Part shown: one piece after another, positions 1 to 64,000 of the stretch
Position numbering within the stretch: position 1 is the first letter of the stretch
Layout: every line of letters starts with the position of its first letter
Source of the DNA: Deltaproteobacteria bacterium
GTDB lineage: Bacteria; Desulfobacterota; Desulfuromonadia; Desulfuromonadales; Geopsychrobacteraceae
Reading direction: 5' to 3'
NCBI GenBank assembly: GCA_024279255.1
Contig: JAJRRT010000009.1
Span: 2,670-66,669, forward strand
Length of the DNA stretch: 64,000 bases
Notes under the pieces: generated by a model
The model's input: only the letters and a program-made list of their open reading frames with translations
Told to the model about the DNA's origin: nothing
Database searches by the model: none
Program-made: the position numbers and the translations under genes

Positions 1-2
1 TT

Positions 3-122
3 CAGTACCCAACTTCATTTATTGTGGACCGCAACGGAATTGTCGTAAAGAAGCTGGTCGGTGCTGTTCACTGGATGGGCGGTGACATCTATAACCTCCT
101 TCACTTCATGCTCAAAGGCTGA
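3..122 (+). CDS. 3' end of TlpA/ResA-family thioredoxin-like protein (starts before the window)
   Basis: Frame from 3 reads QYPTSFIVDRNGIVVKKLVGAVHWMGGDIYNLLHFMLKG*, a typical TlpA C-terminus (PTSFIVDRNG..VG); lies directly upstream of ccdA. Confidence 0.75.
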   Translation, partial: QYPTSFIVDRNGIVVKKLVGAVHWMGGDIYNLLHFMLKG

Positions 123-128
123 CAAGTT

Positions 129-884
129 ATGCAGGCTGCTACCGATATCACTCTCTGGGTTGCTTTTTATGCCGGTGTTCTCTCCTTTTTCTCCCCCTGC
201 GTCCTACCGCTAATTCCTAGTTATCTTACTTACATTTCCGGTCTTTCTTTCGGCCAGCTGAGCGAAGCTCATCCTGGGGCGAAGGTACGTATGACCATCA
301 TCGCGCATTCGTTAGTCTTCATCGCCGGGTTTTCGTTGGTCTTTATCACACTTGGGGCATTGGCCGGGATGGCATCAACGACCTCTCAGTTGCACCTGCG
401 CGAAGGCTTGGGATGGCTACAAAAAATAGGTGGCGTCCGGATCTTCCTGTTTGGTGTTCATTTGAGCGGTCTGTTCCATTTTGGAGTTCTACTCGGTGAA
501 CATCGCTTTCATCTGCGTAACAAACCCACCGGATTTATTGGTACTTTGATTGTTGGTGTAGCATTCGCCGCAGGCTGGACTCCCTGTATTGGTCCTATTC
601 TTGGGACGATTCTTGCGATTGCCGCCAGCAGTTCTACGGGCGGTGCCGGTCGTGGGGTTTTGCTGCTTGCGGTTTATTCTGCTGGGCTTGGCCTGCCCTT
701 TCTGATTGCTTCGGGTTTGTTCCACTGGTTTCTTAATTTTTTTAATCGTTTCAAGAAACATATCCGCATGGTTGAAATTTTCACAGGGGCTCTGTTGATG
801 TTGGTCGGTGTAATGCTCTTTTTAGACCTGTTTTCTCGCATGAGCAGCTTTCTTTATCGTTATCTGCCGTCATCCTTCGGCTAA
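129..884 (+). CDS. ccdA: Cytochrome c biogenesis protein CcdA (DsbD transmembrane domain)
   Basis: SFFSPCVLPLIP and AAGWTPCIGPILG motifs; about 6 hydrophobic helices. Confidence 0.93.
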   Translation: MQAATDITLWVAFYAGVLSFFSPCVLPLIPSYLTYISGLSFGQLSEAHPGAKVRMTIIAHSLVFIAGFSLVFITLGALAGMASTTSQLHLREGLGWLQKIGGVRIFLFGVHLSGLFHFGVLLGEHRFHLRNKPTGFIGTLIVGVAFAAGWTPCIGPILGTILAIAASSSTGGAGRGVLLLAVYSAGLGLPFLIASGLFHWFLNFFNRFKKHIRMVEIFTGALLMLVGVMLFLDLFSRMSSFLYRYLPSSFG

Positions 885-914
885 TTTCTCCCGTCCTTTT
901 GTACGAGATACTCC

Positions 915-943
915 TTGACAAAGGGCTATCTCATCTATAAATT
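915..943 (+). promoter_or_regulatory. Sigma70 promoter of the fur-feoB operon
   Basis: TTGACA (915-920), 17-nt spacer, TAAATT (938-943). Confidence 0.65.
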
Positions 944-959
944 GAAATCCGTTTTCAAT
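941..959. promoter_or_regulatory. Fur-type operator overlapping the -10 box
   Basis: Palindrome ATTGAAA-tccgt-TTTCAAT; the inner 17 bp match the deltaproteobacterial Fur consensus WTGAAAATNATTTTCAW (recalled) at 14/17. Confidence 0.7.
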
Positions 960-993
960 ATCGTATCAAGATGACCGCTGCGGAGTTGTTTGA

Positions 994-1443
994 GTGAAAA
1001 AACCTGAAGAACAGTTTCTTGATTATCTGGCACGTAAAAGGCTAAAAAATACCAGTCAGAGAATGACCATTCTTAGCGCCTTTCTCCGTCAAAAGGCACA
1101 TCTGTCTACCGAAGAGTTCTATCTGCAACTGCGTAAAAAACACCCGGGAATAGGATATGCGACAGTTCACCGGACCCTTAAACTGTTTGCTGAATGCGGT
1201 ATTGCTTCTGAACGTAATTTTGGCGATGGTCAAATGCGTTTTGAGGTGAGTCTAGGTAACGAACATCACGACCACCTGGTCTGCACCAGCTGTGGCCAGA
1301 TTTTAGAATTTGAAAATCAGCAGATAGAGCAGTTACAAGTTGATGTTGCTAAAACCCACAATTTTATTATTGAAGATCACCGTCTTGAACTCTACGGCCT
1401 CTGTAGCGCCTGTCACAGCACTGGTCAACAGTCGGTTTCTTAA
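994..1443 (+). CDS. fur: Ferric uptake regulator (GTG start)
   Basis: TSQR..IL, ATVHRTLKL, HHDHLVCTSCG and C-terminal CSAC motifs. Confidence 0.93.
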   Translation: MKKPEEQFLDYLARKRLKNTSQRMTILSAFLRQKAHLSTEEFYLQLRKKHPGIGYATVHRTLKLFAECGIASERNFGDGQMRFEVSLGNEHHDHLVCTSCGQILEFENQQIEQLQVDVAKTHNFIIEDHRLELYGLCSACHSTGQQSVS

Positions 1444-1460
1444 GGAATCTCCCGCTCACT

Positions 1461-3413
1461 ATGCATGATGAAGTTACTCAACCCAAGATCGTTCTGATCG
1501 GTAACCCCAACGTTGGCAAGAGCGTTCTGTTTAATGTTCTGACCGGTTCTTACACGACAGTCTCTAATTATCCAGGAACCTCGGTCGAGGTCTCCAGGGG
1601 GCGCTGTCGAATAGCCGATCGCACCTACGAAGTTCTCGATACACCTGGGATGTATTCGTTAATGCCGATCACCGAAGAGGAGCGGGTCGCCCGTAAAATT
1701 CTTCTGGATGATCGTCCACATATCCTGCTGCATGTCGTTGACGCACGCAATATCGAACGAATGTTGCCGATGACCTTGCAGCTTATCGAGGCTGGCCAAC
1801 CACTGATTCTTGTGGTTAATATTCTCGATGAAGCTGAGCGTCTCGGCATGAAGTTCGATCTGCCACAACTTCAAAAAAACTTAGGTATCCCTGTTGTCGG
1901 GACGGTCATGAAGCGTCGTCAGGGTCTTGATGATCTACAACGGATCATATCAAGTTATCAGGGCCCGCCGCCGCCAGCAGAACCCTACGCGGCGGACCTG
2001 GAGGCCGATATTGTCAGGCTTGCAGGTTTTTTGACTGCTGAATATCCACTTGGTGCCCGAGCCACTGCGATCTTGTTAATGCAGCGAGACCAGGAAGTTG
2101 AGGAGTTGGTGCAACGTGAGGAGGGAGATGGATTCCCGTTAATTGCGCCGGTTCTGCATTCGATCAAGTTTAGTCGCCGCGCTGATCTTAATCTGCAGAT
2201 CAGTCTTGAGCGCAAGCGCCATACTCGTAAAATGTTGGATGGCGCTCTGAGTCAAGAGGTTGCCGATCAGCTACCATTCAGCGAACGGTTATCACGTCTG
2301 GCGATGAATCCGATCACTGGTGTGCCGCTGCTACTGCTGGTCTTGTATTTTGGTCTTTATCAGTTTGTCGGTAATTTTGGCGCCGGGATACTGGTCGATT
2401 TTCTGGAAGGAACTCTGTTTGAAGAGTATATCAACCCAGCAGCGATCAGTTTTCTGAATGGACTAACAGACACTTACTGGCTGCGAGAGCTTCTGGCAGG
2501 AGAATATGGGCTTTGGACGCTGGGGGTGCGCTATGCTATTGCTCTGATTCTGCCGATTGTTGGCACCTTTTTTCTGGTTTTTTCGATACTTGAAGATACC
2601 GGTTATTTTCCACGACTGGCGATGTTGGTCGATCGCGTCTTCAAGCAAATTGGTCTCTCCGGTCGCGCAGTTATCCCGATGGTATTGGGGTTTGGGTGCG
2701 ATACCATGGCGACCATGGTTACGCGAACCCTCGAAACTAAGCGCGAGCGGGTCATTGCCACGATTCTTTTGGCGCTGGCGATCCCCTGTAGCGCCCAACT
2801 GGGAGTAATTCTTGGGCTGCTCTCTGTCGTTCCCGGATCCTTGATGGTCTGGTTGCTGGTCATGATTGGAGTCTTCCTGTTGATCGGATTCCTTTCTGCA
2901 AAGGTATTACCCGGAGATAATCCGGTTTTTTATATGGAAATCCCGCCAATGCGCCTGCCGCAATTGCGTAATGTGCTGGTGAAGACTCTGACTCGGATGC
3001 AGTCGTATTTTTTAGAAATTCTGCCACTTTTTCTGGTGGCATCCGTAATTCTCTGGGCCGGAAAGATGAGCGGTCTTCTCGATGTTGTCGTTGAGGGTAT
3101 GACGCCGGTCGTCACGGCACTCGGTCTGCCACCTCAGGCTTCTGCTGCATTTATTTTTGGCTTTTTCCGTCGCGACTTTGGAGCCGCAGGGCTCTATGAT
3201 CTGCAGACTGCAGGGCTGCTCTCGCCCACTCAGTTAACTGTGGCTGCGGTAACCCTGACTCTTTTTGTCCCCTGTATCGCTCAATTGTTAATGATGAAAA
3301 AGGAACGTGGTCTGAAAACGGCCCTGGCAATCTTCTTTTTCGTTTCACTGCTGGCCTTTTCTACCGGTTGGGCGCTGAATAAGTTTCTGCTGACGACCGG
3401 GATTCTGTCATGA
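1461..3413 (+). CDS. feoB: Ferrous iron transporter FeoB
   Basis: GNPNVGKS, NYPGTS and DTPG G-motifs; membrane part with GFGC and PCSAQLG gate motifs. Confidence 0.95.
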   Translation: MHDEVTQPKIVLIGNPNVGKSVLFNVLTGSYTTVSNYPGTSVEVSRGRCRIADRTYEVLDTPGMYSLMPITEEERVARKILLDDRPHILLHVVDARNIERMLPMTLQLIEAGQPLILVVNILDEAERLGMKFDLPQLQKNLGIPVVGTVMKRRQGLDDLQRIISSYQGPPPPAEPYAADLEADIVRLAGFLTAEYPLGARATAILLMQRDQEVEELVQREEGDGFPLIAPVLHSIKFSRRADLNLQISLERKRHTRKMLDGALSQEVADQLPFSERLSRLAMNPITGVPLLLLVLYFGLYQFVGNFGAGILVDFLEGTLFEEYINPAAISFLNGLTDTYWLRELLAGEYGLWTLGVRYAIALILPIVGTFFLVFSILEDTGYFPRLAMLVDRVFKQIGLSGRAVIPMVLGFGCDTMATMVTRTLETKRERVIATILLALAIPCSAQLGVILGLLSVVPGSLMVWLLVMIGVFLLIGFLSAKVLPGDNPVFYMEIPPMRLPQLRNVLVKTLTRMQSYFLEILPLFLVASVILWAGKMSGLLDVVVEGMTPVVTALGLPPQASAAFIFGFFRRDFGAAGLYDLQTAGLLSPTQLTVAAVTLTLFVPCIAQLLMMKKERGLKTALAIFFFVSLLAFSTGWALNKFLLTTGILS

Positions 3414-3586
3414 TCTGTGGGTTTTGCAGTAAAGAAATCCCGGATGAGGTCGGTTTAAATTCATGCGGTGGTTGCGGCAGTCGTTGTCGCAAGATACATT
3501 GTCCTTATTGTGGTTACGCGAATCCAGCGCCGGGGAAATTGCTAGGGCGCCTGCTGCAGCCAAAAAAGAAGAAGGAAGAGAGTTAA
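3410..3586 (+). CDS. 58-aa Cys-rich protein (not in ORF track)
   Basis: MICGFCSKEIPDEVGLNSCGGCGSRCRKIHCPYCGYANPAPGKLLGRLLQPKKKKEES*; ATGA overlap with the feoB stop and TAATG overlap with the next start. Confidence 0.85.
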   Translation: MICGFCSKEIPDEVGLNSCGGCGSRCRKIHCPYCGYANPAPGKLLGRLLQPKKKKEES

Positions 3587-4239
3587 TGGAAAAGCTGACT
3601 CCCCATGCCGAAGAAATTTTGGAATCTTTATGGATTGCCACTGTTGAAGAGAAAGCGGTTGGTTGTCTGTTGAGCGACCTCGATCTCGGCCCTAACGATG
3701 AGGCCTTGTCTGAACTTGTCAGGTTGGCTTATGTCGAGAAACGTGGAGATCGACTCTCCCTGCGGAAAGAAGGACGTCCCGAAGCCGAGATGACTGTGCG
3801 TCGGCATCGTCTGGCAGAGCGTTTGATGATGGATATCCTGAATATTCAGGGTGAAAAGGGAAACGACCAGGCCTGTGAATTTGAGCATCTCCTCCACGAA
3901 GGTGTCGATACCAAGATCTGTACCCTCTTGAATCATCCGACAACCTGCCCTCACGGTAAACCGATTCCACCCGGAACCTGCTGTGAAGAGGCTCGCAGTA
4001 AGGGCGAATTCGGAGTCGTGCCCTTAACTGAGCTGAAAGCTGGGCAATCAGGCGAAATTGCTTACCTTGCTATAAGTGATGGGCAGAAGATGCAGAAATT
4101 GATGAGTATGGGAGTCTTGCCGGGCAATCAACTTGAACTGGTGCAACGTTTCCCCAGTTATGTTTTTAAAGTTGGTAACAGCCAGTTTGCGGTTGATGAT
4201 ATGCTGGCGCGCGAAATCCATATCCGCGACCTGCGCTGA
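3586..4239 (+). CDS. DtxR/IdeR-family metal-dependent regulator with C-terminal FeoA domain; true start 3586, not 3463
   Basis: RRHRLAERL, ACEFEH and LNHPTTCPHGKPIP motifs; FeoA-like PLTELKAG..KLMSMGVLPG; start coupled to the upstream stop. Confidence 0.88.
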   Translation: MEKLTPHAEEILESLWIATVEEKAVGCLLSDLDLGPNDEALSELVRLAYVEKRGDRLSLRKEGRPEAEMTVRRHRLAERLMMDILNIQGEKGNDQACEFEHLLHEGVDTKICTLLNHPTTCPHGKPIPPGTCCEEARSKGEFGVVPLTELKAGQSGEIAYLAISDGQKMQKLMSMGVLPGNQLELVQRFPSYVFKVGNSQFAVDDMLAREIHIRDLR

Positions 4240-4267
4240 CCTCCATAAATTCTAACAATTTCGCTAC

Positions 4268-4296
4268 TTGAGTCGGCCAGACTTTTTATATATAAT
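4268..4296 (+). promoter_or_regulatory. Sigma70 promoter of prfB
   Basis: TTGAGT, 17 nt, TATAAT. Confidence 0.65.
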
Positions 4297-4378
4297 CGCC
4301 GCCTCAAACCACTCAATGCCGCCCCATCCGCCCGCTGTGGCAGATGGGGCGGTCACATAACCAAAGCAGGAGTTTTAC

Positions 4379-5477
4379 ATGTTCCGTGAACCCAAAGAAT
4401 CCGTTAAAGAACTGCAGGAAAAACTTGCCGAGCTTTGGAGGTATCTTTGACGTTCCTGCCAAGAAGGAACGTGTTTTAGAGTTAGAGGCTGAAATTGCTC
4501 GTCCAGGTTTCTGGGATACGGGGGATAAGGCACAGGACCTGTTGCGTGAACGGACCGGCTTGCAAAAGATTGTTGAAACTTGTGAAGAGGTTCGTCAACA
4601 ACTAGAGGATGTAGCGGTTTTGATCGAGATGGGGGAAGAAGCCGAAGATCAGGATTTGCTTGACGAGTTAAATGAGCAGTTGCCGTTGGTGGCACGGCAG
4701 ATCGAACAGATGGAATTTGCCCGGATGCTCTCAGGCCCGCATGATGCCAGTTGTGCCACACTGAGTATCAACGCTGGTGCAGGTGGTACCGAGGCGCAGG
4801 ATTGGGCCGAGATGCTGTTGCGGATGTATTTGCGCTACTGCGAACGCAAAGGCTTCAAGACTGAAATGACCGAGTATCAGGCAGGAGACGATGCTGGGCT
4901 CAAGAGCGCGACCTTCAGTGTCATTGGTGATTTCGCTTACGGTTATCTGCGTGCTGAAAACGGCATCCACCGCCTGGTTCGTATTTCGCCTTATGATTCA
5001 AGTGCTCGTCGTCATACTTCGTTCAGTTCGGTCTTTGTTTTTCCAGAGCTGGATGATTCGATTGAAATCGAAATTGATGACAAAGATATCAAGGTCGATA
5101 CTTTCAGGGCCAGTGGCGCGGGTGGGCAGCATATCAATAAGACCGATTCCGCGATCCGGATTACTCATATCCCAAGCGGGGTTGTCGTTGCCTGTCAGAA
5201 TGAGCGCAGTCAGCACAAGAACCGTGCAACTGCAATGAAGCAGTTGAAATCACGCCTTTATGATTTGGAGATGCGTAAAAAAGAAGAGGAGGCAGCGGCC
5301 TTCTCCGAGGACAAAAAAGAGATCGGTTGGGGGAGCCAAATACGCAGTTATGTGTTGCACCCCTATCGAATGGTTAAAGATCATCGAACAAGCTTTGAAG
5401 TCGGCAACACCGATGCGGTACTCGATGGTGATCTCGATGGTTTTATCGAGGCTTACTTGTTAACTGAAAAAGAATGA
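4379..5477 (+). CDS. prfB: Peptide chain release factor 2 with programmed +1 frameshift, join(4379..4447,4449..5477)
   Basis: ATG 4379 after AGGAG reads MFREPKESVKELQEKLAELWRYL, then GGAGGTAT CTT TGA C (internal SD plus slippery site); +1 frame has the GGQ and SPY motifs. Confidence 0.96.
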
Positions 5478-5478
5478 C

Positions 5479-5518
5479 AAAATGGCCCTGGCGGGATATG
5501 ACCGCCGGGGCCATTTTT
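5479..5518 (+). terminator. Intrinsic terminator after prfB
   Basis: AAAATGGCCCTGGCGG/CCGCCGGGGCCATTTTT stem followed by a T tract. Confidence 0.8.
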
Positions 5519-5564
5519 AAATTTGTTTCCATATTGAAAACCGCTGGATCTCATTGGGGATTCC

Positions 5565-5593
5565 TTGACGGGGGAGACCGTTTCGGCTACATT
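5565..5593 (+). promoter_or_regulatory. Sigma70 promoter of guaBA
   Basis: TTGACG, 17 nt, TACATT. Confidence 0.6.
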
Positions 5594-5646
5594 CGCTGGT
5601 TAAAAATTGGGCCTGATCAATCAGGTACGCAAGCATAAGGAGATAG

Positions 5647-7118
<1,472 letters not shown>

Positions 7119-7119
<1 letters not shown>

Positions 7120-8678
7120 TGACAGATATTCATAACGAAAAGATTCTGATTCTCGATTTTGGTTCTCAGTACACCCAACTGATTGCGCGTCGTGTGCGTG
7201 AAGCTCATGTTTACTGCGAGCTGCATCCCTTTGATATGTCTCTTGAGAAGATCAAGGCATTTGCACCCAAAGGGATCATTCTTTCGGGTGGGCCCATGTC
7301 TGTTTATGAAGATGGGGCGCCAGAAATCGAAGAGGAACTTTTTGAGTTGGGTGTGCCGGTTTTTGCTATCTGCTACGGCATGCAACTGATGAGTCGTCAT
7401 TTCGGTGGTGAGGTCGTTCCGGCTGGTAAACGCGAGTTCGGCCATGCTGATCTACACGCCGAAGGAGGCCCCGGCTCAATCTTTGATGGTTTCTTTGTCG
7501 ACGGACATTCTCCGGTCTGGATGAGTCATGGCGATCATGTTGAAACCATGCCGCAGGGCTTTGAGACCGTTGCGCGTACCGATAACGCTCCGGTTTGCGC
7601 AATTCAGAACGTGGAACGTAATCTCTACGGGGTTCAGTTCCATCCCGAGGTTAATCACACCCCACGCGGTGAAGTGTTGATCGATACCTTTGTTCGCCAC
7701 ATCTGTGGCTGCAACGGTCACTGGACACCCGGCAAGATCATCGAGGACGCTATTACGCGGATTCGTGAGCAGGTCGGTAATGAAGAAGTCATCCTTGGTC
7801 TGTCGGGCGGGGTCGATTCGTCAGTCGCTGCTGCGTTGATCCATCGCGCTATCGGTGATCAGTTGACCTGTGTCTTCGTTGATAACGGTCTGTTGCGTCT
7901 CGGTGAAGGCGATCAGGTGATGTCGACCTTTGGCGAGAGCCTCGGGGTTAAAGTGATCAGGGTTGATGCTGAAGACCGTTTTTTGGACGGGCTGGCAGGT
8001 GAGACCGACCCTGAAAAGAAACGCAAGATTATCGGCGGGCTGTTCGTCGATATCTTCGAGGAAGAATCCAAGCACCTGGCTAATGCCCAGTGGCTGGCGC
8101 AGGGGACGATCTATCCTGATGTGATTGAGTCGGCCGGAGGCAAGACCGGTAAGGCGCACAACATCAAGAGCCATCACAATGTTGGGGGCCTGCCTGATTA
8201 TATGACCCTCAAACTGCTTGAACCCTTGCGCGAGATGTTTAAAGACGAGGTTCGTGCGGTTGGCGAAGAGCTCGGCCTGCCGCATCGCATGGTGTGGCGT
8301 CATCCCTTTCCGGGGCCAGGCCTTGGGGTGCGGATTCTCGGCGAAGTGAAAAAGGAATACTGCGATATCCTGCGTCAGGCAGATGCGATCTATATCGAAG
8401 AACTCTACGCCAGTGGTCACTACGACAAGATCAGTCAGGCCTTTGCGGTCTTTCTGCCGGTCAAGAGCGTCGGTGTCATGGGTGACGGCAGAACTTATGA
8501 ATATGTCGTGGCTTTACGCGCAGTTGAAACCAAAGATTTCATGACTGCGGGTTGGTACCCAATGCCCTACGAAGATCTGTCGCACATCAGTGGGCGGATT
8601 ATTAACGAGGTTAAGGGTATTAATCGCGTGACCTACGATATTTCGAGTAAGCCCCCTGCGACGATTGAGTGGGAGTAA
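7119..8678 (+). CDS. guaA: GMP synthase (glutamine-hydrolysing)
   Basis: [42 protein letters not shown]; TGATG overlap with guaB. Confidence 0.98.
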
Positions 8679-8710
8679 AGGCAGGGTTGAGGTGTCAAAA
8701 TAAGTGTTGA

Positions 8711-8748
8711 GAAGGGCCGCTGGTTGTTACTAGCGGCCTTTCTTTATT
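8711..8748 (+). terminator. Intrinsic terminator after guaA
   Basis: AAGGGCCGCT/AGCGGCCTT hairpin followed by TCTTTATT. Confidence 0.75.
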
Positions 8749-8845
8749 GTTGAAATTGAAACCTGAATACTTGTTTAGTTTTTACAGACATTTCAATTCT
8801 TTCAAAATTTAAAATCTTCTCGATGGCTCTGTCGCTGTAGAGTTC

Positions 8846-9643
8846 TTATCCATTCAATGTGTTGAGGTGAGGATAGATGATGTCGGTGCCGCACTGGAGT
8901 GTTTCGAGGTATTTCAGCGCTGCGGTTATATCGGGAGAGTCGATAATCGAGCCATGTTGCGGCAAAATGGCGTTGATCTGCAGCGGCCGTAGTTTTTCCA
9001 CAAATCCCCGACAGGCGATATTTGAAGCCATGTACCCTTTGTGAAAAATATCAAGATCTTCCAGGTGTGCCTCGAAGTTTTCAACCACCAATCGCCATTT
9101 CAGCTGAACTGCAGCCCAGACGTCGCCAGAAAAAAGAAAGCCACTCTTTTCATCGTAGCTGGCAAAAGCGCCGGCAAAATGAAGAAAGGGTGCTTGGATA
9201 AACTGGATCTTGTGACCGTTTGAAAAGGTGACTGAGGGATCGACAGAGATGTCGTGCCAGTTGTATTCGCCATTGCCATAGTAGGGAAGCAGGGTGTGGG
9301 TTCGCGGTGTTGTCAGAATTGGAAGGCCAGGGTTTAGCTGCAGCCAGTCGACTATCGAAGCTGCTACGTCGGGGTCCTGATGGCAAAGGACAAGCCCTAA
9401 AATTTGATTTGGATCGATGATCTGCTTGACTCGTTCAAGGACTTTAGCGAAATAAGCGCGATGTCCAGGATCGAAAAGCAGGGCCTGATCTCCAGATTTT
9501 AACAGATAAGTATTGCTGCGAAAAGCGGTATGCTCAGGGATCCCCAACCAATAAACCTGATGGTTCTCATGATTATAGAGTAGAACCGGGTGGCTCGTAT
9601 CAGGGTTTAATTCTCGGTGAGCTGAAATCCAATTCCCACTCAT
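8846..9643 (-). CDS. Metallo-beta-lactamase-fold di-iron protein (ODP/FprA-N-like)
   Basis: N-YL..DPG, CHQDPD, APFLHF, FSGD and PQHG metal-ligand motifs; 265 aa with no flavodoxin domain. Confidence 0.8.
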   Translation of the reverse strand: MSGNWISAHRELNPDTSHPVLLYNHENHQVYWLGIPEHTAFRSNTYLLKSGDQALLFDPGHRAYFAKVLERVKQIIDPNQILGLVLCHQDPDVAASIVDWLQLNPGLPILTTPRTHTLLPYYGNGEYNWHDISVDPSVTFSNGHKIQFIQAPFLHFAGAFASYDEKSGFLFSGDVWAAVQLKWRLVVENFEAHLEDLDIFHKGYMASNIACRGFVEKLRPLQINAILPQHGSIIDSPDITAALKYLETLQCGTDIIYPHLNTLNG

Positions 9644-9889
9644 GTTATACCCTCCATAGCTTTTGATCCCGTATTTATCAGGCTGTAGCGACCAATATTT
9701 CTACGCAATTATAACAGTCTGATGTGATATTTCAGATACATGACAGGGTGCCATGCGTCTAGCAATGGTTGCCAACGTCGATTGACTTTGACTGCGAGCC
9801 TTTTAAGCTTGTTATAACAGGTTGTTGAACTGTGCCGGGTGGTGAACGGTTTCTCTGCGCTTGCTGGCACTCCAGAGAGAGGAGAAACG

Positions 9890-10363
9890 ATGCAAAACTA
9901 CATACAGCTGTTTGAAGAGGGTTTGTTTAAAGGGTTGGCTCCAGATGAGGCCGAGGCGTTTGTCAATCGCTGTGAAAAAAAGGTCTATCCGGATCAGACG
10001 TTACTGTTCAAAGAGATGACCGAAGCAACTTCACTCTACCTGCTGCTCGATGGAGAGGTAGAACTCAGATTTGAAATGTTGGCGCAGAAAGGGGAGGGTG
10101 TTCTGGCAATCCGCAAACCGGGAGATGCAATTGGTTGGTCATCCCTGGTGCCGCCCTATCAATACACGTTTTCTGGGGTATGCAGGGGTGAAGTTACTGT
10201 GCTGCAGATCAGTCGAGGCACAATGCAGGCCGTTTTCGCTAATAATTATCACCTTGGATACATTTTTATGCGTAATATCGCCGTTCTCTCTGGAGACCGA
10301 TTGCTCAGGGTGCAGGACAAGCTCGCTAAGGTTTTGGGTGATGAGGCTGTTACTGGCTGGTAG
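9890..10363 (+). CDS. Stand-alone cyclic-nucleotide-binding-domain protein (no HTH); start 9890
   Basis: LFKE..A.SLYLLLDGEVEL..PGDAIGWSSLVPPYQYTFS pattern; AGAGGAGA RBS before 9890. Confidence 0.78.
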   Translation: MQNYIQLFEEGLFKGLAPDEAEAFVNRCEKKVYPDQTLLFKEMTEATSLYLLLDGEVELRFEMLAQKGEGVLAIRKPGDAIGWSSLVPPYQYTFSGVCRGEVTVLQISRGTMQAVFANNYHLGYIFMRNIAVLSGDRLLRVQDKLAKVLGDEAVTGW

Positions 10364-10466
10364 CTCTTAAATGCCTGGAAGCTGTTATCAACATCTGCCA
10401 TTCAGGCACATTGTATTCTCTGCCCGATGCAGATCAGTTGCTACTGAATATAAGGATGATTTACCG

Positions 10467-10500
10467 GAGGTTGGCTGCTAGTTGTAGCCCACCTCTTTTT
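10467..10500 (+). terminator. Probable terminator between the convergent cNMP gene and ilvY
   Basis: GAGGTTGGCT/AGCCCACCTC stem followed by TTTTT. Confidence 0.65.
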
Positions 10501-10548
10501 GCTCTTTGTCACTGCTCGTAGACTTTCGGCCCTACTACGATCGGAGTG

Positions 10549-11433
10549 CTAGAGAGATTGATCTTCCGCCAATTGCCAGAAGGCCTGCACGCTGGAGCGT
10601 TGCAGGTTACGTTTCGTTGAACAGAGCCCAACCACATAAGGTTCCAGTTGGGGTGCATTTTTAAGGATTTGTACCTCGTCGCGGAATGGACTGCGCTCTA
10701 GAACAAGTTGAGGGACAATGCTGACCCCGCAGCCGAGTCTGACCATCGGAATGATCGCCTCATTCCCAGAGACTTCAGAACTGATATTCGGTGAAATACG
10801 TTTGCTCTTCATCCATTTGTCCAGCCGGCGGCGCGACAGACCGGCTTGCGGCAAGACCAGTGGTGCCTTGGAAAGGTCGAGCTGTCCATCGATGGTTAAC
10901 GCGATAGAATTATCCGGTTGAAGCGGGGCAATAAAGACCAAGGGTGTTGTGGTGATCGGCAAAAATTCGATTTGTGAACGATTCCGATCTGGCAGCGCCG
11001 CCACAGCCAGGTCGATCTCTCCGGTCTGCACCTGATCCACTGCCTGCTCAGCCGTACCGGTGCGCAACTCCAGCTGAACTTCTGGATAAGCACTGCGATA
11101 AGATTCCAGTAGGTTCGGCAACAGGCTGTAGACGGCGGTGATCGAGGCGTAGATTGAGAGGGTGCCGGCAATTGCCTGTTCAGACTTGATTGCCGTATGG
11201 AACTGTTGCCATTCTTGTAATGCTTGACGAGCGTAGATGCGAAATTGTTCTCCAGCCGCAGATAATGAGACGGTCCGGTTGTCACGCAGAAACAGCGGCT
11301 GCTCGACCTGCTCTTCCAGACGCTGAATGGTGCGCGTCAGTGCCGATGCGCTTAGGTTGCAGGCTTGGCTCGCTCGTCCGAAATGGAGTAGCTCGGCAAG
11401 GGTCAGAAATATTTCCAGTTCGCGAGTATCCAT
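10549..11433 (-). CDS. ilvY: LysR-family activator IlvY; start 11433
   Basis: MDTRELEIFLTLAELLHFGRASQACNLSASALTRTIQRLE matches the IlvY N-terminus; AAGGGG RBS; divergent from ilvC. Confidence 0.9.
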   Translation of the reverse strand: MDTRELEIFLTLAELLHFGRASQACNLSASALTRTIQRLEEQVEQPLFLRDNRTVSLSAAGEQFRIYARQALQEWQQFHTAIKSEQAIAGTLSIYASITAVYSLLPNLLESYRSAYPEVQLELRTGTAEQAVDQVQTGEIDLAVAALPDRNRSQIEFLPITTTPLVFIAPLQPDNSIALTIDGQLDLSKAPLVLPQAGLSRRRLDKWMKSKRISPNISSEVSGNEAIIPMVRLGCGVSIVPQLVLERSPFRDEVQILKNAPQLEPYVVGLCSTKRNLQRSSVQAFWQLAEDQSL

Positions 11434-11450
11434 AGCCACCCCTTTGTTTA

Positions 11451-11501
11451 TATTGTGTTTTGCACAACACAGTATGCATAACAAATCAATTTACGCAACA
11501 A
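11451..11501. promoter_or_regulatory. Tandem IlvY operators O1/O2
   Basis: TTGTG-TTTTG-CACAA (11453-11467) and ACAAATCAATTTACGCAACAA (11481-11501); centres 31 bp apart; the second resembles E. coli ilvC O2 as recalled. Confidence 0.6.
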
Positions 11502-11583
11502 TAGAGATGGAGTATGGTGCGAAAGTTGAAAAATTCTCTATGACCACTTTGACTCTTACTTAAAAATACACAGGAGAAAAACC

Positions 11584-13062
11584 ATGGCTGAAAACTATTT
11601 TAATTCGCTCCCATTCGCACAACAACTTCAAGAGCTTGGCACCTGCCGTTTCATGGATTCTGAAGAATTTGCTGGTGGCTGCGAATACGTAAAAGGCAAG
11701 AAAATCGTCATCGTCGGTTGCGGCGCTCAAGGACTGAACCAGGGTTTGAACATGCGTGACAGCGGCCTTGATGTTTCCTACACGCTTCGTGCTGAAGCGA
11801 TCGCTGAAAAGCGTCAGTCATTTCTCAACGCCAGCGAAAATGGTTTTACCGTTGGCAGTTATGAAGAGTTGTTGCCGACCGCTGACATTGTTATGAATCT
11901 GGCTCCGGACAAGCAGCACACTGACGTCGTCAACACCGTTGTGCCACTGATGAAGCAGGGAGCGACTTTTACTTACGCCCACGGTTTCAATATTGTAGAA
12001 GAGGGCACTCAGATCCGTTCTGATCTCACCGTCATCATGGTTGCTCCAAAGTGTCCCGGCTCTGCAGTTCGCGCCGAGTACGTACGTGGTTTTGGCGTAC
12101 CGACCCTGATTGCTGTTCATCGCGAAAACAACCCGAATAATGACGGTTTTGATATTGCGAAGGCGCTCTGTTCAGCTCAAGGTGGCGATCGCGCTGGCGT
12201 CCTGGAATCATCTTTTGTCGCCGAGGTTAAGTCTGACCTGATGGGCGAGCAGACCATCCTCTGCGGTATGCTGCAAGCCGGAGCTCTGCTCTGCTTCGAC
12301 AAAATGACCGAAAATGGTATCGACGCCCCTTACGCCGTTAAGCTGATTCAGTACGGTTGGGAGACCATCACCGAGGCGCTCAAACATGGTGGCATCACCA
12401 ACATGATGGATCGTCTGACCAACCCGGCCAAACTTGAAGCTTTTGAACTGGCCGAGGAGCTCAAAGACATCATGCGTCCGCTGTTCGAAAAGCACATGGA
12501 CGACATCATCTCAGGTGACTTTTCCAAGACCATGATGGCAGACTGGGCCAACGATGATACCAACCTCTTGACCTGGCGTGAGCAGACCGGCCAGACTGTC
12601 TTTGAGAAGACCGAAGCCGCTGGCGAGATCACCGAACAGGAATATTTCGATAAAGGTATCTTGATGGTTGCCATGGTTAAGGCTGGCGTCGAGCTGGCCT
12701 TCGAAACCATGGTGATGTCCGGCATCGAGCCAGAGTCAGCTTACTACGAGTCGCTGCACGAGACGCCGCTGATCGCTAACACCATTGCGCGCAAGAAGCT
12801 CTATGAAATGAACCGGATCATCTCCGATACTGCCGAGTACGGTTGCTACCTGTTCGCGCACGCTTGCGTACCGCTGCTCAAGGATTTCATGGCTGAAGTT
12901 GATACTGACGTCATCGGTAAAGGGCTGGACGTTAAAGATAACGGTATCGACAACCAAACCCTGGTCGAGCTTAACGCTGAAATTCGCGACCATCTGATCG
13001 AAGAAGTTGGACAAGAGTTGCGTGCCGCCATGAACGGCATGCAGTCGATTGCCTCTGCCTGA
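11584..13062 (+). CDS. ilvC: Ketol-acid reductoisomerase, long (class II) form
   Basis: [35 protein letters not shown]; 492 aa with duplicated C-terminal knot domain. Confidence 0.97.
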
Positions 13063-13081
13063 TTGATCGTTAAATAGTTAA

Positions 13082-13125
13082 AATCTAAAAAAGGACCCCG
13101 TCTCGACGAGGTCCTTTTTTAGATT
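13082..13125. terminator. Bidirectional terminator after ilvC
   Basis: AATCTAAAAAAGGACC/GGTCCTTTTTTAGATT inverted repeat. Confidence 0.85.
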
Positions 13126-13152
13126 CAGGCAGGTGAGCCTGTGCAATCGGGG

Positions 13153-13386
13153 CTAAGCGGACGGCATCTCTTCCGGAATCCTCGTCACCATCACTGGAAT
13201 TTTGGCGTTGTGCAAGATCTTCATCGTCGACGCACCGAGCAGCGCGTCATCCACCCCTTCCTGCAGCATGTAGATTTCAGTCAGATTCTGGTCATTGATA
13301 TCCGGGGGCTCATGGCTGTGGATGATGTGGGTTTTTGCTTCAACTTGTATCGGCCAACAGGTTCCCAGGTTACTGATATACTCTAC
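13153..13386 (-). pseudogene. Possible universal stress protein C-terminal remnant with no start codon
   Basis: Stop-to-stop frame ..QVEAKTHIIHSHEP..DALLGASTMKILHNAKIPVMVTR.. resembles the USP ending LLGS..xKVLxxAxxPVLVV. Confidence 0.4.
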
Positions 13387-13388
13387 CT

Positions 13389-13706
13389 ATGAAGAAACTT
13401 CAGACCTTTGATCTTTGGCAGCGTCCGTTAGCAGGTATGTTCAAGGAATTGCTGAGTGCAGAGGGGGTAGACTGTGTCGTTAAAAACGACCAGCTTTTTG
13501 CAGCCATGGGAGAGATCCCCTTTACGGAGTGTTACCCCGAACTCTGGATCATTGATGATGAAATCTATCCCAGGGCCAGGCTGTTACTCGATAGTTGGCT
13601 GGCAGCGAATGAATCTAACTGCGAAAGCTGGACATGCACGGTCTGTAGTGAGGTTTCAGAGGGACAGTTCGACGTTTGCTGGTCTTGTGGATGCCTGCAT
13701 CCATAG
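13389..13706 (+). CDS. DUF2007 (PII-like) domain protein with C-terminal Cys4 zinc finger
   Basis: KELLSAEGVDCVVKND..GEIPFTECYPELWI; WTCTVC..EGQFDVCWSCG. Confidence 0.75.
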   Translation: MKKLQTFDLWQRPLAGMFKELLSAEGVDCVVKNDQLFAAMGEIPFTECYPELWIIDDEIYPRARLLLDSWLAANESNCESWTCTVCSEVSEGQFDVCWSCGCLHP

Positions 13707-13987
13707 GTGTCAGTTCCTGATATGACATTTCGTTTAAATCAGAAGCCAAGAAAATATTGGATTCTCGTTCTCCTGTAGAGCAACTCCAGAAGTGTGTTGT
13801 GTTGACCGCTTGAACTTATAGCTTTCTTTTTCAACGTTGTTCCCTAGCATTGCGCTGCATATAATCGCATAGTAGCTTGGCAGGGATTGGTTGCATGGTT
13901 CAGACAGGTTCCTCAGGTTTTCCAGGATTCAAAATCATGGCAGCGTTTTAGTGAGTACCTTCAAGGTGTTTTGAAATGATAGGAGCT

Positions 13988-14018
13988 AAAAAAGCCGCCA
14001 AGATAACTCGGCGGCTTT
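13988..14018 (-). terminator. Terminator downstream of the cytochrome c gene
   Basis: AAAAAAGCCGCC/GGCGGCTTT hairpin; T tract on the minus strand. Confidence 0.75.
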
Positions 14019-14047
14019 AAATTTAATGACGGGTTTGTTTATAAACC

Positions 14048-14365
14048 TTACTTCACGTGGCACTCTTTACATTTTGTTGGACCATCAGACTTTTTGTGAC
14101 AGCTCTTGCATTGATCATGGAAGGCTTTCTTTGCCTTCGGAATGCCATCTTTAACGCCATGGCAGCCTGTACATTTAGGGGTTTCGGTTCCCTTGTGGTG
14201 ACATTCTGTGCAATCTGAGATTTTGCTTTGATGTTGTGCGTGAGCGAAGTTTATATCACCTATCTTTGCACTCATCTTGATATTTTTCGGTCCGTTAGCT
14301 GCGATGGCTATCATTGCCGTAGTAGCTACGAATCCAACAACAAGTAAAACGATTAGCTTCTTCAT
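14048..14365 (-). CDS. Periplasmic tetraheme cytochrome c3/c7 family protein
   Basis: Sec signal peptide; four CxxCH (CTECH, CTGCH, CKSCH, CKECH) and four further His; AGGAGG RBS. Confidence 0.93.
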   Translation of the reverse strand: MKKLIVLLVVGFVATTAMIAIAANGPKNIKMSAKIGDINFAHAQHQSKISDCTECHHKGTETPKCTGCHGVKDGIPKAKKAFHDQCKSCHKKSDGPTKCKECHVK

Positions 14366-14550
14366 GCGGATTTTCCTCCTTGACTGAATTGTCGGTAAGA
14401 GTGAACTCCGTGTAGAAGGAGTTCGTTGAACAGGGTTTGTTTGAGCTGCCTTTCTTCAAAAGAATAAGCAAATAGAGACAAAATTCAAGTTAAAAATCTG
14501 TATGCAATATGCCTTTCTGATATGTGAAAAGCATTTAAAAACAGACTGTT

Positions 14551-14581
14551 GCATGGGCTGTTGCATTGCAACAGCCCATGC
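14551..14581. repeat. 31-bp inverted repeat (perfect 15-bp arms, 1-nt centre)
   Basis: GCATGGGCTGTTGCA-T-TGCAACAGCCCATGC. Confidence 0.9.
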
Positions 14582-14774
14582 TCTCGTGAGTATCATGTGA
14601 ACCGCGGAGTTGAGAGCGCAAAAACATTTTCTGATAGTATTCACTCGTGAATGCAACATATGTATGGGGCCGGAATGCTTCTCAAAAAAAATAGTATTTT
14701 TTCTTCTCGCAACTGAATTAAAAGCTTGAGATGATGTTGGCCTTATTCATGATTTTGAAACTGAAAGTATACAA

Positions 14775-16013
14775 ATGAAGAGTTACGATCTGATTGTCGT
14801 CGGTGGTGGTCCCGCCGGAATTTTTGCGGCTGGCTTTGCTGCACAGCAAGGATGCAAGGTTTTGCTGCTTGAAAAAAACCGACGCTGTGGTGCCAAAGTC
14901 CTTATTACAGGTAAGGGTCGGTGTAATATTACCCATGCCGAAGATGACCCTCGGAGCTTTGTTGAAGTCTTTGGCCGCAATGGCAAAGCTTTTTTGACTG
15001 CACTCTATGCTTTTGGTGTCGACAATGTCGTCGATTTTTTTGAGCAAGGTGGGCTCAAATTAAAAATAGAACGTGGTGGTCGTATTTTCCCGGAGGCAGG
15101 AGATGCGGCATCAGTTCAAAAGGTTCTGGATTCTTTCCTTGAGTTAGCTGGAGTTGAATTATTGACCTCTTGTCGTGTTGAGAATTTTAATACCGAAGAT
15201 CAAAAGATCTGTTCAGTTGTGACGACTAAAGGAGTCTTTTCCGCTGACAACTATGTTGTTGCGACAGGTGGGTTGTCTTACCCTGAGACCGGTTGTACTG
15301 GGGATGGTTATGACTGGGCTAAGCAGACTGGTCATCAGGTTGTCACACCGCAACCGGCGTTGGTTCCGATTCGTCTTACGATAGACTGGGCCGCGCAGGT
15401 GAGTAACTTCAATCTCAAAAATGTACGGATCAAAGCCGAGAGCCAGGGCAAAATCATTGCAGAGCGGTTCGGTGAAGCTTTTTTTACACGAGACGGCATT
15501 GGCGGCCCTATTATCCTCGATATGAGTTCTGTTGTGCGTGAGGCTATCAAAAAAGGGAAGGTCAACTTGTTGCTTGATTTGAAACCTGCAGTTGATGAGG
15601 CGACCTTTGATCGGCGCTTGCAACGGGAGCTGGAATCTCAGCAGAATCGAAATTTCTCCAAAGCATTGGATGGATTACTCCCCAAAGCCCTGATTCCTGT
15701 ATTTCTACGTCTCTCACTGATTGATCCATTGAAAAAGTGTCACTCAGTAACGCGAGATGAGCGACAGACCTTGCTCAGCCTCTTCAAAGGGTTGGAGCTG
15801 CCGGTCTCGGCAGTTGCTGGCTTTAAAAAGGCAATAGTGACTTCAGGCGGAGTCTCTTTAAGAGATATTGATATGCGTTCAATGCGCTCGAAAAAGGTTG
15901 AAAATCTCTATTTTGCTGGCGAAATTATTGATCTGGATGGCCCGACTGGTGGTTTCAATCTTCAGGTCTGCTGGTCAACCGGGTACTTGGCAGGAGTCAG
16001 CGCTGCTGGATAA
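14775..16013 (+). CDS. HI0933/YhiN (BaiN-like) flavoprotein oxidoreductase
   Basis: VVGGGPAG, GAKVLITGKGRCNITH, ATGGLSYPETGCTGDG, GPTGGFNLQ. Confidence 0.92.
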   Translation: MKSYDLIVVGGGPAGIFAAGFAAQQGCKVLLLEKNRRCGAKVLITGKGRCNITHAEDDPRSFVEVFGRNGKAFLTALYAFGVDNVVDFFEQGGLKLKIERGGRIFPEAGDAASVQKVLDSFLELAGVELLTSCRVENFNTEDQKICSVVTTKGVFSADNYVVATGGLSYPETGCTGDGYDWAKQTGHQVVTPQPALVPIRLTIDWAAQVSNFNLKNVRIKAESQGKIIAERFGEAFFTRDGIGGPIILDMSSVVREAIKKGKVNLLLDLKPAVDEATFDRRLQRELESQQNRNFSKALDGLLPKALIPVFLRLSLIDPLKKCHSVTRDERQTLLSLFKGLELPVSAVAGFKKAIVTSGGVSLRDIDMRSMRSKKVENLYFAGEIIDLDGPTGGFNLQVCWSTGYLAGVSAAG

Positions 16014-16076
16014 AGGGTCGAGAAAAGAAATCTATACGATTTCTCTGAGACTTATACTGCATGGCTGATGACCAGT

Positions 16077-16116
16077 AAAAAAGAAGCCCCACCGGAAAAT
16101 CCGGCGGGGCTATTTT
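16077..16116. terminator. Bidirectional terminator between convergent genes
   Basis: AGCCCC-ACCGG/CCGG-CGGGGCT stem flanked by A and T tracts. Confidence 0.75.
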
Positions 16117-16141
16117 AATGCAATTATTTAATCGGTGTCGA

Positions 16142-17728
16142 CTATTCGCAAAGGTCGACTTTGATGTCCCAGTTTTTGATCTTCATGGTACCATTCTGAG
16201 CCAGGTTCAACTGCATCTTGAAACAACGATCGAACAGTTGCGGCTCATGACCAACGCCCTTGGCCAGACATTCTTTGGCCGCCATGTCGAAATACTCTTG
16301 AATGATCGGTTTGTACTCAGGATGAACGCATTTGTCGATGATGAGCTGAGCGCGGTCTTTTGGTGCCAGACCACGACAATCGGCCAGACCCTGCTCGGTG
16401 ACTAGAACGTCGAGGTCATGCTCAGTGTGGTCAATATGTGGAGCCTTGGGGACGACGCAGGAGATACCGCGTGGATCGGTTTTCGATGGGCGTGTCGAAG
16501 GTGCGTGCATGATCTTCAGGTAACCGTTACGCAGGAAGTCACCGGAACCGCCGAGACCGTTGATCATCCGGGTGCCGCCAACCAGGGTGGAGTTGGCATG
16601 AGCGTACATGTCAAACTCTACCGGGGTGTTCATGGCGATAACGCCCAGACGCCGGATCGGCTCTGGAGCATTGGAGATCGAGATCGGACGCATCAGGATC
16701 TTATCGGCATATTTTTCCCAGTTGTCAAAGAAACGCGGAAACCCGGACTCTTCGGACAGGGATAACGAACAGGCCGAAGCAAAGTCGAGTTTGCCTGAAT
16801 CGAAGAAGTCGAGCATGGAGTCCTGCAGAACCTCGGTGAAAACGGTGAGGTTCTTGAACGGGCCCTTGGCCAGACCACCGACAACGGCGTTTGCAATCGA
16901 ACCAACCCCCGACTGTAGCGGCAACAGGTTCTCAGGTAGACGACCCTTTTTAACTTCGTGACCGAAGAAATCCATGATGTGGCCAGCGATCGCTTCGGAA
17001 GTGTCATCCATATCACTGAATGCGCGACCTTTGTCACGATGCTTCGATTCGACAATGGCAACAACACGATCGGTATCGATCGGAATATAAGGAGTACCGA
17101 TGCGCGTATCAGCAGCTGTGATCAGCAACGGCTGACGTGCTGGTGGCTTCTCTTGCATCAGGATGTCGTGCAGACCTTCAAAAGAAGGCTGTCCGGTGTT
17201 GACCTCAAGGATGATTTTGTCGGCGACGGTAACCAGTTCAGGCACCAGGCCACAAGAGGAGGTAAGAGCAATTTTGCCATCTTCGGTAATAGCTGAAACT
17301 TCGATGATAGCAACGTCAATGCGACCATTCTCGGTGTAGAATCCGTAACCGAGATCCTGAGCGAAGTGACCGAGGTGCTTGTCACCCATGCGGATTTTAC
17401 CGGTGTTGATCCCTTTGGCAATATCTTTTCCGGTTTGGTATGGCCAGCGACGGTCGATCATGTCGAGCTGTGCCCAACGGTTTTCTGTCTCTGCGCCAGC
17501 AGAAGCACCGACAAACAGGTTGTACTTGGTGGTTCCCTGCAGGTTGTTTTTCTCGACATGATCAGCAAGAGCGATCGGTACAGCTTTTGGATAACCGGCC
17601 GGGGTGAAGCCAGACCAGCCGATGTTCATACCGGGTTTGAAGAATTCAATACATTGTTCAGGTGTCTTGACTTTTTTCAGTAGTGCTTTTCGACGTACGC
17701 GATCTTCCAGTGTTCCGTATTCAGACAT
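16142..17728 (-). CDS. Acetyl-CoA hydrolase/transferase family, probable succinyl-CoA:acetate CoA-transferase; start 17728
   Basis: SGFTPAGYPKAVP, LQSGVGSIANAV, catalytic TEVLQD, NGLGGSGDF; GGAGGAG RBS before MSEYG. Confidence 0.9.
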   Translation of the reverse strand: MSEYGTLEDRVRRKALLKKVKTPEQCIEFFKPGMNIGWSGFTPAGYPKAVPIALADHVEKNNLQGTTKYNLFVGASAGAETENRWAQLDMIDRRWPYQTGKDIAKGINTGKIRMGDKHLGHFAQDLGYGFYTENGRIDVAIIEVSAITEDGKIALTSSCGLVPELVTVADKIILEVNTGQPSFEGLHDILMQEKPPARQPLLITAADTRIGTPYIPIDTDRVVAIVESKHRDKGRAFSDMDDTSEAIAGHIMDFFGHEVKKGRLPENLLPLQSGVGSIANAVVGGLAKGPFKNLTVFTEVLQDSMLDFFDSGKLDFASACSLSLSEESGFPRFFDNWEKYADKILMRPISISNAPEPIRRLGVIAMNTPVEFDMYAHANSTLVGGTRMINGLGGSGDFLRNGYLKIMHAPSTRPSKTDPRGISCVVPKAPHIDHTEHDLDVLVTEQGLADCRGLAPKDRAQLIIDKCVHPEYKPIIQEYFDMAAKECLAKGVGHEPQLFDRCFKMQLNLAQNGTMKIKNWDIKVDLCE

Positions 17729-17933
17729 TCTCTCTCCTCCTCGTGAAAGGCTCCAAAGGTACGATCTCGTACCTGCTGGGAATGGTTTGCTAAAACGGCG
17801 CGAAAGGACCAAGCATGAATCACTAATTATGTTGTAATAAATAGGGAAATTATCTTGTCCGAGCAGGCCTGTTCAGCGCTTTAAAAATGTAGCAAAGTGT
17901 CATTTATAGAATGACGTTATAAGAACGACGTTT

Positions 17934-17962
17934 TTTATATAATGCTGTATACCGCAAGTCAA
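17934..17962 (-). promoter_or_regulatory. Sigma70 promoter of the CoA-transferase gene (about 200-nt leader)
   Basis: Minus strand TTGACT, 17 nt, TATAAA. Confidence 0.6.
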
Positions 17963-18033
17963 GCGAAAAGATAGAATAAGGGGGGATTTATCATTTCTGG
18001 TAATTGTCGCAAATGTTAACCGTTGGACCTCTG

Positions 18034-18073
18034 CAAAAGGCCGCATAGATTCGTTAATCTATGCGGCCTTTTG
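18034..18073 (-). terminator. Terminator after bamD
   Basis: CAAAAGGCCGCATAGATT/AATCTATGCGGCCTTTTG 18-bp stem. Confidence 0.85.
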
Positions 18074-18094
18074 TTTGTTTTAACTTGATTGAAA

Positions 18095-18835
18095 TCAGTA
18101 ATTTTTTTCGAGAATTTTCTGGGATTTTATAATGTATTTGCTGCCCGGAAATTGTTCGAACAGGGTGTTGAATGTGGCTGCGGCTTCTTTTTTCTGTTGC
18201 AGCTTGAGGTAGGCGGTTCCAAGGTAGAAAAAAGCTTCATCCCGGTAATAGTAATTGGGGTATTCTTCCAGAATCCCTCTGAGTCGGTTGATCGCGGCCT
18301 GGTAATTTCCAGTTCGCAGATAAAATCGGCCAACGTAGACCTCGTGTTCTGCCAAGCGGTTACGGGTCCGCTGAATCAGAACGCCGACCTCTTCAATCCG
18401 CTTGTCCTTGGGATAATCTCTGGTTAAGCGACGGAAGGTTTGTAGTGCATTTACTGTTGCGGTTTGATCACGATCTTTACTGAGCATCTGCTTGTAGTAC
18501 GACATTCCCTGAAAGTAGAGGGCATCGGCAAGCCGTTCATCGCGTGGGTGTTCTTTTACAAAAGCAGAATAACTAGCAGCCGCTTCTTCAAAATTATCAG
18601 ATAAATATTGAGCCTCAGCAATTTTCAGTTCCGCGAGTTTATTTAACTCCGGAGAGTAATAGCTGTCACGTACTTTCTTCCAGGAAGCAACAGCATCTTC
18701 GTAGCGGTGTTGGTCAAAGAAGTTCTCCCCCTCTTTAAAATAGTGATCTGCTGTGCGGGGTGGAGGGACGATTGTTGGATCACAGGCCGATAAAAGCATC
18801 AACAGGGAGAGGGATAAAAACAGTAACTTGTACAT
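18095..18835 (-). CDS. bamD: Outer-membrane protein assembly factor BamD
   Basis: Lipobox LLSAC, TPR helices, RDQTAT..AL..F..L...YP, RLAEHE.YVGRFY. Confidence 0.9.
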   Translation of the reverse strand: MYKLLFLSLSLLMLLSACDPTIVPPPRTADHYFKEGENFFDQHRYEDAVASWKKVRDSYYSPELNKLAELKIAEAQYLSDNFEEAAASYSAFVKEHPRDERLADALYFQGMSYYKQMLSKDRDQTATVNALQTFRRLTRDYPKDKRIEEVGVLIQRTRNRLAEHEVYVGRFYLRTGNYQAAINRLRGILEEYPNYYYRDEAFFYLGTAYLKLQQKKEAAATFNTLFEQFPGSKYIIKSQKILEKNY

Positions 18836-18876
18836 ATTTATGACGCCTTGTCTTTTGAGTGCAGAAAATTGCCATG

Positions 18877-18905
18877 AAGCTACGGAATCTTCACCGATTT
18901 GTCAA
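18877..18905 (-). promoter_or_regulatory. Sigma70 promoter of bamD overlapping the upstream stop codon
   Basis: Minus strand TTGACA, 17 nt, TAGCTT. Confidence 0.6.
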
Positions 18906-20872
18906 TCATTGCATCTCCTTGGTGGTGTTGAGGAACAAGGGAGAACGAAGTGTCCGTCAAGATGTAATTTGACACTTACGAGTTGACGAATGATTTTGTT
19001 TAACTGAGCGATCTGTTGATTGTTCAGTGGTTCATCCCGATATACCGCCTTACCGAAAACTTGTGCAAATTCCTGACAGAGTGGTTCTTGACTCAACTCC
19101 GCCAGTTTATAGAGTCCGAGGTGTTGTGGCAGTTTTTTTAGCCCTGCAGATTTACAGACTCTGTGTTGATATTTTTTCAGTAATCTCTGTTGGCTGTTGA
19201 GACTATTCTGATTCCTTTTAGTTAAGATAACTGTTGCTATTATCAGGATTGTCCCGATCACCCACCAGAGAGCATTGCCAGGCAGGGAAGGCTGTAATTT
19301 GCGTAAACTGGTGCCAGTGGATAAAACGAGACTCATCTGCTTCTTTAGATCGTAGGTGATGACCAATCTGTTCCAGGCATTTTCAATATAGTCCGCAGCG
19401 GCCTGCGACCAGACAAAAGAACTGCGGGCCAACCCGGTGACAGCATCTCCTGCATTTATTGCGAGTCGACTAGGGTCGACCCTCTGCCAGCGGTTCTGAT
19501 CGTCGAGTGCTTCGACCCAGACGTGTGCCATATCTTCATCGACCAGATAGTACCCTCCCAGTTGATTATAGCGTCCTCCAAGATAGCCTCCGACCAGACG
19601 TGCCGGAACCCCGGTCAAGCGCAATAGTAATGCAAATGATGAGGCAAAATATTCACAGTAGCCGCGTTTGGTCTCAAAGAGGAAGGTTTCGACCGGATGA
19701 TCAGTGATTTGAAGGTTCTGTGCGGAGTAGGAGAGCTGTTGACGCCTGAAGAACTCTTGAACAGCCTGGACCTTAGCCTGACTACTCTCCTGTAAGGCGA
19801 CCTGGGAGACAACTGCAGCCATTTGCGATGAAACCTCTAGCGGGGTCTGCAGGTAATATTTACGATCTTGAGGTTTTTTAAGCTGCAGATAGCTGTTACG
19901 GGATGAACTAACTGTGAATCGGCTTTGTTTGCTGAGCCTGTGCTTCGCCTCAAATACCCCATCAGCAAAACGTTGGTTCGTTATTTCATCAATTTCAAGT
20001 GGCAGGTCGAGACCTGGAAGATAGCGGTCTGTACGAGACTCGCTGAAGATGACCTGTTTCTGATCAACGGCACCCATGATAATCATTTGATCCGCTGGAG
20101 GAAATTTGCTGCGCGACCAGTTTCGACCGTCTGTCTGGTTAAGCACCAACCCGCGCCAGTAGAGTTCCAGTGGGTCGATCTCGCTCATTTGAGCGCGAAA
20201 GGCAGGTTCTCCGCTGCTGCCAAGATTGGCAAGACTACCAGGTTTGACCTCTTCGCTGAAGCCGGATGTAGACTTGGACCCCGGATTGAGAAAGTTCCAG
20301 AGAGGGTACTGCGTACGCGGAAGAATTACGAAAAAGAAGAGCATCAGGAGTAGCGAACCGATCGGCATGATCGCGCCCGTGCGCAACAGACTCTGCCATT
20401 GTTTGCGGTTCAGGTACATTGAGGGGTCCGTTGCGTAGAAACTGGTCAACAGCAGACCGAAGGTCACCAGCCCCACCAGTAGTATCAGGCTGACGATGTA
20501 GCCGGAGCTCAGGCTGAGGAGTGAGGAAGCCGCGAGAATAAAGGTCGACAGGACAAATATCTGTAACAGATTTCGCCCTGATTTTTCGGTGATCAGACGT
20601 ACCGCGAGAAGCAGGACCAGCATATTGACCAGCGGCTCGACGATATTGTTGCGTGACATTTGTGCCAGGTAGAAAAAGAAGAAAACAAATGAGAGCAGGG
20701 TTGCTGGCAAAGGTGGAAGCAGTCTGCCATTGCGTCGGTCGATAATAAATCCGCTAATCAGCAAGCAAAAAATCGATACCTGAACTGGCAGGTCGAGATA
20801 GAAGAAGGCTGGAGCAACGCTGACCAACGTCACCAGGGTCGCAAACAACTGTAGGATTCTTTTAACGGCCAT
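18902..20872 (-). CDS. Membrane-bound transglutaminase-like protein (DUF3488 + TgpA-type catalytic domain)
   Basis: N-terminal TM helices, LYWRGLVL, RGYCEYFAS (Cys), AHVWVE (His), WQRVDP (Asp). Confidence 0.88.
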   Translation of the reverse strand: MAVKRILQLFATLVTLVSVAPAFFYLDLPVQVSIFCLLISGFIIDRRNGRLLPPLPATLLSFVFFFFYLAQMSRNNIVEPLVNMLVLLLAVRLITEKSGRNLLQIFVLSTFILAASSLLSLSSGYIVSLILLVGLVTFGLLLTSFYATDPSMYLNRKQWQSLLRTGAIMPIGSLLLMLFFFVILPRTQYPLWNFLNPGSKSTSGFSEEVKPGSLANLGSSGEPAFRAQMSEIDPLELYWRGLVLNQTDGRNWSRSKFPPADQMIIMGAVDQKQVIFSESRTDRYLPGLDLPLEIDEITNQRFADGVFEAKHRLSKQSRFTVSSSRNSYLQLKKPQDRKYYLQTPLEVSSQMAAVVSQVALQESSQAKVQAVQEFFRRQQLSYSAQNLQITDHPVETFLFETKRGYCEYFASSFALLLRLTGVPARLVGGYLGGRYNQLGGYYLVDEDMAHVWVEALDDQNRWQRVDPSRLAINAGDAVTGLARSSFVWSQAAADYIENAWNRLVITYDLKKQMSLVLSTGTSLRKLQPSLPGNALWWVIGTILIIATVILTKRNQNSLNSQQRLLKKYQHRVCKSAGLKKLPQHLGLYKLAELSQEPLCQEFAQVFGKAVYRDEPLNNQQIAQLNKIIRQLVSVKLHLDGHFVLPCSSTPPRRCND

Positions 20873-21704
20873 TATAGAGAGCCAGTTCGGTCAGTAAACG
20901 GCGTCGCTGGCCACCGCCTGATTGAGGTGGAATGAGCTTCCCTGCTAGTTTTAGTCCGACTGGATGATGGCGGCGCAGTTGGTTGATGGCCAGACTGGTT
21001 GCGCGACCTACGCGATTCTCAAGGCTACCGCCGAGTTGGTCAAAATCGATAATCACCGGTTGAGAGGCTAAGCCTTCGTGTTGTTTGACCTTGAAATTAT
21101 TATGCCGGGCCGAGAGTTTCCAATGGATAGACTTTAAGGGTTCACCCCCTTGATAGTCGTGGATGCAGCGCAGATCACCGTTATCTCCGCTGCTGGCACT
21201 GGCCGAATCTTGACGTTGCTCACTATAGCCGTTAGCGACCGGAGCAGGCTCTGGTTGTGGCTGGGGGAAAACAACGAAGGCCAGGTTAAGAGAAACTCTA
21301 AGCGAACGGACAAAGAAGTTGATCGGGAAGCAGGAGCTTATCCAGAGGCTGGCGATTTGATGATGACCCCGTTTAGAGAAGCTCAGGAGCAGGGTTCGTT
21401 CTTCATGACTGGCTGCACCGATCTGCGGGAAAAGAGGCTCATCATCACCTAGTCCCACGCGGATCAAAAAGGCCGGCAGTCGGCGTCGCTGGTTCAGTAC
21501 TCTGACCCCGATCAGGGTTGGCTGGCCGACAAAAATTTCTTGTGGCAGGACCAGGCGCAGGCTCAGGTTACGCAGGTTTTGTTGCCCGAGCCAGCCGGAG
21601 ACCGCCATGAAGCCAAGTAAGGCTGAAACCAGCAGGTAGAGCAGGTTATTGCCGGTATTGACCGCAGCAAAGCCGAGCAGCAGGGTCATGCCGACGTAAA
21701 CCAT
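20862..21704 (-). CDS. DUF58 domain protein
   Basis: AAVNTGNNLLYL, RGHH..SSCFPINFF, HDYQGGEPLKSIHWKLSAR. Confidence 0.88.
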   Translation of the reverse strand: MVYVGMTLLLGFAAVNTGNNLLYLLVSALLGFMAVSGWLGQQNLRNLSLRLVLPQEIFVGQPTLIGVRVLNQRRRLPAFLIRVGLGDDEPLFPQIGAASHEERTLLLSFSKRGHHQIASLWISSCFPINFFVRSLRVSLNLAFVVFPQPQPEPAPVANGYSEQRQDSASASSGDNGDLRCIHDYQGGEPLKSIHWKLSARHNNFKVKQHEGLASQPVIIDFDQLGGSLENRVGRATSLAINQLRRHHPVGLKLAGKLIPPQSGGGQRRRLLTELALYNGR

Positions 21705-21721
21705 CCCGGCACGAGTAAGTT

Positions 21722-22660
21722 TCAGGCCATAGGAACGGCCAGATTTTGCAGCAGCGATCTGACTATCTCCCTCTTGTTCTGATGTTCATGCTCGGGCTTA
21801 AGGATCAGTCGGTGAGCGGTGACGACCAGTGCTGTCGCCTGAACATCTTCGGGCGCGACATAATCGCGTCCATTCAGATAGGCTTCGGCCCGCGCAGCAT
21901 CGGCCAAGTTGATACCACCACGGGTCGAGATGCCGGATTGCACCATGGGATGACTACGACTCGCTTCTATCAGACTGTAAATATAGATGGCAACTTTTTG
22001 TGACAGATGAATCTGGGTGACGGCATCTCTGGCTTCAAGGATTTGGGTGCGGCCGAGCTTGGGGGTGAGCTGGTCGAGTTGATGACGTACGCTACCGCGC
22101 TGAATGATCTGCTGTTCAAGTTCGGCGGGGGGATAACCGATGTCGGTTGCGGCCAGAAATCGATCAAGCTGAGATTCGGGCAGGGCGAAGGTGCCGATCT
22201 GTTCCACCGGATTCTGGGTGGCGATTACCATAAAGGGATGGGGCAGACTGTAGGTGACCCCTTCAATTGTGACTCGCATCTCTTCCATCGCCTCGAGCAT
22301 GGCGCTCTGGGTTTTAGGCATGGCTCGGTTGACCTCGTCAAGCAGGACCAGATTATTGAAAACCGGTCCTTCAATAAACCGAAAGTTATTCTTTTCGCGG
22401 TCGAAGATCGAGAGCCCGGTGATGTCAGAGGGGAGCAGGTCACTGGTGCACTGAACACGACCGAAGCCGAGGCCAAGCACCTTTGAAAGAGCCAAGGCCA
22501 GGCTGGTCTTGCCCAGACCGGGGATATCCTCTATCAGCAGGTGTCCACCAGCCAGCAGGCAGATCATGGCGACCCGCAGCGCGCGAACCTTACCTTGCAA
22601 GGTGTTGTGGGCAAGGTCATCGATAATGGCCAGAATCGTGTCGCGGTGAGGTAGTGACAT
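21722..22660 (-). CDS. moxR: MoxR-family AAA+ ATPase
   Basis: HLLIEDIPGLGKT, QCTSDLLPSDITG, LLDEVNRA, ATQNP, LPESQLDRF. Confidence 0.95.
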   Translation of the reverse strand: MSLPHRDTILAIIDDLAHNTLQGKVRALRVAMICLLAGGHLLIEDIPGLGKTSLALALSKVLGLGFGRVQCTSDLLPSDITGLSIFDREKNNFRFIEGPVFNNLVLLDEVNRAMPKTQSAMLEAMEEMRVTIEGVTYSLPHPFMVIATQNPVEQIGTFALPESQLDRFLAATDIGYPPAELEQQIIQRGSVRHQLDQLTPKLGRTQILEARDAVTQIHLSQKVAIYIYSLIEASRSHPMVQSGISTRGGINLADAARAEAYLNGRDYVAPEDVQATALVVTAHRLILKPEHEHQNKREIVRSLLQNLAVPMA

Positions 22661-22758
22661 TGTCTCTCCAGTGTGAGTTTAAATATTATAGTACGTAAAT
22701 CGACTGTAGCGTTAGTTGTTGTCATTTCATTGGCAAAAAACAGCGACGCAGTGGTTTC

Positions 22759-22787
22759 TTGCGTAGAGAGCATTTGGGCCCTATGAT
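22759..22787 (+). promoter_or_regulatory. Sigma70 promoter of the acyl-CoA ligase gene
   Basis: TTGCGT, 17 nt, TATGAT. Confidence 0.55.
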
Positions 22788-22828
22788 AGTGAATATACGA
22801 AGAACTCTTCTTTTTAAGGTGATACCAA

Positions 22829-24736
22829 ATGCATAACTACAGCGAAATTGACTACGGAACCCTGTTCGATATGTTTCTCAACAGTCGACGTAACTACGCA
22901 GATCAGACTGCGTTTGTCTATCGCGCGGCAGGCACTGAGTTCAGTGTCAGTTATGAGAAACTCTACGAGGATGTGGTTATCCTGACGCGTGCTTTTGCTT
23001 CACGTGGCGTGAAAAAAAATAGTCGGGTGATGTTGCTGTCGGATAATCGCTACGGTTGGATTGTTACCGATATGGCACTGGTGGCGCTTGGTGCGATCAG
23101 CGTACCGCGCGGTAGCGATACCCCGACCATCGAGCTTGAATATATTCTTGAGCATTCCGGCAGTGAATTTCTGGTGATTGAGACCGCCGTCTTGCTGAAA
23201 ACCCATGAAGAGATGTTGAAGGGCCACAAGAAGCTGAAAGCCATCTTCCTGATTGAAGGGGAGAAGACTCATCGCTGGTTTGATCATATTTATAGTTTCA
23301 ATGATCTGCTCGAAGATCGCAGCTTGACTCAGAATGAGCTCGAAGAGTTCGCTGCGCGCCACCTGCAGATCAGTCAGGATGATCTGTTTACTCTGATCTA
23401 TACCAGCGGAACAACCGGGGTGCCCAAGGGGGTGCAGCTGACCCACCGCAATATCATGTACAACGTCCGTCATGTGCCACAACTGATTGGTCTGCTTGAG
23501 ACCGACCGCTTTGTTTCGATTTTGCCGAGCTGGCATATCTTCGAGCGGGCGGTAGAATATGTCGCGCTCTCCAAGGGTTGTTCTACGTTCTATTCGACGG
23601 TCAAGACCTTCGCTAGCGATCTTGAGAAATATCGACCGACTCTGGTCGCGACAGTGCCACGACTGTGGGAATCTTTACATGCACGGATTAATACCACCCT
23701 CGAAAAAGAGAGTCCTAAACGAGCAAAAATCTTTCGTACTCTGGTCAGAATTTCAACTACTACGAATCGGCAACGCAGAATTTTGCGTGATCAACTCCCG
23801 GTTTTTGAGAAAACTTTTTTTCTTCGCCGCTGGTTGCGTCAATTAAGAGCAGCGGGTTATCTGCTCCTGTTGGCGCTCCCCGATAAGTTGGCAAAATCAC
23901 GGTTGCAAGCGGTCCAGGTGAAATTTGGCGGTCATCTGCGCATGGCGATCAGCGGCGGAGGTAGCTTGCCGTCCTGGCTGGATGAGTGGATTGATGCGAT
24001 CGGTATCCGTATTGTCAATGCCTATGGCATGACCGAATGTGCTCCGGCGATTGCTGGCCGGGCGCTCAACTGTGCAACTTTTAGCACCTTGGGATTACCT
24101 GTCGAAGGAACCAAGCTTCGCATAGCCGATGAACAGGATCAGCCGCTGCCACCCGGAACCGAAGGGGAGATCCAGATGTTTGGTGATCAGCTCTTCCCCG
24201 GCTACGAAAACAACGAAGAAGAGAACAGCAAGGCATTTACCGCCGATGGTTTCTTTCGCACTGGTGATCTCGGCAAGCTAACCCTGCGCGGTGAATTGGT
24301 GATCACCGGTCGCTCTAAGGAGATCATTGTGCTGGCCAGCGGCGAGAATGTTGATCCCAGCCGGATCGAATCGACGATCACACGACTCCCCTTTGTCAAT
24401 GATGCTGTGTTAGTTGGGCAGGACAAAAAAGGCTTGGGTGCGCTGGTTGTTCCAGATTTCGACAAGCTGCGCGAGTTTGCTGCCAGTCGCCTGAATCTCA
24501 TCATTGAAAGTACTGAACAACTGCGTGGGAACCATCAGGTTCTCGAAAAGGTCCGAGCTGAAATGAATCGCCTGCTGCATAGTAAAAAAGGTTTTAAGCC
24601 CTTCGAAAAACTGCAGAATATCCACTTCTTGGAAGGCGAGTTTAAACCGGGTGAAGAGCTGACCAATACCCTGAAGAAGAAGCGTCATGTTATTGAGAAG
24701 AAATATCATGAATTGATCGGGAAATTACTTAAGTAG
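22829..24736 (+). CDS. Long-chain fatty acid-CoA ligase (AMP-binding, FAA1 type)
   Basis: IYTSGTTGVPKGVQLTH, AYGMTE, FRTGDLG, GRSKEIIVLASGENV. Confidence 0.92.
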   Translation: MHNYSEIDYGTLFDMFLNSRRNYADQTAFVYRAAGTEFSVSYEKLYEDVVILTRAFASRGVKKNSRVMLLSDNRYGWIVTDMALVALGAISVPRGSDTPTIELEYILEHSGSEFLVIETAVLLKTHEEMLKGHKKLKAIFLIEGEKTHRWFDHIYSFNDLLEDRSLTQNELEEFAARHLQISQDDLFTLIYTSGTTGVPKGVQLTHRNIMYNVRHVPQLIGLLETDRFVSILPSWHIFERAVEYVALSKGCSTFYSTVKTFASDLEKYRPTLVATVPRLWESLHARINTTLEKESPKRAKIFRTLVRISTTTNRQRRILRDQLPVFEKTFFLRRWLRQLRAAGYLLLLALPDKLAKSRLQAVQVKFGGHLRMAISGGGSLPSWLDEWIDAIGIRIVNAYGMTECAPAIAGRALNCATFSTLGLPVEGTKLRIADEQDQPLPPGTEGEIQMFGDQLFPGYENNEEENSKAFTADGFFRTGDLGKLTLRGELVITGRSKEIIVLASGENVDPSRIESTITRLPFVNDAVLVGQDKKGLGALVVPDFDKLREFAASRLNLIIESTEQLRGNHQVLEKVRAEMNRLLHSKKGFKPFEKLQNIHFLEGEFKPGEELTNTLKKKRHVIEKKYHELIGKLLK

Positions 24737-25149
24737 CTGTAGCCCCAGAGTCCACAGATAAATGGTAAAGTAAAGCCCCCATCAGTCGCAAGATGAGACG
24801 AAACAAAGAACCAGTACTCCTCTGAAAAGCCAATAAATTTGCGGGATCATTTCAACTAGAGATCAACCATGTCAGTGGCTGTCTACCCCACATGAAAATA
24901 TTTTTTTGGATTACAAAAAAACTACAGGCAACCGCAAAAAAAAATAATTGGAAAAATCGACACACAACGCAAGAAAAATACATTCTAAGGCAGCGCGGGA
25001 GGTTGATCTTTAGGTCGCATATACCGCAAGCTGGTAGTTGGGGTAACAACGCTTGCAACAAAACTTAAACCGTGGAGACATACAAACACCGTCTCGGAAA
25101 TGTGATCCGAGCAAGCCCCCAATTTAATTGACTAAGTTAAGAAGGAGAG

Positions 25150-25605
25150 TTGATTAAAATGACAATATTGAATTTTAAACAGATCCTGGAAGGGATCAGA
25201 GAAACCAAACAGGGCAATACTTTACGGGGGCTGCAATTATTGAACAGCTCTGTCAATGTCTCTAGTTTGCCGGAGGCTAAAGCTTGGTATGGCTATTGTC
25301 TGGCCAGAGAGAATAACAAATTCAGACAAGGTATTTCTCTGTGCAATGAGGCGAGACAGAAAGATCCGGACAGTTCAGACATCTGTCTGGCACTGGGACG
25401 AATCTATCTTCTGGCTGGCATCAGGAAGTCTGCCGTCAGTGCCCTTCAGACGGGGCTGAGTCTGGACAACAATCCGGAAATATACCGACTGTTAAATAGT
25501 ATCGGAATCCGCAAACCGCCAGTATTTAGCTTCTTGGATAGAAGCAGCAAGGTTAATGTAGCCTCTGGGCGGCTACTCTCCAGGGTAGGAATGCGTAAAG
25601 TCTGA
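25150..25605 (+). CDS. Tetratricopeptide-repeat-like protein
   Basis: AWYGYCLA..A...DPD..DICLALGRIYLLAG TPR pattern; GIRKPPVFSFLDR tail; GAAGGAGAG RBS. Confidence 0.7.
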   Translation: MIKMTILNFKQILEGIRETKQGNTLRGLQLLNSSVNVSSLPEAKAWYGYCLARENNKFRQGISLCNEARQKDPDSSDICLALGRIYLLAGIRKSAVSALQTGLSLDNNPEIYRLLNSIGIRKPPVFSFLDRSSKVNVASGRLLSRVGMRKV

Positions 25606-25715
25606 ACGGCGGATGTCACCATGGCCCCTGACAGCATATTGGATTGATGAAGAGTGGGGGCCTGCCGGTAACAATTATTTGGCGGCTAATGCGTCACGAA
25701 GAAAAAGGATAGTTT

Positions 25716-26198
25716 TTGTTATCTCCAGATATTATTAATATTACCCAGACCACACATTACCTCATGGAATATCCTAAAGATGAACGTGAAGTTCGAAAAG
25801 TGGTAGTTGCTGCAGGCACATGCAATGGTGTGCCGTTCGAGGCCATCGCAAAAAGCGATCCAGACTTCTCCGCCAGCCTAAGTCTGTTTCGTGAAGATGG
25901 AGATCAATTCTCAAAAATCGAATTTCAATCAATAAGAAGAGGGATCATCGGTGCCAAGGCGATGGAAACCTTTGATCTGAGAGGTGCTTCAGAAGCGAAG
26001 GGATATGAGTATTATTATGACCAGATGCACGAAAAATATTACGGCCAGAAAATTTATCTGAGAGTTCCTTTTAGCCGCAAAGACGAAGCGAAGGCACTTG
26101 GTGCAAAATGGGACAATTTGCTGAAAAAATGGTTTACATTTTCCAACTCTCCTAATCTTTTAAAGATTGAAAAATATTTCATTCGTGACAAACTTTAA
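25716..26198 (+). CDS. Hypothetical protein with C-terminal DUF5710-like domain
   Basis: C-terminal IYLRVPFSRKDEAKALGAKWD...KKWF; AT-rich; start codon uncertain. Confidence 0.6.
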   Translation: MLSPDIINITQTTHYLMEYPKDEREVRKVVVAAGTCNGVPFEAIAKSDPDFSASLSLFREDGDQFSKIEFQSIRRGIIGAKAMETFDLRGASEAKGYEYYYDQMHEKYYGQKIYLRVPFSRKDEAKALGAKWDNLLKKWFTFSNSPNLLKIEKYFIRDKL

Positions 26199-26388
26199 TC
26201 GACCTCAGGCGTATGTGACATTCGGTGACTGTGCGTGTGCTTTTCTGGCTACCTGGCCATCAACACGATAATTCCGCTTCCCCCATGCCGTTTCCTCGTC
26301 TATAACTGGTCAGTTAATACTTCCTCGGTTAAGATGCAAGGAGACGGGCGGGCTCTTTCGGCTCTGCCTCAGCCTAAAAGGGTTACCT

Positions 26389-29340
26389 ATGAGCAAGAAG
26401 AATTACTCCCCCGGGCAGAAATTGTCCGGTTTTGTTGTTGACCGTGTCGACGAAATTGCCGGTATCCAGGCCCGTATGATCCGCCTGCACCATGAAAAGA
26501 CCGGTGCCCGCTATATGCACCTGGCACGTGCCGACAGTAATCGCCTGTTCGGTGTGGCTTTTCGCACTCCGCCTGATGATTCTACCGGCGTCGCACATAT
26601 TCTTGAACATACCGCGCTCTGTGGTTCGGAGCGTTATCCGGTACGTGATCCTTTCTTTTCGATGCTCAAACGCAGCCTCAATACCTTCATGAACGCCATG
26701 ACAGCCAGTGACTGGACGCTTTATCCCTTCGCTAGTCAGAATCATAAGGATTTCGATAATCTGCTGTCGATCTATCTCGATGCAGCCTTCTTCCCCAACC
26801 TGAGCGAGCGTGACTTCTCGCAGGAGGGGCATCGTCTCGAATTTGCCGAGATGGAGAACCCGGATTCTCCATTGGTATATAAAGGGGTGGTCTACAACGA
26901 AATGAAGGGGGCAATGTCCGATCCTTCTTCGTTGATATCGCGCCGCCTGGGGCGTGCGCTCTACCCGACAACCACTTACCACCACAACTCGGGCGGTGAA
27001 CCTTCTGACATCCCCGATCTTAGCTGGCAGCAGCTACGTGATTTTCATGCCCGCTACTACCATCCTTCAAATGCATGGTGCTTCAGCTACGGGGATCAGG
27101 ACTTACCAGCGCTCCTCGAAAAAGTTGCAATTCAAGCCCTTGATCGTTTTGATAGAATCGAGCCGGATTCTGAGGTGCCACCCGAAATCCGCTTTACTGC
27201 GCCGAAGCAGGTGTGTGAAACATATCCGCTTGATGCCGGAGAAAATCTGGAAGGCCGCTCAATGGTGCAGCTAGCCTGGCTGACCTGCGACATCGATGAC
27301 AGCGTTGAACGACTGGGACTGTCGTTGCTGGCCACTCTGCTGTTGGGAAACCCCTCCACGCCGCTCTATAAGGCGCTGATCGACTCGGGCTTAGGTGCCA
27401 ACCTCTGCCCCGGTAGCGGTTTTCAGGATGATAACCGGACCACCTGTTTCGCGGCGGGTCTGCAGGGCACAGATCCGGATAAGCTGTCACAGATTGAAGC
27501 ATTGATTCTAGAGACGCTGGAAAACATCGCTACCGAAGGATTCTCCCCCGAGCGGATCGAAGGGGCGATTCATCGTCTCGAATTTTCCAATCGTGAGGTG
27601 ACCGGCGACAGCTATCCTTATGGCTTGTTACTGTTGATGCGGATGCTCGGCCCCTGGTTGCATGGTGGTGAACCCCTGGCGGCGCTCGATTTTGACGCAC
27701 AGCTCTTAGAGTTACGCAAAAAACTCGACGAAGGGCCTTATCTGCAGGATCTGATGCGGCGCTGGTTGATCGATAATCCACACCGTGTGACCCTGTTGTT
27801 AGAACCAGATCAAGAGCTGCGCGAACGAGAAGATCAGGCTCTTGCTGAAAAGCTGACCAAACTGGCAGCCAGCCTTGATGATGTGCAAAAACAGAAAATC
27901 ATTGATCAGGCCAAGGCCCTGCAACAGTCTCAGGAGGACGAGGAAGATCTCTCCTGTCTGCCGACCCTGGAGTTGAGTGATATTGAAAAGTGCGAGCCAG
28001 CGATCGTCTTGCGCGAGGAACAGCTTGCCGGAGTTCCATTGACTCTCTGTGATCAACCGACCAACGGCATCGGGTTTGTCGCGCTGAATCTCCCGATCGA
28101 CACCCTGTCTGTCGAATTACTGACTCTCTTGCCGATTTTCAGTGGGTTACTCACCCAGGTTGGCACCGGAAACTATACTTATGTCGAACTGGCGCAGCAA
28201 CTTGAAGCGGTTTCAGGTGGCGTAAGCGCACGGACTTCGTTGCTGGAAGATCCACAGGACAACTTGCAATATACTGCGAGTTTCGAGGTTAAAGCGAAGG
28301 CGCTGGAGCGCAATGCTGCGCCGCTGTGCGAACTGCTCGCTGAAATTCTGACCAGCGTTGATTTCTCTGACTTCGGACGCATTCGGCAGGTGCTTGATCA
28401 GATGCGGATCTCGCTGGCTAATTCGGTTCCTTCGTCCGGACATTCTTATGCTGCACGTGCCGCCGCTGCCCACTTGACGCCTGCTGCGAGGCTGAGAGAG
28501 CTTTGGTCGGGGCTGGAACAGGTAAGCTTGATTCAGAAACTGGCTGCGCAGACTGATGATGAGTTGCAGGAAACGGCAGATAGACTACAGCAGATTGCCG
28601 AATTACTCTTCACGCGTAGCGGGCTGCAGGTTTCACTGACCGCCAGCGCCGATCAGTTTGTCGCTTTTCAGAAACCGCTTGAAAAGCTCTTGCTGCGCCT
28701 CCCGGAACAGCGGCGTGCGACCTGTGTAACTTCTCAATTGAGTGAAGTTGCGCAACGTCAGGGCTGGATCTTTTCGGTGCCGGTCAGTTTTGTCACCCGG
28801 GTTTTCGCCGCCCCGGCTTACACTCACCCTGACAGTGCCGCATTGACCGTGCTGGCCAAACTGCTACGCGCTGAATATCTGCATCGCGAGATCCGGGAAA
28901 AAGGGGGGGCCTATGGCGGTCTGGCTGGCTATAATGCCGAAGCTGGGCTCTTTTCTCTCTTGTCTTATCGTGATCCCCATCTTGAACGTACTCTTCAGGT
29001 TTACAATGATGCTATTGATTGGGTTATTGGTGGAGGGTTCAGTGATCAGTCGGTTAAAGAGGCGATCCTCGGCGTCTTCAGTGATCTCGATAAACCGCTA
29101 TCGCCAGCAGGTAATGGTGCTCGCGAATTTGCCAACCGCAGGCAGGGGATGACTCTGGAGATGCGCAACCAGATGCGTCAGCAGTTAGTTGCGGTCGATT
29201 CTGTACAGTTAGTCGCGGTTGCAACCCGCTGGCTGGCTGGGGAGAATCGCAGTGCGATATCGGTGTTGTCAGGCGAGGAGGCACTCTCTGCCTTCAACAA
29301 AGCCCATCCGGAGCAAGCTCTGGAACTGAAACGCATCTGA
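26389..29340 (+). CDS. M16C (presequence-protease-like) zinc metallopeptidase
   Basis: Inverted zinc motif HILEH in GVAHILEHTALCGS, FMNAMT, VVYNEMKG, IREKGGAYG. Confidence 0.93.
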   Translation: MSKKNYSPGQKLSGFVVDRVDEIAGIQARMIRLHHEKTGARYMHLARADSNRLFGVAFRTPPDDSTGVAHILEHTALCGSERYPVRDPFFSMLKRSLNTFMNAMTASDWTLYPFASQNHKDFDNLLSIYLDAAFFPNLSERDFSQEGHRLEFAEMENPDSPLVYKGVVYNEMKGAMSDPSSLISRRLGRALYPTTTYHHNSGGEPSDIPDLSWQQLRDFHARYYHPSNAWCFSYGDQDLPALLEKVAIQALDRFDRIEPDSEVPPEIRFTAPKQVCETYPLDAGENLEGRSMVQLAWLTCDIDDSVERLGLSLLATLLLGNPSTPLYKALIDSGLGANLCPGSGFQDDNRTTCFAAGLQGTDPDKLSQIEALILETLENIATEGFSPERIEGAIHRLEFSNREVTGDSYPYGLLLLMRMLGPWLHGGEPLAALDFDAQLLELRKKLDEGPYLQDLMRRWLIDNPHRVTLLLEPDQELREREDQALAEKLTKLAASLDDVQKQKIIDQAKALQQSQEDEEDLSCLPTLELSDIEKCEPAIVLREEQLAGVPLTLCDQPTNGIGFVALNLPIDTLSVELLTLLPIFSGLLTQVGTGNYTYVELAQQLEAVSGGVSARTSLLEDPQDNLQYTASFEVKAKALERNAAPLCELLAEILTSVDFSDFGRIRQVLDQMRISLANSVPSSGHSYAARAAAAHLTPAARLRELWSGLEQVSLIQKLAAQTDDELQETADRLQQIAELLFTRSGLQVSLTASADQFVAFQKPLEKLLLRLPEQRRATCVTSQLSEVAQRQGWIFSVPVSFVTRVFAAPAYTHPDSAALTVLAKLLRAEYLHREIREKGGAYGGLAGYNAEAGLFSLLSYRDPHLERTLQVYNDAIDWVIGGGFSDQSVKEAILGVFSDLDKPLSPAGNGAREFANRRQGMTLEMRNQMRQQLVAVDSVQLVAVATRWLAGENRSAISVLSGEEALSAFNKAHPEQALELKRI

Positions 29341-29401
29341 ATTTTATGACGCGCTGGTCCCTATGGATCGCTGTTGTCTATTACAAAGAGAAATATAAAT
29401 A

Positions 29402-31549
29402 ATGTCGGAAAATTCTTATTTTGCCACCGCCGCACGCGGCCTCGAACCCCTGCTGGCTACTGAGCTGAGCTCTTTCGGTGCTCAGGAGGTCGTTGAAGCG
29501 ATTGGGGGAGTTCATTTTACCGGACCACTCAAAGTTGCTTTGCAGGCTTGCCTTTGGTCACGTTTAGCCAGTCGTATTCTTGCGCCGATAGCAGAGTTTG
29601 AGGCGAATGACACCGACCAACTTTATGAGGGGGTCCTGCAGATCGATTGGCGGCAACATCTGAATGTTGGTGGTAGTCTCGCTGTTGATGCTCATGTTTC
29701 ACAATCAAAAATTGATCACTCACGCTACGCCCTGTTGCGCGTCAAGGATGCGGTAGTTGATCAATTCCGTGATCGTTGCGGAGAACGGCCGAATATTGAT
29801 GCGCTGCAGCCTGACTTGCGCCTGAATCTTTACCTGTTCAGAAATCGTGCGACCTTAAGCGTCGATCTCAGTGGGTCCAGCCTGCATAAACGTGGTTATC
29901 GTAGTGATGGCTTGAGTGCGCCGCTGAAGGAAAATCTTGCAGCGGCCATTCTGCTCAGTTGCAACTGGCCGGAGATCCATGCCGCTGGTGGTGCCTTTGT
30001 TGACCCGATGTGTGGCTCGGGGACCTTACCCCTTGAGGCGGCGTTGATTGCTTCCGATTGTGCTCCCGGGTTGATGCGCGATTATTACGGATTCCTGGGC
30101 TGGAAGCAGTTTGATGGTCAATACTGGGACGATCTGGTGAAAGAGGCCGCAGAACGTAAGTCGGCCGGGCTGGAACGTAAGCAACCAACGATTGTCGGTT
30201 ACGATGAAAATACCCGAGCGATCCGTCAGGCTTGGGAGCATGCGCGTGCTGCGGGCGTTGACCGATGGCTTCATTTTGAGCGGCGTGAGATGGAGATGGT
30301 CGAGCCGCCAGCTGGCAACGGTGGGCTACTGGTCACTAACCCTCCTTATGGTGAACGTCTGGGCGAACTGTCTGAACTTCCACCACTTTATAACCGCCTC
30401 GGCGAAAAGATGATCCAGTTCTCCGGCTGGCAGGCGGGTGTTATCACCAGCGAGGTTGAACTCGGACGGGCTATCGGGCTACGCGCTCACCGGCGCACGC
30501 CGCTTTACAATGGTGCGCTGAAGTGTCAACTGCTCCATTTTGAACTGGATGAAACAAATCGCTGGAAATCCCTGGCAGATGGCGCTGGTCGTCCTGTTGC
30601 GCGCCGGCTATCGGAAGAAGCCGAAATGCTCGCCAATCGATTACGAAAAAACCGTAAAAAATTGGCACGTTGGGTCAAGGCTGAGCAAACCGATTGTTAT
30701 CGGCTTTATGATGCCGATCTGCCTGAATTTAATCTCGCAATCGATCTCTATGGCGATGAAGTTCATCTTCAGGAATATCAGGCGCCCAAAGATATCCCGG
30801 AGCAAAAGGCCGAGCGCAGGGTGCGCGATGCCGCTGCCGTAGTCATGCAGGTTCTCGACCTTCCCAGTGGCGCACTACATATAAAACAGCGCGTTCGCCA
30901 GAAGGGGGTCAGTCAGTATCAGCGTCAGGATCGACGCGGAGAGCTCAAACAGGTCAAGGAAGGGGATCTGCAGTTTCTGGTCAATCTGAGTGACTATATC
31001 GATACCGGCCTGTTTCTGGATCACCGTCCGACCCGCCAGTTGTTGCGGGCACTGGCCACCGGGAAGCGGTTTCTCAACCTTTTTGCCTATACCGGAACTG
31101 CCAGTGTGTATGCTGCCGCCGGTGGCGCAATTGAAACAACCACGGTCGATATGTCGCGCACCTACCTTGAGTGGGCAAAGAAAAATATGCGTCTGAACGG
31201 TTTTGATGGTACCGAACACCGGATGGTTCAGGTCGATTGCATGGCCTGGCTGGATCAGTCTCAGGCGCAGTATGATTTGATCTTTCTCGATCCCCCCTCC
31301 TTTTCCAATTCGAAGGGGATGGAGGGAACCTTCGATATCCAGCGCGATCATGTCAATATCTTACAACGCGTTAGCGAAATGTTGGCGCCAGGGGGAATTT
31401 TGATCTTTTCAAACAATCTGCGGAGCTTTAAGATGGCAACCGATCAGTTGCCCAGGTTGAAGATTGAAGAGATCAGTGATCGCACTCTGCCGCTAGATTT
31501 TGCACGCAATCCACGGATCCACAACAGCTGGCGTATAGAACAGGCTTAG
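29402..31549 (+). CDS. rlmKL: Bifunctional 23S rRNA methyltransferase RlmKL
   Basis: THUMP domain, LHKRGYR, APLKENLAAA, DPMCGSGT, NPPYGER, DTGLFLDHR, DPPSFSNSK. Confidence 0.95.
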   Translation: MSENSYFATAARGLEPLLATELSSFGAQEVVEAIGGVHFTGPLKVALQACLWSRLASRILAPIAEFEANDTDQLYEGVLQIDWRQHLNVGGSLAVDAHVSQSKIDHSRYALLRVKDAVVDQFRDRCGERPNIDALQPDLRLNLYLFRNRATLSVDLSGSSLHKRGYRSDGLSAPLKENLAAAILLSCNWPEIHAAGGAFVDPMCGSGTLPLEAALIASDCAPGLMRDYYGFLGWKQFDGQYWDDLVKEAAERKSAGLERKQPTIVGYDENTRAIRQAWEHARAAGVDRWLHFERREMEMVEPPAGNGGLLVTNPPYGERLGELSELPPLYNRLGEKMIQFSGWQAGVITSEVELGRAIGLRAHRRTPLYNGALKCQLLHFELDETNRWKSLADGAGRPVARRLSEEAEMLANRLRKNRKKLARWVKAEQTDCYRLYDADLPEFNLAIDLYGDEVHLQEYQAPKDIPEQKAERRVRDAAAVVMQVLDLPSGALHIKQRVRQKGVSQYQRQDRRGELKQVKEGDLQFLVNLSDYIDTGLFLDHRPTRQLLRALATGKRFLNLFAYTGTASVYAAAGGAIETTTVDMSRTYLEWAKKNMRLNGFDGTEHRMVQVDCMAWLDQSQAQYDLIFLDPPSFSNSKGMEGTFDIQRDHVNILQRVSEMLAPGGILIFSNNLRSFKMATDQLPRLKIEEISDRTLPLDFARNPRIHNSWRIEQA

Positions 31550-31570
31550 CCATTTCGGGAGAGGTATGAT

Positions 31571-32392
31571 ATGCAGAATCTGTTATTAGTGATTGTGTTG
31601 CTGTTGTCAGGTTGTGGCCTGAGTAAAATGCCGCAGCATATGGCGCAGGCTACACTTAATCAGACCGACCCGGAAACCATTGCCGAGGCTGCACCTTCAT
31701 ACCTGTTGTTGTTCGACAGTTTAATCGAGTCGTCACCTGATGATAGTGATTATTTGCGTGATGCCGCTGGACTTTACGCCTTGTTTGGTGATCTGTTTGT
31801 CAAGGATAAGCTTCGTTCAAAACGACTTAGCGAACGTTCTTTCTCTTATGCTAACCGTGCAATTTGTAGTGAAGAGGAGGATCTCTGTGGCTTGCCGCAG
31901 CTCGCTTTCGATCCTTTTATTACGAAGTTGGAGGAGTTCTCTGAACTGGACCCGGCGCTGCGGATCGTCTATCTGCAGAGCTGGCTGGTCTATCTGAAAC
32001 ATCATGCCGATGACTGGAACGAACTGGCTCGGCTGCCGCAACTGGAAGCTTTAATCGGTTACCTGCTGCATCATGAAGAGGGGAGTGCCAGTCCGCAATT
32101 ACATCTCTATCAGGCAATTTTACAGTCTTTACGCCCTGAGATGTATGGCGGTAAGCCTGAAGAGTCGCGACGTAATTTCGAACAGGCGATGCAACTTGCC
32201 CCCGATGACTTGACCATCAAGGTTGCTTTTGCCCGTCATTATGCCCGTGGACTCTATGATCAGGATTTACATGATCGTTTATTGAATGAAGTGTTGGCCG
32301 CCGATCCTGTAAAGACCGGGTTGACCTTGCTCAATACTTTGGCTCAACGTGAAGCACGCGAACTGCTGGCGTCCGGAGCGGACTTTTTCTAA
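31571..32392 (+). CDS. TRAP-associated TatT-type (TPR-like) lipoprotein
   Basis: Lipobox LSGC; LRP...GGKPE..R..FE.A; FA..YAR..YDQ.LHD.LL.EVL.ADP; first gene of the TRAP cluster. Confidence 0.82.
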   Translation: MQNLLLVIVLLLSGCGLSKMPQHMAQATLNQTDPETIAEAAPSYLLLFDSLIESSPDDSDYLRDAAGLYALFGDLFVKDKLRSKRLSERSFSYANRAICSEEEDLCGLPQLAFDPFITKLEEFSELDPALRIVYLQSWLVYLKHHADDWNELARLPQLEALIGYLLHHEEGSASPQLHLYQAILQSLRPEMYGGKPEESRRNFEQAMQLAPDDLTIKVAFARHYARGLYDQDLHDRLLNEVLAADPVKTGLTLLNTLAQREARELLASGADFF

Positions 32393-32403
32393 AGAAACGG
32401 AGA

Positions 32404-33414
32404 TTGACTGAAATGTGCCGTATATTTGTTACTGTATTTCTTCTGCTACTGTTGCCGCTGTCGGCTGGAGCCTTGACTCTCAAACTGGCGACCGTTGCCC
32501 CAGAGGGATCAAGCTGGATGGTTCAGATGCGCAAAGGTGCCGCTGAAGTCGCTGAAAAAACCTCGGGACGAGTCAAGGTTAAGCTTTATGGTGGCGGTGT
32601 CATGGGGAATGAAAAATCTGTGATACGCAAGATCCGTATTGGCCAACTGCAGGGGGGCGCGTTGACCAGCGGTGCCATGGCCACGGTCTATTCTGATTTG
32701 AGTCTCTACAGCTTGCCAATGTTGTTCAATTCTCTTGCTGAGGTCGACTTTGTTCGTGCCAGCATGGACACTGTCCTCAAAAAAGGCTTGGAGAAAAAGG
32801 GTTTTACCTGCTTCGGTTTCGCTGAAGGTGGGATGGCGCTGATGTTTTCGCAACAACCAATTGCAACCCTTGATGATCTCAAAGGGAAAAAAGTCTGGGT
32901 TCCAGAAGGGGACCTGCCGAGTTACGCGGCGATGGAGGCTAATGGTTTGACGCCGGTCACTTTACCACTGACCGATGTCTTGACCGGTCTGCAGACCGGT
33001 CTGATCGATGTGATCGGCTCTTCTCCGTTGGCTGCGATCGCCTTTCAATGGCATACTCAGGTGAAATATTTCAGTCCGACGCCGCTCTCCTATATCTACG
33101 CATTACTGGTTGTTGACACCCGTGTGATGAAAAAGATTTCGGCTGCTGACCAGCAGGTGATACGTGAGGTGTTTGAAGGGATCTATCAGATCCTCGACAA
33201 GGAGAACAGGGCCGAGAACGCGCAGGCTGCAGAGGCCTTGCGTAATCAGGGGATCATTGAGGAAAAGCCGATGCAAAATTTAGCTCAGATGCGGGCAACA
33301 GCAGAGGACGCACTTGCAAACCGCGCCGCAGACGGTCTCTTTAGTGCGAAGTATTATGCCGAAGTCAAAGCGTTGCTCCAGCAGTTCCGTAGCCAAAACA
33401 AGGCGCAACAGTGA
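32404..33414 (+). CDS. dctP: TRAP transporter substrate-binding protein (DctP/TatP); start 32404 or 32413
   Basis: LKLATVAPEGSSW, IRKIRIGQL, DDLKGKKVWV. Confidence 0.9.
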   Translation: MTEMCRIFVTVFLLLLLPLSAGALTLKLATVAPEGSSWMVQMRKGAAEVAEKTSGRVKVKLYGGGVMGNEKSVIRKIRIGQLQGGALTSGAMATVYSDLSLYSLPMLFNSLAEVDFVRASMDTVLKKGLEKKGFTCFGFAEGGMALMFSQQPIATLDDLKGKKVWVPEGDLPSYAAMEANGLTPVTLPLTDVLTGLQTGLIDVIGSSPLAAIAFQWHTQVKYFSPTPLSYIYALLVVDTRVMKKISAADQQVIREVFEGIYQILDKENRAENAQAAEALRNQGIIEEKPMQNLAQMRATAEDALANRAADGLFSAKYYAEVKALLQQFRSQNKAQQ

Positions 33415-33911
33415 GTATTGGTTCCCAGCTGAAACGGCTCGACCTTCTCGGCCGGTGCATAGAGGATATCTTTCTGGCCGCACTGCTGACGTTTATGATT
33501 CTGCTGGCTGGCTGGCAGATCGTGCAGCGAAACTTCATAGGTGGCGGTATGATTTGGGGGGATGAACTCTTGCGTCTGATGGTTCTGTGGCTTGCGTTAC
33601 TTGGTGCCATGGCGGCCAGTCGCGATAATCGTCACGTTGCTATCGATCTGTTGTTACGTTTTTTACCGGACAAATTTAAATCTCCGGTCCAGATGTGTTT
33701 GCATCTTTTTACCGCTGTTGTTTGTGGCATGCTCGCTTTCTATTCTTTTAAATTTGTACAGATGGAGCATGAATATCAAACCACAGTTTTGAGCGGTTTG
33801 CCCGCATGGTGGTTTGAGGTGATCCTGCCTATCGGCTTCGGGATGATGAGCTTTCGCTATCTTGGACATCTGCGCCGGATTGTTTATCCACTGCCAGAAG
33901 AGGTCGTATGA
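33411..33911 (+). CDS. dctQ: TRAP transporter small permease
   Basis: 4 TM helices, WGDELLRLMVLW, HVAID; GTGA overlap. Confidence 0.88.
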   Translation: MSIGSQLKRLDLLGRCIEDIFLAALLTFMILLAGWQIVQRNFIGGGMIWGDELLRLMVLWLALLGAMAASRDNRHVAIDLLLRFLPDKFKSPVQMCLHLFTAVVCGMLAFYSFKFVQMEHEYQTTVLSGLPAWWFEVILPIGFGMMSFRYLGHLRRIVYPLPEEVV

Positions 33912-35170
33912 GCGCGCTACTTGGAGTTATCGCGCTGTTCGGTGCACCGCTCTTTGCGATTATTGCAGCCGGAGCGATGTGGGGGTTTTATTCCAGCGAG
34001 ATCGATTTAACCGTTATGGCAATCGAGCTCTATCGACTGGCGGAAATGCCGGTGCTGTTGGCCATTCCTCTGTTTACTTTTTCGGGTTATCTGCTTGGTG
34101 AGAGCGGAGCGCCCGGGCGACTGATGCGTCTGTCTAAAGCTTTTTTGGGATGGTTTCCTGGAGGGCTTGGCGTTGTTGCTCTGATCGCCTGTGCTTTTTT
34201 TACAGCATTTACTGGTGCCTCGGGAATCACCATTATTGCCCTTGGCGCCATTCTTTATCCGGCACTCGAACAAGCCGGTTACGAGAAAAATTTTAACCTC
34301 GGTTTGATCACGACCTCAGGAAGTCTCGGGTTGCTCTTTGCTCCTTCGTTGCCGCTCATTCTTTATGGGATCGTTGCACAGCAGGCCGGTGGAAATATCT
34401 CTATCAAACTTAATGAGCTGTTTCTCGCCGGAGCTTTGCCCGGGGTTTTGATGCTGGTGCTTCTGAGCGGTTACGTTGTCTACAAACGTCGCGGCAAGAA
34501 ATTGGGTGGCAAGGTCACTTTTGCAGAGATCAGACAGTCTCTGCGCGAGTCGATTTGGGAGTTGCCTCTGCCGTTTGTGGTATTAGGTGGGATTTACAGC
34601 GGTTATTTTGCTGTCAGCGAGGCCGCAGCAGTGACTGCCTGTTACGTGCTGCTTGTAGAAGTTTTTATCCTGCGCGAGATTTCTTTTCGTCAAGTACCGG
34701 TTATCATGCGTCAGTCGATGGTGCTGGTCGGCGGCATTTTGTTGATCCTCGGGGTTTCCCTTGCATCAACCAGTTATATGATCGACGCTGAAATTCCAGC
34801 CAAACTCTTTGAATATGTCCAATCCCATGTCGAAGGGCGCTTAACATTTCTGCTGCTCTTGAATATCTTTCTTTTACTCCTTGGCGCTATACTCGACATC
34901 TTTTCTGCGCTGGTTCTGGTGGTGCCACTGATTCTTCCCGTCGCACTCAGCTACGGTATAGATCCACTTCATCTGGGGATCATCTTTCTTGCCAATATGC
35001 AGATCGGTTACATTACTCCACCGGTCGGACTCAACCTGTTTATCGCCAGTTACCGCTTTGATGAGCCGGTATTGACCCTCTATAAGTCGACCTGGCCGTT
35101 TTTTCTGTTGCTGCTGGCCTCGGTTCTGATCATTACTTATGTGCCTTTCCTCTCCCTCTGGTTTCGCTAA
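33908..35170 (+). CDS. dctM: TRAP transporter large permease
   Basis: LLAIPLF, AFTGASG, GLLFAPS, GYITPPVGLNLF. Confidence 0.92.
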   Translation: MSALLGVIALFGAPLFAIIAAGAMWGFYSSEIDLTVMAIELYRLAEMPVLLAIPLFTFSGYLLGESGAPGRLMRLSKAFLGWFPGGLGVVALIACAFFTAFTGASGITIIALGAILYPALEQAGYEKNFNLGLITTSGSLGLLFAPSLPLILYGIVAQQAGGNISIKLNELFLAGALPGVLMLVLLSGYVVYKRRGKKLGGKVTFAEIRQSLRESIWELPLPFVVLGGIYSGYFAVSEAAAVTACYVLLVEVFILREISFRQVPVIMRQSMVLVGGILLILGVSLASTSYMIDAEIPAKLFEYVQSHVEGRLTFLLLLNIFLLLLGAILDIFSALVLVVPLILPVALSYGIDPLHLGIIFLANMQIGYITPPVGLNLFIASYRFDEPVLTLYKSTWPFFLLLLASVLIITYVPFLSLWFR

Positions 35171-35210
35171 AGCATGGTCAGTACAACAGGACTTCTGACA
35201 ATGGCTCAGT

Positions 35211-35978
35211 TTATGGTTCAGCCACTTTCTCCCATTTGAGTGAAGACGGATCGAAGCCTTTTTCAATGGTCGGTTTTATAATCTGAAAATAGGGTGACAC
35301 GTCGAAATCGCGCGGAGTAAACAGGCTGTGATGTCTGATGTGAAGGGTCTCCTGATAGCATTTTCTGCAACCAGGGTCTGTCGATTTTTCGATATTAATT
35401 TCGGGCAGTATCGGGTAGCCGACAGATTGAAATGCCTGCGCAATTAAAGATGAACAGATCGCCCGAGTCGGATCTCCGCTTCCTAATGCCAGTAACCTCC
35501 GTCGCCAACGGGTAGGTAGCAGCGGGATGGGGATCAGATAACGGGCAAGGTCGATAATATTCTTCAAATCATAACGTTGCCCGATTCGGGCAATAGCATA
35601 ATCACACAGACTTTTGATTTCAATATCTGGAAGGCCCACCGGTCGGCAAATGCGGGTGTGACTGCCAGAATAATCATTTAAGGGGACCGCACGAATCCCC
35701 TCGTTGACATCTGCTTCGATCAGGACCTGTGCCTCGCCCTCCTCGGTTGCAGGGCCCAAAGTGTCCCCGACATACAGGGTTGCATGCGACCAACTTGATT
35801 GCGTGAGGTACTTTATCGCTGTGCTGAAACGACTATTGCCAGCAATCAGCAGGACATCACCGGCCTTGAGTGAGGCGGAGAGCTTTTCAGGAAGGCTGGT
35901 CGAAACTTCGACGTTTTGAGCTTGTGGTTCGGAAAGGTGCCGCGCCAGTCTTTGTCCCGTTCCATGCAAAATATTCAC
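35211..35978 (-). CDS. YiiX/YebB-like permuted NlpC/P60 (papain-like) enzyme
   Basis: GDVLL, SSWSHA (His) before RAICSSLIAQAF (Cys), RIGQRYD. Confidence 0.8.
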   Translation of the reverse strand: MNILHGTGQRLARHLSEPQAQNVEVSTSLPEKLSASLKAGDVLLIAGNSRFSTAIKYLTQSSWSHATLYVGDTLGPATEEGEAQVLIEADVNEGIRAVPLNDYSGSHTRICRPVGLPDIEIKSLCDYAIARIGQRYDLKNIIDLARYLIPIPLLPTRWRRRLLALGSGDPTRAICSSLIAQAFQSVGYPILPEINIEKSTDPGCRKCYQETLHIRHHSLFTPRDFDVSPYFQIIKPTIEKGFDPSSLKWEKVAEP

Positions 35979-36053
35979 AATGTATATTCCCCATCCCTGC
36001 TTGCAGCTTTGAAGGCCTTGAATCGCACTATTGTGAGGTTTTTATCACTGTCA

Positions 36054-36410
36054 TCATAGCTTGAGCCATAGCCAGACTATTTGCCGTCGGATAGCGTCGA
36101 GTCGATCCCGATCTTTGAATAAGCTGGAAGCCGTCTTCAGCATCGGTTCAGCTTTCTCCGCAGTTTGAAGCGGCAGAGTTTTGCTCAAACTGCCATCGAA
36201 AGGCATCACCTTGCGCACGTCGGCGACAAAGCGCTGAGGCTTCACGGGGAAACTTTCGTCATCAGTCCCGCCGAGATCCGTGAAAAATGGTGGATTTACC
36301 ACATCGGGTCCGACATTGATAAGCAGATCCGAGCGAACGATGGCGCAATGGGTGTCGTTATAATCACAAAGGGCAGCAGCCCCTATGTACTGCGGATTAT
36401 TTTTGTTCAC
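36054..36410 (-). pseudogene. Chimeric remnant: two internal acetolactate synthase segments fused to an aldehyde dehydrogenase N-terminal segment
   Basis: PQYIGAAAL..H.AI..SDLLINVG.DVV.PPFF, then GTDDESFPVKPQRFVADVRKVMP (both ALS-like), then PFDGSL.K.LP.QTAE.AE.ML.TAS.LFKDRD (ALDH-like). Confidence 0.6.
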
Positions 36411-36440
36411 TACGCTCTTATCCCTCTAGAGTATTAAGAG

Positions 36441-36627
36441 CTTGTTCGTCAAGCGGCCGTAGTGGCGGCCATAAATGTAGCTCCCCGTTCATGGCGGTTG
36501 AGAATGAACTTGATGTTCGACTTACGCAGCGCTTCGGGAAAATCAAGATTCTTTTCGGCTGGAACACCGTAGTTAATTTCTACCTACTTGTTCTCCCGCG
36601 CTTGAACAACTAGGTCGAAGCATTCAT
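36441..36627 (-). pseudogene. Acetolactate synthase large subunit N-terminal remnant (frameshifts and stop)
   Basis: Reconstructed MNAS(D)LVVQARENK*VEINYGVPAEKNLDFPEALRKSNIKFILNRHERGATFMAAT(YGRLT); TPP-enzyme GVPxExNL and RHExGAxFMA motifs. Confidence 0.75.
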
Positions 36628-36696
36628 TTTGTTAACCCTTTATAGGCGATGGGTTATTGTCTCGGTGGGTTCTGTTTAAGGGGCAGAACCAAGACC

Positions 36697-37041
36697 TTAA
36701 AAGTTTTCGGATGAAGCACGATTCCAGACCTTTTGATAAAAGCCAGGTACTGGCTCCTGCAACAGCGCGCCGGGTTTAAGACAGGGATAAATATCCCTCA
36801 GCGGCTGGATCTTGCTCATTCCGGTGCGCCGATAGATATGCCAGTGCAGCCGTTCCCGATCACGACCGACAGCTGAAAGTCCCATCAGCTCAAGGGCCGC
36901 CTTGACAGTGGCATTTTGAAAGACGCAGTCATTAGAGCTATCGGTAGCAGTAGCCAGAGAAAGCCGCTGCTCCAGGTACCCAGGAGGACAACCTGTTCGC
37001 TGAGAACCAGCATGCTGAAAATAAACATCTGTCTTGACCAC
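36697..37041 (-). pseudogene. C-terminal remnant of an FMN-binding glutamate-synthase-family protein
   Basis: F.NATVKAALELMG..WHIYRR..IYP.LKPGALL..VP.FYQ..W.RASSENF resembles that family's C-terminus; N-terminal part degenerate. Confidence 0.55.
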
Positions 37042-37083
37042 TTCTCAAGCTTATTGCCCTCGCTTTCTGTCCGTTGATGCAGT

Positions 37084-37998
37084 TTAACTCCCTTCAGAAC
37101 AACTGGCGCCACCTGCAAAGCAAGAGTAACAACGGTGATGTCCGAGTAAGACGCGCTGTTTCATTGCGTCGTGCAGAGTATTTCCAAGATCATAATTTTC
37201 GACGTCATCAACAAGAGTGCAGGCGTAAACTCCGCATTGACCATTCTTCTTGACGATCATCTTGCTGAAGCTACACATGAATGTCGCGCGCTGCTCGGGG
37301 CTTATGAAGCGGGTCATACAGCTTTCGGTGATCTCCGCAACCTGGGGGAGCGAACCGGGCAGGTGAAACTCGGGGAACTTGATAATGAGTAAGTTTGCCG
37401 GTACTCCTGCGTTTTCAAAATAGGGTGCATAGGCTTGATCAACAGTGTCGCTGTCTTCGTCTGTCAACATCTGGCGGGCAATAGATACGCCGAAGCCCCC
37501 ACGGTGGAGACGGCCAAGGGTATCGAGTGCTTTTCTGAAATTACCCCGACCGCGCGATTCGTCATGTTTGACCGGGTCTGGATGATCCAGGCTGACCCGA
37601 AAGTTTAAAGGATTCGGCTTATCGCGCAATGGGAGGACTTCGCCTATTTGATTCATCAGCGGTTCGGTTGCGTTGGTCAAGACCAGACAGGGCCGATGCT
37701 CCAGAGCATAGTCGAGAATCTGAATGAACTCAGGGTTAACGAAGGGCTCACCGCCGGTGAACGAGAACTTCTTGACTCCAAGTTCGAGGGCTTCATCAAT
37801 AAAGCCTCGCGCCTCTTTCAGAGTCAAAAATTCGATTCGATTGTCGCCCGGCTTGGATCCTTCGAAACAGAAAGGGCAGCGCAGGTTGCAGTTGGTTCCG
37901 GTGTGAAACCAGAGTTCATCTAGTTTTTGTGGTTGGATATACCCACGTGGTTCATTTTGGCTGGTATTAAGCCATTCGTCAGAGCGTTGCATCTTCAT
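37084..37998 (-). CDS. Radical SAM protein with Cys-rich C-terminus
   Basis: CNLRCPFC cluster motif, FTGGEP, LTN, VSLD; tail FMC..YACTLVD..HHRCYSCFAGGASC. Confidence 0.9.
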   Translation of the reverse strand: MKMQRSDEWLNTSQNEPRGYIQPQKLDELWFHTGTNCNLRCPFCFEGSKPGDNRIEFLTLKEARGFIDEALELGVKKFSFTGGEPFVNPEFIQILDYALEHRPCLVLTNATEPLMNQIGEVLPLRDKPNPLNFRVSLDHPDPVKHDESRGRGNFRKALDTLGRLHRGGFGVSIARQMLTDEDSDTVDQAYAPYFENAGVPANLLIIKFPEFHLPGSLPQVAEITESCMTRFISPEQRATFMCSFSKMIVKKNGQCGVYACTLVDDVENYDLGNTLHDAMKQRVLLGHHRCYSCFAGGASCSEGS

Positions 37999-38644
37999 AA
38001 AAAAAGATCTCCCGGTGAATCTGCGTGTAGGCGACTCCGTGATCTTCCAGCCACTTGCTGGTTTCGTCGATCATGGTGTCGAGTCCGCAAAGGTAGTAGT
38101 GGATGTCGGTAGCAAGGGGGATCAGCTCCAACAGGCCCGTAACTCGCCCATGAAAGTGACTGCTGACTTCTTCCTGTGACAAGGCGAGACGAAAATTGTA
38201 AAGATTCTGTAGCTCCTTCAGGTTGAAGCCCTCCTCAAGTCGACGTACGCCGTAGAGGCAGAGTTCCGGTATCTGTAAAGGATAGCTGCGCAGGTAACTC
38301 AAAAAGGGGGCGATGCCGGTACCGGTAGCAATAAAAATGGAACGTTCTCCATTGACTGAGCGCCCGGGCCTGAACCAACCGAAGGGCGCACTTGCTTGCA
38401 CCAGATCTCCAGGCTTTCGCTGTGCTAACCAGTCGCTGACAAGACCGTTCGGTACGCGCCGTATCAAAAAACGCAGAATATCTTCTTCTGATCCGGCGGC
38501 AATGCTATAGGGGCGCGATTCATCGCCGTTATTAAATAGTGCGACACAGGCCCCAGGTTCGAATTGAACATCTCCACGTTCAACCTGTAACTCAAATAGC
38601 TCATCGGTTATGAAAATAACATTCAGGACAGTCAAAGTGTTCAT
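37979..38644 (-). CDS. Ferredoxin/flavodoxin-NADP+ reductase-family oxidoreductase
   Basis: RPYSIA (FAD), ATGTGIAPF (NAD(P)), YLCG, HREIF; 20-nt overlap with the radical SAM gene. Confidence 0.88.
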   Translation of the reverse strand: MNTLTVLNVIFITDELFELQVERGDVQFEPGACVALFNNGDESRPYSIAAGSEEDILRFLIRRVPNGLVSDWLAQRKPGDLVQASAPFGWFRPGRSVNGERSIFIATGTGIAPFLSYLRSYPLQIPELCLYGVRRLEEGFNLKELQNLYNFRLALSQEEVSSHFHGRVTGLLELIPLATDIHYYLCGLDTMIDETSKWLEDHGVAYTQIHREIFFYEDATL

Positions 38645-38794
38645 GGTTCTCTTTCAATGTCGTGCGAAACTTAGGTCAGGATCTATTTTGAGGGATATCT
38701 TATTTCTGAAACAGGGCCTTAAGTATAGCAGTCGTATGCTCGGGAGTGGCTTGTCGGACCGATTATCTCACCTTGAAGAGGTTTAAGTCTTTGT

Positions 38795-39248
38795 CTAAGT
38801 CCTCACGCTGGGTGTTTTTTTTGTACCGACAGTTGTTTTATCGCCAATCCAGAAACCGAGACAGCCGCCAGCAAGTACGGCAATGGTCAGATAGGGCAGC
38901 TTGGTGTATTGATGGATATCGCCGAGAAAGTGGGTATGGCCGCTTGATTCGGTGAAATAGAGCGCTGCAGCGATCATAGCCAGAATAAAGCTTGAAAGGT
39001 AGCTCCAGAGCGGAATGTTGTCACGTTTGCCCCATATTCCATAGTAGAAACCGAGGATCACGGCGTTCATCAGCGAACGGGCAAATATCCAGGTGGTCAC
39101 TTGAGAAAACGTGAGGGTTATCAAGCCGGACTGCCGACCTGTCATACTTACCCCTTGGAAAAAAAGCTTCTGCACTTTCAGCTTTGGGCGCGAGGAGGAC
39201 TGACGCCAGTGCAACGATGCCAGTGAAAACAGGAAGATAGTAGTCCAT
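38795..39248 (-). pseudogene. Solute:sodium symporter-like remnant with frameshift and large internal deletion
   Basis: ATG 39248 MDYYLPVFTGIVALASVLLAPKAESAEAFF; T7 run (39159-39165) shifts frame into QG..SQVTTWIFARSLMNAVILGFYYGIWG, which joins directly to a C-terminal-like KRDNIPLWSYL..HQYTKL segment. Confidence 0.6.
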
Positions 39249-39378
39249 TGATGAAAGCTCCGGATTAATGGATTGAAATTGAGGTCTGATGCTTTTTGGC
39301 TCAGCGTGATAAAGAGCCCTCTCCTTCCTTCTCAAATAGATATCGCAGGTAGAGAAATCAGAATCACGAAATTTAAGA

Positions 39379-41151
39379 TCATGGCGTAAGCGGTAGTGCC
39401 AGCAAGTGACTTTGCCCTTCACCATTGAGAATCGAGTCCTTGCGTGATAGCACAATGAGTGCGCGGCCTTGTCTGACAGCCAGCCCTTGGATTGGTTGTT
39501 CCAACTTTTCTCCTAGGGTTCCCTTAACAAAGCGGTTGTTTTTATATTTGATAACGGACAGCCAGCTTTCACTTCCCCCGAAATCTAAACCCGGAGCGCT
39601 GAAGGCTGACCTGTTTGCGGAAACGGCGATCAGCTCAAGTTGGCCATCACCATCGATGTCTGCTGCAACCTGTGGGACTTCAAATGCAACTGTGGTGAAG
39701 AGAGTATCTGCCTGCCCGGGGTTGACGTTGTAAGTTAATCGGGAAAGGCTTCCACCCATCTGCTTGGCAGACTCGTACAGCAACTTGCCATTGCTGATGA
39801 TATAAAGAATGCCCCTGCGCGTGTAGATGGTCTCTGAATTCCCGTCGCCAGTTAAATCTGCAAAGATGCTCCCCTGTACAGGGAACCCACGTGGCAAGTT
39901 GCGATCAAAAGAGCGTTCAGCATAGCCGCTATTGTCCAATATCAATTCCCGGATGGGGCCAAACACCGTGTCAAGATCAAACTTCTGTCCCAGTAAGGTC
40001 TCTTTGGCACCGTCACCATTCTGGTCAAAAGTTCCTAGGAGGTAGGGAATCTTTTCTGCGACTGCGACAAGCTGGTTATCGCTGAATCGATATATTGAAC
40101 TTACAAAAATAGTTTCTGCTGATGCGTTGTAAGAGAAGCTCTTTGTTGAGGATGTTGTCACGGCAAGGTAAAGGGGAGCGTCTGTTCCAGGTTGCCACCA
40201 GGCCAGCGCGTGAATTTTACCCTGCTGCTGATTTTTTACTGAAGAAAGCAATTTCATTTGATTGCTGATGTCAAAAATATGCAGTTCTGCCCCATCACTG
40301 GTCGCAACAAGGATCTGGTTATTGTTTGAGGTAACCTCTGCCGCTACGACCAGGCCTGATAATTCGCCAAGCGTACGGAACCCAGGGTAGTCAGCACTGT
40401 ATGTGATTTGGGTTTGATTTCTCTGGTTCGATTTGTTCCAGGAGACTGTTGCTGATGTGGCTGAGGTTGTGCTCAGAGGACTCGACACCCCTGATGCTGA
40501 GCCTTTGAAGTCCTGCGTGCTTAGAGCAGATGAGGTTTGAACGGTAGTTGCGAAAGAGCGGAGCAGTTGACCCGAACTATCATGGACTTTAAGTGCTGAA
40601 GCGGTTAACGCAAAAGTCAGTTGCGCGCTCGCAATAGCATGATCGGAAGAGGTTAATGTGTTTTTTACTGCAGGGTAAGCCCCTTGCCATTCGAGTGATG
40701 GTAAGGCGAGGGTGAGGCGCTCATACAGACCGAGGTCTGATTCTTTTTGAACTGTGAAGATAGCAGCCAAGTTCTGGTAGCGTCTGACGGAATCACCTTT
40801 TTGAGCATTTGAAATCGTTCCTAAGGGACTTGCCTGACTGAAGCCGGATCTGACCTTGGTGACTTTGAGAACTCCCTTGACGGTGTCGAGAGTCCCTAAT
40901 AGTGTTCCAGTGTCTGGATCGATAAGGTTTTCTCCGGGGGTGACGATGCTGAGCAAATCCCCAACCATGACACCCGTCGAAGCATCCAGGTTGATCAGGT
41001 AGTCATCACCCTGGATTGCGACAAGGGTTCCTGTGACCGGCTTGAAGTAGTTGGCCACATCAGCAATGACTCCAGCATATCCAACCGTCGGACCAGCCAA
41101 AATCAGGAACAAGAGAACAGACATCTTTAAAATGGTACGGCCAGAGTTCAT
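39379..41151 (-). CDS. Exported VCBS/FG-GAP repeat protein with N-terminal FlgT-C-like beta domain
   Basis: Signal peptide; GDLLSIVTPGENLIDPDTG; repeats DQNGDGAKETL, DLTGDGNSETI, DIDGDGQLELI. Confidence 0.78.
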   Translation of the reverse strand: MNSGRTILKMSVLLFLILAGPTVGYAGVIADVANYFKPVTGTLVAIQGDDYLINLDASTGVMVGDLLSIVTPGENLIDPDTGTLLGTLDTVKGVLKVTKVRSGFSQASPLGTISNAQKGDSVRRYQNLAAIFTVQKESDLGLYERLTLALPSLEWQGAYPAVKNTLTSSDHAIASAQLTFALTASALKVHDSSGQLLRSFATTVQTSSALSTQDFKGSASGVSSPLSTTSATSATVSWNKSNQRNQTQITYSADYPGFRTLGELSGLVVAAEVTSNNNQILVATSDGAELHIFDISNQMKLLSSVKNQQQGKIHALAWWQPGTDAPLYLAVTTSSTKSFSYNASAETIFVSSIYRFSDNQLVAVAEKIPYLLGTFDQNGDGAKETLLGQKFDLDTVFGPIRELILDNSGYAERSFDRNLPRGFPVQGSIFADLTGDGNSETIYTRRGILYIISNGKLLYESAKQMGGSLSRLTYNVNPGQADTLFTTVAFEVPQVAADIDGDGQLELIAVSANRSAFSAPGLDFGGSESWLSVIKYKNNRFVKGTLGEKLEQPIQGLAVRQGRALIVLSRKDSILNGEGQSHLLALPLTP

Positions 41152-41295
41152 GAAGATTGTCCCCTTTATCTCGTTGTCGTTAGAAAACCTTTTCGCCAGA
41201 AATCAGGGCGATGTGAAACGCTCTCTTAATAAACTGGCCACCAAGGCCGAATAATCTCTCGACCCTGGTGGCTGTTCATCTCCCAAAGTTGTTAC

Positions 41296-42717
41296 CTAAA
41301 ACTTATAACGAACGCTCGCCGTTGTACGGAAGATGTCATTGTCGGCATTACCGTCTACCGGGTTTGTGCCGCCAACCTCGAAGCGGTCCATGGCGTCCCC
41401 GGAGAACAGATAACCAGCATTGATCGACAGCGTAACATTCGGATAGAGATTGTAACTGGCATAGGCGTCGAGTTCCACTCCGACCTCATTATTCGACTGT
41501 TTGACTGAGAGATCGTCAGTATATTCAATGTCTTCAGCAGTCAGCATGTAGAGGACCGCTGCGCCAGTTTTGAGTTTTTTAGTCGTTTGATGATCGACGG
41601 CGATCTTATTCATGATCAAACCCTTGTCAAACAGGTCAGGGCGCTCGGTGAAGTAGACGTCGTCTGTATAGCCACCTTCCATCAACACGATACTGTCAAA
41701 CCGGTCGACATCGGTTGTAATAAAGGCGTTGAACTCGTCGTCATTAGGATCATCATCGCCTGAGGCGTACCAACCGGTATAGGTTACAGTGGTCTTGCCG
41801 AACTTGATTCCGACATCGGCATGTATGAGGAAGGCGGAGAGATCATAGTCGGCCGTCGCGGCCGTGATACCACTCAAGGTATCTGTAAATGCGACATTGT
41901 CAAAACTGCCGGTCTGGTACATCAGATCCCAGTTAACAAAGGCCGTTTTGTCGTCAATCGGCCTTGACCAGGAGCCGTCGGTTCCCAGGGTCGTAACATT
42001 GAAGTCGACATTGCCAAGTTTTTTAATTTGATAATTTTGAGAATCCATAGCGAAGGCCGCTGTATCACTGGTGCTTTGCCATTGGAAGAGGGCGAAGGTG
42101 CCGGCATTTAGGGCTCCCTGGGTAAATTCGTAACGACCCAGAATCGCATCAAGATCGTTGTCACCCCAATCATCAGCTGCTCCAGCGGTCGACCCGGTCA
42201 GCGCTTCCTTACCACGGACCCAGGCCAAGGTGTATTTGTCACCGCTTAACTGAACACCGGTGGCGGTTTCATTCCAGAGGAAGCTGTTAACCTTGAAGGG
42301 GAAGAGGCCGATTTTAACCCGTGCCTTGCTTTTGACGCTCGGAATCTGAAAATCGGTATAAGCCCAGCGGGTCTCAATATTGACTGCATCACCTGAGAAT
42401 CCGCCCCCTTCTGCTTTACTACTACCGCTACGTCCAAAGCGCACGGCACCGATTTCAACGGCAAAGACGCCCTTAACAGCGCCGTCGTTGCTGGTGGCTT
42501 CTGTCCAGAGGCGATACTTGATGCTGGCGAAGGAATCCTGACGGTCCTCAGTGTCGATCACGCCTTTTTGATCTGAGTTAAAAAACCCTTGTTGATTGGT
42601 ATACAAGCTGAAACGGTTATTGAGATCGCCATGGAAAACAAAATCAGCGGCCAATGCAGGTGTTGTGAAAAGTATCCCCAGTAGAAGAACAAGGCAAGAT
42701 TTGTAATATCTGTTCAT
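41296..42717 (-). CDS. Outer-membrane beta-barrel (porin-like, Asp-rich)
   Basis: Signal peptide ..PALA|A; alternating beta-strand pattern; YASGDDDPND loop; C-terminal ASVRYKF. Confidence 0.85.
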   Translation of the reverse strand: MNRYYKSCLVLLLGILFTTPALAADFVFHGDLNNRFSLYTNQQGFFNSDQKGVIDTEDRQDSFASIKYRLWTEATSNDGAVKGVFAVEIGAVRFGRSGSSKAEGGGFSGDAVNIETRWAYTDFQIPSVKSKARVKIGLFPFKVNSFLWNETATGVQLSGDKYTLAWVRGKEALTGSTAGAADDWGDNDLDAILGRYEFTQGALNAGTFALFQWQSTSDTAAFAMDSQNYQIKKLGNVDFNVTTLGTDGSWSRPIDDKTAFVNWDLMYQTGSFDNVAFTDTLSGITAATADYDLSAFLIHADVGIKFGKTTVTYTGWYASGDDDPNDDEFNAFITTDVDRFDSIVLMEGGYTDDVYFTERPDLFDKGLIMNKIAVDHQTTKKLKTGAAVLYMLTAEDIEYTDDLSVKQSNNEVGVELDAYASYNLYPNVTLSINAGYLFSGDAMDRFEVGGTNPVDGNADNDIFRTTASVRYKF

Positions 42718-42761
42718 TATTTTCTCCTGTTGCTACTCCATTGTGAATTTAAGATGCCAGT

Positions 42762-42902
42762 TTACTCTTCATGTGGAATTTCGAACTCATAGCCACAGGA
42801 AGGACACTTGACCCTGATGGGATCTCCACTTGTAGCGGCTACACAGGCAGTAAGAGAAAACAGGACAAGCAAAAGGATTGACCAGTTCATAACCTTTTTC
42901 AT
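42762..42902 (-). CDS. 46-aa lipoprotein with CPSCG motif (not in ORF track)
   Basis: MKKVMNWSILLLVLFSLTACVAATSGDPIRVKCPSCGYEFEIPHEE*; AAGGAG RBS; lipobox LTAC. Confidence 0.85.
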   Translation of the reverse strand: MKKVMNWSILLLVLFSLTACVAATSGDPIRVKCPSCGYEFEIPHEE

Positions 42903-43006
42903 GATTCTGCTCCTTTGTTTTATGCTTAAGGATCATGAGGGATAGGTCGCGTATCGACCCAGTTCATGTATCCCAACAACTTACAACGAAGGCTTAAATC
43001 TTCTTC

Positions 43007-43495
43007 TTACTTAACTGGGCCGGTAAAAACCCAGTCATTGTTGATGACTGCGGCATGACAGTTGATGCAACCGTTGACCTTGCCTTCTTTAGCGATTGAA
43101 CCGTTTGCTGCATATTTTGCCCAGAACCAGTCTCCGCCGTTCGGGTCGTAGTCTGCGACACGGTACATGACGGTGATTGCGCCAAGCGTTTTGTTCGGCA
43201 TGTAGTTCTCTTTGACGATGATTGAACCGTTGGCAAGGGTCCCGACCTTGTCATTGATTCCGGCCAGTGCAACATCATTGACATAGGTTGTTAGTAGAGC
43301 TCCGTGTGGGTGCTTGCCGGTATAGAACTTGCCTTTACCTGGGAACAGGGACCATTGTTGGTAGGGATTGGTTTTGGTGACATAGTCGTAAACCGCCTGT
43401 CCTTTGGCCTCAGGTAGTCCTCCACCGGCAAAAGCGATACCGACGAGGCCAATGACCATGAAGCTGCACAGTAAAACCACCAGATTCTTTTTCAT
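43007..43495 (-). CDS. Periplasmic monoheme cytochrome, P460/c'-beta family
   Basis: Signal peptide; GSIIVKENY, GDWFWAKY, single C-terminal CINCH followed by NDWVF. Confidence 0.82.
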   Translation of the reverse strand: MKKNLVVLLCSFMVIGLVGIAFAGGGLPEAKGQAVYDYVTKTNPYQQWSLFPGKGKFYTGKHPHGALLTTYVNDVALAGINDKVGTLANGSIIVKENYMPNKTLGAITVMYRVADYDPNGGDWFWAKYAANGSIAKEGKVNGCINCHAAVINNDWVFTGPVK

Positions 43496-43647
43496 TGCAT
43501 TTCTCCTTTTGAAGACTCTATTGAAGCCGGTGTCCCTGTGACGTTGATGGCTTCCTCAAGTAGTGTTGTCCGGGTGTTTCTTGACAATTTAACTGTCTAT
43601 TTGCTCTCCTGGATAGACTCTACTATCAACGGTTTATCGTGTGCAAT

Positions 43648-43663
43648 TGTAAGCCAGATTACA
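43648..43663. promoter_or_regulatory. Candidate Crp-family operator upstream of the P460 gene
   Basis: Perfect TGTAA-N6-TTACA; overlaps the stop codon of the Crp gene. Confidence 0.4.
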
Positions 43664-44378
43664 GAGTGACCCTAACCTCCTGAATTTCTTGAGAATGTCT
43701 GTTGAAGAAATATTTCAATCCATGTAGATCCATGATCCTTATGGCTCGATATGAGGTTTTTATCAGTTCAAGTTTTTTCCATTCCGCTATCTGCTCGGCC
43801 ACCGCCTCTCGTGAGGCGCCGATCAGGTGGGCCAAATCTTTTTGGCTCAAGGGGATACGGACGCTACCGTCGGCTTCATTGATTCCATGACGTTGAGCCT
43901 GCCAGAGCAGGGCGACCACAAGCCGGTTCCCCAATGGTTGAAAAAGTAAATCCTCGATCCGCATCTCCAGTTCACGGCGTCTTAAACCGATTAGTTTGAT
44001 AACTTTAAGGGCCATTTCGGGATGTCGTTGCAGCAGACCTTCGAAGTCTGCAAGAGCGATTCTGCAGACTAAAGTGTCATCCAGCGCTTCGGCACTATGG
44101 GAACGATTTTCCTCTCCGACTAAAGAGAGCTCCCCAAAGATTTCGCCTGGTCCGAGGATATCGAGGATCATCTCTCGTCCTGATCCACTGGTCCGGGTTA
44201 ATTTGACCCGCCCCTGTTTAATGAGATAAATATCGTCGCTGACCTCCTCTGCAAAAAAAAGTTTGGAGTGACGATTGCAGGTAAACATCTCGCTACGGTC
44301 GGCAATTTCCTGCTGTTCTGCGTCTTCCAGCCAGGAGAAGAGGTTGGTGTGCTTGATGTACCAGAGCTGGGTTTGCAT
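43659..44378 (-). CDS. Crp/Fnr-family transcriptional regulator
   Basis: cNMP pocket PGEIFGELSL..RSHSAEA; HTH LSQKDLAHLIGASREAV; no FNR Cys cluster. Confidence 0.92.
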   Translation of the reverse strand: MQTQLWYIKHTNLFSWLEDAEQQEIADRSEMFTCNRHSKLFFAEEVSDDIYLIKQGRVKLTRTSGSGREMILDILGPGEIFGELSLVGEENRSHSAEALDDTLVCRIALADFEGLLQRHPEMALKVIKLIGLRRRELEMRIEDLLFQPLGNRLVVALLWQAQRHGINEADGSVRIPLSQKDLAHLIGASREAVAEQIAEWKKLELIKTSYRAIRIMDLHGLKYFFNRHSQEIQEVRVTL

Positions 44379-44401
44379 GTGTTGACCCTCCTAGGTTGTA
44401 A

Positions 44402-44605
44402 CTATTTTCCAGTCTGGCGCCTAGCTGTCACTGTTTCACCACCAATGCCCCAATTGTCTGTTTCGACCTCATCAATGACGACCACGAGTGTTGCAGGATT
44501 TTTACCTAATATATTGACCAGTAGCTCTGTAGTGCCTTTGATCAATTGGGCCTTCTGTTCAGCGGTTGCTCCATCTCGGGTGATTTTGATGTTGACGTAC
44601 GGCAT
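44402..44605 (-). CDS. 4-oxalocrotonate tautomerase family protein
   Basis: N-terminal catalytic Pro (MPYVNIK), EQKAQLI, VVIDEV...NWGIGG. Confidence 0.92.
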   Translation of the reverse strand: MPYVNIKITRDGATAEQKAQLIKGTTELLVNILGKNPATLVVVIDEVETDNWGIGGETVTARRQTGK

Positions 44606-44857
44606 GATGAATCTCCTTTGTTATCTAGTTGCTTAACCTCCCGTTGGTTAATTTCCGTGACGAGGTCAGACTTGAATTTTAACACTATTTTTTGGTTATG
44701 ATGAAACTGACTCATTCTCATTATACATACCAATGATTGTGCCAAGTCTTAAGTGTTACAAAATTGGTTAGTTATGGGGGTTGTGATAATGTTTCAGGTA
44801 GGAATGTGTAGAATATTCTAGAGCTAGATAGGTAATATTCAGCATGTTTAACCAGCT

Positions 44858-44899
44858 AAACAAAATGCCAACCCCGTTTTCGAGATTGGCATTTTGTTT
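44858..44899 (-). terminator. Terminator downstream of ettA
   Basis: AAACAAAATGCCAA/TTGGCATTTTGTTT inverted repeat. Confidence 0.75.
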
Positions 44900-44999
44900 A
44901 ATTCGATTTGTTTTTAGCGGAAAAGAGAAGATTTTTATCTTCGTTCAGACTGCTACCCATTTAACTGACTTAACTTCAGTTGTTCAAGAGGATCCTGAG

Positions 45000-46676
45000 T
45001 TACTGACGAGTCAGGTTCCGATAACGAATACGGTGCGGTTGATCAGCATCGCGGCCCAGCCGTTTTTTACGATCTTCTTCGTACTCGGAGTAGTTTCCTT
45101 CGTACCAGACCACCTGAGAATCGCCCTCAAAGGCCAGAATATGGGTGGCGATCCGGTCTAGAAACCAGCGGTCATGACTGATAACCACCGCGCATCCGCC
45201 GAAGTTCTCCAGGCCTTCTTCAAGGGCGCGCAGGGTGTTGACGTCGAGGTCATTAGTCGGCTCATCGAGCAGCAGCACGTTGGCTTCTTCACGCAACATT
45301 TTGGATAGATGTACGCGGTTACGTTCCCCCCCGGAAAGAACCCCGACTTTCTTTTGTTGGTCGCTTCCAGAGAAGTTAAAGCGCGCGACATAGGCGCGCG
45401 AGTTAATCGATTTGTTGCCGAGCTGGATCATATCCTGCCCACCGGTGACCTCTTCGAAGATTGTTTTGTTTGGATCGAGTTCACGACTTTGATCGACGTA
45501 ACCGAGTTTGACCGTCTCACCGACCTTGAAGCTACCGCTGTCAGGTTGCTCCAGCCCTGTGATCATGCGAAAGAGGGTTGTCTTGCCAGCACCGTTGGGG
45601 CCAATGACACCGACGATGCCGCCCGGTGGAAGACTGAAGGTGAGATTGTCGATGAGCAGGCGATCGCCGAAGGCCTTGCTGATCTCCTTTGTTTCAACAA
45701 CGATTCCACCGAGGCGTGGTCCTGGCGGAATATAGACCTCCATATTTTGTTCTTTAGCGGCAGCTTCGTTGCCAAGTAATTTTTCATAAGAACTGATCCG
45801 GGCCTGGCTCTTGGCGTGGCGCCCCTTGGGGGACATGCGGATCCACTCCAACTCGCGTTGCAGGGTCTGTTGCCGTTTACTTTCAGATTTCTCTTCTTTG
45901 CGCAGCCGTTCTTGCTTCTGTTCCAGCCAGCTAGAATAGTTGCCTTTCCAGGGAATTCCCTGGCCGCGGTCGAGTTCGAGAATCCAACCGGCAACGTTGT
46001 CGAGGAAGTAGCGGTCGTGAGTGACGGCGATAACTGTACCCGGGTAGCGTTGCAGGTGTTGTTCGAGCCAGGCAACAGTTGCAGCATCGAGGTGGTTGGT
46101 GGGCTCATCGAGCAATAGAATGTCTGGTTTGCTCAGTAATAGACGGCAGAGGGCCACGCGTCTTTTTTCACCACCGGAGAGATTTTTTATCGGGGTTTCT
46201 GGAGGTGGGCAGCGCAGTGACTCTTCTGCCAGTTCCAGTCGCGAGTCGAGATCCCAGGCATCTGCAGCATCCAGCTTGTCCTGCACCTTGGCTTGGCGCT
46301 CCAGAAGCTTGTCCATGTCGCAATCCGGGTCGGCGAATGCGTTGTTGATCTCCTCGAATTCAGCAAGAAGATCGACTGTTTCCTGAACCCCTTCCTGAAC
46401 AATCTCGCGTACCGTTTTACTATCATCGAGATGTGGTTCCTGTTCCAGATAACCAACCGTGTAGCCATCGGAGAGGGCCGCTTCGCCGTTGAACTCTTTG
46501 TCTACTCCTGCCATGATTTTTAAAAGGGTCGATTTGCCCGAACCGTTCAGCCCGAGTACTCCGATCTTGGCACCATAGTAATAGGAGAGGGAGATGTCCT
46601 TGATGATCGGTTGTTTGTTGTAGCTCTTGCTGACGCGCATCATCGAATAGATGATTTTTTTAGTATCTTCGCTCAT
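45000..46676 (-). CDS. ettA: Energy-dependent translational throttle (ABC-F) EttA; start 46676
   Basis: [37 protein letters not shown] linker, second [14 protein letters not shown] tail. Confidence 0.96.
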
Positions 46677-46839
46677 GGGTTCAATCCGAATAAATAATAG
46701 AGTAGAGAATAAGGGATAATCGAAGGGTTTGTATAACACTGCCGCAGTTCGGGGGCAAGTGTGAGGATTGTTGGGTCAGTCAGAATCAGCCTGGATTTAC
46801 TTTTTCCCTAGGCCTCATGTCCTGTGCTCTGTGTCTGAT

Positions 46840-47991
46840 TTATTTCAAGCTGTCGAGTTGACTGATCGCCTTCAGGAAGTTGCGTGTCAGGCTAGGGTGG
46901 AGGGTGGTTCCGGCTTGTTCGAGCATGATGCCGGCTACAGCGTCGAGGGTGAGAGATTCACGATAGGAACGATGGGTACGTAATGCATCGAAAAAGTCGG
47001 AAATCGTTGTCATCTGGCTGACCAGATGTTGCTGCCAGGGGCGTGAGGCTTTGGGATAACCGGAGCCATCGTAACGCATGTGATGCTCATAGGCTGTAAC
47101 AACCGCGAGGCGTGGAACTCCGGGGGTGCCAAACAGGTATTCTGCTCCTTTACGTGGATGATCTTGCATGATGGCCCATTCTTGATCATCCAGTTGAGAA
47201 GGTTTCTGTAAGATTTCTGCAGGGACAAATAGTTTGCCGACATCGTGCAGCATGGCCGAAAGGCCGATTTCGTGTAAGGCTTGACCTTCGATTCCAAGAA
47301 GGCGCGCCTGGGCGAGGTTGAGGACGCAAACGTTGGTAGAATGAGTATAGGTATATTCATCGAGGCCACGCAGAGGTGCGAGGGCGAGCAGGGGGTCTGC
47401 ATTACTACTGAAAGCATCGACGAAGCCGGAGACGATATCTGATATCCCGACGACATTGAGGCGTTGACGGGTGCGTGCTGCGCGATAAATATCGAGAAAT
47501 TCGGTAAGTTCATCCTCTTGAATCTCCGCCAAGGATGGAAATTGTTCGAAAATCTGATTGGCCGCTGTCTCGTGATCAGTTGTGCTGCCCTCTGAATAAC
47601 GAATTTCGAGTTTACCGTAGCGAATGTGTTTACTGGAGACAGCCTCACCGGCATTTTGTGAGCCACGAACCAATACGGCCACCAGGTTGCGAATCTCTTC
47701 AATTTCGATGCCTGGCAGGAGCTTAAGCGTCCCGATTCCCCGCCTTCTGAGCCCCTGTATCATTTTCTCGACCGACAGGTTGTTCTCTAACGGCAGGTTA
47801 TCGAAGATCAGTAGATCATCAACCAGCATCAAATTGATTTCGCCATCCGCCCCTTGGGCGCGTTGCAGGTGAACCTGAGCCAGGTTGCACAGATGTGAAA
47901 CCTGGCGATGTCCCAGACTGTAGAGGGCCGCGTTCGCCGCTGCCGTTGTCAGGCGTCGAATGAAAGCATGAATATTTTCAGGGTTCGACAT
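46840..47991 (-). CDS. HD-GYP cyclic-dinucleotide phosphodiesterase
   Basis: YTHS.NV, HDVGK, HP.KG, EHHMRYDGSGYP, DFFDALRTHRSYR. Confidence 0.9.
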   Translation of the reverse strand: MSNPENIHAFIRRLTTAAANAALYSLGHRQVSHLCNLAQVHLQRAQGADGEINLMLVDDLLIFDNLPLENNLSVEKMIQGLRRRGIGTLKLLPGIEIEEIRNLVAVLVRGSQNAGEAVSSKHIRYGKLEIRYSEGSTTDHETAANQIFEQFPSLAEIQEDELTEFLDIYRAARTRQRLNVVGISDIVSGFVDAFSSNADPLLALAPLRGLDEYTYTHSTNVCVLNLAQARLLGIEGQALHEIGLSAMLHDVGKLFVPAEILQKPSQLDDQEWAIMQDHPRKGAEYLFGTPGVPRLAVVTAYEHHMRYDGSGYPKASRPWQQHLVSQMTTISDFFDALRTHRSYRESLTLDAVAGIMLEQAGTTLHPSLTRNFLKAISQLDSLK

Positions 47992-50197
47992 TTGCTCTCC
48001 TACGCAGAAGCCGTAACTGATCTGTGGCGATTGAGACGATTTCGCTGTTTGTGGATTTTACAAGTTGTTCCAATAAGGGTGAGGCGACTGCCGTCGGGTA
48101 GCAGCCGAGAGTTTTGATGGCTTCAAGTTTCAAACGCCGAAAAAGTTTCGGGTGCAGAAGGTTTCCAGAGTTTATTAATCCTCCCAGGAAAGAGACCACA
48201 CCGGCATCGCCAATTTTGGACAGGGCACGCAGGATCTGAATTTTCAGCTCGAGGCCCTCTTCATTAAGAACACCATCGCGCAAAATCTTAAGTAACTGTC
48301 GTTGTACTGCTTTGTCTCGGCTGCGGTCGGCGATTTGGGCGGCATAGTACTGGGCCGAGATATTTTGTGACTGCAGTTCTTCAAGAAGTTGTCGCTCTGC
48401 CCGCGGACGGTTGTACAAATACATTAACTTGAGAACTTCCTGACGAACGCGGGGGTGAGGATAGTCAACCAGAGGGTACAGTTGTTTAACCAGTGCCGGA
48501 TGCTGGTGCTGAGCCAGAACTATGATCAGGTTCCGGACCAGATACCAGCGTTCATCGTTAAGACGCTCGAGAATAGCTTCATGAGCATTGCTGCCCATCT
48601 CCTTGAGGCAAGCCATGTAGTAGCGACGCACAGCCATGTCCTCAGTTTCGGCCAGGCGATTTATCAATTCATCAGCAAATGGAGTGCCTACGTCCAGAAT
48701 GTAATTGCGGACCTGTTCTTGTTTGTCGCTGCCGAAACGGTCCAGAGCATCAAGAGTTTCAACGACAAACTCTCGAGAATGCAGGGTTTCCAGGACCTCT
48801 TCAGCGAGAAAGAAGGTGGCAACTTTGTCATGATTGAGATAATCGATCCAGCGTTGATGAAGGTCTTGAAGCGCAACGAAATCACCGGTCTCAAGAAAGA
48901 AGCGCGCCAGATCGACCAGGTTGCGTTGCAGGGTGCTCTCCAACTCTGATTCTGTCCCGGAAGTCATGATTTCAAAGACAATCGCACTGGTCTGACGTTC
49001 AACCGACTGGCTGTCAAGGGTCGCTCGCAGAGACTCCATCTCTTCGGTTTTGAGCAGGCTTATCTGTTCGGTAGAGACGATTGTGTTCAATGCATTCTGA
49101 TAGGCTTCGGGGATGAATATCCCCGTATCCTCTTCACGAAAAATCATCCGTATTCGCTTGCCAGTCTCTAACTTATCCAAGCTGGTACTACCCTGAATAT
49201 TTGAACGAGCAGCACCCTTTTCCTGATGCTTGGACAACTTGCCAAGCAGATTTAGAATGTTGCTGGAGACTTGCATCTCTTGTTGGTTTACCTGATTGAG
49301 ACTGTCAAGAATTAACTCTTCAGGGAAGGCTTGAAGTACCGCTTCCGCTTTGCCCTGCTGAGTATCAAGCGTCCGAAAGGTACTATTGAGAAACTGACGG
49401 CGTAGTTCAGGGTTCAGCGCGCTGATCAGATCACCGAGCCCTTCGTTTCCTGGTCCTTTATACTCCCTGCCTTGTGAACCGCTGCCGGCAGTGCCTACCT
49501 GGCTGATAAAAGAAGTGATGACCGCATCATAATTTTCCTTGCCGGTCATTCCTTGTCCTTCTGACTTGCGATTTAGAATTCCTGCGACAAGGCGTGGATC
49601 GAAATCAGTCGGCATGTAGAGACTGCTCCCTTCCGGGTCGATAACGCCTTCCATCATGCCGAAGAGGAAGTTTTCCCAGAGGGGTTCACGCTCTGCATCA
49701 TAATCACCGTTGGTGATTCGTTCCTCTTCAATGGTTGTGAAACTACGGTAGTCAACCGGGACAATTTTGACATGGTTAATTCGCTGGGATTCGAGCAGGG
49801 CGGGGTAGCCGCCATACTCTTGAATCTCTACTCTTTCAGCACGTAGCAAAAGGTTCAGGCGGATAAACTCATCACGATCAGCGTGTCGCATGAAATGGAT
49901 GGCGGCGATGCCCCGCATAAACAAAAAAGAGGCAAAGTCGCGGTAGACCGGATTCTTTCTGTCGAGCCACTCTCCCTCAAACATCAGGGCATCACGGGCA
50001 ACACCAAAGCCGATTTCAGGACGGAATTCAAACAGGCGATCAAGAAGAGTCAGGACTTTGTCAGTCGCGGTGTCGATCATTGGATGCCCGTTTGGGTAGG
50101 TCGACATATGACGCCGGGCAATATTTATCTCATAGATGAAGTTTGACAACATCCGGGTATCAAGATCAGGCAAATTCTGTAGGGAGCTATGCTCCAC
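47978..50197 (-). CDS. HEAT-repeat protein; GTG start 50197
   Basis: C-terminal HEAT repeats (LNDERWYLVRNLI, HPRVRQEVLK); YPNGHPMI N-terminal motif; GGAGG RBS. Confidence 0.8.
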   Translation of the reverse strand: MEHSSLQNLPDLDTRMLSNFIYEINIARRHMSTYPNGHPMIDTATDKVLTLLDRLFEFRPEIGFGVARDALMFEGEWLDRKNPVYRDFASFLFMRGIAAIHFMRHADRDEFIRLNLLLRAERVEIQEYGGYPALLESQRINHVKIVPVDYRSFTTIEEERITNGDYDAEREPLWENFLFGMMEGVIDPEGSSLYMPTDFDPRLVAGILNRKSEGQGMTGKENYDAVITSFISQVGTAGSGSQGREYKGPGNEGLGDLISALNPELRRQFLNSTFRTLDTQQGKAEAVLQAFPEELILDSLNQVNQQEMQVSSNILNLLGKLSKHQEKGAARSNIQGSTSLDKLETGKRIRMIFREEDTGIFIPEAYQNALNTIVSTEQISLLKTEEMESLRATLDSQSVERQTSAIVFEIMTSGTESELESTLQRNLVDLARFFLETGDFVALQDLHQRWIDYLNHDKVATFFLAEEVLETLHSREFVVETLDALDRFGSDKQEQVRNYILDVGTPFADELINRLAETEDMAVRRYYMACLKEMGSNAHEAILERLNDERWYLVRNLIIVLAQHQHPALVKQLYPLVDYPHPRVRQEVLKLMYLYNRPRAERQLLEELQSQNISAQYYAAQIADRSRDKAVQRQLLKILRDGVLNEEGLELKIQILRALSKIGDAGVVSFLGGLINSGNLLHPKLFRRLKLEAIKTLGCYPTAVASPLLEQLVKSTNSEIVSIATDQLRLLRRRANVEP

Positions 50198-50365
50198 TGA
50201 ATCCTCCGGTAAATTGCGGATGGACAGCAAGAGAAGAATATATTCAATAGAAAATTTAACACAAATTATGGACTGGTGCATCCGGCTTCAAATATTGCCA
50301 AATGCTCAGTTTTGGTGATAGATTGCGCCTGTGAATAGACTTTCTCCTCCAAATTTAGACCACCT

Positions 50366-51343
50366 ATGAGCTGTCCTCTGAAATTTAGTGTCACTGCCGC
50401 CGGACTGGCCAGCCAACTTTATGGTCGACAAAATCGGCACATAAAGCTGGTTGAACGCGCTCTGGGGATCCGCATCGGTAGCAATGGCCTTGAACTGCAC
50501 TTCTCTGGCGATAAGGCTCAGTCAGAAATCGGCCTTCGTGTTTTCGAAGAACTGGAACAACTTCTGATCGCCGGCATGCCTCTGTATCCACCTGATGTTG
50601 ATTATGCAGTGCGTATTCTTTGCCAGGATTCTTCTGTCAATCTGCGTGATATTTTTCTTGATACCGTTTTTATCTCTGCACGTAAAAAAATTATCGGACC
50701 TAAGAGTCTGGCACAAAAAAACTATATCGATGCGATGCGGGAACACCACGTGGTGTTCGGTGTTGGTCCGGCTGGCACCGGGAAAACCTATTTGGCAATG
50801 GCGATGGCTGTTGCGTCATTGATGCGTAAAGAGGTTAGCCGCATTTTGTTGGTACGTCCGGCGGTTGAAGCGGGTGAAAAACTCGGTTTTTTACCAGGAG
50901 ATCTGACCGAAAAAATCAACCCTTATCTGAGACCACTCTATGACGCTCTGTTTGATATGTTGGACCCGGAGCAAGGCAAAGAGTTGGTGGCTAATGGGAT
51001 TATTGAGGTTGCACCGCTGGCGTTCATGCGTGGCCGCACTCTCAATGATGCCTTTGTGATCCTCGATGAGGCGCAGAATACCACCTACGAACAGATGAAG
51101 ATGTTCCTGACGCGGTTGGGTTTTGGTAGCCGGGCTGTGGTCACCGGAGATGTAACCCAGGTCGACCTGCCTGACAGTCGCCAATCGGGCTTATTGCATG
51201 CAATTGAAGTATTGTCCGGGGTTGAAGGGATATACTTCAATCACTTCAGTGATGTTGATGTCGTGCGACATCCAATAGTACAATCGATTGTACAAGCCTA
51301 TCAGGCGGCTGATAAACGAGTGTCTCGACTTGGGCGCAGATAA
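50366..51343 (+). CDS. phoH: PhoH-family ATPase (YbeZ-like)
   Basis: GPAGTGKTYLA, RPAVEAGEKLGFLPGD, APLAFMRGRTL, ILDEAQN, DVVRHP. Confidence 0.96.
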   Translation: MSCPLKFSVTAAGLASQLYGRQNRHIKLVERALGIRIGSNGLELHFSGDKAQSEIGLRVFEELEQLLIAGMPLYPPDVDYAVRILCQDSSVNLRDIFLDTVFISARKKIIGPKSLAQKNYIDAMREHHVVFGVGPAGTGKTYLAMAMAVASLMRKEVSRILLVRPAVEAGEKLGFLPGDLTEKINPYLRPLYDALFDMLDPEQGKELVANGIIEVAPLAFMRGRTLNDAFVILDEAQNTTYEQMKMFLTRLGFGSRAVVTGDVTQVDLPDSRQSGLLHAIEVLSGVEGIYFNHFSDVDVVRHPIVQSIVQAYQAADKRVSRLGRR

Positions 51344-51382
51344 GATGTTCGTTGCGTTGGTGAGGGAGCGTAAAAGGGAATA

Positions 51383-53833
51383 ATGGCAAAAAAAGAACAG
51401 TTTGAAATACGCGAGAAGCGGCAAGAGAAGAAGATCGATAAAAAGGGGGAGAAAAAATCCTTTGCCGGCGTTGAAAACGCTTTGAGGTGGTATCAAAATC
51501 GGCGTACGGTGGCAACCGTTTTGCTGATTGTCGTAGCATTCCTGTTGACTCTGGTGATCATTCCCAAGGGGGGCTTTGTCCCTAAGTATCATGTTCCGGG
51601 TGAAATTTCATCGCGCGATATTAAGTCTCCACGTGATCTTTTGATTGAAGATTTACCCCTGACTCAGACCAAGCGGGAAGAGGCACGGCAGGCTGTTTTG
51701 CCTTTTTACGATTTCGATTCGTCGGTCAGTCTGAATGCCATTGCCCGCTTTAAACGCGGTATTGTTGAGTTGATCAAGTCATCCAGTCTCCCAGAGATAG
51801 AAAAGAGTGAAGTTTCACCCGTCTCTGGTGTTGCAGAAGTCGACCAGTTGCGAGCTTCCGTTGAAGCCGCTTTCGGGTTTCCATTGCTTGAAAAGGATTA
51901 CCGGACACTCAAAACACTGACAACTGACCTCAACGCCGAAGAGCTTTCGGACACTCTGTTACAAGAGGTGTTCAATCATCCGTTGGTCGCTAACCTGAAA
52001 TTGTTCAGCACCGATCAGGCCAAGGGAGTTGTCGTTCGTGATCTGGCTAGTCAGGTTGAAACTACCTATACCGAGTTACCGCGTGTCATGGGTGTTCCTG
52101 AAGCACTCGCCAACAGTGATCCGATTTTAAAACAGACCCCAGGCATTAAACGTGCGCAGCGTAAGGTGTTGATGAGCGTTCTTCAGCAGATGCTGAGGCC
52201 AAGCTTGACCTATAATCAGCAGGAAACGGAACTTCGTCGGCAGCAAGCTTTTGACGAGATTGCTCCGGTCCTCTTTCAGGTAAAAAAAGGGGAGATGATT
52301 GTTCGTGAGGGGGAACGCATCACCGCAGTTCAAATTAAAAAACTCAGAGCGCTGCATGATATCGGGCGTGACAACCGAACGCTGCAGATTGCTATAGGTC
52401 TGATATTTTGTATTCTGATCTTCTACTCATCAGCCCACCGTTTCGTACAGTCGAGTATCCGTAAGTATAATCCGGATAGCCGTGACCTTCTCTTTCTGGC
52501 TTGTACAACACTTATCTTCTTCGTTCTGGTTAAAATTTCACTGGTTATCGCTACTGGCTTATCGAGTACGGTCGAGTTTATAGATTTCACCAGCTATTAT
52601 TATGCGATTCCGTTCGCCATGGGAGCGATGATTGTCCGCATTGTCTTGAACTCTGAAACGGCCCTGACTTTTTCGATCTGTGTCTCCTGGCTGGTCGGCG
52701 TGCTTTTTGGCAACAGCCTGTATATTGCCCTGTATGTTTTAGCCTCCAGCTTGATCGGTGCTCATGGGGTGCGTCATTGCAAAGAGCGCTCGAATCTCTA
52801 TCGAGCGGGGGCCTGGGTTGCTCTTGTAAATGTCGGCATGTTGTTCGGTATTCATATGATGGCCGGGAAGCCTCTCGACCTGCAACTGATTTACAAACTG
52901 GGGTTGGGACTTTTCGGTGGCCTGCTCAGCGCGGTCGTTGTCAATGGAATTATTCCGCTGATTGAAAGTCTCTTCAAATACACGACAGATATCAAATTGC
53001 TTGAACTGGCAAATATGAACTCACCCATCCTGCGCGAACTGATGGTTCAGGCACCGGGAACCTATCATCATTCAATGATCGTAGGAAGTCTTGTTGAGTC
53101 CGCAGCGGAAGAGATCGGAGCTAACCCACTACTGTCTCGTGTCGCGGCCTATTATCACGATATTGGGAAGATTCGGAAGCCACTCTATTTTATTGAAAAT
53201 TCAGGGGGGCAACGCAATAAGCACGATAAGCTTGCACCTTCCATGAGTGCTCTGATTCTGACTTCGCATGTCAAAGAAGGTGTAGAACTTGGACGTGAGA
53301 GCAAACTTGGCGCCCCGATTCTCGATATCATCCAGCAACACCACGGGACGGCCCTGATCAAGTTTTTCTATGAGAAGGCAAAGACGCAGGCCGACCCCGG
53401 GATGGAGCAGATTGATGAGCGTGATTATCGCTATCATGGACCTAAACCGCAGACTCGTGAAGCGGCACTGATTATGTTAGCTGATGCGGTTGAGGCGGCC
53501 AGCAGAACCTTGAGTGACCCGACCTCGGCGCGGATTCAGGGAATGGTCAAGAAATTGATCAATAATATTTTTATTGATGGACAACTAGAAGAATGTGATC
53601 TGACGCTGAAAGATCTGCATCTGATTGCCAGAAGCTTTAACAGAGTGCTCGGTGGAATTTCCCATAACCGGATCGATTACCCCGAGCCGGTTCATATTGT
53701 ACGAGAAAAGAAAACGGAGGTTGATCCTGCCCGTGAAAATTCAGATCGAGAATCGCCAGCGGAGTCAGAAGATCCTGAAGCGTCCACTGCGAAAGACAGC
53801 CACAATGATCTTAAGCGCCTTGGGATTTCCTGA
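51383..53833 (+). CDS. 7TM-HD (PgpH-like) membrane phosphohydrolase
   Basis: Extracellular 7TMR-HDED region, TM block, APGTYHHS, YYHDIGK, QHHGT, MLADAVEAA. Confidence 0.92.
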   Translation: MAKKEQFEIREKRQEKKIDKKGEKKSFAGVENALRWYQNRRTVATVLLIVVAFLLTLVIIPKGGFVPKYHVPGEISSRDIKSPRDLLIEDLPLTQTKREEARQAVLPFYDFDSSVSLNAIARFKRGIVELIKSSSLPEIEKSEVSPVSGVAEVDQLRASVEAAFGFPLLEKDYRTLKTLTTDLNAEELSDTLLQEVFNHPLVANLKLFSTDQAKGVVVRDLASQVETTYTELPRVMGVPEALANSDPILKQTPGIKRAQRKVLMSVLQQMLRPSLTYNQQETELRRQQAFDEIAPVLFQVKKGEMIVREGERITAVQIKKLRALHDIGRDNRTLQIAIGLIFCILIFYSSAHRFVQSSIRKYNPDSRDLLFLACTTLIFFVLVKISLVIATGLSSTVEFIDFTSYYYAIPFAMGAMIVRIVLNSETALTFSICVSWLVGVLFGNSLYIALYVLASSLIGAHGVRHCKERSNLYRAGAWVALVNVGMLFGIHMMAGKPLDLQLIYKLGLGLFGGLLSAVVVNGIIPLIESLFKYTTDIKLLELANMNSPILRELMVQAPGTYHHSMIVGSLVESAAEEIGANPLLSRVAAYYHDIGKIRKPLYFIENSGGQRNKHDKLAPSMSALILTSHVKEGVELGRESKLGAPILDIIQQHHGTALIKFFYEKAKTQADPGMEQIDERDYRYHGPKPQTREAALIMLADAVEAASRTLSDPTSARIQGMVKKLINNIFIDGQLEECDLTLKDLHLIARSFNRVLGGISHNRIDYPEPVHIVREKKTEVDPARENSDRESPAESEDPEASTAKDSHNDLKRLGIS

Positions 53834-54209
53834 TGGCGAATTGTCACTTCTAATTGTTGATAACGACGAAATTCAAAATATCAACCGGGATTATCTGGAA
53901 CGGGATAAGCCAACCAACGTCATCTCTTTTGCAATGCAGGAAGGTGAAGGTGGTGGTGTTCAACCACAATTGCTAGGTGATGTTGTTATCAGTGCCGAAC
54001 GAGCGGCTGAAGATGCACAGGAAGCCGCAATTCCGTTTGAGCATGAATTGGTTTTTTTGATGTTACACGGTATTCTTCATCTTCTAGGCTATGATCATGA
54101 ACGCGGGACGGCTGAACAGGCGGTTGAGATGGAAGAAAAAGAGCGTGAAGTTTTTTCCCTGCTGCGGCAGGACGCACTCAGTGAGCAGGGTTATAGTGCT
54201 GCACTTTAA
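53733..54209 (+). CDS. ybeY: Endoribonuclease YbeY; GTG start 53733, overlapping the upstream gene by 101 nt
   Basis: NRDYLERDKPTNVISF, LLGDVVIS, HGILHLLGYDH; GGAGG RBS. Confidence 0.92.
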   Translation: MKIQIENRQRSQKILKRPLRKTATMILSALGFPDGELSLLIVDNDEIQNINRDYLERDKPTNVISFAMQEGEGGGVQPQLLGDVVISAERAAEDAQEAAIPFEHELVFLMLHGILHLLGYDHERGTAEQAVEMEEKEREVFSLLRQDALSEQGYSAAL

Positions 54210-54223
54210 ACAACAAGGGGGTT

Positions 54224-55066
54224 TTGTTGCAGTCCGATCAGTCTGAAACGGGTTTTATCAACGGCGTTAAAAAACTTTTCTCTTCGCGACCAGTTGCAAG
54301 TACTGAAGCTGACCTGCAGGAGATGATCGACGCTTCTGAGCTCGGCGGAATTATCGATGAAGATGAAGGGGATATGCTTCAGTCGATTCTGGAGCTTGAT
54401 GACACGATTGTTCGTGAAATTATGGTTCCACGTACCTCGATGATTTGCTGTGATTGCGCGGCCTCGCTGACGGAAGTCCTTAAGGCCGTCAATGAGTCTG
54501 GTCATTCCAGAATTCCGCTCTATGAAAACAGTCGCGATAATATTATTGGCCTGATCTATGCGAAGGATTTACTGCGTTTCTGGGGAACTCCGCTAGAACA
54601 ACTCAAGTTGGAACAGGTGCTCCGTCCTCCATATCTTGTCCCTGAATCGATGAATGTTAGTGACCTGTTGCAGGAATTTCGTCAACGTCGTGTCCACATT
54701 GCAATTGTTATTGATGAGTATGGCGGGACATCGGGACTGGTGACGATTGAAGACTTGATTGAAGAGATTGTCGGTGATATCCAGGATGAGTACGACCTTG
54801 AAGAGGAATGGCTGATTGAGGAAGAGGGGGCTGTCCTTGTTGACGGGCGGCTTAATGTCGAAGAGTTCGAAGATCACTTCTCGGTTTCGATTGAACGCGA
54901 AAAATTTGATACTGTCGGTGGTTATATTGTCGAAATGCTTGGTCGCGTACCAGCGCGCGGGGAACGTCTTGAGTTTGACGGACTGAAATTGTTGATTGTT
55001 GATGCTGATCCACGAGCGGTACGGCAAATTCGCGTGTTTTCTCCGGTGTCAGACGCAGAGACATGA
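54224..55066 (+). CDS. corC: CBS-domain Mg/Co transport protein CorC/HlyC
   Basis: VREIMVPR, SGHSRIPLY, VIDEYGGTSGLVTIEDLIEEIVGDIQDEYD, CorC-HlyC tail. Confidence 0.9.
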   Translation: MLQSDQSETGFINGVKKLFSSRPVASTEADLQEMIDASELGGIIDEDEGDMLQSILELDDTIVREIMVPRTSMICCDCAASLTEVLKAVNESGHSRIPLYENSRDNIIGLIYAKDLLRFWGTPLEQLKLEQVLRPPYLVPESMNVSDLLQEFRQRRVHIAIVIDEYGGTSGLVTIEDLIEEIVGDIQDEYDLEEEWLIEEEGAVLVDGRLNVEEFEDHFSVSIEREKFDTVGGYIVEMLGRVPARGERLEFDGLKLLIVDADPRAVRQIRVFSPVSDAET

Positions 55067-56601
55067 GAGCTCTGCTAAACAGAAAATCCCTTGGCGGGCT
55101 CGATATTAAGTTGCTGCCTTCTGCTTTTTCTGGTCTGTTGCTGGCTGCTGCTTTCCCCCCTGTGGGACAAGGCTGGCTCGGTTTTTTTGCTCTTATACCC
55201 CTTTTGCTCACCGCTGAACGCCGGCCATTTGCGAGCGGTTTTACCTGTGGCCTTTTTTTCTTTGCACCACTACTCTACTGGCTCAACATTGTCATGACCA
55301 GCTATGGTGGCTTATCGCCATTCTTTTCAGTTGTTGCCTGGTTGATGCTGTGTGTGTATCTCGCTCTCTTTTTCGCTACAACTCTTTGGCTGACATTTTT
55401 ACTGAAACAACATCTGAATATTCTGCCGATTCTATCATTTCCCATTTTCTGGGTTGCGCTTGAATATTTGCGTGGGCACCTGCTGACGGGCTTTCCTTGG
55501 GGGCTTCTCGGTTATGCTGCAATAGACATGACACACTTGCGGCAGATTGCGGATCTCTATGGTGTTTATGGACTGTCTTGGTTATTCGTACTCTGTAACG
55601 CTGCGTTAGCATTGCTTTTTCAGAGACGACTTCAAAGGATCGCCATTTTAGGCGTTGTCTTCTGCTTCATGCTCATTTCGGCCGCTCTTTTTTATGGGCA
55701 GCAAGCCTTGCAGCCGCACGGAGAAGACCTGCCGCGATTAAAGGTTGGCTTGATTCAGGGCAATATCGAGCAGCAAAACAAGTGGGATCGCAATTTCCGT
55801 CAGCAAACTATTGATCGCTATCGCCGTCTCAGCAAGGTTGCTTCTGATGAGGGTGCCGAGCTCCTGATCTGGCCAGAGGCCGCAACCCCGTTTTATATGC
55901 AGGATGATACCGTCGATAGTCGGCAGGTTCTGCAGATCCCTCGTGAAACCGGCCGCAGTTTACTATTTGGTGGCCCTTCATATCAGAGTCGTTCGGACAA
56001 GAGCTATAGTTATCATAACAGCGCTTTTCTCTTGGGGACTGATGGTTCTTCTCGAGGCCGAAGTGATAAAATTCACCTTGTTCCCTTCGGTGAATATGTA
56101 CCTTTAGGGAAATTGTTGTTTTTTGTGAATAAACTGGTGTCTGGCGTTGGTGATTATACCCCGGGGACAGTTAACCCGTTAGCGCTTAACGGTCATGATC
56201 TTGGCGTGCTGATCTGCTATGAAGCGATCTTTCCCGAAATTGCCCGAGATTACGTGCGTAATGGCAGTGATCTGTTGGTTAATCTGACCAATGATGCCTG
56301 GTTCGGGCGTTCTTCTGCACCACGTCAGTTGCTCGATATGACCCGTATGCGTGCTATTGAAAATCGAATATGGATTGCTCGTTCGGCGAATACAGGGATC
56401 TCTGCCTTGATCGCACCAGATGGTCAAACCTATAACGAAACCGCACTCTTTGAGACGGTCTCTGTTTCCGGATCGGTAGAATTAGGGTCCAGGTCCAGCC
56501 TTTATCTTCGGGTTGGCGACATCTTTCCCGGAATTTGCTTGTTCTTAGCTGCCGGCAGTCTTGTTTACCTTAGGTTTGTACGGCGCAAAAACCTATCATA
56601 A
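55063..56601 (+). CDS. lnt: Apolipoprotein N-acyltransferase
   Basis: GFPW, QGNI, IWPEAA, KIHLVPFGEYVP, ICYEAIFP, TNDAWFG, RSANTGIS. Confidence 0.96.
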   Translation: MRALLNRKSLGGLDIKLLPSAFSGLLLAAAFPPVGQGWLGFFALIPLLLTAERRPFASGFTCGLFFFAPLLYWLNIVMTSYGGLSPFFSVVAWLMLCVYLALFFATTLWLTFLLKQHLNILPILSFPIFWVALEYLRGHLLTGFPWGLLGYAAIDMTHLRQIADLYGVYGLSWLFVLCNAALALLFQRRLQRIAILGVVFCFMLISAALFYGQQALQPHGEDLPRLKVGLIQGNIEQQNKWDRNFRQQTIDRYRRLSKVASDEGAELLIWPEAATPFYMQDDTVDSRQVLQIPRETGRSLLFGGPSYQSRSDKSYSYHNSAFLLGTDGSSRGRSDKIHLVPFGEYVPLGKLLFFVNKLVSGVGDYTPGTVNPLALNGHDLGVLICYEAIFPEIARDYVRNGSDLLVNLTNDAWFGRSSAPRQLLDMTRMRAIENRIWIARSANTGISALIAPDGQTYNETALFETVSVSGSVELGSRSSLYLRVGDIFPGICLFLAAGSLVYLRFVRRKNLS

Positions 56602-56654
56602 TCCCATAGTTACACCCCAACCTATTTCTTGACTAAAATAAGTATGGTAAGTAT

Positions 56655-56683
56655 TTGACAGCGCCCCCTGTGCTGTATATATT
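56655..56683 (+). promoter_or_regulatory. Sigma70 promoter of the amino-acid ABC operon
   Basis: TTGACA, 17 nt, TATATT. Confidence 0.65.
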
Positions 56684-56852
56684 TTTATGGAACAGTGTTT
56701 TGTTCTGTCCAAACAATTAATGATTTTCAATGTTTAGCAAACATCTTGCCGTTCATGAAATTATGGTATTATTCAAGTTCAGTATTTCTCGGTTCTCTCT
56801 GCCAAAGGGTAACGGCCCTGAGGCACCACTAAACTATTGAGGAGGATAGAAA

Positions 56853-57872
56853 ATGCGATTTGCTAGATTGGTTGCTCTGGTTGCAGCAGTATCACTACTT
56901 TGCGGCGGGCTTGCTTTTGCCGGCAAGGATCTTGATGCGGTCGTGAAGAAAGGTTTTATCCAGGCCGGTGTTAATGGTGGGGTTTTCGGTTTCGGTATGC
57001 CTGACTCCAAAGGTGTCTGGAAGGGGCTTGACGTTGATACCGCTCGTGCCGTAGCTGCTGCAATTTTTGGAGATGCCAGCAAGGTTAGATTTACTCCTCT
57101 GACGGCTCAACAACGCTTCACTGCTCTTCAGTCGGGTGAAATCGATCTTCTGACAAGAAATGCAACCCGTACCCTGAGTCGTGAGACTCAGCTCGGTCTG
57201 AATTTTGTTACGGTTAACTATTATGATGGTCAAGGCTTTTTAATTCCGAAGAAGCTCGGTGTTAAAAGTGCTAAAGAGCTTGATGGTGCCACGGTTTGTG
57301 TCCTGCCTGGCACGACCACTGAACAGAATGCTGCCGACTACTTCCGTAGCAATAATATGAAATGGAAGCCGGTTGTCATTGAAAACACAACTGAACTAGC
57401 TAAAACCTTTTTCGCGGGGCGCTGCGATGTGTTGACCTCTGATGCTTCCCAACTCGCAGGGACTCGGGCTGTGGCCCCCAAACCTGATGATTATGCTATT
57501 CTTCCTGAAATTATCTCCAAAGAACCACTCGCTCCTGCCGTACGTCATGGTGATGACAAGTTTATGGATATCGTTGACTTCTCTGTGTTAGCCATGATCA
57601 ATGCTGAAGAACTGGGGATTACATCGAAGAATGTCGATTCAATGCTGAAGAGCAAGAATCCGGTTATCCAGCGTTTTCTCGGTGTTACAGCTGGCAACGG
57701 TGCGGCTCTCGGGCTGGATGAAAAATGGGCTTACAATATCATTAAGCAGGTCGGAAATTACGGTGAGGTGTTTGAGCGCAATGTTGGCGTAAAGACATCG
57801 CTTGGAATTGAGCGTGGTCTCAATGCACTGTGGACCGATGGTGGACTGATGTATTCACCGCCTTTTAAATAA
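56853..57872 (+). CDS. aapJ: General L-amino-acid ABC transporter substrate-binding protein (AapJ/BztA type)
   Basis: GLDVDTARAVAAA, RFTALQSGEID, YYDGQGF, ISKEPL, VGNYGEVFERN, GLNALW..GGLMYSPP. Confidence 0.92.
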   Translation: MRFARLVALVAAVSLLCGGLAFAGKDLDAVVKKGFIQAGVNGGVFGFGMPDSKGVWKGLDVDTARAVAAAIFGDASKVRFTPLTAQQRFTALQSGEIDLLTRNATRTLSRETQLGLNFVTVNYYDGQGFLIPKKLGVKSAKELDGATVCVLPGTTTEQNAADYFRSNNMKWKPVVIENTTELAKTFFAGRCDVLTSDASQLAGTRAVAPKPDDYAILPEIISKEPLAPAVRHGDDKFMDIVDFSVLAMINAEELGITSKNVDSMLKSKNPVIQRFLGVTAGNGAALGLDEKWAYNIIKQVGNYGEVFERNVGVKTSLGIERGLNALWTDGGLMYSPPFK

Positions 57873-57885
57873 TTTTTTGTCCAAT

Positions 57886-57921
57886 ACGGGGAGGCGTTAT
57901 CGACAGCGTCTCCCCGTTTTT
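57886..57921 (+). terminator. Intra-operon stem-loop/terminator after the binding-protein gene
   Basis: ACGGGGAGGCG/CGTCTCCCCGT followed by TTTT. Confidence 0.75.
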
Positions 57922-57961
57922 ATCTGACAGTTCTTCTTAATAATCGTGGAAAGAGCTCCGT

Positions 57962-59155
57962 TTGAATACTCCGACTGCTGGCACAACTGCCGATCTGCCG
58001 CCGAATGTACCCTTTTGGCGCGATCCCGACAAAAGAGGGATGGTGTTCCAGATTGTCGTGTTGCTTTTTGCCATCGGTATTGGTTACTTCCTTTTTTCAA
58101 ATACTCAGGCCAACCTTGAACGTCAGTCGATTGCGACCGGTTTCGGCTTTTTGCAAAACGAGGCAGGTTTCGAGATTGGTGAAACAACGATAGAATATTC
58201 GTCGGCTGACAGCTATGGCCGGGCACTGTTTGCTGGAGCGCTCAATACGCTCAAGGTCTCTTTCATCGGCATTGTCTTTACCCTTCTTCTTGGAACGATT
58301 GTCGGTATTGCTCGCCTCTCTCATAACTGGCTGGTATCACGCTTGTCCGGAGTGTTTATCGAGGTGATGCAGAATATTCCTATTCTGCTGCAGCTATTTT
58401 TCTGGTACGCCCTGTTTTACGAAGCCTTCCCCTCTCCAAGACAGGCACTCAATCCATTGCCTGGGGTCTTTTTGTGCAACAGGGGGCTTATTTTTGGTGT
58501 GCCAGTTGATCATCCTTCTCACGGTGGAATGATGATTGCGTTCCTTGTCGGAATCATCGGTTGGTGGCTGCTGGTGCGTTGGGGCCGCAAAACTCAGGAG
58601 AGTACCGGGCGGATTCTGCCGGTCCATCGTTTAGGGATGGGTGGTTGTGTGCTCTTGCCGTTGTTGGTCTGGATACTGGCCGGGGCACCGACTGCGATGA
58701 GTATTCCATCACTTCAGGGCTTCAATTTTCTTGGCGGAGTCACAGTCAGTCCAGAATTCAGCGCACTGTTGTTGGGGTTGGTTCTCTATACTTCAGCCTT
58801 TGTGGCCGAGATCGTACGCGCCGGTATCCAGTCAGTTTCTCGCGGTCAGGTCGAAGCGGCAATGTCGATCGGACTTCGTTCGGGGCAGGTGTTACGTCTG
58901 GTGATACTACCTCAGGCTTTACGGGTGATTATTCCGCCCTTGACGAGCCAGATGCTCAATCTGACCAAGAACAGTTCCCTAGCAATCGCTATCGGTTACA
59001 GTGATTTTGTCTCAGTCGCAAATACCACGATAAATCAGACTGGACAAGCGATTGAAGGGGTAGCGCTAATCATGGTTATCTATCTTTTCTTCAGTCTTTC
59101 GACCTCAGTTTTTATGAATTGGTATAACAAGAACATGGCGCTGGTGGAGAGGTAA
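57962..59155 (+). CDS. aapQ: Amino-acid ABC permease (AapQ type); TTG start
   Basis: GFGFLQNEAGFEIGE, EIVRAGIQSV..GQ.EAA, LNLTKNSSLA. Confidence 0.9.
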   Translation: MNTPTAGTTADLPPNVPFWRDPDKRGMVFQIVVLLFAIGIGYFLFSNTQANLERQSIATGFGFLQNEAGFEIGETTIEYSSADSYGRALFAGALNTLKVSFIGIVFTLLLGTIVGIARLSHNWLVSRLSGVFIEVMQNIPILLQLFFWYALFYEAFPSPRQALNPLPGVFLCNRGLIFGVPVDHPSHGGMMIAFLVGIIGWWLLVRWGRKTQESTGRILPVHRLGMGGCVLLPLLVWILAGAPTAMSIPSLQGFNFLGGVTVSPEFSALLLGLVLYTSAFVAEIVRAGIQSVSRGQVEAAMSIGLRSGQVLRLVILPQALRVIIPPLTSQMLNLTKNSSLAIAIGYSDFVSVANTTINQTGQAIEGVALIMVIYLFFSLSTSVFMNWYNKNMALVER

Positions 59156-59156
59156 T

Positions 59157-60254
59157 ATGATGAATGATTCGATTACCAATACCGCTGGTGAACAGATGAA
59201 ACCTCCGAAACGTAATGTTGGTGTCTACGGTTGGCTGCGCGAGAATCTGTTTAACAACTGGTTCAATTCGTTGCTGACTCTGTTTATTATTTATGGATTG
59301 TGGATCACTTGCGTGCCTTTGATCCGATGGGTATTTATCGACAGCCTCTGGTACAGTAGCGCTGAAGCTTGTCGTGATATTGAGGGGGCGTGTTGGTCGA
59401 TCATCCCACAGAATGTCAGCTTTATCTTCTTTGGTTTCTTCCCCGAAGATCAGCAATGGCGACCCCTTATGGCGATGCTGTCGCTATTTGCTCTGGTTTT
59501 TTATTCTAAAGATCGTGCACACTGGAAACGGTCGCTCGGAGTTTACTGGCTGTTCGGTCTTGTTATCATGGGCACTCTGATGCACGGCGGTGTTTTCGGC
59601 ATGCCAGTGGTCGAGACCGACAAGTGGAGCGGTTTTCCTCTGACCTTGATGCTTGCGCTGTTCGGCATGGTCTTCGCCTATCCGTTGGGGGTTCTGTTGG
59701 CGCTGGGGCGGCGTTCAAAGATGACCGGCATCAAGTCGCTCTGTGTGGTTTATATTGAATTAATCCGCGGGGTACCACTGATCAGTTTGCTCTTCATGTC
59801 ATCGGTTATGTTTCCACTCTTTCTTCCTGAAGGCTTCACCCTCGATAAAGTGTTGCGTGCTCAGGTCGCAATCATCCTGTTTACTGCGGCCTATATCGCT
59901 GAGGTGGTACGTGGTGGGCTACAAGCGATCCCCAGTGGGCAATACGAGGCTGCCGATTCTTTAGGCCTTAGCTATGGCAAAACGATGCGCTTGATTATCC
60001 TGCCGCAAGCGCTGAAGATCGTCATTCCGCCATCGGTCGGGATTTTGATTTCCGCCTTTAAAGACACTTCTCTGGTCGTAATCATAGCGCTCTATGATGT
60101 TCTGACGACCACCAAGGTTACCTTGTCGAACCCGAAGTGGATGGGCTTTTCCAGCGAGGCGTACATGTTTTTGGCGGTACTTTACTTTATTTGCTGCTAT
60201 GCGATGTCGAGTTACAGTCGTAAGCTTGAAAAAGACCTTCATACCGGTCTTTAG
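59157..60254 (+). CDS. aapM: Amino-acid ABC permease (AapM type)
   Basis: [37 protein letters not shown]. Confidence 0.9.
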
Positions 60255-60295
60255 TGACCGCACGAGCCTTTAAGGCGATACGGGACGGATATCTT

Positions 60296-61063
60296 ATGAA
60301 TGACCAGGCATCTACAACTAAGAGCATGGCCGAGAAGCCGATCATCGAAGTAATCGGTATGCATAAATGGTTTGGCGATTTCCATGTGTTGCAGGATATC
60401 AATCTGCAGGTGAAGAATGGTGAGCGAATCGTTATCTGCGGGCCGTCCGGTTCGGGCAAGTCGACCCTGATCCGCTGCATAAATCGATTGGAAGAACATC
60501 AGAAGGGGCGGATCATCATCGATGGCACTGAATTGACCAACGATATAAAAAATATCGAGAAGGTGCGTGCCGAAGTCGGGATGGTTTTTCAGCACTTCAA
60601 CCTTTTTCCCCATCTGACGATCGTTGAAAATCTGACACTCGGCCCGATTTGGGTGCGCAAGACCCCGAAGAAAGATGCTGAAGAAGCGGCGATGAAGTAT
60701 CTGGAGAAGGTCAAAATTGCAGAACAGGCCGCGAAGTTTCCGGGTCAGCTCTCTGGTGGGCAGCAACAACGGGTGGCGATCGCGCGCAGCCTGTGCATGA
60801 ACCCCAATGTCATGCTGTTTGATGAACCGACCTCAGCACTCGATCCTGAAATGATCAAAGAGGTTCTTGACGTTATGATCGATCTTGCCGAAGAGGGGAT
60901 GACGATGCTGGTTGTCACCCATGAGATGGGCTTCGCCAAGAGCGTCGCCGATCGGGTAATGTTTATGGATGAAGGACAGATCGTTGAGCAGAACACGCCT
61001 CACGAGTTTTTCGACAATCCTCAGAATGAACGGACTCAGCTTTTCTTGAGTCAGATATTGTAA
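60296..61063 (+). CDS. aapP: Amino-acid ABC ATP-binding protein (AapP/GlnQ type); start 60296
   Basis: [42 protein letters not shown]. Confidence 0.93.
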
Positions 61064-61092
61064 ACCTTGAGGCGCGAAGCGTGGCAAGTGAG

Positions 61093-61132
61093 AAAAAGCT
61101 AGGCCGCCTGATATTCAGGTGGCCTAGCTTTT
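61093..61132. terminator. Bidirectional terminator
   Basis: AAAAAGCTAGGCCGCCTGA/TCAGGTGGCCTAGCTTTT. Confidence 0.85.
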
Positions 61133-61168
61133 GAGGGTTTAGTTATTTCCCGCTTCCCATCTCTCGCT

Positions 61169-61651
61169 TCAAGTCTTTGTCTCAAACCGGTTCTCTTCAA
61201 CATTCTTTCGAGTTGTTTGCGGGTTGAAAATCTGACCATTCATGGCGATGTAGACTCCAGGTGGCAGGGTTTGGACTGCGGTGAGGGCTGCGGAGACATT
61301 GAATAACGCATCGGTTGAGCGAAAACGGGCTGGCTGCATCGCACCAGTTAAAACGATGGTCTTTTCTGGAATACCCTGGAGAGCGCAGCCGGTCTGAACC
61401 ATAGTGTCGGTGCCGTGAGTAATAACAATCTGTTGAGAGTCACTCTCTTCTACAGCCTGACGAATCAGTTTGCGATCATCTTCGCTCATCTCCAGACTGT
61501 CCTTCCGCAACACCTCGCTGACTTTGACCTCGATTGTCAGGTTCGCTTCCTTAAGCAGTTCCGCTATGGGGGAATCTCCGATCTGGAAGCGACTCTTGGC
61601 GTCGAAGTATATTTTGTCGATGGTGCCACCGGTTGTCAGAATTTCGATCAT
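61169..61651 (-). CDS. Short single-domain asparaginase-family protein
   Basis: TTGGTI and ITHGTDTM catalytic-Thr motifs, VLTGAMQP; lacks the C-terminal domain. Confidence 0.85.
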   Translation of the reverse strand: MIEILTTGGTIDKIYFDAKSRFQIGDSPIAELLKEANLTIEVKVSEVLRKDSLEMSEDDRKLIRQAVEESDSQQIVITHGTDTMVQTGCALQGIPEKTIVLTGAMQPARFRSTDALFNVSAALTAVQTLPPGVYIAMNGQIFNPQTTRKNVEENRFETKT

Positions 61652-62163
61652 TCTTTATCGCCCCACAGTTTTTTGTATAAGATTATTTGTCCGCAACGGC
61701 TATCGCCCAGATCGGCGATCTCTGGCAATTGTCCCGCCAGGGTGAAGCCACCTTTTTCGAGCAGAGTGCGACTGCCAATGTTGCTCTCAAGAAGAATAGC
61801 TAACAGGTATCTTAACCCAGCATCAACCGCGATCCGCTGTGCTTGCTCGAGCATGAATCGGCCCAACCCCTTACCGCGCGCATCCTTAGCAAGGAAGTAG
61901 CTGACTTCAGCGACTTGATGCATTGCCGCACGACCATTACGCCAGGCTGAAAAATAAAAGTAGCCCACCATCTGCTGATCAATCTCAACAATATGAATCA
62001 GAAATGGGGGGCACTGGTGAGCATTGAACCAGGGCTGCCGCTGTTCGAGGGTATAGGGGGTCAGGTCCGCGGTGAAGCCACCTTCAGCAATAATCGCATT
62101 GTAAAGGGCGACCAGGTTCGGCAGGTCGACTTTCGTCGCAGGACGATGGGTGGCTTTGATCAC
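61648..62163 (-). CDS. GNAT N-acetyltransferase (Pat/YncA-like)
   Basis: DL..L.ALYN..I, RGKGLGR acetyl-CoA motif, N.GS..LLEK.GF; ATGA coupling to the next gene. Confidence 0.85.
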   Translation of the reverse strand: MIKATHRPATKVDLPNLVALYNAIIAEGGFTADLTPYTLEQRQPWFNAHQCPPFLIHIVEIDQQMVGYFYFSAWRNGRAAMHQVAEVSYFLAKDARGKGLGRFMLEQAQRIAVDAGLRYLLAILLESNIGSRTLLEKGGFTLAGQLPEIADLGDSRCGQIILYKKLWGDKE

Positions 62164-62230
62164 GATTCAATCCCCTTGACGCTAAGAGTTACGAATAATT
62201 GATTCTGCCCCCGATGCTATTATCTGTCAA

Positions 62231-62452
62231 TCAGAGGGATAGGCTGGACAGATATTCGTTAATTTCTTTTTCGATCATTAGGGCTTTGTTCCGGTCATAA
62301 GTATGGGTTGCAATGACATTTTTAAACAAGCAGGAACTGCTACCGCAGGTGACACAATCGATGTGATATTTCTCTAGAATTTCACCGATATGTGGATGTT
62401 CAGCAAGCATCTTGGCGATGGTCGTTTTTTCGAACTCTTCAGGCAGGCGCAT
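62231..62452 (-). CDS. Small DUF1858/ScdA-N-like protein with Cys motif
   Basis: TIAKMLAEHPHIGEILEKYHIDCVTCGSSSCLFKNVIATH; AGGAG RBS. Confidence 0.65.
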   Translation of the reverse strand: MRLPEEFEKTTIAKMLAEHPHIGEILEKYHIDCVTCGSSSCLFKNVIATHTYDRNKALMIEKEINEYLSSLSL

Positions 62453-62581
62453 GGTTGTGGTTCTCCTGATTCATGATTTGGATCGTGCTGATAATATAGT
62501 CCATGTTAGGAACCGAAACCTTTGATGAAAATCAAAAAAAATAAAATAGGTGTTTGTAGTATGTTGGAAGTTAGTCAACTG

Positions 62582-62710
62582 CTTCCATTGGAAATGATGA
62601 TGTTGGTTGAAAGTGAAATCATTTTTGTGCCTGAGCGTAAAATCAAGGTTAAAGGTTCAATTGTCAGTGCCGATGGTACTACCTATGCCACGGCAGACTG
62701 TTTGTTGTCA
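62582..62710 (+). pseudogene. Possible hotdog-fold thioesterase C-terminal remnant
   Basis: LPLE..MLVESEII...ERKIKVKGSIVSADGTTYATADCLL resembles PaaI-type C-termini; no plausible N-terminus. Confidence 0.3.
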
Positions 62711-62743
62711 GTATTCTACAAAGCTGATGTGCTCTTAAGACGC

Positions 62744-62775
62744 AAAAAGCCCGACCGTTATCGGTCGGGCTTTTT
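62744..62775. terminator. Terminator after the Na/Pi symporter gene
   Basis: AAAAAGCCCGACCG/CGGTCGGGCTTTTT. Confidence 0.85.
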
Positions 62776-62797
62776 GCGTAGGCCATGATGACGATAC

Positions 62798-64000
62798 TCA
62801 ACTCTCAGTAAAGAGTGCCTCATGCAGGTTGACTGTATGGTTCTTGATTCGACGCAGGGCAACTGCCATGTCACTGAAGGTCAGGGCGGGCAGGGCGCCA
62901 CAGGTCCCCTGTTTCATCCGGTCAAGATGTCTGCTCCGAATGCTATCGGCCTGATCATTGAGTCGGTTGGCTTCATCATAGATTTTACGTGTACTGCTCG
63001 CATCTTCATTGTTGAACGCCTTGCAAACCTGGATGAAGAGGGCGAAGACCTCGTGATGAAAATTCTGAATGTCTTTCCAGCCATCTTCACTAAAATCGAG
63101 CTCGTATTTATCGAGACGTTTCATGTAGGAGCAGAGGGATGCGGAATAGTCAGCAATCGACTCCAGTTCGTCAGCGGCTCGCACGTAGGCGTAGGCGCGG
63201 TCTGATTGTTCTTTGCTGGCATTGCCTGCCTGCATCAGGGTCACGGTAAAGGTTGTGATCTCATGTTGCATGACATCGGTTTCATCTTCAAGAGTCGTCA
63301 CCTTACGGAAGAAGCGCTCCCGACCTTTGAGGTCACGTTGTAAAAAGCTACCCGCGTGGCGTAAGGCTTTGTGGACCCGTCCCTGCATCCGCTTTAGTTC
63401 TTCAAACACCATCGATATACCCATAGCGACAGGCATAGTGCCGGGAGTCCCGATATATTTGAAAGCCCCTCTTTCTGCGCCCTCTTTCTCAGGGACCATT
63501 CTGGTAACCAGGTTCGCCAGCTTATGTAGAAAAGGCAGCATCACCAGGGTTGCGGTAACATTGAAAAATGTGTGTGCCATGGCAATGTGCGCTGCAATGT
63601 AGGGGCGATTACCATCGCCATCGACAAAGTTAGCGACGCCAGGAACGAATTCTTCAATCATTCGGACGTAGGGGGCGAAGATCAAAATGATGATTACAAC
63701 CCCCAGCACATTGAATACGCTATGGGCCATCGCCGCCCGACGAGCGGGAATTGTTCCGCCGATTGCAGCAAACTGAGCGGTGATGGTGGTACCAATATTT
63801 TCACCCATGACCAGAGCAATCGCAGTGTATAAAGGAATAGCCCCGGTTGCAGCAAGGGCGATGGTAATGCCGAGCATTGCCGAGCTGCTCTGGATGATCA
63901 TGGTCATCAGGCAACCGATGGCGACACAACCGAGGATACTCAGGAAAGTCTGGGCATCAAGGGTCAACATCAGGTTCATGAAACTTTCGTCGCTTCTTAG
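62798..64000 (-). CDS. Na+/phosphate cotransporter (NptA/YjbB family), 5' end outside the window
   Basis: IQSSSA, GENIGTTITA, ARRAAMAH..FN, PhoU-like C-terminal helices; frame open to the window edge. Confidence 0.92.
   Translation of the reverse strand, partial: LRSDESFMNLMLTLDAQTFLSILGCVAIGCLMTMIIQSSSAMLGITIALAATGAIPLYTAIALVMGENIGTTITAQFAAIGGTIPARRAAMAHSVFNVLGVVIIILIFAPYVRMIEEFVPGVANFVDGDGNRPYIAAHIAMAHTFFNVTATLVMLPFLHKLANLVTRMVPEKEGAERGAFKYIGTPGTMPVAMGISMVFEELKRMQGRVHKALRHAGSFLQRDLKGRERFFRKVTTLEDETDVMQHEITTFTVTLMQAGNASKEQSDRAYAYVRAADELESIADYSASLCSYMKRLDKYELDFSEDGWKDIQNFHHEVFALFIQVCKAFNNEDASSTRKIYDEANRLNDQADSIRSRHLDRMKQGTCGALPALTFSDMAVALRRIKNHTVNLHEALFTES

Follow-up and report, generated by a model that had tools for sequence, protein, structure and literature searches.

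Gene pair and flanking remnants

Within the 64-kb stretch of DNA that was analysed (the window), two intact reading frames follow one another on the minus strand, an FNR-like flavoprotein of 221 aa (37979..38644, PF00970 + PF00175; hereafter c3) and a radical SAM enzyme of 304 aa (37084..37998, PF04055; hereafter c0). As read from the sequence, the stop of c3 and the start of c0 overlap by exactly 20 nt (37979..37998, minus strand), as the preliminary description of the locus had reported, which implies translational coupling of the two genes. The CxxxCxxC motif (C37/C41/C44; 37867-37890, minus strand) and the Cys-rich tail from C242 to C300 (37099-37275, minus strand) that it had also pointed out are both present in c0, and the tail cysteines belong to a set that is invariant among 45 homologues (C104, C227, C242, C260, C290, C293 and C300). 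The sequencing runs that contain the sequence, among them X1 and X2 from vent and sediment communities, are of metagenomic DNA or unknown type only.

The reductase c3 scores above the cutoffs of both of its domain models, with 32.1 bits for PF00970 (cutoff 21.1) and 27.7 bits for PF00175 (cutoff 22), and displays the motifs RPYS, GTGIAPF and YLCG; hence both the RxYS barrel and the GTGxAP NAD(P)-binding domain of FNR-like proteins are found. It consists of the FAD-binding barrel and the NAD(P)-binding domain without an Fe-S domain, and its nearest solved proteins are benzoate dioxygenase reductase, T4moF, bacterial FNRs and the E. coli flavodoxin reductase (1fdr).

The genes that immediately flank the pair are wrecked, while intact copies of them exist in a 90%-identical relative (L062). 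Upstream lies a symporter-like pseudogene (c6; 38804..39248, minus strand), delimited by tblastn with the intact c6 of L008, L009, L013, L059 and L062. The intact orthologue is of ~ 460 aa in relatives and matches PF00474 (sodium:solute symporter-like), whereas the remnant retains aa 1-73 and aa 379-459; ~ 305 aa (about 915 nt) have been deleted internally between two WG codon pairs, and a frameshift lies in a T-run at 39159-39165 whose length is variable in run X2. Downstream, comparison with the L062 gene map and blastn/tblastn of L062 against the window delimit a GltS-like FMN protein pseudogene (36700..37049, minus strand) that carries a clean 1235-nt internal deletion with its junction at 36922/36923, the orthologue in L062 being intact (529 aa, PF01645). 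Further downstream, tblastn with the L026, L063 and L062 proteins located remnants of an ALS-like thiamine-diphosphate enzyme (36200..36616, minus strand) that cover aa 5-49 and aa 237-288, plus a short stretch around aa 355-372, of a protein that has 551 aa in L026. The contrast drawn earlier between an intact pair and wrecked neighbours thus holds for the symporter, the GltS-like gene and the ALS gene when compared with intact orthologues, but the ALDH remnant also listed was not found. A loss of metallophosphoesterase and DedA genes between the symporter and the reductase was also considered and rejected, the nearest relative L062 being without both.

The earlier wording of a "field of pseudogenes" was however overstated, since non-nested ORFs of at least 90 aa cover 88.7% of the window. 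Indeed, the next genes outward are intact: a YiiX/YebB-like permuted papain-fold hydrolase of 255 aa (35211..35978, minus strand, PF05708), a TRAP transporter, a 590-aa lipoprotein-like ORF and a porin-like ORF. The hydrolase shows 48% identity to the YiiX-like neighbour of arsS on a plasmid of Acinetobacter and 56% to a counterpart that lies two genes away from arsS on plasmids of Burkholderia glumae, and judging from these identities it is probably a partner of the arsS-type cassette described below. No ArsM-like, TIGR04282/3, DedA/PNDR, DUF547 or PHO4 gene is present in the 64-kb window; a search of the window against Rfam gave zero matches, and promoter and terminator scans gave counts at or below the shuffled expectation.

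Relation of the radical SAM enzyme to ArsS

An HMM search of c0 against the TIGRFAM models had been proposed in the preliminary description. Membership of the radical SAM superfamily is clear from a PF04055 score of 68 bits (gathering cutoff 29.5), from the CxxxCxxC motif and from a GGEP-type SAM-binding motif (FTGGEPF) that is invariant among the homologues, but in the NCBIfam scan no curated model reaches its cutoff. The top match was the Rv1681/MoeX family (NF049973), which was rejected at 89.2 bits against a cutoff of 380; likewise, assignment to ArsS by its curated model was rejected since TIGR04167 scores 52.1 bits against a cutoff of 300, with an alignment that covers the N-terminal half alone (aa 21-173). 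PF12345/DUF3641, for which a genuine ArsS scores 192 bits, gave no match in c0 at E ≤ 0.01, and PF13186 (SPASM) was not detected by Pfam search. A search of PDB sequences returned generic N-terminal matches only (viperin, SkfB and MoaA).

Direct comparison with ArsS gave a different picture. BLASTP of c0 against an annotated ArsS aligns aa 21-300 at 23% identity (E 4e-14), and hhalign gives a probability of 97.6% over 273 columns. C242, C260, C290, C293 and C300 fall on ArsS cysteines in the pairwise as well as the profile alignments, and in the BLASTP alignment the C-terminal segment HHRCYSCFAG-GASC of c0 faces DHCYGCTAGQGSSC of ArsS; the C-terminal motif of ArsS (CxxC-x-AG-x-G-x-SC, with the upstream Cys aligned) is hence found in c0. 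The loose likeness to the ArsS tail suggested in the preliminary description was therefore well founded, as shown by the hhalign probability and the aligned CxxCxAGxxSC motif. By sequence comparison, c0 is a full-length remote homologue of ArsS and its family is a separate, uncharacterised sister family of ArsS, on which our literature search found no paper. This family comprises upwards of 7,500 clusters when its sequences are grouped at 90% identity, is widespread among anaerobic lineages of the sea and of sediments, such as Desulfuromonadales, Kiritimatiellae, Lentisphaeria and marine Gammaproteobacteria, and is 50-55% identical within itself across phyla. ArsS and c0 are similar in size and have the CxxxCxxC and terminal CxxCxAGxxSC motifs in common; however, the identity between two ArsS proteins is 60% while that of c0 to ArsS is only 22-26%, and hence the chemistry may differ.

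Arsenosugar and arsenolipid synthesis is, to our knowledge, known from one radical SAM family, ArsS, and work on ArsS has been carried out mainly in cyanobacteria and algae. ArsS puts the 5'-deoxyadenosyl radical of SAM onto trivalent dimethylarsenic to give DDMAA, the first committed arsenosugar intermediate, in a turnover that is redox-neutral after priming (PMC13598754; bioRxiv 10.64898/2026.04.29.721666). A carbon-arsenic bond is also formed by ArsL, a noncanonical radical SAM enzyme that works with ArsM in arsinothricin biosynthesis. ArsL differs in that it transfers a 3-amino-3-carboxypropyl group and stands in a gene context unlike that of c0, and the NCBIfam scan gave no ArsL match to c0.

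The AF2 model of c0 (pLDDT 83.9) finds its best structural matches in SkfB (6efn), BlsE (7vob) and MoaA (1tv7), with TMq 0.56-0.60 and E-values from 4e-10 to 3e-8. What they share is a partial TIM barrel and, C-terminal to it, a β-hairpin domain that bears cysteines, and in the predicted structure the C-terminal Cys domain of c0 is twitch-like. On the other hand, sequence identity to these three proteins is 16-19%, the SPASM model goes undetected as stated above, and c0 stands without the peptide or nucleotide-cofactor context. A role as RiPP maturase was rejected, as a precursor-peptide context is absent and the neighbours are small-molecule enzymes. A selenocysteine parallel with ArsS was considered as well, a distant homologue (P0251) ending in TGA exactly at the C300 position; it was left unsupported because the RNA downstream of this TGA lacks SECIS-like stability (z -0.70).

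Coupling to the reductase and cassette context in relatives

Gene coordinates were checked in six loci (L001, L057-L059, L062 and L063); in each of them c3 lies directly upstream of c0 and overlaps it, by 20 nt in L062 and L063, 17 nt in L059, 14 nt in L057, 11 nt in L001 and 4 nt in L058. The same order was seen in 14 further fetched genome loci, which brings the total to 20 loci from several phyla; c3-coupled c0 occurs in Desulfuromonadales, Lentisphaeria, Kiritimatiellae and one Spirochaetota locus. Cultured hosts of the pair include Desulfuromusa kysingii, Geopsychrobacter electrodiphilus and Pelobacter seleniigenes. By ORF clustering, c3 is scored beside c0 in 13 of 50 loci. The coupling of reductase and radical SAM enzyme is therefore a module conserved across several phyla, and neither of the ArsS cassettes examined has a coupled FNR-like partner. 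The c3 family is small (383 matches) and appears confined to association with c0, while gammaproteobacterial cassettes carry a 2Fe-2S ferredoxin gene instead.

The canonical arsS cassette has the order YiiX-like hydrolase, arsS, DedA/FAD-oxidoreductase, DUF547, TIGR04283, TIGR04282, methyltransferase, PHO4 and mtnP. Near c0, the orthologue neighbourhoods, whose inspection had been recommended at the outset, contain genes of the TIGR04282 type (124 bits, cutoff 134), of the TIGR04283 type (177 bits, cutoff 182) and for an ArsM-like methyltransferase (165 bits against the arsenite methyltransferase model NF008823, cutoff 263), together with DedA/PNDR, DUF547, AhpD-like and peroxiredoxin-like genes; the names given to these cassette genes are annotation by association. 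In 35 of 50 loci, one or more of the core cassette markers were found no further than 7 kb from c0; in the window, the YiiX-like hydrolase is the sole gene of the cassette type. Furthermore, canonical arsS was found within 7 kb of c0 in none of the 50 loci, suggesting a replacement of arsS rather than an added step, and in relatives c0 takes the arsS slot of the arsenosugar-type cassette, with PHO4 and YiiX-like hydrolase genes also among its neighbours. The pair can therefore no longer be described as a self-contained two-gene system, since in relatives it is part of this larger cassette.

Gene fusions point in the same direction. Fusions of an ArsM-like methyltransferase with c0 occur in both orders (P0242, P0244 and P0257), and c0-like domains are also fused to TIGR04282 (163.6 bits, cutoff 134; P0287), to a metallophosphoesterase (P0273 and P0277), to an HD 5'-deoxynucleotidase-like domain (P0300) and to Pyr_redox (P0310). 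The ArsM-like and TIGR04282 fusions suggest a methylated metalloid as substrate; the substrate, called unknown in the preliminary description, has thus been narrowed. A role in nitrosative stress, prompted by Crp-like and cytochrome P460 genes beside some cassettes and in the window, was dropped as the leading interpretation because these genes occur in 5 and 2 of 50 loci respectively while cassette markers dominate.

Proposed reaction, alternatives and selection on the pair

Taken together, we lean towards c0 being an ArsS-like adenosyl transferase that acts on a methylated arsenical, with c3 as the NAD(P)H-dependent reductase that primes it. Against this reading count the low scores with the curated ArsS models, the low identity to ArsS and a window without an ArsM-like gene that could supply a methylated substrate. 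In the reaction that we infer, including the substrate, the transfer of the adenosyl group and the passage of electrons straight from the flavoprotein, c3 would take hydride from NAD(P)H onto FAD and hand single electrons to the iron-sulfur clusters of c0, possibly via an auxiliary cluster at the C-terminal cysteines. The reduced CxxxCxxC cluster would then cleave SAM, the 5'-deoxyadenosyl radical would add to the As(III) lone pair of a methylated arsenical, or to that of a closely similar metalloid compound, and the As-centred radical would give the electron back, so that reductant would be required mainly for priming. In relatives the product may pass to neighbouring nucleoside-type enzymes, i.e. 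the MTA-phosphorylase-type, metallophosphoesterase or HD enzymes and the TIGR04282/TIGR04283 transferases. In the source genome the operon partners have decayed, the c0/c3 pair and the nearby YiiX-like hydrolase being retained by purifying selection. On this reading, anaerobic marine bacteria may make carbon-arsenic compounds via an unstudied enzyme family and, if c0 does form C-As bonds, much of the potential for complex organoarsenic synthesis in the environment would escape current surveys of arsS genes.

In general, radical SAM enzymes are reduced by flavodoxin or ferredoxin with an NADPH reductase (Fpr in E. coli), or by Dph3-Cbr1 in the case of Dph1-Dph2. E. coli Fpr (1fdr), an FNR-superfamily protein that draws electrons from NAD(P)H, is a detectable homologue of c3; the difference from such general systems is that the c3 gene is dedicated and overlaps the gene of the enzyme, with no flavodoxin or ferredoxin intermediary encoded adjacent. 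The conserved overlap makes c3 a simple test case for the in vivo reduction of a radical SAM enzyme by a dedicated NAD(P)H-dependent protein. Even so, reduction of a low-potential [4Fe-4S] cluster by the flavin of c3, a protein without an Fe-S domain, is putative and, ArsS being redox-neutral after priming, it is not evident why a dedicated reductase would be needed.

Among the alternatives, the most serious, which we hold possible though improbable, is that c0 belongs to the same pathway family but performs other chemistry or acts on another element: it may work on another metalloid or chalcogen centre (Se, Te, Sb), on As(III) that is inorganic or carries a single methyl group, or may catalyse some other radical reaction of an organoarsenical, and would then not be a functional equivalent of ArsS. 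Such a divergence would be consistent with the low identity to ArsS and with a C-terminal domain too diverged for PF12345, with ArsM-like neighbours that at 165-193 bits stay below the arsenite methyltransferase cutoff, with a second radical SAM protein of ~ 460 aa that recurs in some cassettes, and with the presence of Pelobacter seleniigenes among the hosts and of frequent thiol-redox genes in the cassettes. Against it, the lack of arsS near c0 argues for replacement, the methyltransferases that neighbour c0 or are fused to it all have an arsenite or ArsM model as their top NCBIfam match, and the fusions to nucleotide-processing domains fit an adenosylated product.

It is also conceivable, yet doubtful, that c3 is not the electron donor of c0 and has another redox task in the pathway (for example the reduction of a quinone, of a pentavalent arsenical or of a disulfide relay), co-translation serving sequential action. 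Indeed, c3 is without the 2Fe-2S domain that BenC, MmoC and T4moF, its closest relatives, use for one-electron delivery, 37 of 50 c0 loci are without a c3 gene nearby, and ArsS turnover is redox-neutral. However, the overlap is kept in every coordinate-checked locus, c3 was found only beside c0 across all fetched loci, one c0-like enzyme (P0310) carries a different reductase domain as a fusion, related cassettes have a ferredoxin gene in a similar role, and the E. coli flavodoxin reductase is among the c3 homologues.

A further reading concerns the pair as it now stands in the window, namely that it forms a stand-alone resistance module in a host whose locus is without an arsenite methyltransferase, and which, driven by NAD(P)H directly through c3, captures toxic trivalent methylarsenicals made by neighbouring microbes and adenosylates them. 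We regard this as unlikely; if true, it would be a new kind of organoarsenical detoxification, and c0 would be the first radical SAM enzyme to be served by a flavin reductase of its own without recourse to flavodoxin or ferredoxin.

Finally, the wrecked operon neighbours on both sides, and the missing TetR regulator and cassette genes of relatives, could be taken to mean that the pair is merely the last unhit part of a dying operon whose function is gone, which is very improbable given the constraint on both genes, the retention of every family-invariant residue and the confinement of deletions (1235 nt and ~ 915 nt) to the flanks. L062 was used as the reference for dN/dS because the comparison with Desulfuromusa relatives is saturated (dS above 1). 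Against L062, dN/dS is 0.08-0.11 for c0 (dS 0.26-0.34, unsaturated) and 0.20-0.26 for c3, dS being unsaturated there as well; the dN/dS comparison that had been called for thus gives values far from 1. Both proteins are equal in length in the window and in L062, with zero indels across 1.56 kb, and indels between close strains are confined to the flanks of the pair. Tajima relative-rate tests (p = 0.80 and 0.53) display no excess of changes on the window branch. Hence, purifying selection acts on the pair even as its operon partners decay, in agreement with the earlier suggestion of selection on both genes, and the pair is also retained in a far more abundant co-occurring relative.

The gene pair and its kinship with ArsS

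The radical SAM gene (37084..37998, minus strand; c0, a name also used for its homologue family) encodes a 304 aa protein matching Pfam Radical_SAM with 68 bits (cutoff 29.5), with its CxxxCxxC motif at C37/C41/C44. The FNR-like flavoprotein gene (c3; 37979..38644, minus strand; 221 aa) displays FAD_binding_6 and NAD_binding_1 domains and the motifs RPYS, GTGIAPF and YLCG. The preliminary description of this pair was largely right. The two ORFs do overlap by 20 nt (37979..37998). Furthermore, an alignment of 45 c0 homologues (65-88% identity) shows seven invariant cysteines besides the radical SAM triad (C104, C227, C242, C260, C290, C293 and C300), hence the Cys-rich tail it had pointed out is a conserved feature.

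The c3 family is small (383 hits) and occurs, among other hosts, in Desulfuromusa, Geopsychrobacter, Pelobacter seleniigenes, Lentisphaeria, Kiritimatiellae and one Spirochaetota MAG. Coupling of the reductase to the radical SAM enzyme is supported by the position of c3, directly upstream of c0 in all inspected loci, with overlaps of 20 nt in the window, its relative L062 and locus L063, and of 17, 14, 11 and 4 nt in L059, L057, L001 and L058 respectively. Among solved proteins, c3 comes closest to the FNR modules of benzoate dioxygenase reductase and T4moF, to bacterial FNRs and to E. coli flavodoxin reductase, but it is without their Fe-S domain.

No NCBIfam model reached its cutoff on c0, the best being the Rv1681 family (89 bits vs 380). 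The model of ArsS, the radical SAM enzyme of arsenosugar biosynthesis (TIGR04167), scored 52 bits vs 300 over the N-terminal half only, and the ArsS marker DUF3641, which gives 192 bits on a true ArsS, was not detected in c0. Thus, judged by the models that define ArsS, c0 is not a member of that family. Sequence comparison nevertheless identifies it as a remote homologue of ArsS along its full length. Indeed, BLASTP aligned aa 21-300 with a plasmid-borne, annotated ArsS of Acinetobacter (23% identity, E 4e-14), the c0 tail HHRCYSCFAG-GASC facing DHCYGCTAGQGSSC, and profile comparison gave 97.6% probability over 273 columns with C242, C260, C290, C293 and C300 matched to ArsS cysteines; the resemblance of the tail to ArsS, suggested in the preliminary description, is therefore confirmed. 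The families are well separated, with 22-25% identity between them compared to 50-55% within c0 across phyla and 60% between two ArsS proteins. The closest folds to the AF2 model of c0 (pLDDT 83.9, pTM 0.86) are the auxiliary-cluster enzymes SkfB, BlsE and MoaA (TMq 0.56-0.60). At 90% identity the family falls into more than 7,500 clusters, and at 50% identity (E <= 1e-30) into ~ 80; no paper on it was found. The pair represents an ArsS-like family yet to be characterised, equipped with a reductase of its own and placed here in a locally decaying locus.

Two homologues deserve mention. P0251, 44% identical, ends with a TGA exactly at the invariant C300 position (L065 1318-1320), which is reminiscent of the ArsS forms with selenocysteine; the RNA downstream of this TGA shows no unusual structure (z -0.70). 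On Marinobacter adhaerens HP15 plasmid pHP-187, an unannotated 53%-identical homologue adjoining a sodium:solute symporter gene is matched in two pieces (L054 8001-8886) and is probably frameshifted.

Selection on the pair and decay of its flanks

Since dS was saturated against the Desulfuromusa relatives, dN/dS was calculated against L062, the nearest relative (89.6% nucleotide identity). For c0, dN is 0.029, dS 0.26-0.34 and omega 0.08-0.11, and for c3 the values are 0.047, 0.18-0.24 and 0.20-0.26, with no indels in either gene; the ratio near 1 expected of decay was seen for neither, which upholds the proposed selection on the pair. With L063 as outgroup, no excess of amino-acid changes was observed on the window branch for c0 (8 vs 7, p = 0.80) or c3 (6 vs 4, p = 0.53). 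The window strain is present in two metagenomes, X1 and X2, at ~ 25x depth. Reads were compared over 34500-40500, where indels relative to a near-identical strain are confined to the flanks, at 36064, 38719 and 39159. In X2, from a hydrothermal vent, a relative 90-95% identical to the window (600-1200x depth) retains the pair, the YiiX-like gene and the TRAP genes and diverges exactly at the pseudogene flanks.

L062 displays the order symporter, FNR-like, radical SAM, GltS-like (529 aa, PF01645), ALS-like. Comparison with intact orthologues in the fetched loci shows that the symporter, GltS-like and ALS wrecks reported in the window are real and recent, whereas the reported ALDH remnant was not found. 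Upstream of the pair, the sodium:solute-symporter-like gene (~ 460 aa in relatives, PF00474) keeps only aa 1-73 and 379-459, 305 aa being lost through an internal deletion bounded by two WG codon pairs. Its frameshift, independent of this deletion, lies at a run of seven T (39159-39165) and is either polymorphic or possibly a homopolymer error, since a near-identical X2 strain has six T, restoring the frame. Downstream, the GltS-like gene has lost 1235 nt in a clean deletion (junction 36922/36923) relative to the intact L062 gene, and of the ALS-like gene, which encodes 551 aa in L026, three short pieces remain. The window as a whole is not the "field of pseudogenes" first described: 88.7% of it lies within non-nested ORFs of at least 90 aa, and the next genes on either side are intact. 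A second stretch of 1.7 kb without any ORF of 110 aa or more (13063-14774) may represent a further decayed gene, possibly the reported ALDH.

Between the symporter remnant and the genes described next, 39379-42717 (minus strand) contains a 590-aa ORF whose FG-GAP match is at best weak and a porin-like ORF of 473 aa without a Pfam family, neither of which has a counterpart at the corresponding position of the fetched relatives. Upstream of the pair, at 4-5 kb, are genes for a cytochrome P460 (43007-43495) and a Crp/FNR-type regulator (43659-44378), both on the minus strand, which may together constitute a linked module of regulation or nitrogen-oxide metabolism. Among 50 scored loci, such a regulator adjoins the radical SAM gene in five and P460 does so in two (L002, L015); a truncated P460 copy is found at the L009 contig end.

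Arsenosugar-type context, fusions and proposed function

Gene context was examined by clustering ORFs from 49 fetched genome loci plus metagenome loci. In canonical cassettes on Acinetobacter and Burkholderia glumae plasmids, arsS is surrounded by the set of genes also seen in c0 loci: a YiiX-like hydrolase, DedA/FAD-oxidoreductase, DUF547, TIGR04283, TIGR04282, a methyltransferase, PHO4 and mtnP. Geopsychrobacter electrodiphilus shows the Desulfuromonadales pattern most clearly (DedA/FAD-oxidoreductase, DUF547, symporter-like, metallophosphoesterase, glutaredoxin and OsmC-hydrolase, then FNR-like and c0). Gammaproteobacterial loci run TIGR04282-like (124 bits, cutoff 134), DedA, pyridine-nucleotide disulfide oxidoreductase, TIGR04283-like (177 bits, cutoff 182) and c0, with a 2Fe-2S ferredoxin gene nearby. 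In Kiritimatiellae, Pontiella and other loci, c0 adjoins an ArsM-like methyltransferase (best match arsenite methyltransferase NF008823, 165 bits), and these loci also contain peroxiredoxin-like and ECF sigma genes. At least one core cassette marker lies within 7 kb of c0 in 35/50 loci and canonical arsS in 0/50, so the pair, once taken as self-contained, sits among cassette genes in relatives. In the window, the intact YiiX-like hydrolase (35211..35978) resembles the copies beside plasmid arsS (48% identity in Acinetobacter, 56% in Burkholderia glumae); ArsM-like or other cassette genes were not found there.

Fusions were sought among c0-family representatives (percentages compare the c0 part with the window protein). 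An ArsM-like methyltransferase precedes c0 in P0242 (58%) and P0257 (43%) and follows it in P0244 (49%), which ties c0 to methylation of the same substrate. A c0-like part follows a TIGR04282 domain in P0287 (163.6 bits, above the cutoff of 134; 38%), a metallophosphoesterase in P0273 and P0277 (39%) and a pyridine-nucleotide oxidoreductase in P0310 (33%), and precedes an HD 5'-deoxynucleotidase-like domain in P0300 (35%). A nucleoside-like product would fit the phosphoesterase and HD fusions.

ArsS forms DDMAA by joining the 5'-deoxyadenosyl radical to DMAs(III), and its cluster is re-reduced by the As-centred radical, so that the reaction is redox-neutral after priming (PMC13598754, bioRxiv 10.64898/2026.04.29.721666). 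Given the ArsS homology, the shared cassette slot and the fusions, we infer that c0 transfers adenosyl to a methylated metalloid in an identical or closely similar reaction, and the "unknown substrate" of the preliminary description needs revising. The FNR-like protein would prime c0 from NAD(P)H, possibly with the auxiliary cluster as the route of the electrons. Less probably, the pair would serve on its own to detoxify methylarsenicals produced by neighbouring microbes. The earlier interpretation is partly right, its selection, reductase coupling and ArsS-like tail being retained.

A second radical SAM protein of ~ 460 aa recurs in both ArsS and c0-like cassettes (L061 9983-11380, L056 6571-7950), with 52% identity between the copies of Burkholderia and Roseomonas; in L063 a fragment of its gene (2887-3102) directly follows c0. 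In Pontiella-type loci (L022 6389-6892, with equivalents in L018, L023 and L024), MsrB (SelR) and not the FNR-like gene is directly upstream of c0, which adds to the thiol/oxidative-repair theme of the cassettes.
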